Shown here in pieces: positions 1 to 30,258 of a stretch of 30,258 nucleotides of DNA. How positions within the stretch are numbered: the stretch's first letter is position 1; every line of letters begins with the position of its first letter. A program made the translations under genes and the position numbers. Under the pieces are notes generated by a model. That model ran no database searches. It was given only the letters and a program-made list of their open reading frames with translations, and was not told the origin of the DNA. This DNA is from Candidatus Thorarchaeota archaeon (lineage in GTDB: Archaea; Asgardarchaeota; Thorarchaeia; Thorarchaeales; Thorarchaeaceae): positions 1-30,258 of the forward strand of contig JAOUFI010000024.1 in NCBI GenBank assembly GCA_029858305.1, read 5' to 3'.

Positions 1-149
1 TGAACACTTCAAGCTACCTGCGCGAGGAGTAAGTCTATCTTACACAGACACATACAAAGTCTCAAAAGCAGCAGGCTACTGACTGTTAATTATAAGGTAT
101 AATGAAAGGATTATGAAATAGGTTCTTTCATTTAGAGGCTTGAATAGTA

Positions 150-890
150 ATGGCTTTTGTAGCTACTACCAACTCACACTTTCAGATTATCTTGAAAAAA
201 GGATTCAAGGTAAAACCAAATTCAACATTTATCTGCGGATTTCATGGTCTTGGTGAAGTGGGATTTCTGAGCACAGCTCACTTGACCCGAACTCTTGCGG
301 CTGAACGTGTTGGCTTCATAAAGAGTGATATGCTACCTCTCTTTGTTTCGATGGAGGACAGTAAACTAGTCCTGCCTTTTGAGCTCTATTCCTATGCGCC
401 CAAGAGAATGGTTTTCCTAGTTCCGCGTTTTCAACCACACCAATCTGAGCAGTGGGGCTTTATCGATAGACTAGCTAATTGGATTGCAGAGAACACCTTT
501 GATGAAACACTGCTTCTCGGAGGTTTGGATGCCAGTTTTAAGGAAGATGAACAGGAAATGCGAGCTGTTCCAACCTCAACGTATCAACCCAAGCTTAAGA
601 AGTGGTCCGTTCCCCTTCTGGAGGAAGGTCTCTTCGTGGCTGGTCCCCTTGCATTGCTATTAGCTGAGCTTGAGATGCTGGATATACCCGCAATAGGTCT
701 ACTTACATATGCAACAAGAGGGCGTCCCGATCCCCGATCTGCAGCAACTATGCTTGAGAAGATAAATGAGGTCTATGGCGTAGAAGCTAATGTTGAACAG
801 CTGCTTGAGGAGTCACGTGAAATCGAGCGACTCGAAAAGATGCGGAAATCTATAGAATCCTCTGACAGGCCTGGCGATATGTTCGTTTAA
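150..890 (+). CDS. PAC2-family proteasome assembly chaperone (PbaA/PbaB-like)
   Basis: 246 aa; N-terminal 'FICGFHGLGEVGFLSTAHL', 'LLLGGL' and 'PDPRSAA' motifs of the PAC2 family; C-terminal 'DMFV' resembles an HbYX-like tail. Confidence 0.85.
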   Translation: MAFVATTNSHFQIILKKGFKVKPNSTFICGFHGLGEVGFLSTAHLTRTLAAERVGFIKSDMLPLFVSMEDSKLVLPFELYSYAPKRMVFLVPRFQPHQSEQWGFIDRLANWIAENTFDETLLLGGLDASFKEDEQEMRAVPTSTYQPKLKKWSVPLLEEGLFVAGPLALLLAELEMLDIPAIGLLTYATRGRPDPRSAATMLEKINEVYGVEANVEQLLEESREIERLEKMRKSIESSDRPGDMFV

Positions 891-1432
891 CCGAGCCGTC
901 GAATGAACCAACCAATATCGACGAGGTTCTTGCCAACAAGACTATCTTGAGATAGACGATTAATTCGTTCCGCATCCGTGGACAAGGCAGCAATTCCTAA
1001 ACAGTCATTGTCTTCGTTCACAACAAGGACTCTCTGCCCTCTCTTCAATTCGGGGTCATACCATACTATAGATTCTTTGAGAATGCTCCGGCCATAGGTA
1101 AATGCCTCAGCGCCGCGTCTTGACACAATGAGTACTTTTGTTGTGAGTTTCAACATATCAGGAAGAATCTGAAGACTAAGTCTGAATCGATCTTTTGTCA
1201 TGACCCCTAATTGCTTTCCGACCAGATGAAAATCAAACCCAGCAGGCACTTCTTCTAGTACAACACTCATCCATGATAATGGGATAAGATAGATTGTTCT
1301 AATGTCTCGTTCGGTTATTGCTATTGGAGTTAAATCCCCCAACAGTTTCTTGCTGATTCCTTCACCAAACTCCGTTTCTATCGATTGTGAAATGTTCGCC
1401 CACTCGATAGTGTCGAGCAATTGAAGTTTCAT
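887..1432 (-). CDS. NIP7-like PUA-domain RNA-binding protein (ribosome biogenesis)
   Basis: 181 aa; 'AEAFTYGRSILKESI...RGQRVLVVNEDNDCLGIA...KNLVDIGWFIRR' matches the archaeal NIP7/PUA pattern; start overlaps the stop of the upstream m5C methyltransferase (TAATG). Confidence 0.8.
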   Translation of the reverse strand: MKLQLLDTIEWANISQSIETEFGEGISKKLLGDLTPIAITERDIRTIYLIPLSWMSVVLEEVPAGFDFHLVGKQLGVMTKDRFRLSLQILPDMLKLTTKVLIVSRRGAEAFTYGRSILKESIVWYDPELKRGQRVLVVNEDNDCLGIAALSTDAERINRLSQDSLVGKNLVDIGWFIRRLG

Positions 1433-2409
1433 TAGGCTGCCTCCTTTATCATCTTACAGATGAAAAAGCCCTCAGTACCATCTTGATGTGGTAGAAATCG
1501 TCGAGCCAGCCTCAAGGACTCATCTAGATGAACACCGAATGGTTCCGTGTATCCTGCTGAACCAAAGTCAAGAGGAATTGGTACAATCTTAATCTCAGGA
1601 TATTTCTTTAGTATACTATCTACAATGTATTCATTTTCCTCAGGAGCAATCGAACAGGTTGAGTAGACAATTGTGCCTTCGGGAGCTAGTGTAGAGATTG
1701 CAGCATCCAACATTTCATTTTCTCTTGTGGCACAGTAATGCACATCTGCCATCGTCTTACTAGTTTTTCTTGTCGGATCCAGTGGAATCAGTCCTTCTCC
1801 TGAACAAGGAGCATCTAGCAGAATTTTATCAGGTTGAATATTGAGTGCCTGTATCTTTTTTGCATCTCCCCTGTAAACAATAGCATTAGTGACGCCACAA
1901 CGTAGGATGTTGCTCTCAAGGCTATTCAACCGTTGGCGATCCTGCTCGATGGCAAGGACTCTTCCTGTATTGTGCATCTGCTGAGCAATGTGAGTGGTTT
2001 TTCCTCCTGGTGCCGCTGCCAAATCAAAGACTGTTTCATTTGGTTGGGGGTCTAATACTTGGACTGTGGTCATGGAGGGAACCCCTTGAACATAGTAGAA
2101 TCCAAGCATATGTTCTAGAAATGCGCCTGGTGTGGATGTTTCTGTGAAATCACCATAAAACCCTGAATCAAGCCAAGGAATTCGTTCAAGGATTATCTTC
2201 TTTCCCTTCATTCGTTTTATCACAACTTCTTGATCCGCTCTCAGAGTGTTCACTCGAATCGAGGTTCTCAATGGTTTTTCGCATGCTTCAAGGAATTGTA
2301 GAGTTTCTTTTTCCCCCCAAAGGACAAGATACCTCTCAATCATATACGGGAGGTATCCATGCTCCTTAGCTAGTATCTTTGCTTTCTCTCGCAATTCCTT
2401 TCTTGACAT
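1432..2409 (-). CDS. RsmB/NOP2/Sun-family RNA (cytosine-C5)-methyltransferase
   Basis: 325 aa; 'DLAAAPGGKT' SAM motif, 'DAPCSGEG' and 'YSTCS' catalytic cysteines, 'EGFFI' C-terminal motif; GAGG just upstream of the ATG. Confidence 0.95.
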   Translation of the reverse strand: MSRKELREKAKILAKEHGYLPYMIERYLVLWGEKETLQFLEACEKPLRTSIRVNTLRADQEVVIKRMKGKKIILERIPWLDSGFYGDFTETSTPGAFLEHMLGFYYVQGVPSMTTVQVLDPQPNETVFDLAAAPGGKTTHIAQQMHNTGRVLAIEQDRQRLNSLESNILRCGVTNAIVYRGDAKKIQALNIQPDKILLDAPCSGEGLIPLDPTRKTSKTMADVHYCATRENEMLDAAISTLAPEGTIVYSTCSIAPEENEYIVDSILKKYPEIKIVPIPLDFGSAGYTEPFGVHLDESLRLARRFLPHQDGTEGFFICKMIKEAA

Positions 2410-2431
2410 CCTCTTGGTCTCCTGAATTCAC

Positions 2432-2878
2432 TTATTCTCCAATATCTTCATTCCATAGGGATGGGTTATCCTTGATGAACTCCATCATCAATGAGATGCA
2501 GTCCTTTTCTTGAAGAATCACTACTTCTACGCCGCGACTCTTCACATACTCCTCCGGACCTTGGAAATTAATGTTCTCACCAATGACAACACGTGGAATT
2601 CCATAGAGCAATATTGCCCCACTACACATATCACAGGGGGAGAGAGTTGAGTAGAGGGTAGCTCTCTTATAGTCCTTGGACCCAAGTCGTCCAGCATTTT
2701 CGAGGCAGTCCATTTCTGCATGAAGAATCGAACTTCCCTCCTGAATCCGTTTGTTGTGGCCTCTTCCTCTTATTTTTCCATCAATCACTAAGACTGAACC
2801 GATAGGAATCCCACCTTCCTCAAGCCCCTTTCGAGCCTCATTGATAGCCTCCACAATGAATCTGGTATCATTTTCCAT
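2432..2878 (-). CDS. Zinc-dependent cytosine/nucleoside deaminase (FCY1-like)
   Basis: 'HAEMDCLENAG' and 'SPCDMC' Zn motifs, 'WNEDIGE' end; start moved to ATG 2878 (MENDTRF), which follows GAGGTG and avoids overlap with thrC. Confidence 0.9.
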   Translation of the reverse strand: MENDTRFIVEAINEARKGLEEGGIPIGSVLVIDGKIRGRGHNKRIQEGSSILHAEMDCLENAGRLGSKDYKRATLYSTLSPCDMCSGAILLYGIPRVVIGENINFQGPEEYVKSRGVEVVILQEKDCISLMMEFIKDNPSLWNEDIGE

Positions 2879-2891
2879 CCTTTCCACCTCA

Positions 2892-4145
2892 TTATTGGTA
2901 GTTGGCAAGAGCAATCTTCAGTTCTGAGGTTTCTGGCGAGATTACTGGTACCTTTGGTGTTAATCGATCTGGTGTGGCTAAATCTTTGAATCCGGAACCA
3001 GTTATTGGTACGATGATTCGGTCTGACCGGTCAATGACTCCTTGAGTTACAAGCTCTTTTAGCCCAGCTAATGCAGCTACTCCACTTGGTTCAGCAAAAA
3101 TCCCCTCATATTTTCCAAGTTCAACTAAGGATTTTTCAATTGCGTCATCTGAAACCGCTATGGCCTCGCCATGTGCAATTTTTAGATACTTCAAGGCTGC
3201 ATCACCGTCCCATGGGAACGGATCTGCAAGACCACCTGCTACAGTTTCATTTGAGCTCCAAGGAATGATGTTCAATGGGTTTTGTTTGTTTTTAAACGCG
3301 CGAACAATAGGCGAGCATCCCTCTGGTTGTACAACAACTGGTTTTGGGAGATTATCAATGAGTCCCATCTGTTGGAACTCCCAAAGACCCTTCATTGTGC
3401 CGGCCATCAGACCTCCACTTCCTGTTGGAAACAGAATCCAGTCTGGCAAGTCCCAATTAGTCTGTTCTGCTATCTCATAACCTAACGTCTTAGTTCCTTC
3501 GAATTGGAAACCATTGAATGGTCCAAATGAGGGCGTTGCAGTCCAACCAAATTCAGCGCAGGCCGCCCGAAGAAGGGTAGTAGTGGGGTCTACACCTTGA
3601 CGTATTTTACTAACTCGGAAAACTTTGGCTCCGAGTGCTCGAAGGTGGATTAATTTTGCAGCTGGAGCATCTTCTGGTACAAACACCACTGCCTGTAATC
3701 CGGCTCTTGCTGCATAGGTAGACATAGCAGCTGCAGCATTTCCTGAAGATGCTGCAGACACTGTTTCCGCTCCATCCTCGAGAGCTTTACTCACTCCGAT
3801 ACAAATCGGTCTATCCTTGAATGAGCCTGACGGATTGAAAATTTCATTTTTTAGATGAAGCTCACTCAGTTTCCATGTGTCTGCAAGTCTTTTACTTAGC
3901 AAGAGTGGAGTGTTTCCTTCTCCTAGAGTGACAATATTTAGACGATTAAGTATCGGCATTAGCTCAAAATATTTCCACAATCCAGGTTTCTTTTTCATCA
4001 ATGAGTTTCTAGTGATTGTTTCCTTCAGTGTTTCAAGGTCAAACTCGAAATCAATACGCCCTCCACAACCATCATTTGGAGGAACATTACTCACATCATA
4101 TTCTTTTCCGCACTTTGCACATTTAATCCTGCTAATCCTTGACAC
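2892..4145 (-). CDS. thrC: Threonine synthase (PLP-dependent, fold type II)
   Basis: 'TLGEGNTPL', PLP-lysine motif 'NPSGSFKDR', 'ASSGNAA', 'PTGSGG', 'EGIFAEP', 'ITGSGFKD'; start probably GTG 4145 after GGTGG (ATG 4205 is an alternative; the ORF-track start 4328 overlaps cyaB). Confidence 0.88.
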   Translation of the reverse strand: MSRISRIKCAKCGKEYDVSNVPPNDGCGGRIDFEFDLETLKETITRNSLMKKKPGLWKYFELMPILNRLNIVTLGEGNTPLLLSKRLADTWKLSELHLKNEIFNPSGSFKDRPICIGVSKALEDGAETVSAASSGNAAAAMSTYAARAGLQAVVFVPEDAPAAKLIHLRALGAKVFRVSKIRQGVDPTTTLLRAACAEFGWTATPSFGPFNGFQFEGTKTLGYEIAEQTNWDLPDWILFPTGSGGLMAGTMKGLWEFQQMGLIDNLPKPVVVQPEGCSPIVRAFKNKQNPLNIIPWSSNETVAGGLADPFPWDGDAALKYLKIAHGEAIAVSDDAIEKSLVELGKYEGIFAEPSGVAALAGLKELVTQGVIDRSDRIIVPITGSGFKDLATPDRLTPKVPVISPETSELKIALANYQ

Positions 4146-4253
4146 GTTTCCACCAGCCTGTTCTTCAGGTCGATGTCCTGTTATTTGGATTTTGGATTGT
4201 CTCATGGAAACATCTAACAATGTGAAACGTAACATCACAAACGAGGAATAGTC

Positions 4254-4838
4254 TTGGCAGGGTCCTATGAGGTCGAAGTTAAGGTTCCAATCAATGATGA
4301 GAAAGCCATCGAGCACGCCATACTTCAAGCTGGAGGCAAGCGGTTAAACACTGAGATTCAATCTGATTTGTACTACGACCATCCTTGTCGTTCGTTCTCT
4401 CAAACTGATGAATCCGTCAGAATACGAATTCGAAAACCAGTTGAAGATTATCCATTGCCCGCCTCTGAGTACGCTCCAATAGAACTCACCTACAAAGGAC
4501 CGAAAGTTGACAGGACAACCAAAACACGTTTGGAGTATACATCAGGTATTAGTGATTTTGATGCCATCTCTTCAATTCTTCAGCATACAGGATTCAAGCT
4601 TGTGGCAACGATTAAGAAACATCGCGTTTTCTATAATTTTGAGGGAATTACAGTGAGTATAGACAACGTGGAGGGCGTAGGGAGATTCATTGAACTTGAG
4701 CTTGCCGCAGATAATGAAGAGGAAATGCAATATGCAAAGGATCGTATTCTCTCAGTTGTGAAACACCTTGGTCTTGACTCCAAAAGAATGGTGAGAGAAT
4801 CTTATCTAGAGCTCTATCTAGCTCATGGGACTACATAG
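4254..4838 (+). CDS. cyaB: Class IV adenylate cyclase / CYTH-domain protein
   Basis: N-terminal ExExK motif 'EVEVK', 'DLYYDHP', 'LTYKGPK', 'IKKHR', 'FIELE', 'SYLEL'; TTG start with GAGG upstream. Confidence 0.9.
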   Translation: MAGSYEVEVKVPINDEKAIEHAILQAGGKRLNTEIQSDLYYDHPCRSFSQTDESVRIRIRKPVEDYPLPASEYAPIELTYKGPKVDRTTKTRLEYTSGISDFDAISSILQHTGFKLVATIKKHRVFYNFEGITVSIDNVEGVGRFIELELAADNEEEMQYAKDRILSVVKHLGLDSKRMVRESYLELYLAHGTT

Positions 4839-5421
4839 TACTACCTCTGCTCTCCTCTCTCAGTTGGTCCACAAAGATAGAAAGCACCTCATGGCGTTTT
4901 GCGGCTAGCTCCTTGGCTCGCACTGTATACATCCTCTCCTTTAATCTCAGCAGTTTCTCATCTGCGTGGTTCAGAAATCCCTGGATTCCTCTCCCGGATG
5001 CTGCTGCTTGAACAATAGCTCGATAGATACCAATTGCCCCTATTGCATCAATCTTGTCTGCATCACTTAATATCTTCCCCTCAATCGAGTGTGGTTCGAT
5101 GTCCTCGCTGTATCTGTGTGTTCTAATTGCATCCACAACTTGTTCAATCTCTTCCGTTGTATATTCGAAATCTCTGAGACATTCTTTGCTCATGTCTCCT
5201 GATAGAATCGAATGCGAAATGTTAGACTCCTCCTCTCTTGGTCTGCCTATATCATGGAGAAGTGCTGCAGCCTCCAGAACTCTCATGTTGACTGGTAATC
5301 CCTCACTGAGCTGTATGGATAGTGAATGGACTCTCATTGTGTGATCTAATGTATGGGCACCAAGATTTGATTTCGAGAGCTCTTTCTTGACAAAATTAGT
5401 GATTCTTCTTTTTGTGGACAT
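4831..5421 (-). CDS. HD-domain metal-dependent phosphohydrolase
   Basis: 'HTLDHTMRV', 'AALLHDIGR', 'HRYS', 'DADKIDAIGAIG'; GGTGAG upstream of the ATG. Confidence 0.9.
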   Translation of the reverse strand: MSTKRRITNFVKKELSKSNLGAHTLDHTMRVHSLSIQLSEGLPVNMRVLEAAALLHDIGRPREEESNISHSILSGDMSKECLRDFEYTTEEIEQVVDAIRTHRYSEDIEPHSIEGKILSDADKIDAIGAIGIYRAIVQAAASGRGIQGFLNHADEKLLRLKERMYTVRAKELAAKRHEVLSIFVDQLREESRGSTM

Positions 5422-5628
5422 TAGATAGGCTCACCTTTGCATGATGTTTTCGTATCACATGACATCTGTCAGTGTCTTTTGTTCCCTCCGGTCCTTTCGA
5501 TAAACAGAATTGGGAGCATCCAAGATATCCTTTAATTACTAAAACGAAAGGATTCAGGGTGACAAGACACGCCCTTTATGTCAAAGTCACCACCAACCCC
5601 CTTTCGGGGTAACGAGAGGATCCATTAA

Positions 5629-8600
5629 TTGAGTGCTGTAACACCGACCCGAAAAAGGATGGGCCTAGTCACTATAGTTGGCTCAATCTTTATAGTCGCT
5701 AGCATTGTCTGGGGTCTGTACAGCTTTGCTCTGATACAGTACGGGGCAGTTAGACCGTATGAACCTCACTACGAGTATGATCAGATCAACTATTGGCCTT
5801 ATACTAATAATTTCACTGGTGGTAGAACCAACTGGTTTGATAATGTGAACTACACTGACTTTCAGGTAGACCAACCCCTTCCTGAGGATATCCTTGACCA
5901 GCTTGATGATGTTGTCTTTGTTGTCGTTCCAAAGAATCCCGGACAACTATGGAGACAAGAGTCGTACGATTTCTATAACGGTGCAAGTTGGTCCAAAACT
6001 ATCACTGATTCAATAAGGCTTCTCGGACCAGAAGAGCTAATTCAGCCTTCCGAGGCGACAAATCCCATCTACACGATTTTCTTCTCTGCACAGGCAGGTG
6101 GACAAGTGGGATCAATCGAATTGCCCTCCCTGTTCCCTCATATTCGCGTGATTGATGGATCATTCAAGACATATAGAATAGTGGATGGAACTCCTGAAGT
6201 AGATGATCCGTCAAGATTCATGTACTTAGAGCTAGCTACAGACGACTATGGAACTCTACTTCTGAATCCCCTCATTCAGGGAACAACAGGAGAGCAGGTC
6301 CCTGTCAGTTTCGATATTACATTTGTGAATCAAGACATCGCTAATGTCATAGCGAATGCGCAGCAAGGCAGTGCGGCTCCTGGTTGGACATCAATATATA
6401 GACAACTTCCATCTCTTACACAGCGAGTAATAGATAATATCACCCAATTCACATCAGTCGGAAATAATGCCTATGAAAAAGCAATGGCAGTTAAGACATA
6501 TTTCCAGAGCACATTTGAGCTCAACATAACTCGTGAGGCACTCACTGATTATCCACAAGGTCAAGAGGTAACAGATTGGTTCCTAGAACGCGGAAACGGT
6601 CTTCCTCAGCACTTTGCGACCTCCTATGCTGTCTTCATGCGATATCTTGGTATACCAGCACGTATTGTGAGTGGCTATGCACTAGGCGAAGAAGACTTGG
6701 TGCAAGATTTTCGGACTGTGATGGTCCGCCATATGACCTTCTGGGTCGAAGTCTTCATCCCAATGTCGGGCTCCATAGATGGTGGTGAGTGGATTCAAGT
6801 CATACCTACTCCACTTCCTCCAGGATTCGGAGGCGGTGAGGACCCAATCAACACGCCTGTGCCTGATATTCAACTTCTAGTCTGGCCAAGTAATGGACTC
6901 CCATATGCTGAGATTGGTACACCTTTCGGACTCAGTGCGTCCATCACGGTCGATGGTATTCCTATCACAACTCCAGACACAATCAGTTTCCGAGACGATA
7001 CCGATTCTCAATTCATTGGGATTGCTACGATTGGACAACCACCTGACCTACCTATAGCCAATGTTACCTATGTATTCCCATTTGGTGCAACTGTGAGCTA
7101 TCACATACTATCAGCAACTTGGGTCAATTCGTACTTCTCCGTAGCGAACGTAACTGCTGTCTTTGCAGTTGGAACACCTCTACCTATGTCCAGAGAATAT
7201 GGGCAGGTGGAAGGCTTCGTCATCAGTGAAACTCAAGAATTGAATGTGAGTCAAGGCGTTGACACGCATGTTGCATACTGGGAGGACACAGTACATGTTT
7301 ATGGTACTATGACAGTCAACGGAGTCCCAGTGAATAGTTCTCTCTACGATAACAAGTTCATTCAGATTATGTGGGACAATACTGTTGTTGGAGATGCATT
7401 CATTGATGAGTATGGCTATTACGAACTCAATGTCTATGTAGACCCAATGGACCATACCTTGATGAAAGTTGGGACACACAAGGTCTGGTCATGGTATGCA
7501 GGTGATTGGGACGGTCCTATACCGCGCCTTCGAGAGGCTCGATCTCTTGACAATTCAACTATAACAGTCTGGGGTCGAATTGAATTTGATTTCAGTGTGA
7601 ATCCAACAACCACTTTTGCAGGTGGAACCATTATTTATGATGGAGCGATCCGTTTTCTGAATGGGACCAATCTCCCAGCAGGCCAGAGTATTGGTGTCTT
7701 TTTTGACACACACGCGGATACAACTTTACTCAATACAACAGGTGGTTTTCAGTGGAGCTATATGATACCATTGGCTCAGCCTGATGGAACCTATTTTGCT
7801 CGAGCAAATTGGACAAATCCACTGAACTGGCAATACATCTCAGGAAACTGGAGCATCTCAATCCCTGTCGATGTGGGTGCAGGTGGAACTGATCTTTGGG
7901 TGAATCCTCTTCCTGACCCATTATTCATCGGTCAAGAGGTGACCATATGGGGCTATCTGACTCACGTTGTCAATGCCTCTGGCATTGGGGGACAGCTAAT
8001 TGACATCTGGTGGTCTACTGGAGTTCCTATCAATTTGGGTCCAGTTCTCACTGCCGCAGATGGCTATTTTGAGGTGAACTATACAATCCCAGCAGGATAT
8101 GAAGGTCCTGTGGAGTACTGGGCTTTCTTCAATTCCACAGAGCTGGCTCTTGCAGACTCAGAGCTGCTTCCCCATCTCTTCTCCAACATAAAACGGTATG
8201 ATGTTTCTATATCCATTCTAGCTAGTCCTGACCCCGTACGTCTGCTTCAAACTGTCCGAATTCAGGGAGTGGTAACATTACCTGAGAACGCAAGCTCTCC
8301 GCTTGCTTTCGTACAGATCGATATCTGGTGGGGTAATTCAACAGGTGATTATCTACTTGGTACAATATTGACAAACTCTTCAGGAGGTTATGTCTTCTAC
8401 TACCAAATCCCAATAGGGCATAGCATTGAGATCGTGTCAGTCTGGGCGAATTACACTTCACTATTCCCAAACATAGCAGATGGCGAATCTCTGCACGAAC
8501 CGCTCTCGATTGAAACCACAACCACACTGATCACTGTGAATGAAGACTTCAATACCTATCACCTAAATGAAACGGCACTGCTCTATGGTACTCTTCAATT

Positions 8601-11600
8601 CTCTAACGGTACCCCTATCTCATTTGAAAAGGTATACATCCATTGGGTCAACGCGTCCGGAACGTGGGTGTTTGAAAAGTTCACAGACATCAATGGTGAC
8701 TATCAGTTCCAATATAATTTCTCGATTAGCATGTCAGTGGGAATAATCAATGTATACGTCAATTGGACATCATGGACGCCACTCTATGCTGATGCTTTTG
8801 ATACCTTAGTACCAAGTATACAGGTTGTGAAGTACGATCTTGAAATAACTGTTACAGCTCCTCTCCAAATTTATCTTGATGAGAATCTCTACTTTGATGG
8901 TGTCTTATCCTATGCAGGCGGCTACCCACCCCTGATAGGTGAGCTCATTGAATTATCCTATTGGAATGGGGGCTGGCAGTTCCTAGGCTACCTTCCGACC
9001 AATTCGACTGGTGGCTTTAATGCTACACTGTCCTTTCCTACGCCTGTAGAATATACCTACCAGTTTCGCCTCCTCTATATAGCTACAGATCCACTAAACA
9101 ATGACATTACTGCATATTTCAATGTCGACACTGTAAAGTACACTATCGCTCTTGATATCACTGCATTGCCAAATCCTGTCATGCAAAATGAAACCATCAC
9201 AATACATGCGTACCTCTATTTTCAGCATAATGGGACACCATTGGCAAATGCTGTAGTGAGCATCTATTGGAATAATGGAACGCTCTTCTTCCTCGGTAAT
9301 GTCACCACTGATGGAACTGGACAGGCTGACCTCTATTACTCGGGTATGGACTATGACACAGTTCGAAGCAACATCGAAGTCTATGGGTTTTATGCAGGTA
9401 CTGTCTATCGGGCCGAGATAGAATCCATACATGTACTAGTCACACTAAGTCAATGGTCAACAGAGGTCTATAATGTCGATACTGACCTGCCATCATATCG
9501 ACTGACAGAAACAGTGATGGTGACCGGCAACTTACGGTATGTTTCCCTATCCATGCCCTATGCAGGAGTAACAGTTGAGTTGCTCCTATCTGGCGACCTT
9601 CTTGATAGTGCAGTGACTCTATCCGATGGTTCGTTCACCCTATACTGGACAATACCTCAAGATAAAATCCCTGGACCCTATAACCTCGTTGTTAGGTTTC
9701 AATCACTCTATCCTTGGATTGCTGATTCTCAAGCGGCTGTCCCGCAGTTTGATATCTTTGCACCTGGATACATATGGGTTTCTTTCACTGTGACTCCAGC
9801 CTTCCCAACAGAGGTGTACATTCTCAACAACCTCCTTATCTCTGGCACAGTGACTTGGGATAACGGTAGTTTCTACTCCAACTCTGTAGTATCACTCTTC
9901 TGGGGCGACCCTCTTGCCCCTCTTGGCACTTGGCCCTTCATGAAGAATGTAACAACAGACGGCTTTGGAGCATTCACGACAAGTTTTCAAGTTCCTGCTG
10001 ATACTTCAATCGGCATTCGTCAAGTCTGGGCATACATCTACCCAGCTGGTTATGCTACTTCCGGCATGTCTACTCCACAGACAGTCATTGTGGCAAGATA
10101 CACAGTCATTATTACTGCCTCAGTGGATGTAGCAGTCGTACATCTAGGAGAGCAAATCACGTTTTATGGAACTGCGCAGTTTTCAAACAGCACGCCTCTG
10201 GATGGATATGAAATTGAGATATGGTGGGACGGTGATTTACTCAATACAGCAACAATCTCTGCCGGAACGTATAGCTACATTCATTCAGTGCTTTACTCAG
10301 ACTCACTTGGAATCAAATCGGGGAGTGCTCAGTTCAACGCTCCGACTGCTGCTTTTGTGGACATCACTCAGAACTTCGCTGACATAACTGTTCGAGAGTA
10401 CGTCAATCTCTATCTTGATGCTCAACCGATAGATGATGAGTTCACAAGAGGAGATACCATCACTGTCACAGGCTATGTGATTAATGATGGCGATGATCCA
10501 GCAGATGGTGTGACCATTGAGGTACTTGCCAATGGTATACCAACTGGTTCTGGTACTACGGGGGCAGGTGGCACTTTTTCAATTAACATTCCTATTCCTT
10601 ACGACCACCCCACCGGAATATACACCCTAACCATTGATTCGATTGGGCCATATCACGATGTTGTGTCCTCACCCTCTTCATGGACAGTTTCTATTTTCAG
10701 AAACTCGGTCGTAGATGTCATGGTTACTGGTGGAGCATTCATGCCTGGAGAAAACTTGGAAATCACAATTCAGCTTCAAGATGATGATGGCGTTTCAATC
10801 AATAATGTCTTAATACACCTCTTCCTTGGCACTACAGAGATTGCAGCTCCGTCTCTAATCAATGGGGATGGTCAGACATTCCCCATAGTCATACCCACAT
10901 CCTGGACAGATGGTAGTGGAATATTCGTAGTCCGCGCTGAATACGACGGCGGGTCATTCACAAACGGTCACAGTAGTAATGCCGCAGATTCCATCCATCT
11001 TTTCACCAATGTATCTTTCAATCTCCGTTCTGCTTCACGAATTGATCCTGGTCAGCCCTTTGTCATCGAATTTGAACTTCTCGATCCTGAGGGATACGCT
11101 ATAGAGAACAGATCCGTCGACCTCAATTTAAACGGAAGTCAAATAATCAATCGGAATACAGGATTGGATGGTAGAATCTCATATAGATCGTCTGCATTAG
11201 CAGATGGTACTATACTTTACATCATACTAACACTAACATCAGTAGATGCGCCTGATATAGTGTCAGTCCAATTTACAATTAGAATTCAAACTCAAGGTGG
11301 TAATATTTTGCAGGGAAATGACTTAATCATCGCAGGAATTTTACTAATAGGTGCAGTCATTGCTGTCATAGCATATCTGTACATTGTGAAAGGTATGTTC
11401 CGTTCAACAGTCATATCAAGAGGCGTTGATATCCCAACGAAGCTACGAAATATCAAAAAGCTTGCAGATGCTGGAAAATATGGTGCGTCCATTACCTTGG
11501 CGTATCGTACGTTTGAGCAGATGTGTGGCACAAAGATGGGCTCTGAGCGAACTCATTCAGAGACCGCTCGTGATTACTTGGATCGTGTACTCCACGCAAT

Positions 11601-11754
11601 TCCTCTAGATGCTTCGACTGTTGAACAGTTTGTCCAAACCTATGAAGAAGCACGTTTCTCGCATCACGAGATGACACGTGAGCGATATGAGGCAGCACTT
11701 CGAGTCTTCACAGACCTCTATCCAAGAATCGACTCTAGTGCACCTATGGAGTAA
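5629..11754 (+). CDS. Giant membrane-anchored surface protein: TgpA-like (pseudo)transglutaminase domain, about 14 Ig-like repeats, TM helix, DUF4129-like C-terminus
   Basis: 2041 aa; N-terminal hydrophobic helix; 'WRQESYDFYNGASW' and 'HFATSYAVFMRYLGIPARIVSGY...WVEVFIP...GEW....PTP' transglutaminase-like core; ~100-aa beta-rich repeats with many N-x-S/T sequons; TM 'LIIAGILLIGAVIAVIAYLYIV'; 'SETARDY...YEEARFS' DUF4129 pattern. Confidence 0.85.
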   Translation: MSAVTPTRKRMGLVTIVGSIFIVASIVWGLYSFALIQYGAVRPYEPHYEYDQINYWPYTNNFTGGRTNWFDNVNYTDFQVDQPLPEDILDQLDDVVFVVVPKNPGQLWRQESYDFYNGASWSKTITDSIRLLGPEELIQPSEATNPIYTIFFSAQAGGQVGSIELPSLFPHIRVIDGSFKTYRIVDGTPEVDDPSRFMYLELATDDYGTLLLNPLIQGTTGEQVPVSFDITFVNQDIANVIANAQQGSAAPGWTSIYRQLPSLTQRVIDNITQFTSVGNNAYEKAMAVKTYFQSTFELNITREALTDYPQGQEVTDWFLERGNGLPQHFATSYAVFMRYLGIPARIVSGYALGEEDLVQDFRTVMVRHMTFWVEVFIPMSGSIDGGEWIQVIPTPLPPGFGGGEDPINTPVPDIQLLVWPSNGLPYAEIGTPFGLSASITVDGIPITTPDTISFRDDTDSQFIGIATIGQPPDLPIANVTYVFPFGATVSYHILSATWVNSYFSVANVTAVFAVGTPLPMSREYGQVEGFVISETQELNVSQGVDTHVAYWEDTVHVYGTMTVNGVPVNSSLYDNKFIQIMWDNTVVGDAFIDEYGYYELNVYVDPMDHTLMKVGTHKVWSWYAGDWDGPIPRLREARSLDNSTITVWGRIEFDFSVNPTTTFAGGTIIYDGAIRFLNGTNLPAGQSIGVFFDTHADTTLLNTTGGFQWSYMIPLAQPDGTYFARANWTNPLNWQYISGNWSISIPVDVGAGGTDLWVNPLPDPLFIGQEVTIWGYLTHVVNASGIGGQLIDIWWSTGVPINLGPVLTAADGYFEVNYTIPAGYEGPVEYWAFFNSTELALADSELLPHLFSNIKRYDVSISILASPDPVRLLQTVRIQGVVTLPENASSPLAFVQIDIWWGNSTGDYLLGTILTNSSGGYVFYYQIPIGHSIEIVSVWANYTSLFPNIADGESLHEPLSIETTTTLITVNEDFNTYHLNETALLYGTLQFSNGTPISFEKVYIHWVNASGTWVFEKFTDINGDYQFQYNFSISMSVGIINVYVNWTSWTPLYADAFDTLVPSIQVVKYDLEITVTAPLQIYLDENLYFDGVLSYAGGYPPLIGELIELSYWNGGWQFLGYLPTNSTGGFNATLSFPTPVEYTYQFRLLYIATDPLNNDITAYFNVDTVKYTIALDITALPNPVMQNETITIHAYLYFQHNGTPLANAVVSIYWNNGTLFFLGNVTTDGTGQADLYYSGMDYDTVRSNIEVYGFYAGTVYRAEIESIHVLVTLSQWSTEVYNVDTDLPSYRLTETVMVTGNLRYVSLSMPYAGVTVELLLSGDLLDSAVTLSDGSFTLYWTIPQDKIPGPYNLVVRFQSLYPWIADSQAAVPQFDIFAPGYIWVSFTVTPAFPTEVYILNNLLISGTVTWDNGSFYSNSVVSLFWGDPLAPLGTWPFMKNVTTDGFGAFTTSFQVPADTSIGIRQVWAYIYPAGYATSGMSTPQTVIVARYTVIITASVDVAVVHLGEQITFYGTAQFSNSTPLDGYEIEIWWDGDLLNTATISAGTYSYIHSVLYSDSLGIKSGSAQFNAPTAAFVDITQNFADITVREYVNLYLDAQPIDDEFTRGDTITVTGYVINDGDDPADGVTIEVLANGIPTGSGTTGAGGTFSINIPIPYDHPTGIYTLTIDSIGPYHDVVSSPSSWTVSIFRNSVVDVMVTGGAFMPGENLEITIQLQDDDGVSINNVLIHLFLGTTEIAAPSLINGDGQTFPIVIPTSWTDGSGIFVVRAEYDGGSFTNGHSSNAADSIHLFTNVSFNLRSASRIDPGQPFVIEFELLDPEGYAIENRSVDLNLNGSQIINRNTGLDGRISYRSSALADGTILYIILTLTSVDAPDIVSVQFTIRIQTQGGNILQGNDLIIAGILLIGAVIAVIAYLYIVKGMFRSTVISRGVDIPTKLRNIKKLADAGKYGASITLAYRTFEQMCGTKMGSERTHSETARDYLDRVLHAIPLDASTVEQFVQTYEEARFSHHEMTRERYEAALRVFTDLYPRIDSSAPME
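6862..11295 (+). repeat. Protein-level tandem array of about 14 Ig-like/beta-sandwich repeats (~100 aa each)
   Basis: Recurrent pattern '...TI.G.L...NG.P.....I.I.W......G...T...G.F...Y.IP....G...V.A.Y', e.g. 'IDIWW...TAADGYF', 'IDIWW...TNSSGGY', 'YIHW...TDINGDY', 'SIYW...TDGTGQA', 'SLFW...TDGFGAF'; no evident nucleotide-level identity; count is approximate. Confidence 0.75.
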
Positions 11755-11767
11755 ATAGCAAGGAGAA

Positions 11768-13180
11768 ATGCCGATGGGCTGGAAAGAGATTCTTCAAGTT
11801 TGCCTTTTCCTATTTACATGGGTTCCAGTGACAATACTGGCAGGGTACACCCTCATAGGTTTACAACCTGTCTATTCCCATGATTTTTCTATATACAATG
11901 AGGATTGGAATGGTCTCAGCCAGTACAGAGGCGTTATTAACGACACAGGAAGATCTGTATATGCAATTCAGGCCTCAATGAGTGTAGTTACAAGGGAAAA
12001 TGGGTCTGCTGTACTTGTTATCATGGGCCCCGTCAGAGACTTTACTCTTGACGTGACTCTGGTCATCTATAGTCACTTACTTGCAGGCGGTGGTGTCCTG
12101 ATAGCAGATGACTTTGGTTCTGCGAACAGCTCACTGGCAATCCTGAACTACTTGATGGGGCAAATTCTTCCTGGGAGTCTTCCGGTTAATGTATCCGGTT
12201 TTCTCTCCTTTACTGGAGGAGTTCTTCTTGACCTTGACTCCTATGACCCTGCAAAAGAGCCAAGACTTCCAATAATCCGAGACTTCCACAGTATTGTTGG
12301 TGCAGATCAGGGAGCTCTAACATTAGGAGTGAATGAGCTACATCTCAATTGGGCTTCCGCAATCAATCCCTATTCTCTACTCGGATTGGCTGGAATTGCT
12401 TGGAGCACACCACGATCTTGGTGCGAAACCAATATCACTGATCCGAGTCCAGACCCTGATCCCTACGAGTGGAACGGTAGTCTCCCTGTCGCTGGCGCAA
12501 TAGATCTCTCTACTGAGGCTAATCCACATGGTGGCCGGTTAGTTGCAGTAAGCGATCCAAGTCTTTTCAACAATGACATGTTTGGTAGATTTCTAGATAA
12601 CCAGAGATTTGCTATGAATATTATCGAGTGGTTATCGCACTCTGATACTTCACAGCCTGTTTTGTTCTGTGAGGAACTTCTTGCTGTTCCTTGGAACAGT
12701 GCAGAATTCTTCTTTGGTCTCTACCTTGGACGCGCACTCTGGTTATCATCATTACCAATCCTTTCTGCACTGTACCCCCTCCTGACAGCTATTGGTATCA
12801 AGAAGTATCTACCTGAGCTGAAAAAACCCGAAGTGAAGAGTGTTTCAGATGTCTTTCTAAGAAGAGGACAGACATACTTCAGCGAACGCATGACCTACTA
12901 TAGAACTGAGGGTAATTATGCAAGGGTTGTAAAAATGCTATATCGCAAGCTAAAACGGGGACTGAAAAAACAACAACAAATGATTGAATACAACTCAAAA
13001 GATCTTTGGGAACTGATGCGCTATAAAGATCCCAAATTAAGGGAAGGGGAGTTCCTTGCCACTTTAACACGGATTGAAGAGATAGCGGCTAATCCAAATA
13101 TGAAGATAAAGGAGAGCGAGATGATGGAGTTCTTCTTCTTTATGCGTAATATACAATCATTACTGATAGACACCAGATGA
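11768..13180 (+). CDS. DUF4350-type membrane-anchored protein (GldG/glutamine-amidotransferase-like extracellular domain)
   Basis: 470 aa; N-terminal TM, 'FSIYNEDWNGLS', 'GGGVLIADDFG', 'GRLVAVSDPSLFNNDM...DNQRF', second TM and basic cytoplasmic tail; AGGAG RBS; canonical position upstream of moxR. Confidence 0.8.
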   Translation: MPMGWKEILQVCLFLFTWVPVTILAGYTLIGLQPVYSHDFSIYNEDWNGLSQYRGVINDTGRSVYAIQASMSVVTRENGSAVLVIMGPVRDFTLDVTLVIYSHLLAGGGVLIADDFGSANSSLAILNYLMGQILPGSLPVNVSGFLSFTGGVLLDLDSYDPAKEPRLPIIRDFHSIVGADQGALTLGVNELHLNWASAINPYSLLGLAGIAWSTPRSWCETNITDPSPDPDPYEWNGSLPVAGAIDLSTEANPHGGRLVAVSDPSLFNNDMFGRFLDNQRFAMNIIEWLSHSDTSQPVLFCEELLAVPWNSAEFFFGLYLGRALWLSSLPILSALYPLLTAIGIKKYLPELKKPEVKSVSDVFLRRGQTYFSERMTYYRTEGNYARVVKMLYRKLKRGLKKQQQMIEYNSKDLWELMRYKDPKLREGEFLATLTRIEEIAANPNMKIKESEMMEFFFFMRNIQSLLIDTR

Positions 13181-13196
13181 ATATGAGGTAAAGAAA

Positions 13197-14186
13197 TTGA
13201 CAACAGATGAACCGAATGAGATCCCGGTGGTTGAAACAACCGCGACGATGAGTATCGACGAGGTTCGCAATATCACCTCGGAGATTATACATGAGTGTAA
13301 TCGAATCATAGTCGGCAAAGATGAGATTCTTTCGAATGTTCTCATCGCTATGCTGGCAAATGGACATGTAATACTTGAAGGGGTTCCAGGGCTGGCAAAG
13401 ACCTACATGGCTAGGACTTTTGCTTCTATTCTGGGTTGTGCCTTTAAGAGAATACAATTAACCGTTGACACGCTGCCTGCAGATCTACTTGGCAGCAACG
13501 TGTTCAACCAACGAACTGGAGAGTTCTGGTTCCGCAAGGGCCCTGTGTTTTCAAACTTGGTGCTAGCTGATGAGATTAATCGGTGCCCGCCAAAGTCGCA
13601 GAGCGCATTGCTTGAGGTAATGGAGGAGCGGCAGGTTTCAATAGAAGGTGTGACACGAAAATTACCAAGGCCTTTCTTGATTACAGCCACTCAAAATCCT
13701 GTAGAACAAGAAGGTACATACCCATTGCCTGAGGCGCAACTTGACAGGTTTATGTTTCGTTTGATTCTCGACTATCCAACAGATGATGAGGAAGCTGAAG
13801 TAATCCGACGAAAGCATCTTGGAGAAGCAACAGAACTTCGAGTTCTCGCTGATCCTTCAACAATGGTGCGCATGCAGAACACTTGCCAAACAGTCTTCCT
13901 CGAAGAAGATGTGATTAGCTACATCAGAGACATTGTTGTAAGAACCCGGAATGATCCACAGATTCTGCTAGGAGGATCGCCCAGAGCGTCACTTGTCCTG
14001 ATGAATGCCTCTAAGGCACGAGCCGCTATGCTTGGTCGTGACTATGTAATCCCTGAAGACATAAGAAAACTCTCAGTTCAGACTTTGAATCACCGGCTAG
14101 TTCTCAAACCAGAGGCTGAGCTTGAAGGACTATCCGTAGAACGTGTTGTGACAAAGATACTCGGAGAGGTAGACTGTCCTCGATAA
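13197..14186 (+). CDS. moxR: MoxR-family AAA+ ATPase (MoxR-proper type)
   Basis: Walker A 'GVPGLAKT', Walker B 'LADEINR', 'ATQNPVEQEGTYPLPEAQLDRF', 'GGSPRAS'; TTG start after GAGGT. Confidence 0.95.
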   Translation: MTTDEPNEIPVVETTATMSIDEVRNITSEIIHECNRIIVGKDEILSNVLIAMLANGHVILEGVPGLAKTYMARTFASILGCAFKRIQLTVDTLPADLLGSNVFNQRTGEFWFRKGPVFSNLVLADEINRCPPKSQSALLEVMEERQVSIEGVTRKLPRPFLITATQNPVEQEGTYPLPEAQLDRFMFRLILDYPTDDEEAEVIRRKHLGEATELRVLADPSTMVRMQNTCQTVFLEEDVISYIRDIVVRTRNDPQILLGGSPRASLVLMNASKARAAMLGRDYVIPEDIRKLSVQTLNHRLVLKPEAELEGLSVERVVTKILGEVDCPR

Positions 14187-14204
14187 AAACGGAGAAGATT
14201 AGCT

Positions 14205-15527
14205 GTGATTACCCAGAGGGGCTTTGTTGTAACATTTGCAGGGGTTCTCCTTCTAACAAGTGGATTTTCCTTTGTCAATTTCTACTTCATCCTCTTGGGT
14301 GTCTATCTCCTCATCGGGTTAGTTGTAACCTTGCCTCTCTTTGCTCTCACAGCTAATATTGCCGGCATCGAAGTAGATCGCCAGATTGATAAAGTAAAGG
14401 TGTTCTCGGGCGATTTTCTACGTATCCGCGTCACTATTCGTAATATATCACGGCGACATTTCGATTTTATAGAAGTACATGATCAATATCCTGAGACCTG
14501 GATTCTCGCAATAGGAGAGAACTTCATCGCATCGCGTATTGAACCAGGCAGTAGTATCATATTCTCATATATTCTGCAAGCACGAATGCGTGGTCGTTAC
14601 TTCATAGGTCCTACAGAAGTAATCATGCGGGACAGACTTGGATTTCACTACTACAAACGAACCCTTAAGGCACACACAGAGGTTCTTGTCTATCCAACCT
14701 GGAAAGACGTACGCCGAATGGAAGCTCTTGGGAAACAGCGTCAGCTTGGACTCATGTTTGGAGCACATAGAACAAAGACAGTCGGTATGGGATCAGACTT
14801 TGTTGGGTTTAGGGAATATGTGCCTGGCGACGAATTTAGACTAATTGATTGGAAAACTAGTGCAAAACGTGGTGACATGGTTATCAAACAGTTCGAAATG
14901 GAAAAGAATATCCAAGTCATCTGTATGGTGGACACTAGCGGGAGCATGGGGAATGGGTACCCGGAGAATACGAAACTTGAGTATGCCATCAGAGCTGCAG
15001 TACTTTTGACACATATAGGGCTTGAGCGAAAGGATCTCATTGGCACTTGTGTATTCAGTGATATTGTACACAGCTACGTCCCTCCGGGGACTCGTCCAAA
15101 TCACATGTATGATGTATTAGAGGCATTAGCCGGGGCCGAGCCCAGAGGTTGGAGCGATTATGAAACTGCAATATCCTATGTTGTACAGCAGACAAAGAAA
15201 CGCTCGTTTTTCATATGGTTGACAGATCTTGAAGAGAGTCCTGCACCTTTACTGAATGCAATGAAAGCATTAGTGGCGAATGGACACAAGGCGATGGTCA
15301 TTAGCCCATTTGGACCTTGGTTTGAAGCGCCAGTTGGGCAGTTTGGGCCTGTGGAGAAAGTACTCTCTGAAGCTGTCTCTGAAGAATTATGGGAACGAAG
15401 AAATAAGATTGCACAAGCACTTGCACGATTTTCGATTCCAGTTGTCAATGTTGGTCCTGAAGACTTCCTACCAACTATCATCAAGACTTATGAGCAGGCA
15501 AAGCAAAAGGGGGTGGCAATGTTTTGA
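14205..15527 (+). CDS. DUF58 / von Willebrand factor A-domain membrane protein
   Basis: Two N-terminal TMs, Ig-like segment, 'GSDFVGFREYVPGDEFRLIDWKTSAK' DUF58 signature, MIDAS-like 'DTSGS'; directly follows moxR. Confidence 0.92.
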   Translation: MITQRGFVVTFAGVLLLTSGFSFVNFYFILLGVYLLIGLVVTLPLFALTANIAGIEVDRQIDKVKVFSGDFLRIRVTIRNISRRHFDFIEVHDQYPETWILAIGENFIASRIEPGSSIIFSYILQARMRGRYFIGPTEVIMRDRLGFHYYKRTLKAHTEVLVYPTWKDVRRMEALGKQRQLGLMFGAHRTKTVGMGSDFVGFREYVPGDEFRLIDWKTSAKRGDMVIKQFEMEKNIQVICMVDTSGSMGNGYPENTKLEYAIRAAVLLTHIGLERKDLIGTCVFSDIVHSYVPPGTRPNHMYDVLEALAGAEPRGWSDYETAISYVVQQTKKRSFFIWLTDLEESPAPLLNAMKALVANGHKAMVISPFGPWFEAPVGQFGPVEKVLSEAVSEELWERRNKIAQALARFSIPVVNVGPEDFLPTIIKTYEQAKQKGVAMF

Positions 15528-16909
15528 GAGTTGTTACGTGGATTCTCAGGATTGCCTCCATGGCGACCTTTGCAGGGATGGCCTATTTCGTATATAGTCT
15601 GTTAGATTCTAATGACATCTGGCACTGGGCTGCACCTTATGATTTTGTAGTAACAGTATTCCGTCTTCTGTCCTTACTTCTCTTCTTTATGACTAGTACA
15701 ATGATTAATGGGCTTGCAGCTGCATTCTCAGGTAGTGTTCCCAATGATGTAATCGTGGGTCTCTACAATACTCTTGTTCTTCGGTCATGGTATATGCAAC
15801 CCTATGGAGTATCAGATCCCATGACTAATCTTGCTGATGTTTGGTCCTCCTTCCAATCAAATCTTGCAAGTGTACTCACAGCTCTCTGGGACAATACGTT
15901 CCTTTTCCTGTATTTTCTATTTGCTGGAATTGGTATTGCGCTATTTTTGCAATCACTGGTTCGAATGGACCACAAGTTTGTTGGAGGTGCTTTCCTCTCA
16001 ATTCAATCAATCTTGATTCTTGCAGCTTACAAACTACTTGTTGTACCTAATCTTGACCCGTTTCCTTCTGATTTTCTCGTCTTTCTGTCAAACAATGTTC
16101 AAATTCTAGCTTTGATTTCTTTTGCCTATCTTGAGGTAAGCTATCAGATGATTTATAGCTACTCGGTAGGAAAACCTATTGAAGATAGAGAAGAAACCCT
16201 CAAGAAACAGCTTTTGGCACTCAGACAAGCGACCAGAAAACAGGATGCTATTGAGCGAGGTGAGAAGGTGAGCACAACAGGGATGAGTCGCACCTCGGGA
16301 GCAACTGCTTTCTCATTCCTTAGAGAAGCAATCGAACGGAAGATTGTCGGAACACAAGACGCACTAGAGAATCTTGATGCAATTTCAGATGTTCGTCGCC
16401 TCCAGATATTTGTCGATGAACTTTTACAGACTGACTCAAAAGCGAAGGACGAGCTTACAGCAAAAGCTGCTTCGCCATCATCTGTATATGTGATAGGTTC
16501 TACAATCACGGGGTCGGCAATCAGATTCTTGAGTGTTATCGCAATTGCCTTCATTTTCCTTAATCCAAATGTACTCATTCTCCTGCTGTCCTTGCCACCA
16601 GGAATTAGATACAGTATTGAGCTTCTCCAGCCGGAGATAATTCTTCTCCTTCTTGTTCCTATACTTCTTGCTTTTCCATTTGCATCAATGGTCATCACCT
16701 GGTTCTCAAGAAGAGAAATCGTCGAAACCGAGAAACTGACTAAAGAAGAAAAAGAGGCGGAAAGGCAAAGAAAGAGAGAGTTTGCGCGACGCCGAAAGGA
16801 AGCTGCAAAAGCTCGTAAAGCACGAGCAAAAGCACGGAAGAGACGTAAAGGACTTGAAACTGAGGTTGATGAGTGGGATAAAGCTCTAGAAGAAACTTAT
16901 CGACGGTAG
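15524..16909 (+). CDS. Uncharacterised multi-pass membrane protein with cytoplasmic helical insert and basic C-terminal tail
   Basis: 461 aa; about 7-8 hydrophobic segments; TTG start overlaps the DUF58 stop by 4 nt (translational coupling); no family recognised. Confidence 0.75.
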   Translation: MRVVTWILRIASMATFAGMAYFVYSLLDSNDIWHWAAPYDFVVTVFRLLSLLLFFMTSTMINGLAAAFSGSVPNDVIVGLYNTLVLRSWYMQPYGVSDPMTNLADVWSSFQSNLASVLTALWDNTFLFLYFLFAGIGIALFLQSLVRMDHKFVGGAFLSIQSILILAAYKLLVVPNLDPFPSDFLVFLSNNVQILALISFAYLEVSYQMIYSYSVGKPIEDREETLKKQLLALRQATRKQDAIERGEKVSTTGMSRTSGATAFSFLREAIERKIVGTQDALENLDAISDVRRLQIFVDELLQTDSKAKDELTAKAASPSSVYVIGSTITGSAIRFLSVIAIAFIFLNPNVLILLLSLPPGIRYSIELLQPEIILLLLVPILLAFPFASMVITWFSRREIVETEKLTKEEKEAERQRKREFARRRKEAAKARKARAKARKRRKGLETEVDEWDKALEETYRR

Positions 16910-16927
16910 AACCTTTATGAGAAATGT

Positions 16928-19294
16928 CTACAATGTTGAAAGAATGGTTGTTATTGCAGTTCCAAGAACCCAGACAACTGTGACAACAGCTTCTCCAGCT
17001 ACAATACCACTGAGGATTCTGCTTATTCTGTTATAATTTGCATCTTGAAGCTCAATCTGCTGTTGTATTGGATCTGCCTTTGAGATCGGCTCTTGTGGGA
17101 TTTGTTTTTTCTTGACTAGGTAATTGATGTACCCACCAATAAGAATAGCCACAGCTGTTGCTGGTGGGATTAGTACGCCAACAACAAGGCTCATCGGACT
17201 AAGACCACGTCTGTTGAGTTCACGTCCGACGAGAAATCCTCCAATTGCAAAGGAAATCAAATAGGCGAATACAAGAACAGGGTGAACATTTTCGAACTGG
17301 TTCATTCCCGGGAGTTGAAAGTTACCAATTCCTTGGAGACTGACTACAAGAAATCCAAAAAGCTGTGCTGCAGGGCTTGGAAGATCTGTCCCTCCAAAAC
17401 CATTGTATGTATCAAATAATGTAAAGGTAATAAACGAGCCTATTGTGGTACCAAGCATTGCTCCTATAAAGACAGCCTTCAAGATGTCTCTTCCTCTAAC
17501 TTTAGTTAGCTCTCCAAGTTTGAGATGAACGAGTAATGCAATTGCAGCATCTTGAAGTGCTCCGAGCATTGATATGAACGTTGTAATAACCGCGAATGAA
17601 ACTTTGAACAAAAGAATCGCTGGAATTGCCACAATATCTGTGATGTATCCTGCTAGCATACCAGTTTCGCAAATCGCTCGGGCCGTGAAATAAACTGAAA
17701 TTAATGCAATTGGTGTTCCAATTAGAAAGAGAAGCCAATGAATCTGAATTCCTGGAAAAGGTTCGATGATCCAGAACACGATAATGCCTACGACTATGAA
17801 GAGACCCAATGATACGAACGCAATCCATGGAGGGAGTTGACCCTTTCTTGATTTTAGATATGCTCGCGGGTCTGCAACAATCTCACGAACCTCTTCTTTG
17901 AACATCTCAATTGAAAGCAATTCCTCTTTGACTCTCTTTATGCGTGGGAGGGAGTCGCTCTTAGGGGGAGTTTCTGCTATTAGTTCCTTGTCACTCTTTT
18001 CAGCCGCGGGAACTGCTTTTTCTTCGAAGTCTTTTGAGGGGATTTCCTCGTCACACTTCTTCTTTCGGCCGCCTAAGAAGTCGCCAGCTATTACTGTCAC
18101 AAAGACTCCGAGGGCTATGTAGATAATCTCAGCCCTCTTGATATGTTCCTCATACATGATTGAAGGATTAGCTCCCTCCAAGAGTAACCAAATTAGAAAT
18201 GAAGCTAGACTTCCTATGCCGATGATTATTGTTCTCTTCCAGCCTACAAAGAAACCAATTCCTGCCATCATTGGGGAATTACTAATACCAATCCATCCTG
18301 GTACGGCTGAAGCTGCTGGAATTACATCTCCCAATGCATGAGGAAATGCGCTCAGATCCGCCCCAGTTATGCTTTGTGTAGCCTTGACTGTGCCTACCCA
18401 CGCTGCGGACGTTGTAATTCCAATTCCAACAGTCTTTTTCGCTTCAGCATCACCACCAATGGAATTTATTGTATAGGCTTGAGGTTGAACTTGCGGCCAA
18501 GGCTCATCCTTGAAACGATCTCTAAAAGGAGCTAACAGAATAATGCCAAAGATTGCACTTAGTCCTGTGACAAGAACGATGAAGCTCAGGGTGATTGTGG
18601 AATTATAATCAACATGTGTTATATTGAACAGCGGATTTCCAGGATCAAAGATCGCGATTGCTGGGAAAGTTATCAGAACTCCAATTGAGACCATAGCTGA
18701 TGAATTGGCTATTGCTACAACTATGGTGTTTTCTTGTGGTGTATACCTCCCTCCAATGCTTAGCAAGATAGCACCCAACATTTCGGCTCCAACGAGGAAT
18801 ACAACACCGAGCTTCAGGGCTAGCCAGATGCCAAGAAAAGTCATAATTACTCCGACAAGTATTCCTGTTCCAATAGCACGCTTTGTCAAGGGATATTTAG
18901 GTTCAGCAAGAACTGCACCATATATGAGCAATCCCGCGGTTGCCATTATGACTGTGTGATGGAATGGTACATACACAGACATAAACCAGCTAGTTAACAA
19001 ATAGACCAGAGCGATGAGTGACAGTACTACGAGTTCTGTCTTGGTGGGGGGTTGTTTGAAGATTGAAAGGTAAAGTAACGCACATTCTATGATGAGTGCA
19101 ATTATTACATTTGGATTAGCCCAACCACCCCCTCCCAATATATCGAATAAGAGGTAGAAAATTCCTGCGATGAAGAGACCTGCCAGTAAAGCCCTCGTTG
19201 AGTCGGGGACGATTCTACGCAATCGTCTGCGAAACGAGTATGTCATCTTCATCATCAAGAGTTTCTCCGGGTCGGAACGCATGATCAATTTCAA
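16928..19294 (-). CDS. OPT/YSL-family oligopeptide transporter-like protein
   Basis: 788 aa, highly hydrophobic; 'LALKLG', 'TPQENTIV', 'GFFVGW', 'ARAICETG', 'LPSPAAQLF', 'SGIVAGEA' resemble OPT-family motifs; true start may be one of the downstream Mets (MMKMTYSF). Confidence 0.75.
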   Translation of the reverse strand: MKLIMRSDPEKLLMMKMTYSFRRRLRRIVPDSTRALLAGLFIAGIFYLLFDILGGGGWANPNVIIALIIECALLYLSIFKQPPTKTELVVLSLIALVYLLTSWFMSVYVPFHHTVIMATAGLLIYGAVLAEPKYPLTKRAIGTGILVGVIMTFLGIWLALKLGVVFLVGAEMLGAILLSIGGRYTPQENTIVVAIANSSAMVSIGVLITFPAIAIFDPGNPLFNITHVDYNSTITLSFIVLVTGLSAIFGIILLAPFRDRFKDEPWPQVQPQAYTINSIGGDAEAKKTVGIGITTSAAWVGTVKATQSITGADLSAFPHALGDVIPAASAVPGWIGISNSPMMAGIGFFVGWKRTIIIGIGSLASFLIWLLLEGANPSIMYEEHIKRAEIIYIALGVFVTVIAGDFLGGRKKKCDEEIPSKDFEEKAVPAAEKSDKELIAETPPKSDSLPRIKRVKEELLSIEMFKEEVREIVADPRAYLKSRKGQLPPWIAFVSLGLFIVVGIIVFWIIEPFPGIQIHWLLFLIGTPIALISVYFTARAICETGMLAGYITDIVAIPAILLFKVSFAVITTFISMLGALQDAAIALLVHLKLGELTKVRGRDILKAVFIGAMLGTTIGSFITFTLFDTYNGFGGTDLPSPAAQLFGFLVVSLQGIGNFQLPGMNQFENVHPVLVFAYLISFAIGGFLVGRELNRRGLSPMSLVVGVLIPPATAVAILIGGYINYLVKKKQIPQEPISKADPIQQQIELQDANYNRISRILSGIVAGEAVVTVVWVLGTAITTILSTL

Positions 19295-19346
19295 ATCAGA
19301 CGTTCAAGGGCTTCTACCGTTAATACAAAGTCCTCTATTTATAGTT

Positions 19347-19649
19347 CTATATCATGACTGAGAGTTTCTCAAGGATAATCTCCTTGGTGATACCCCTTAC
19401 AAGCAGAATCTTCTCTCGGTTCTTATGACCTGATACCAATGTAATTGCACTGGTTGTGATGTCAAGTTCTCTGGCCATCTTCTTGATGAGTTCGGTGTTC
19501 GCCTTCCCTTCACGAGCGGGTCCTGTTAGATTCAAGTGTATAAACTCGGGAGTTCTCTCTGATATGAACTCCTTCGATTTTGAGTTTGGTTTCACAATTA
19601 CTCTTATGAAAACCCCTCTCTCGCTCTCCCAAACAGATTTTGTGCTCAT
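19347..19649 (-). CDS. DUF167 (UPF0235/YggU) family protein
   Basis: 'IRVIVKPNSK', 'GPAREGKANTELIK', 'LVSGHKNREK'; start trimmed to ATG 19649 (19661 is an alternative). Confidence 0.9.
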   Translation of the reverse strand: MSTKSVWESERGVFIRVIVKPNSKSKEFISERTPEFIHLNLTGPAREGKANTELIKKMARELDITTSAITLVSGHKNREKILLVRGITKEIILEKLSVMI

Positions 19650-19779
19650 GGCTATAGCCATATCACTTGTTTCCATAATAGTGTTATCAGATTGTCCAAG
19701 GGAGCTATCAAGGATTTGTTTATTTGCGAAAGTTTCGGGGAACATCATAAGACCGTATGTTCAACGGGGTGAATTCATA

Positions 19780-20160
19780 ATGAGCGATCCTGTAATGGAT
19801 GCATATACAATGGCATATAATAGTTCAGGGAATATGGTACAAGCCTTTGGTGTAATTACTGAAACAGGGCAAGTCCTATGGCAGAGCAATAACTGGGATT
19901 TAACCGCTGATGCCAGTGGTCTTATCTCCGCAGTAAAATCGCGCAGTCCTGCAGTCACACAGAATAACATTCGCTACTCCACAATGAGGTCTACTCCTGA
20001 GAGCCTAGTTGCTCGCAATGTTCAGGGGAATGGAATTCTAATCCTGGCAAAGATTGAAGATCAGAAATGGGTCGTTGCTTGGAGTGCGCCAGACGCTCAG
20101 CCTGATGGTGTCTATGTCGATGTCGATCGAGCAGCTAAGACCCTGAAGGGAAGAATCTGA
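19780..20160 (+). CDS. Asgard archaeal profilin (copy 1)
   Basis: 126 aa from ATG 19780 with a strong GGGGTGA RBS at 19766-19772; 'QAFGVI...LWQSNNWDL...IRY...ARNVQGNGILIL...VAW..P...VDRAAKTL' matches the pattern I recall for Asgard profilins (Q[TS]xNW motif). Confidence 0.85.
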   Translation: MSDPVMDAYTMAYNSSGNMVQAFGVITETGQVLWQSNNWDLTADASGLISAVKSRSPAVTQNNIRYSTMRSTPESLVARNVQGNGILILAKIEDQKWVVAWSAPDAQPDGVYVDVDRAAKTLKGRI

Positions 20161-20235
20161 GTACATTATAATGCGAATAACTCTGTGTAATTCTCCAAAG
20201 GGATAATCGATCATCTTCGCTGAGGAGGGCTTTAC

Positions 20236-20610
20236 TTGGAATCTGCTATCAGTCGACAGTGGTATCAACTCTACGAGAATAATCCAAAGATACAGGCTTT
20301 TGCCATAGCAAAAGGAGAAGAAATCATCTGGCAGACTGAGAACTGGAATCTCCTAGAAGATATTAAGCAAATAGTGGCAGCTCCCAAGGAAGCCACAAGT
20401 AATGTTTCAGCCTTTGGAGTGAAGTACAAGAAAGTCACCTCCAGTCCTGATACCTATATTGGTAGTGCTGCCAATAAGGGTCATCTGTTGATTGTTAGGA
20501 TTAATGAAAAAGGCTGGGCTATTGCATGGGCAGATCCCACATCGGTTCCTGAATTAGCCCTCATTGATCTCACAAAAGCTGCTGTCCATCTAAGCCGTGA
20601 CATTAGATAA
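20236..20610 (+). CDS. Profilin-like protein (copy 2, divergent paralogue)
   Basis: 124 aa, TTG start after GAGGAGGG; 'QAFAI...IWQTENWNL...GVKY...IG....KGHLLI...IAWADP...IDL.KAA' aligns end to end with copy 1. Confidence 0.8.
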   Translation: MESAISRQWYQLYENNPKIQAFAIAKGEEIIWQTENWNLLEDIKQIVAAPKEATSNVSAFGVKYKKVTSSPDTYIGSAANKGHLLIVRINEKGWAIAWADPTSVPELALIDLTKAAVHLSRDIR

Positions 20611-20735
20611 CCTGAGATGTTCTTTGTGTCTATTGTTGTCAATACCCTTGAACTTGAGTCTGGAAAAAATACTGATTTCTTGAATTAAGTTCTACTTGAA
20701 GGTCAACGTGGAGCTATTGGTTGATGGAGGTTTTC

Positions 20736-21482
20736 TTATTTGATTGGTTCGTTTGGAAATAGAATCTCACGTATCTTCATTATGACTTCGATATATTCCT
20801 TGGATCCTGCTGCGTAATAATCTAACAGAGTGCCATATATTTCCAGAACTTTCTTATCAGCAACATCACCCTTTACAAGCTCAGCAATCCTTGTTCTCCA
20901 AGCTGATTGCATAACAACTTGCTTCGTCATAAGTTCAAGCAATTCCTTATGTTTCTCCTCTGGAATCTTTAAATCAAAGGACTGAAGCATCGTTTCAACT
21001 AATGGTCCCATCTTCTTTGAGATTGTCACGCCACCGCCTGTCCATTCGCCTTTGGTCAATACAAATCCCATTGCTGTGCGTCGCCAATAATCCGTGGTTC
21101 GCTTTCCCGTGGTCACTGTTCCATATTTGATGACATATCCGCCCTTTTCCAGTGTGGGGAGATGGTGGTAAACCTGGTTCTTTGAAATCTCGATATCAGG
21201 ACCACAACACTCTGTGGATAGTTTCACTATCTCAATAACGCTAAGAGCATTACGTTTAACATCTCTCACCCGTATGATTTTGTCCCCATTTTCATCCACA
21301 CTCTCAGTGGTCAGCGTATCATCTATACCCTCTCTCAAAACCTGCAAAATATGATATCTCACGGGTTCGTCTAAAATAGTTGCTCGCTCATCATCAGTAA
21401 TGAATACGATTTCTCGTTGTGGCTTTTTTCCATCATCGGTTAGCACAATTCCCTTCAGGCTGTCTGTGATCTCATCGCCCAT
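20736..21482 (-). CDS. Winged-helix (ArsR/HTH_20-like) transcriptional regulator with helical C-terminal domain
   Basis: 'ILDEPVRYHILQVL', 'LSVIEIV', 'SKNQVYHHLPTLEKGGYV', wing 'KRTTDYWRRTA'; start set at ATG 21482 after GGTGA. Confidence 0.8.
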   Translation of the reverse strand: MGDEITDSLKGIVLTDDGKKPQREIVFITDDERATILDEPVRYHILQVLREGIDDTLTTESVDENGDKIIRVRDVKRNALSVIEIVKLSTECCGPDIEISKNQVYHHLPTLEKGGYVIKYGTVTTGKRTTDYWRRTAMGFVLTKGEWTGGGVTISKKMGPLVETMLQSFDLKIPEEKHKELLELMTKQVVMQSAWRTRIAELVKGDVADKKVLEIYGTLLDYYAAGSKEYIEVIMKIREILFPNEPIK

Positions 21483-21514
21483 CTGTTTGTTCACCAATGT
21501 ATTTTGTTATCCAA

Positions 21515-21534
21515 GTCATTTCACATGAAATGAC
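21515..21534. promoter_or_regulatory. Perfect 9-2-9 inverted repeat upstream of the regulator
   Basis: GTCATTTCA-CA-TGAAATGAC. Confidence 0.55.
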
Positions 21535-21601
21535 GCCTTTGCGCCAACAGGTCCCTCTCGGGTCAAAACATGCCCTGGCTTGATTTTATTTAGCAATATT
21601 G

Positions 21602-21728
21602 AGCATTTAAAACTATTGGTAAATGCTTATGAATAAAACCATTTGTTCGACAAACGATTGTGTTTAATGCGTAATATAATTGTTTGGAAATACAATGGTT
21701 TGGTAAACAATGGTTTGTGCCACAAACC
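21602..21728. promoter_or_regulatory. Operator-like array of six CAATGGTTT-like boxes (three inverted, three direct) in a divergent promoter
   Basis: Direct: TAATTGTTTG 21677-86, CAATGGTTTG 21693-702, CAATGGTTTG 21708-17. Inverted: AAACTATTG 21610-18, AAACCATTTG 21636-45, CAAACGATTG 21651-60. Also palindrome GGTTTGTG-C-CACAAACC 21712-28. Confidence 0.65.
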
Positions 21729-21734
21729 TTATAT
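21729..21734 (+). promoter_or_regulatory. Putative TATA box for the micro-ORF cluster
   Basis: TTATAT preceded by an A-rich CAAA (BRE-like), about 35 nt upstream of ATG 21768. Confidence 0.4.
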
Positions 21735-21767
21735 GCAATTGTACCATTCATATGGGTGTGAAATACA

Positions 21768-21875
21768 ATGAATCGCGGAATGAACACACAAACTTACTAT
21801 GGAACACAGAACGAGAAGATGGCTCGAGTCTACACACTTGATGCCATTGGATATGCTTACATCTACAGGAGGTAG
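21768..21875 (+). CDS. Small peptide A (35 aa) MNRGMNTQTYYGTQNEKMARVYTLDAIGYAYIYRR
   Basis: Hand-translated; ATG preceded by GGGTGTGA; C-terminus paralogous to peptide B. Confidence 0.6.
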   Translation: MNRGMNTQTYYGTQNEKMARVYTLDAIGYAYIYRR

Positions 21876-21880
21876 AAAAT

Positions 21881-21970
21881 ATGGCACTTGCGAAATCAGT
21901 CAAGAGAAGATATGAGCCCAGGAAGCCGATCTCCACAGACGCAATCACCCACTCATACATGTACAGGTAG
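21881..21970 (+). CDS. Small peptide B (29 aa) MALAKSVKRRYEPRKPISTDAITHSYMYR
   Basis: Hand-translated; strong RBS AGGAGGT at 21867-21873, 7 nt before the ATG; shares DAI...Y.YR C-terminus with peptide A. Confidence 0.65.
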   Translation: MALAKSVKRRYEPRKPISTDAITHSYMYR

Positions 21971-22093
21971 ATGAGAATGAAACTAGAATACAGTGACATT
22001 CAGTCTGACCGTGGTCATGAGAAACTCTCAGTGGAAGCTTCCAAACAAACAACTGTAACTATTGATGAAGTACTCTTGTGGGATGCCACATGA
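21971..22093 (+). CDS. Small peptide C (40 aa) MRMKLEYSDIQSDRGHEKLSVEASKQTTVTIDEVLLWDAT
   Basis: Hand-translated; begins immediately after the TAG of B (second ATG 21977 is well spaced from AGGT); ends just before a hairpin/T-tract. Confidence 0.5.
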   Translation: MRMKLEYSDIQSDRGHEKLSVEASKQTTVTIDEVLLWDAT

Positions 22094-22113
22094 GTGCTTC
22101 GCACACTTTTTCT
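22094..22113 (+). terminator. Putative terminator of the micro-ORF cluster
   Basis: GTGC-TTC-GCAC mini-hairpin followed by CTTTTTCT; a further T6 tract at 22141-22146. Confidence 0.45.
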
Positions 22114-22152
22114 AAAATTTATTTCAGATTCTCCAACTCGTTTTTTCATTGC

Positions 22153-22962
22153 TCACTTTGAGAATACCATTTGGTAAAATGTATCATTCATCACGTAACT
22201 GACCTCTACGTTACGAGCCTTTTCAGGGAGAAATTCTAGGGGCGGACGCGCTGCGAATAATGAGTTTGCCTTTATGATCTCTTTTCCCTTATCCGAGTCT
22301 CTCATGCGTGGAGATAGTCCTTCATCTATTACAATTACTTCTCCCCCTGCTCGAACTATCCTGAGCATCTCACTTAGGGCTCCATGGATATCAGAGAAAG
22401 TATTGACGCCGCCTGTGTGGAGAACGATATCAAAGAAACTGCTCTGATACGGGATGTTGAATACATTACCGTGAGTTAGGCTAACATCAATTCCCAAGTC
22501 TACAATTTTCCTTTTAGCTACCTTCAACATTCCGGTTGATAGATCCATCCCATGAAGGTTGAACCTGCCCATTTGGTTCTTGAAATTGCTATGTAGAGCT
22601 ACGAAATTTGCGGCTGTACCTATACTCACATCGATAATTCTCGAAGGGCCTTCGATAGGCAAAAAAGTCGTGAATCGTTCTCGCTCCTTCATCATGTCGA
22701 TTTCAAGCCAATCATCATATTGCTTGACCAACTCATCATACGCTTCTGCCATATCATCGTACTCTTTGATCCACTTGGCATCTTTCTCATTTATCGTAGG
22801 ATAGACCAGAGACGGAATGCCATCAATAATGGACCAGCTATGCCCTCGTTCGCAAACGATTTGACCAGTTTCAATGCTCTCAGTTGGTAAAATTTCTCTA
22901 TTGAATTTAAGCCTCTTTCCACACTCTGGACATTTGAGAGAGGCTAGATGAGGGCCTTTCAT
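22153..22962 (-). CDS. Class I SAM-dependent methyltransferase (UbiE-like) with N-terminal Trm112-like zinc ribbon
   Basis: 'CPECG...IVCERGHSWSIIDGIPSL' Trm112/RlmA-like N-terminus; 'IIDVSIGTA', 'GMDLSTGML', 'FFDIV', 'ALSEMLRIVRAGG'; start set to ATG 22962 after AGGAG. Confidence 0.85.
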   Translation of the reverse strand: MKGPHLASLKCPECGKRLKFNREILPTESIETGQIVCERGHSWSIIDGIPSLVYPTINEKDAKWIKEYDDMAEAYDELVKQYDDWLEIDMMKERERFTTFLPIEGPSRIIDVSIGTAANFVALHSNFKNQMGRFNLHGMDLSTGMLKVAKRKIVDLGIDVSLTHGNVFNIPYQSSFFDIVLHTGGVNTFSDIHGALSEMLRIVRAGGEVIVIDEGLSPRMRDSDKGKEIIKANSLFAARPPLEFLPEKARNVEVSYVMNDTFYQMVFSK

Positions 22963-23046
22963 CGATTCATTGCTCCTACTATCTATCAATATTATCGGTT
23001 AAAATATGAATCGAATGGGATATCAAAGGTCGTAGGATATGTAAGC

Positions 23047-23886
23047 CTACAACATCTTATTTTGGATGATTGTTTCCACAGTCGAAATGACAGTCTTGAC
23101 AACGTGCCATTGGATGAAGACTACAAGTTGGCTTCGGATATGTAGAGACCATGGCTGCGTAGTATCATCTCCTGGCATAAACACACCAATGCTCTCGCGC
23201 CCATCAATATTCAGAATAAGAATACGTGTTGGTTCCCAGTCATCTTGAGATAGCATGGGTGTCTGAAAAAGCTCCTTGAAACTCTCCATTAGCAGTTCCT
23301 TACTAGGCATAGCTATGCGTACTGTGAGATACCGATCTAGCCCTGTAACTTCTATGGACCCGGGTGTTGTTGTGATAAGTTCAATTTTCACCCCACGATT
23401 TTTCGCAGAACTGAATGCACCCCTAAGGTGGCTTAAGAGAACAGGAGAAGCAGATGCAATATACACATAATCTTGAGCATTTTCGATTGCAGCTCTCATG
23501 CCCATAATGACTTGCTCCATACCTTGTACTGCCCACGCAAATTCCTTGGCTTCGGTTCCTCTTAGTGCTTGAAGTCCTTTCAAGACCTTTCGAGCACTAG
23601 TCGCTGAGCTAGTGACCTTCTCCTCAAGGTGGTCTAGCGCTGCATCCACAGGAGCTGGGTCAAATTCAGTAGGATCAGTCCCCGGAGTCTTTTTGATTAT
23701 ACCTCTCTTTTCCAGAAGTTCCAGAGTCTCATACACCTTGCTTCTGGGAATCCCAGAGTCTTCTGCAATGATTCGTGCAGTTGATCTGCCAAGCTTGACT
23801 AAAGTATGATATGCCTTGGCCTCGTTCTTTGTGAGACCAATACTGGTCAAATCATCAACAATTGTACTCTGCGCCAAAATGACCAC
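23047..23886 (-). CDS. TrmB-family transcriptional regulator
   Basis: 'IGLTKNEAKAY...TARIIAEDSGIPRSKVYETLELLEKRGII' TrmB HTH; coiled-coil linker; PLD-like effector domain 'IENAQDYVYI...AKNRGVKIELI...LNIDGRE'. Confidence 0.92.
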   Translation of the reverse strand: MVILAQSTIVDDLTSIGLTKNEAKAYHTLVKLGRSTARIIAEDSGIPRSKVYETLELLEKRGIIKKTPGTDPTEFDPAPVDAALDHLEEKVTSSATSARKVLKGLQALRGTEAKEFAWAVQGMEQVIMGMRAAIENAQDYVYIASASPVLLSHLRGAFSSAKNRGVKIELITTTPGSIEVTGLDRYLTVRIAMPSKELLMESFKELFQTPMLSQDDWEPTRILILNIDGRESIGVFMPGDDTTQPWSLHIRSQLVVFIQWHVVKTVISTVETIIQNKML

Positions 23887-23905
23887 AGATATTCTATAGA
23901 AGATG

Positions 23906-23941
23906 ATGATTTTAAAATCATTGTCACTTTTGGAGTGACAA
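23906..23941. promoter_or_regulatory. trmB promoter: palindromic TATA region plus TGTCAC-N7-GTGACA operator
   Basis: ATGATTTTAAAATCAT (perfect 16-bp palindrome, 23906-21) abutting TTGTCACT-TTTGG-AGTGACAA (23921-41). Confidence 0.65.
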
Positions 23942-23949
23942 GTGCCCGT

Positions 23950-24252
23950 CTACTCGGTATCGATGTTTTCGCCTTCCATGATCCTCTCAATTTCAATCAG
24001 TCTATTTACAACAGCAATCCCCTTATCTGTCAAAGATATGTAGTGACTTTCGTTTTCTCCTACGAACCGGAAGACAAGACCATCTTCGAGCAATCTATCT
24101 CGAATATCGTTGAATATGTCTTTATTACTGAATTTACACACTAAATCTTTCTCAAAGCGGTCTCCCCAGATTAGTTCTGATAGAACCTCTCGTACTTCCC
24201 TACTCGCAAGAAATTCCAAGGTCATGATATCCATCAACAAGGCAGAGAACAT
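23950..24252 (-). CDS. Small winged-helix DNA-binding protein
   Basis: 100 aa; 'IRDRLLEDGLV...YISLTDKGIAVVNRL' helix-wing-LTxKG pattern typical of wHTH proteins; start may be the second Met. Confidence 0.65.
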   Translation of the reverse strand: MFSALLMDIMTLEFLASREVREVLSELIWGDRFEKDLVCKFSNKDIFNDIRDRLLEDGLVFRFVGENESHYISLTDKGIAVVNRLIEIERIMEGENIDTE

Positions 24253-24266
24253 AATGAAACATTCGT

Positions 24267-24285
24267 TGTCACTCCTATCGTGACA
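24267..24285. promoter_or_regulatory. Second TGTCAC-N7-GTGACA operator in the divergent wHTH/ABC promoter
   Basis: TGTCAC-TCCTATC-GTGACA; same arms and spacer length as 23922-23940. Confidence 0.65.
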
Positions 24286-24322
24286 CTAGCATAATATGGA
24301 TTGAGTCCTCTCACTTATACAG

Positions 24323-25294
24323 GTGATTACTCTGGCCTCAATCGTTGAAGTAACAGATCTTGAGCATACATACAGTGGTGGAACCAAGGCTCTCGACGGT
24401 CTCTCATTTTCAATTAGTAAGGGAGAGATAGTTGGCATTCTTGGCCCCAACGGTGCAGGAAAGTCCACTGCCGTAAAAATGTTAACAGGAATTCTAAAGC
24501 CAACTTCAGGAAGTGTTAAGGTATCAGGAATGGAAGTCGCTCAGCATCTCGATGCAGTCAGAAAGATTATTGGTTTTATGCCTCAAGAAACTGCTCTTTA
24601 TGAAGATCTAACAGCAAAAGAAGTTCTCGAATATCATGCGGAACTCTATGGTGTGCCAAAAAACGAGGTAAAAGAACGAGTCGCCAAGATGCTTGACTTG
24701 GCAGGACTAACAGCTCGAAAGGATGATTTAGTGAGAACTTATTCAGGAGGGATGAAGCGGCGTCTTGCTCTGGTACGATCGATTCTACATGATTCAGAGC
24801 TCCTAATCCTTGATGAGATGTCGCTCGGAGTAGATGTACAAAGCCGCAACCTAATCTGGAATCAGGTTCGAAAAATGCAGAATGCAGGTCGAACTGTGCT
24901 TTTTTGTACAAATTATATGGATGAGGCTGAAGCGCTGGCTGATCGTGTAATTGTTATTGATAATGGTCGCCTTGTTGCTATGGGCACTCCTAATGAACTG
25001 AAGAGAAAGTATGTGGGTAACTATCTGATTGAGGTGCAGATTGATGGAATGGAATCTGAGTATGGTTCTGAATGGTTAGAACAGAGGATTCAGCTTGAGG
25101 TGGAGAAGGTCTCTGATCCATTGAATGGTGGTCCACGAACAGCCTGGATACGTAGCTCTGCAGGTCACAAGGATCTCCCTCTTGTAATCAACAGATTGAC
25201 TGAGAGTGGTCTTATTGTTAAGCAAACATCCATGAGAGAACCTTCTCTGGGAGATGTGTTTCTAGCCATTACTGGCTCTATGCTGAGGGATTGA
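24323..25294 (+). CDS. ABC-2 exporter ATP-binding subunit (DrrA-like)
   Basis: Walker A 'GPNGAGKST', Q-loop 'MPQE', signature 'YSGGMKRR', Walker B 'LILDE', C-terminal 'EPSLGDVFLAITG'. Confidence 0.93.
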   Translation: MITLASIVEVTDLEHTYSGGTKALDGLSFSISKGEIVGILGPNGAGKSTAVKMLTGILKPTSGSVKVSGMEVAQHLDAVRKIIGFMPQETALYEDLTAKEVLEYHAELYGVPKNEVKERVAKMLDLAGLTARKDDLVRTYSGGMKRRLALVRSILHDSELLILDEMSLGVDVQSRNLIWNQVRKMQNAGRTVLFCTNYMDEAEALADRVIVIDNGRLVAMGTPNELKRKYVGNYLIEVQIDGMESEYGSEWLEQRIQLEVEKVSDPLNGGPRTAWIRSSAGHKDLPLVINRLTESGLIVKQTSMREPSLGDVFLAITGSMLRD

Positions 25295-25295
25295 C

Positions 25296-26429
25296 ATGCT
25301 ACGAGAGATTGTTGCTATTGTAAAGAAAGATCTGAAGCAGGCTAAACGTGACCCACGATTTCTTGGGCCTAGCCTAATAATCCCCCTTGTCTTTCTCTTA
25401 GTATACACAATCATGTGGAACAGTGTCGGAGGTGGGGAGTCTTTTGCCTGTGGTCTTGTAGTAATCGACACCTCTCCTGAGGCGAATGATATGGCTAATA
25501 TCATTGAGAATATGGTTTCTACTACCAATCACACATGGTTCAATGTTGAAAGATATGACATTGCAACAGCAAATGAGCTCTACCAAGGCGGTTCGCTTAT
25601 CGCCTATATCGTGATACCTACCGGTTTTGGTGATAATATCACATCCGAGCAAAACGCGACAGTAGTGATGTACATCAACAATGCCAATGACGACATCGTC
25701 AAGAACTACGTTCATAGACTTGAAGCTGCAGTGCTACTCTTCAACCAAGGTGCCGTCTATCCTGAGTTTAATCAGTCGTCTGCGCCAATATCTATCGAGG
25801 AGTCCTACAGCAATACCACAACACCCTCCAATCTGTCATATATGGCTGCAGTGACAATACTTCTTTCCCTCATAACCTGTGCTCTGGCAAGTCAAGCTAT
25901 GCAGACAGCCACCGAGTTTGAAACTGGTGCAATTCATGACACGTTGAACTCACCTACACCCCGCGCAGCTCTGGTTCTTGGTAGAACTATAGCTGCTATC
26001 CCGAGATCATTATCTTCATCATTGATTCTAATACCATTCATCAGCCTAGGTATGAATGTCTTCCCAATTGGAAACCTCATCATCTTGCTTGGAATAATGA
26101 TTCTGTCTATTCTCGCTTTAGTCCCAATTGGTGAAATAATTGGTTTGAAAATCCGAAAAAGGGAACAGTCTCTTCTTGCAGGCGTGCTTCTCTCAATCAT
26201 TGGTTTCATTGCAGGTGGTGGCATGGCTCCTATCTCTCTATCGCCTGCAGCTATCAGAGCCGTCGTTGGAATTATACCGATCACTCACTCCTTGAGTCTC
26301 TGGGCTCGAGTCTTTTTCTTAGACACAACCCTTGGACTGGTCACAAGCTCCCTATTCCTGTTTTGCACTTGGCTTGTGATGTCTGCAGTAGCTGTACATC
26401 TCATGAAGAAGGAGGTAGAGCGTTCATGA
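25296..26429 (+). CDS. ABC-2 exporter permease 1
   Basis: 'IVKKDLKQAKRDPR' N-terminus, TM1, large extracytoplasmic loop, 'EFETGA...LNSP', 'PITH', five C-terminal TMs. Confidence 0.9.
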   Translation: MLREIVAIVKKDLKQAKRDPRFLGPSLIIPLVFLLVYTIMWNSVGGGESFACGLVVIDTSPEANDMANIIENMVSTTNHTWFNVERYDIATANELYQGGSLIAYIVIPTGFGDNITSEQNATVVMYINNANDDIVKNYVHRLEAAVLLFNQGAVYPEFNQSSAPISIEESYSNTTTPSNLSYMAAVTILLSLITCALASQAMQTATEFETGAIHDTLNSPTPRAALVLGRTIAAIPRSLSSSLILIPFISLGMNVFPIGNLIILLGIMILSILALVPIGEIIGLKIRKREQSLLAGVLLSIIGFIAGGGMAPISLSPAAIRAVVGIIPITHSLSLWARVFFLDTTLGLVTSSLFLFCTWLVMSAVAVHLMKKEVERS

Positions 26430-27598
26430 ACCAATCAATTAGAGTTGTCAAAGCCTGCTTCCTCAAGGAGCTACGTGTTTGGCAACGAAACCCTCGTAAA
26501 CTCATGCTAGTGATTCTTCTACCTCTGATGTTTTTCATGGGATTCAGTCTACTCATGGGGGGAGTATATTACGGAACAGGTGTTGATACAGCGCTTATTG
26601 TGGAAGAACAAAATCCGGGACTCTACACAAATGGATTGATTGAAATCCTGCAAGAAAGTGATCCTATCCCACCAAGACTCAATCCCATTCCCATGGATGC
26701 AGAGACTGCTGACGCTCTCTTTCAGAGTGGTGACATTCTACTGGTCATTACAATTCCTGATGGTTTTGAAGAAGCACTCCTAACCAATGGGACAACATCA
26801 ATTCACATTCAAGTGGCAAATATACACGAAGACCTGACGAAGAATCTGAGGATGCCCGTCATCCGAAAAATCGACATCTTCTACCAGACATACCTTTTGA
26901 ATGACTCATTGGTTGACTTTGAGGTCGAAACACTACGTCCATTTTCACCTCCACGTCTTGGTTACATGGCTTGGACAATTGCAATCTATTCCATCATGTT
27001 TAGTGCAATCTTTGCAGGTGGATCCGCTATGACCCAAGAGTTCGAACAGAAGACGATGGATGAACTTACACTATCGAATCAACCACCACAATACATCTAC
27101 ATTGGAAAGATATTGAGTGGCGTAGTAATCAGCTTCATTGCTCCGCCCATTCTTTTTGCACTAAGCTATCTTATGTTTGGTATCTGGCCTCTCGGAGATC
27201 TTCTGACCTTTCTCTTATTGAGTTCTTTACTCTCCATGTTTTGCTCGGGAATAGGGATAATTGCAGGAGCAATCTTGCGTAATTCTGTGTTTGTTGTGCC
27301 TGTGGCTGCTCTCGGTGGCATTTTCTATTGGATTGTAGGTGGCGGAATAGCGCCACTAGAACTTGTAGGATCTTCTTTTGGTGCATTCAACGAATATCTG
27401 CCAGTAGCTAATGTATATCGCTCATTGATCAGGATGTTCATTGATGGAAGCTATAGCTGGCTGACGGTAGATGCAGCAGTCATAGGTATCTTTGCACTTA
27501 CATTTGTCATAATCTCTCCCTTGGCAGCACATAGGGCTTCCCAAGTGAACTACGGACAGAAGATACAGAGTCTGAGAAACCGGAGACAGCGCAATTGA
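26426..27598 (+). CDS. ABC-2 exporter permease 2
   Basis: ATG 26426 overlaps the preceding TGA (ATGA) with AGGAGG RBS; 'LKELRVWQRNPR', 'EFEQKTMDEL', 'GKIL'. Confidence 0.9.
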   Translation: MNQSIRVVKACFLKELRVWQRNPRKLMLVILLPLMFFMGFSLLMGGVYYGTGVDTALIVEEQNPGLYTNGLIEILQESDPIPPRLNPIPMDAETADALFQSGDILLVITIPDGFEEALLTNGTTSIHIQVANIHEDLTKNLRMPVIRKIDIFYQTYLLNDSLVDFEVETLRPFSPPRLGYMAWTIAIYSIMFSAIFAGGSAMTQEFEQKTMDELTLSNQPPQYIYIGKILSGVVISFIAPPILFALSYLMFGIWPLGDLLTFLLLSSLLSMFCSGIGIIAGAILRNSVFVVPVAALGGIFYWIVGGGIAPLELVGSSFGAFNEYLPVANVYRSLIRMFIDGSYSWLTVDAAVIGIFALTFVIISPLAAHRASQVNYGQKIQSLRNRRQRN

Positions 27599-28438
27599 TC
27601 ATCCGCGTGCTGGGCAACAAATAGCATAGAGGTAGTTGGATAGAGTTGCCTCTGTGTCCTCTCCATAGACCATTCTCCAAGAGAATGATCTTTCTCTGAA
27701 CCCATATTTATGTAATAGACCCAATGATTTGAAATTCCTCTCGAGTACACCTATCCTCAGACTGTCTGCTTCAACGCTCTGAGCAAAATCTAGAAGGAGC
27801 GGCTCTGCAGAAACATCTAATTCATTCATAGCCCAAGGACCTATTCGAACAGAATTGCCACTAGTGCTTCCCATGATGTATCCCAGCAGCTCTCCACCAA
27901 TCTCATGCACTTTGCAATACTCAGGGTAAGCAGCAAACCTCATTCTAAGGAATTTGTCTCTTCTTCCACCAAACAGACTGGCATCCAAATCGGAAATAGG
28001 AGAGAGGTCTTTCTGAGTCATACCGCGAACATGACTTGATTTTGTTCCGGAAATTGAGCCTTCAAGTCGTAAGGATTTGCAGATTTTTCTGAAACCCAAT
28101 CTCTCGTACAGTTTCAATGCCTTTGGCACAGCATCTATGAGTATCGACTTCGCCCCATGAATGCGAAGATAGTTCATTCCATACTCCATGAGTGATTTAC
28201 CATATTGCTGCCCCCTATATGGTTCACGCACAATCAGATTACCAATGAATCCAAATACACCATAGGAAACAGTACAGACCATCCCAATCGGTTCTGATTC
28301 AATCTCCCCGATAAAACAACCATGAGGATCATATTCCAGTAATTCTTCAAAATCACGTTTTGTACTGTTCCATTTCTCGGCACTTGTCAAGGCTAACGCG
28401 AAAACTATGTCGTCATGAAACATTGGTCTGATGTTCAT
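27599..28438 (-). CDS. GNAT-family N-acetyltransferase (two-domain, YitH-like)
   Basis: 'IGNLIVREPYRGQQYGKSLM' acetyl-CoA motif A, 'LYERLGF', second domain 'DASLFGGRR...RIGPW'; start set to ATG 28438. Confidence 0.88.
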   Translation of the reverse strand: MNIRPMFHDDIVFALALTSAEKWNSTKRDFEELLEYDPHGCFIGEIESEPIGMVCTVSYGVFGFIGNLIVREPYRGQQYGKSLMEYGMNYLRIHGAKSILIDAVPKALKLYERLGFRKICKSLRLEGSISGTKSSHVRGMTQKDLSPISDLDASLFGGRRDKFLRMRFAAYPEYCKVHEIGGELLGYIMGSTSGNSVRIGPWAMNELDVSAEPLLLDFAQSVEADSLRIGVLERNFKSLGLLHKYGFRERSFSWRMVYGEDTEATLSNYLYAICCPARG

Positions 28439-28511
28439 CAATTCCACACTCCACTCTATCATAAAGGTAGAATACTTCAATATGACATAATGTAAGAACG
28501 CAAAATTATGC

Positions 28512-29663
28512 TCAGCCTATATCTATTGGTGTTTCAATCAATTCAACGGGTTCAATCTCAATTCTATGCCTATTATTGGACCAGAACAAACAGAGGGAGA
28601 TGATTGACATAGCCGTGGCAAAGAACATTATTGGTGAATATCCTGGCCAGATAGTATAGATTACTGCAGCAATAACAGGTCCAATCACTCCGGAGAGGGC
28701 TAGCATTGATTGGAGAAGTCCTGAGGCAGTTGATCTATCCTTATTATTCTCTGTCACATACTTCAAAGCTCCAACATAGAGGCATGCCCAAGATAGCCCA
28801 AGAGCAATCTGCGAAGGCAATATCTCCACTATATCTCTAGCTAATGGAAACCATGCAAATGTAATAGCTGAGGCAAGTAGTCCAATCAGTATTAATTTTC
28901 GACTCCCCATACGATCTGTAATCGACACCATGAAGATTACTTGTGCAACAGAATTGGTTGCTTGGACGATTGCAATAGTAAAAGGCGTTCCCCCAAGGTC
29001 GTATAAGAAGAGAGGCCATAGAGCCCACACTGCGGCTGCACTACTGTGTCTGAGGAGGACTGCTAAATAGACATGTAGATTTCGTTTGAGGGTTTCGACT
29101 GGAAACAATGGTACTCTCATTGAAATCCTTGGTATCTTTGGCAATGATAGGGCTGATGCAAAAGCAATCGCCAAGAAGAGTGTAGACATAACGAAAGCGT
29201 AATAGATGTTGTACCCCGCTGCAAATCCTGCTAATAGAGTGCCAATTGCCCAGCCTGCTGCGCCCCATGTGGCAAAGCGCCCCATCTTAATATTTGACTC
29301 ATAAGCATAAGCAGCAAGAGCCCCTGGATACATTCCTATACAAAAGCCATTAGTCATACGTACAATGAGTAATGCTTCAAGACTTGTGGAAACAAGAAGC
29401 ATTGAGAAGCTGATTGTCGCTAGTAGAAGTCCTAATCTAATGATTACCCTTCTCCCATAGATATCGCCAGCTCTCCCAAAGATGTATGATGCAATGAATG
29501 ATGCTGCTGCATACCCTCCAACTATGTAAGTGATGAAAATCTCTGAGATACCTAGATGTTCTCTCGCCAGAATTGGCACGAATGTATAGGCTGAGAGCAT
29601 AGCAGCCCCAGCCATTATCTGGATTGTCTCAGTCTTCAAGTAGAAATCACTGAAGTGGCGCAA
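28512..29663 (-). CDS. MFS transporter
   Basis: About 12 TMs; motif A 'FGRAGDIYGRR' and repeat 'TDRMGSRK'; TTG start after AGGAG. Confidence 0.92.
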   Translation of the reverse strand: MRHFSDFYLKTETIQIMAGAAMLSAYTFVPILAREHLGISEIFITYIVGGYAAASFIASYIFGRAGDIYGRRVIIRLGLLLATISFSMLLVSTSLEALLIVRMTNGFCIGMYPGALAAYAYESNIKMGRFATWGAAGWAIGTLLAGFAAGYNIYYAFVMSTLFLAIAFASALSLPKIPRISMRVPLFPVETLKRNLHVYLAVLLRHSSAAAVWALWPLFLYDLGGTPFTIAIVQATNSVAQVIFMVSITDRMGSRKLILIGLLASAITFAWFPLARDIVEILPSQIALGLSWACLYVGALKYVTENNKDRSTASGLLQSMLALSGVIGPVIAAVIYTIWPGYSPIMFFATAMSIISLCLFWSNNRHRIEIEPVELIETPIDIG

Positions 29664-29784
29664 CTACAACTCCTTTTCAATAATCCTATGTAATCAATTA
29701 AACAAGAACCGATGTTCTGTTGCAAAACCTTTTCTCTTCTCAATCGAAAGTTAACTTGAAGTTTATCGACAGGATGGTTGAAAA

Positions 29785-30183
29785 TTGGTCAAATTGACTC
29801 CAAGAATTAAATTCATCGCAATTACTATTGACGAATTGCTACTGGTTCCACTTCTTATCGTTCTGGCATACTACTTCGTGCCGGAGTTGTTCCTCTTCAC
29901 AATAGTTGCATCCATCATTGGTGCAGCCATATTCGTAGGCATCAAATATTATCTGGTATACGATTCTCTAAAGGAGGGTTCATATTACCTCTATGATCTT
30001 GCAGGTACTAGATGTATGGTGATTGAGCAAGTCACACATAATTCTGGGAAAGTGAAAGTAGGCGCTGAAATCTGGGATGCTAGGTCAGATTATGGCGAGA
30101 TTCCCCGCGGTACAGAAGCTGTCATTGTTTCCAGAGAGAACTTCAAAGTGAGAGTCAAGCCCTGGCAAAGTGACCAGAACTAG
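29785..30183 (+). CDS. NfeD-like protein (short form: two TMs + OB-fold)
   Basis: 'GKVKVGAEIWDARS...IPRGTEAVIVSRENFKVRVKP' NfeD C-terminal OB-fold after hydrophobic helices. Confidence 0.85.
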   Translation: MVKLTPRIKFIAITIDELLLVPLLIVLAYYFVPELFLFTIVASIIGAAIFVGIKYYLVYDSLKEGSYYLYDLAGTRCMVIEQVTHNSGKVKVGAEIWDARSDYGEIPRGTEAVIVSRENFKVRVKPWQSDQN

Positions 30184-30257
30184 TGGATGAGGAATTTTTC
30201 AATAAGATGCAGAAGCATCTCAACATCCTTCATGTTAATCGTTTCAAAGCTACTATG
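30180..30257 (-). CDS. 3' end of a probable M42/M20-type metallopeptidase (partial, runs off the window)
   Basis: Hand translation HSSFETINMKDVEMLLHLIEKFLIH* resembles the 'HS..E.....D.E' C-terminal motif of these peptidases; only 25 codons visible. Confidence 0.45.
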   Translation of the reverse strand, partial: HSSFETINMKDVEMLLHLIEKFLIH

Positions 30258-30258
30258 A

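Follow-up and report, generated by a model that had tools for sequence, protein, structure and literature searches.

Two previously undescribed micro-protein families encoded beside a winged-helix regulator in one Thorarchaeota taxonomic family

Introduction

Short peptide genes without a signal peptide, lying beside a cytoplasmic helix-turn-helix (HTH) regulator and often divergent from it, are known from Gram-positive bacteria, where they constitute RRNPP-type systems such as Rgg/SHP and ComR/ComS. In these systems the functional part is the conserved aromatic C-terminus of the precursor, which is re-imported by an oligopeptide permease. Aureocin A70 comprises leaderless, tandemly encoded peptides of ~30 aa that are cationic, aromatic-rich and helical, with a transporter of their own and a regulator close by. 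In Bacillus, the small acid-soluble spore proteins form a multi-copy small-protein regulon behind a shared promoter. Radical-SAM enzymes introduce aromatic cross-links, Tyr-Arg among them, into bacterial peptides. Small proteins are largely absent from archaeal annotation. Among prokaryotes, the Asgard archaea are the nearest relatives of eukaryotes.

The locus described here lies in a 30,258-nt stretch of DNA from a Candidatus Thorarchaeota archaeon (contig JAOUFI010000024.1), termed the window. An initial sequence-only reading of this stretch proposed that the gap between a regulator and a methyltransferase gene holds an operon of three micro-peptides. The locus was compared with its orthologues and paralogues, and the families, promoters and neighbouring genes thus delineated are presented below.

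Results

Organization of the locus

Three consecutive plus-strand ORFs, termed A, B and C (Table 1), are separated by 5 nt (A-B) and 0 nt (B-C) and occupy a 655-nt gap flanked by an HTH-like gene (20736..21497, minus strand), termed c6, and a SAM methyltransferase gene (22153..22989, minus strand; Pfam Methyltransf_11, E 1.9e-13). The position of the three ORFs and their spacing confirm the sequence-only reading, and the codons that it quoted for the D-A-I shared by A and B (GAT GCC ATT in A, GAC GCA ATC in B), its RBS-like strings, its TATA-like box and its hairpin and T-run were all found as described. The box and the T-tract are furthermore conserved. The CAAACCTTATAT box is invariant across the aligned upstream regions of 16 orthologues, occurs at 25 of the 47 loci adjoining c6, all from the genus-level group of the window, and has only 3 matches across the 3.04-Mb genome, while a run of at least five T within ~30 nt of the C stop is found in 15/16 orthologues, L015 displaying TTT only. 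The GTGA core located 8-12 nt 5' of the ATG of A is kept in the 16 orthologues as well as in other locus types. The most likely start of ORF C is the ATG at 21977, giving a product of 38 aa, because this codon aligns with the start in the other 14 orthologues and follows AGGT at a normal spacing. The conserved BRE/TATA-like box, the Shine-Dalgarno-like sites, starts placed 0-6 nt past the preceding stop and the T-tract terminator together show A, B and C to be one predicted transcription unit. No match was returned when the window was scanned with Rfam (gathering thresholds) or for tRNAs. A sigma-70 type promoter and terminator scan, ill-suited to an archaeon, only re-detected the O1 palindrome described below, as a minus-strand "terminator-like" site. 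The three ORFs fall below the 60-aa default of ORF listing and would go unlisted.

Table 1. Features of the A-B-C locus and its regulator, in window coordinates.
Feature	Position	Strand	Description
c6 winged-helix regulator (by profile and model)	20736..21482	-	248 aa, ATG at 21482; upstream TTG at 21497 also open
O1, operator-like inverted repeat	21712..21728	.	GGTTTGTG-C-CACAAACC; abuts TATA-like box
BRE/TATA-like promoter box	21723-21734	+	CAAACCTTATAT; ~34-45 nt 5' of A start codon
Shine-Dalgarno-like site	21754-21761	+	GGGTGTGA; precedes A
ORF A	21768..21875	+	35 aa, cationic AB-family member, C-terminal end ...RVYTLDAIGYAYIYRR
AGGAGGT	21867-21873	+	last two Arg codons of A plus first stop base; doubles as Shine-Dalgarno-like site of B
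ORF B	21881..21970	+	29 aa, cationic AB-family member, C-terminal end ...ISTDAITHSYMYR
AGGT	21965-21968	+	RBS-like site before C
ORF C	21971..22093	+	40 aa from first ATG, anionic C-family member, end ...TIDEVLLWDAT
Terminator-like element	22094-22111	+	small hairpin GTGC-TTC-GCAC, then TTTTT

Evidence that A, B and C are genes

A, B and C are all intact in 16/16 orthologous loci of the genus, with ORF lengths and starts kept. Pooled dN/dS values of 0.29 (A), 0.18 (B) and 0.45 (C), at a near-saturated dS of ~1.1, are lowest over the last 14 codons (0.18, 0.12 and 0.33, respectively) and bear out the earlier suggestion of selection on the peptide; constraint extends to the N-terminus (MALxxN) and the N-part, with dN/dS of 0.24-0.45. 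Third-codon-position variability peaks in the own frame of each ORF. A second locus of the same layout (A'-B'-C') occurs in the genome of the window and retains just 52 nt of detectable DNA similarity. Since this second locus, the 16 intact orthologues and dN/dS of 0.18-0.45 place the layout far beyond chance, the comparison establishes A, B and C as real protein-coding micro-genes. The opposing proposal, that the region is conserved non-coding RNA or regulatory DNA in which three frames are open by accident, can appeal to a conservation that is in part at nucleotide level, such as TAC AGG TAG at 28/28 B ends, and to promoter cassettes that outdo the coding parts in conservation. It is already close to refuted, and we regard it as scarcely credible, given the variability of own-frame third positions, the dN/dS values at near-saturated dS, the ORF lengths and starts kept in all orthologues, paralogues kept as protein and barely as DNA, and the lack of an Rfam match. 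An antisense ORF of 83 aa (21748..21999) was rejected as unconserved, the longest stop-free stretches in the three minus-strand frames ranging from 19 to 114 aa across the 16 orthologues.

Metatranscriptome coverage, which had been suggested as a check, was found in part. In the sediment run X23 one 157-nt contig spans 21879..22022 (B and the start of C) with 1 mismatch in 144 nt; this contig carries no strand information and may stem from DNA carry-over. Cover within 20000-24000 is limited to 21879-22022. Nothing follows from the uncovered neighbouring genes, as the data consist of contigs and this very stretch served to find the run. Metatranscriptome run shares below 0.2 were kept out of habitat claims.

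The AB family

ORFs A and B belong to one family, termed AB, that displays a MALxxN start, a variable middle and the C-terminal pattern ST(D/E)A(I/L)x(Y/H)AYxYR(R). Its members (median 33 aa and net charge +5) are hydrophilic peptides of 28-36 aa, rich in N, T, K, R and S and devoid of Cys, in which no signal peptide, double-glycine leader or hydrophobic stretch was found. The genome of the window holds 13 members across six loci, as detected by HMM, with ORF A recovered at E 6.8e-13 among 39,893 small ORFs. Paralogues and orthologues thus support the proposed family of small peptides that vary at the N-terminus and share a C-terminal core. AlphaFold2 (AF2) modelling of A gave, with moderate confidence, a helix extending from residue 8 to 33 (block-mean pLDDT 84 for 21-30 and 80 for 31-35). 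The AB C-terminus is predicted to form an amphipathic aromatic helix, and a reading of the alignment places the variable positions on one helix face.

Among 112 unique family ORFs, almost all use AGG for the final Arg, with TAA or TAG as the stop that follows, while AGG represents just 13% of Arg codons genome-wide. B-type ORFs invariably end TAC AGG TAG (28/28), and in most AB members the next start lies 0-12 nt downstream. In 4 of 11 members without a following ORF, RR is kept with non-AGG codons. The C-terminal conservation is therefore, as judged from these codons, in part nucleotide-level, with the final Arg codon(s) and stop forming the Shine-Dalgarno-like site of the next ORF. The conserved core first proposed thus stands as regards selection on the peptide, although not for the whole of its last codons. 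Neither the AB nor the C-family C-terminal motif was found on 4,550 stop-free stretches of at least 100 aa in the same genome (0/4,550), and the motif is therefore not a shared docking tag.

Known classes of small protein were compared with the AB peptides and rejected. The HbYX motif of proteasome activators consists of a hydrophobic residue, Tyr and any residue at the extreme C-terminus, while only B-type peptides end x-Y-R, with x being M, T, L, K or R, and most members end Y-R-R. The AB N-terminus resembles the MAxSKN... start of ribosomal protein eL29; this assignment was dismissed because AB peptides lack a Pfam match even at E 10, are multi-copy and are confined to one taxonomic family. 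Small toxins of type I toxin-antitoxin systems are hydrophobic membrane-spanning peptides, a description that fits neither the lack of a hydrophobic stretch nor the median net charge of +5.

The C family

The sequence-only reading regarded C as a weaker echo of the A/B motif. This did not hold: by sequence comparison C is a separate anionic family rather than a diverged A/B copy, with medians of 38 aa and net charge -3 and the C-terminus EEVL(L/M)WEAT, also written (T/S)V.(E/D)VL(L/M)WEAT. With the C-family HMM, the 68 loci L047-L114, from several genera, yield 42 ORFs that represent 38 unique sequences, while a homologue search with C alone (22-70 aa) returned only the protein of the window. 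B is in frame with C in 15/16 orthologues, L040 being out of frame, and B always ends in TAG. Programmed TAG read-through, or a pyrrolysine-containing B-C fusion, was nevertheless discarded: TAG constitutes 36% of stops (1,079 long ORFs); PylS was not found, its best match reaching 19.3 bits where the cut-off is 178; the frames differ in L040; and the "fusions" of 59-90 aa in the public library have Q in place of the stop codon, apparently through the alternative code of a gene caller. Some database entries for these genes are artefactual read-through fusions.

Regulator c6 and the candidate operators

The c6 protein gave a weak Pfam match (HTH_20, E 0.0029). A c6 profile matched PDB entry 1ULY (PH1932) with E 1.8e-9 over c6 positions 101-241 at an identity of ~20%, and a Foldseek search with the AF2 model (mean pLDDT 81.7) returned 1uly/2cwe as top hits (E 6e-8, probability 1.00, TM 0.48/0.59), followed by PadR/LmrR. 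By profile and modelled fold, c6 is thus a PH1932/ArsR-like winged-helix regulator. Orthologues are present in 78/85 genomes of the taxonomic family. The regions upstream of these orthologues, whose extraction had been suggested, carry a family peptide divergently in 45/47 distinct loci; the two exceptions are a locus cut by a contig end and L102 (labelled Hermodarchaeota), which has no peptide.

The arms of O1 comprise 8 nt each and are 100% complementary in a repeat search. The corresponding pattern, RGTTKG-N4-6-YAAAC, is found in 40/47 c6-upstream regions (39/46 distinct), including that of L102, whose c6 has no peptide, and in 0/19 loci away from c6. These loci instead display a second palindrome, O2 (GTCACA-N3-TGTGAC), present in 17/19 of them and in 0/47 c6 loci; the promoter cassettes of loci C205, C50 and C119 are 98-100% identical over 91-97 nt and are conserved across genera. 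Conserved promoters with palindromic operator-like repeats agree with the regulated family originally envisaged. The position and conservation of O1 suggest that it is a candidate operator bound by c6. It seems probable, if by no wide measure, that the window locus is ancestral, that c6 binds O1 and so controls the operon and probably itself, and that the paralogous loci use the O2 cassette, all of these steps being predicted. A complex prediction for two copies of c6 with peptide A, run without controls, scored 0.01 against a mark of 0.32, a result that carries no weight on binding either way.

Neighbouring genes and transporters

ORFs of at least 70 aa from 25 regions of ~20 kb were grouped into BLASTP clusters, and selected recurring clusters were annotated by eye or with Pfam. 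The winged-helix c6 is the only universal neighbour, and the clusters recurring across non-orthologous loci are an ABC ATPase and major facilitator superfamily (MFS) transporters. Among the clusters annotated in these 25 regions, none that recurs next to the peptide genes encodes a radical-SAM, YcaO or lanthionine-synthetase-like enzyme or a peptidase. Within the genome of the window the ABC ATPase family is the sole one common to the loci, a sharing treated as chance, and in genomes with a single detectable copy (L047, L049) the neighbours besides c6 differ. MFS genes follow peptide arrays on the same strand in two independent locus types. In one of them the MFS gene (c9) lies a median of 6 nt from the array (MFS_1 E 7.6e-38, MFS_3 E 1.4e-28); the other MFS gene (c37) is present twice (MFS_1 E 1.9e-12 and 2.4e-14). 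In the genome of the window, 2/6 loci are followed by an MFS gene, against 39 MFS_1 matches genome-wide (~30 genes). An OPT oligopeptide transporter gene (Pfam OPT, E 8.4e-28) is syntenic with the regulator in 6/6 window-type regions. The locus of the window and that of C205 type contain no transporter in the operon; a T-tract follows C and a convergent gene lies behind it.

Distribution and database searches

The AB family is present in 24/24 genomes of the genus and in 75/85 genomes of one Thorarchaeota taxonomic family, versus 0/314 other genomes of the phylum. Six of the ten HMM-negative genomes were examined, and all six carry a divergent or GTG-start member beside c6. Among the genomes searched, both families are confined to this taxonomic family. 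Searches of Pfam-A and NCBIfam with A, B, C and paralogous members (two in Pfam, one in NCBIfam) gave no family at E up to 10, and ESM Atlas gave no usable match. A profile search of 1.84 billion representatives, in a library without names or annotation, detected only 53 proteins at E<=0.001; 20 of these were fetched and 19 are family members of 29-90 aa, read-through forms included. Nine pattern matches in viral contigs were not confirmed. The literature searched, PMC12144867 included, contained no report of such Asgard families, with the qualification that supplementary small-ORF tables of Asgard genome papers could in principle list the ORFs. The two micro-protein families are previously undescribed, in line with the sequence-only reading, which named no matching family. 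About 15 genes per Thorarchaeota genome escape standard length cut-offs.

Discussion

Our best guess at function, held tentatively, is that A and B are leaderless exported peptides under control of the regulator, with C as their partner or neutraliser. In this reading A and B, cationic and helical and with little or no modification, would be exported by the MFS transporters whose genes immediately follow paralogous arrays, and would act between cells, as signal or antagonist. The anionic C, expressed together with them, would pair with or neutralise them, and the OPT transporter would offer a possible route of re-import. Arrays followed by MFS genes in two independent locus types, the synteny of OPT and the opposite charges of AB and C speak for export. 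Against it stand the hydrophilic nature of the peptides and their lack of an export signal, the operons of the window and C205 type without a transporter, and a conserved C-terminus next to a variable N-terminal and middle part, when a pheromone or antagonist would be expected to vary in its active part. MFS genes are also common (~1% of genes), their two arrangements amount to just two independent events, both passed on to many genomes, and the adjacency equally fits a small protein that regulates the transporter or a leader peptide. A fuller circuit, in which A/B-type peptides, with as many as about a dozen variants in one genome, leave via dedicated MFS transporters, return via OPT and are sensed by c6 to switch the peptide promoters through O1 and perhaps O2, with C as an intracellular buffer, would be improbable on present evidence.

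The main rival to export is that A, B and C are intracellular micro-proteins whose C-terminal helix is a short linear motif docking on a conserved protein. Conceivable partners are c6, the peptides then closing an anti-repressor or co-repressor loop; a membrane protein, whether MFS or not; or C itself in the case of A and B. The variable N-half would tune affinity or stability. We consider docking rather unlikely, although a serious contender: the strongest constraint lies in the last 14 codons, the modelled helix (moderate confidence) carries its variable positions on one face, A/B and C are oppositely charged, the pairing with c6 is near-universal and no export signal is visible, whereas neither motif recurs on larger stretches of the genome (0/4,550) and docking does not predict multi-copy tandem expansion or linkage to MFS operons. 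The suggestion of RiPP-like precursors, made in the sequence-only reading, is weakened because no modifying enzyme recurs next to the loci among the clusters annotated. A Tyr/Arg-rich YAYxYRR core, modified (e.g. cross-linked) by a remotely encoded enzyme, would resemble multi-copy precursor families served by one such enzyme and would suit short, multi-copy, tandem ORFs with a conserved aromatic C-terminus and adjoining transporter genes in two locus types; with a winged-helix protein as the only universal neighbour, neighbours other than c6 differing between single-copy genomes and no Cys in the peptides, we judge it a slim prospect. Still less probable is a cis-acting leader or ribosome-arrest function, by which the residues before the stop would stall the ribosome and control the next ORF or a transporter gene. 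Conservation concentrated directly before the stop, a next start 0-12 nt away in most members and, in one locus type, a last peptide stop ~6 nt from the MFS start are what such a function would produce. The operons of the window and C205 type, however, terminate at a T-tract that is followed by a convergent gene and therefore have nothing downstream to control; a downstream gene on the same transcript is found only at MFS-linked paralogous loci. The N-terminal part is constrained as well, and RR is kept where no ORF follows.

The system is lineage-wide, multi-copy and under purifying selection, and its recognisable promoters, two candidate operators and dedicated regulator make it directly testable. 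If A and B are exported signals or antagonists, cell-cell communication or conflict in Asgard archaea would be opened to study; if they dock inside the cell, a new regulatory module would be defined. The signalling circuit, if true, would be the first peptide-based one described in Asgard archaea.

Among described systems, the adjacency of peptide and regulator in 45/47 distinct loci and the syntenic OPT transporter recall RRNPP-type signalling. Unlike those systems, c6 is PH1932/ArsR/PadR-like and lacks TPR repeats in Pfam and fold searches, the peptides are cationic, hydrophilic, 28-36 aa long and present in 13 copies together with an anionic third peptide, and the host belongs to the Asgard archaea; neither processing nor export machinery of the RRNPP type was identified. 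The closest known relative of c6 is PH1932 of Pyrococcus horikoshii (1ULY/2CWE), an ArsR-homologue DNA-binding protein for which we know of no small-peptide partner. Both combine a winged helix with a helical C-terminal domain, while the c6 model has an extra N-terminal segment and a long β-hairpin (residues 53-77). Tandem, leaderless, cationic, aromatic-rich and helical peptides of ~30 aa with a transporter and a nearby regulator are shared with aureocin A70, whose peptides are, in contrast, hydrophobic, membrane-active and served by ABC transporters, whereas those described here are hydrophilic, have an invariant C-terminal motif, are MFS-linked at some loci only and have no recognisable immunity gene. 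Finally, although the products are half the size of the spore proteins of Bacillus and bear no sequence relation to them, and we know of no link of the A/B/C families to dormancy, scattered loci of related small proteins behind a nearly identical promoter resemble the organization of the spore-protein regulon.

The three small genes

The three short forward-strand ORFs, A, B and C, which the sequence-only reading had placed between the regulator gene c6 and a methyltransferase gene, are present exactly as described, in coordinates and lengths. The ORF stretch displays a G+C content of 0.40-0.44 and a purine-rich + strand, resembling the surrounding coding DNA and thus agreeing with a coding role, while the preceding 250 nt have a G+C content of 0.32-0.35. 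Rfam and tRNA scans of the window gave no matches. A DNA search of the organism's own genome (3.04 Mb, 205 contigs, 89% complete) revealed just 52 similar bases elsewhere (79% identity), at a locus on contig C205 that repeats the three-ORF layout; here A' ends ...RVYSTDAITYAYQYRR, B' ends ...ISTDAITHAYMYR and C' ends ...NEEVLLLEAT.

Coordinates of the features in the window and in other contigs of the same genome
Feature	Position	Strand	Remark
Intergenic gap	between 20736..21497 (-) and 22153..22989 (-)		655 nt; houses A, B and C
SAM methyltransferase	22153..22989	-	Pfam Methyltransf_11, E 1.9e-13
ORF A	21768..21875	+	35 aa
ORF B	21881..21970	+	29 aa
ORF C	21971..22093	+	40 aa from first ATG
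Profilin-like ORF, first	19456-20160	+	listed as 234 aa
Profilin-like ORF, second	20236-20610	+	
9-nt inverted repeat	21515-21534		GTCATTTCA-CA-TGAAATGAC
c6 paralogue	C35:2142-2870	-	38% identity
c6 paralogue	C198:20782-21459	-	29% identity
Class-2 cassette	C205:96906-97002		
Class-2 cassette	C119:34812-34904		
Class-2 cassette	C50:8563-8653		
Sixth peptide locus	C62:10347-11140		MFS gene at ~11460
O2-like site	C101:38916-39010		long ORF near 39005
ORF in neither family	C119:34342-34455	-	37 aa (MMKLTNNSIIL...)

All three ORFs are intact in 16/16 orthologous loci of the genus, with lengths of 35-36 (A), 28-29 (B) and 37-40 aa (C) and a spacing of 0-6 nt. Pooled Nei-Gojobori dN/dS ratios of 0.29, 0.18 and 0.45 for A, B and C, respectively (dS ~1.1), are well short of 1, bearing out the earlier suggestion of selection on the peptides; constraint is strongest in the last 14 codons (0.18, 0.12 and 0.33), and the most variable codon position is the third, in the own frame of each ORF. 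An 83-aa antisense ORF is not conserved among the orthologues. Because the genomes compared share ancestry, they do not count as separate events; the independent lines of support are the two paralogous A-B-C loci, the five locus types and the spread over several genera. On this comparative evidence, A, B and C are almost certainly genes. One sediment metatranscriptome contig, which carries no strand information, spans 21879-22022 with one mismatch and is no more than a weak hint of expression. Since the AGGT of the window sits only 2 nt ahead of the first ATG of C, and the ATG at 21977 lines up with the C start of the other orthologues, the latter is the likelier start.

Transcription signals and dual coding

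A CAAAC(C/T)TTATAT box, presumably an archaeal BRE/TATA element, is invariant in the 16 orthologues ~34-45 nt upstream of the A start; closer in, 8-12 nt upstream of the same start, is a GTGA core, and we take this core and AGGT to be Shine-Dalgarno-like. In 15/16 orthologues, the C stop is followed within ~30 nt by a stretch of five or more T. Each peptide's terminal codons also serve as the ribosome-binding site for the ORF behind it: the last Arg is almost always encoded by AGG, a codon that makes up just 13% of those for Arg across 1,079 long ORFs, and a TAA or TAG stop comes next. B-type ORFs end TAC AGG TAG in 28/28 cases. Thus, part of the C-terminal "conservation" acts at the nucleotide level. 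Where no ORF follows (11 cases), the RR ending is still kept, in 4 of them with a non-AGG last codon, which argues that the peptide sequence is under selection as well as the nucleotides.

Two peptide families

Of the genome's 39,893 small ORFs, an A/B-type profile picked out 13 members (E<=0.01), and one more was recognised by eye; they occupy six loci (contigs C155, which is the window, C205, C50, C119, C32 and C62), mostly as tandem arrays. The AB consensus comprises MAL(A/T)(K/T)N, a variable middle and (I/V)ST(D/E)A(I/L)x(Y/H)(A/S)YxYR(R), with a median length of 33 aa and a median net charge of +5 over 111 unique members. Among Thorarchaeota relatives, the AB family was observed in 24/24 other genomes of the genus and, in a 400-genome sample of the phylum, in 75/85 genomes of the same taxonomic family, while the profile search gave 0/314 in all other families. 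Six of the 10 HMM-negative genomes were inspected, and all six have a divergent or GTG-start member beside the regulator gene. ORF C, initially taken for a weaker echo of A and B, belongs instead to a second family that ends in a conserved motif of a different kind, (T/S)x(E/K)(E/D)VL(L/M)(W/L)E(A/P)T, and has a median of 38 aa and a net charge of -3 (42 ORFs, 38 unique sequences, in 68 loci examined from several genera).

Consistent with the initial impression that no described family matches, neither family has a match in Pfam or NCBIfam, nor were their motifs found in the literature searched. An ESM Atlas search gave no usable hit, and a search of viral contigs turned up no relative. When 1.84 billion representative proteins, in a library without names or annotation, were searched by profile, 53 hits reached E<=0.001, nearly all of 28-43 aa. 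Among the 20 matches fetched, eight of 69-90 aa (P0005, P0011, P0012, P0028, P0032, P0036, P0039 and P0049) are fusions of B and C that read Q wherever a stop codon stands, two of them also passing the C stop. B ends in TAG throughout and is in frame with C in 15/16 orthologues, and a PylS search of the own genome found none; the fused entries are most likely a gene-calling artefact of a code reading TAG/TAA as Gln.

The regulator c6 and its putative operator

Neighbour clustering over 25 regions of ~20 kb revealed five locus types. That of the window comprises an OPT oligopeptide transporter, two profilin-like genes, the 248-aa c6 and the divergent peptides, and occurs in three genera, including two sampled genomes with a single detectable copy. 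By sequence, c6 is akin to the DNA-binding ArsR homologue PH1932 from Pyrococcus horikoshii (E 1.8e-9), and its AlphaFold2 model (mean pLDDT 81.7) retrieved 1uly/2cwe as top Foldseek matches (E 6e-8), followed by PadR/LmrR. Strong orthologues are found in 78/85 genomes of the family and, among the 314 genomes outside it, in 2/19 of one other family; 24 genomes of six further families have weak matches only (E 1e-6 to 1e-9).

Examination of 48 c6 loci (the 30 best matches plus 18 hand-picked; 47 distinct after one duplicate) revealed a peptide divergently upstream of c6 in 45 (40 by HMM, 5 by eye); of the other two, one is truncated where its contig stops and L102, labelled Hermodarchaeota, lacks a peptide. 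In the window, the intergenic region shared by c6 and the peptides contains the inverted repeat GGTTTGTG-C-CACAAACC. The corresponding palindrome O1, RGTTKG-N4-6-YAAAC, is present in 39/46 distinct c6-upstream regions, including that of L102, and in 0/19 loci not adjoining c6, against a roughly estimated chance expectation of <0.01 per region; the palindrome directly adjoins the TATA box in the genus of the window. From the conserved pairing and the position of O1, we infer that O1 is the site through which c6, by binding it, controls the operon and probably its own gene; the link between regulator and peptides is judged reasonably likely.

Two c6 paralogues lack O1 or O2 matches in the genome-wide lists; the 900 nt ahead of the C35 copy hold no family peptide, and the 4.6 kb inspected for the C198 copy gave no HMM peptide match. 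A perfect 9-nt inverted repeat also lies close upstream of c6 itself, at its end of the intergenic region; only the closest relative (L040) shares it, there with a longer spacer. The profilin-like pair lies between OPT and c6 in 6/6 window-type regions; the first ORF, probably shorter than listed, has a weak Pfam Profilin match below cut-off (E 0.0036), and the second has no Pfam hit and clusters with the first by BLASTP.

A second promoter class and MFS transporters

Paralogous loci bear a different cassette of ~90 nt comprising the O2 palindrome GTCACA-N3-TGTGAC, a TGTGAC half-site, GTGGCTTCGCTATATATA and CTTGTGAA before the ATG. At three own-genome loci (C205, C119 and C50) its copies are 98-100% identical over 91-97 nt although the coding parts differ, and across genera the cassette is more conserved than the coding parts. 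O2 is present in 17/19 loci not adjoining c6 and in 0/47 c6 loci. Two independent locus types have MFS genes downstream of the arrays, in the same orientation, termed c9 (median distance 6 nt; MFS_1 E 7.6e-38, MFS_3 "transmembrane secretion effector" E 1.4e-28) and c37 (found twice; MFS_1 E 1.9e-12 and 2.4e-14). In the own genome, 2/6 peptide loci (C119 and C62) precede MFS genes, against a total of 39 MFS_1 matches (~30 genes by our count).

The C62 locus combines the two promoter types in less than 700 nt: the class-2 cassette precedes three family peptides and an unrelated 42-aa ORF, and further on an O1-like GGTTTG-N5-CAAAC plus TATA lies ahead of a 36-38-aa ORF of no family and a possible decayed member (...VSTYAYTG). 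On C101, an O2-like GTAACA-N3-TGTGAC with TGTGAC and TATA precedes a long ORF, beta-helical (bactofilin-like) in appearance from repeats seen by eye, which may be another member of the O2 regulon. On C119, an additional ORF of neither family separates the second and third peptides.

Predicted structure and possible function

AlphaFold2 with the family alignment modelled A as a helix over residues 8-33, with a moderate mean pLDDT of 68 and block means of 84 (residues 21-30) and 80 (residues 31-35). As read from the alignment, the conserved I/L, Y, Y, Y and A occupy a broad face and two variable positions lie opposite. We tentatively favour A and B as cationic helical peptides that would be leaderless, exported through MFS pumps and active between cells under the control of c6. 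This export reading draws on their charge and helicity, tandem diversification, tight regulation, the anionic C, the MFS operons and the syntenic OPT importer.

The main rival, possible though somewhat unlikely, has the C-terminal helices docking inside the cell, be it on c6, on a transporter or on one another; the conserved helix face and C-terminal constraint would suit docking, and the MFS operons and OPT importer belong to the export reading. RiPP precursors acted on by a remote enzyme are improbable; no radical-SAM, YcaO or peptidase neighbours were seen among the annotated recurring clusters of the 25 regions. Even less probable are cis-acting leader or arrest peptides, since the window's operon ends in a T-tract and the RR ending is kept without a following ORF. 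Non-coding DNA, which the nucleotide-level share of the conservation might recall, is scarcely credible beside the dN/dS ratios.

Relation to known systems

Among known systems, the Gram-positive Rgg/SHP and ComR/ComS pairs, in which a short peptide gene adjoins that of an HTH regulator, the aromatic C-terminus is functional and an oligopeptide permease takes part, are most alike in architecture. The module is not a member of either, because c6 has no TPR domain and the peptides are unrelated. It also resembles bacteriocins composed of several leaderless peptides and regulons in which many small-protein copies share one promoter, yet sequences, hydropathy and transporters differ. In a lineage with none described, we rate the locus as a regulator-linked micro-protein or peptide module of new families.
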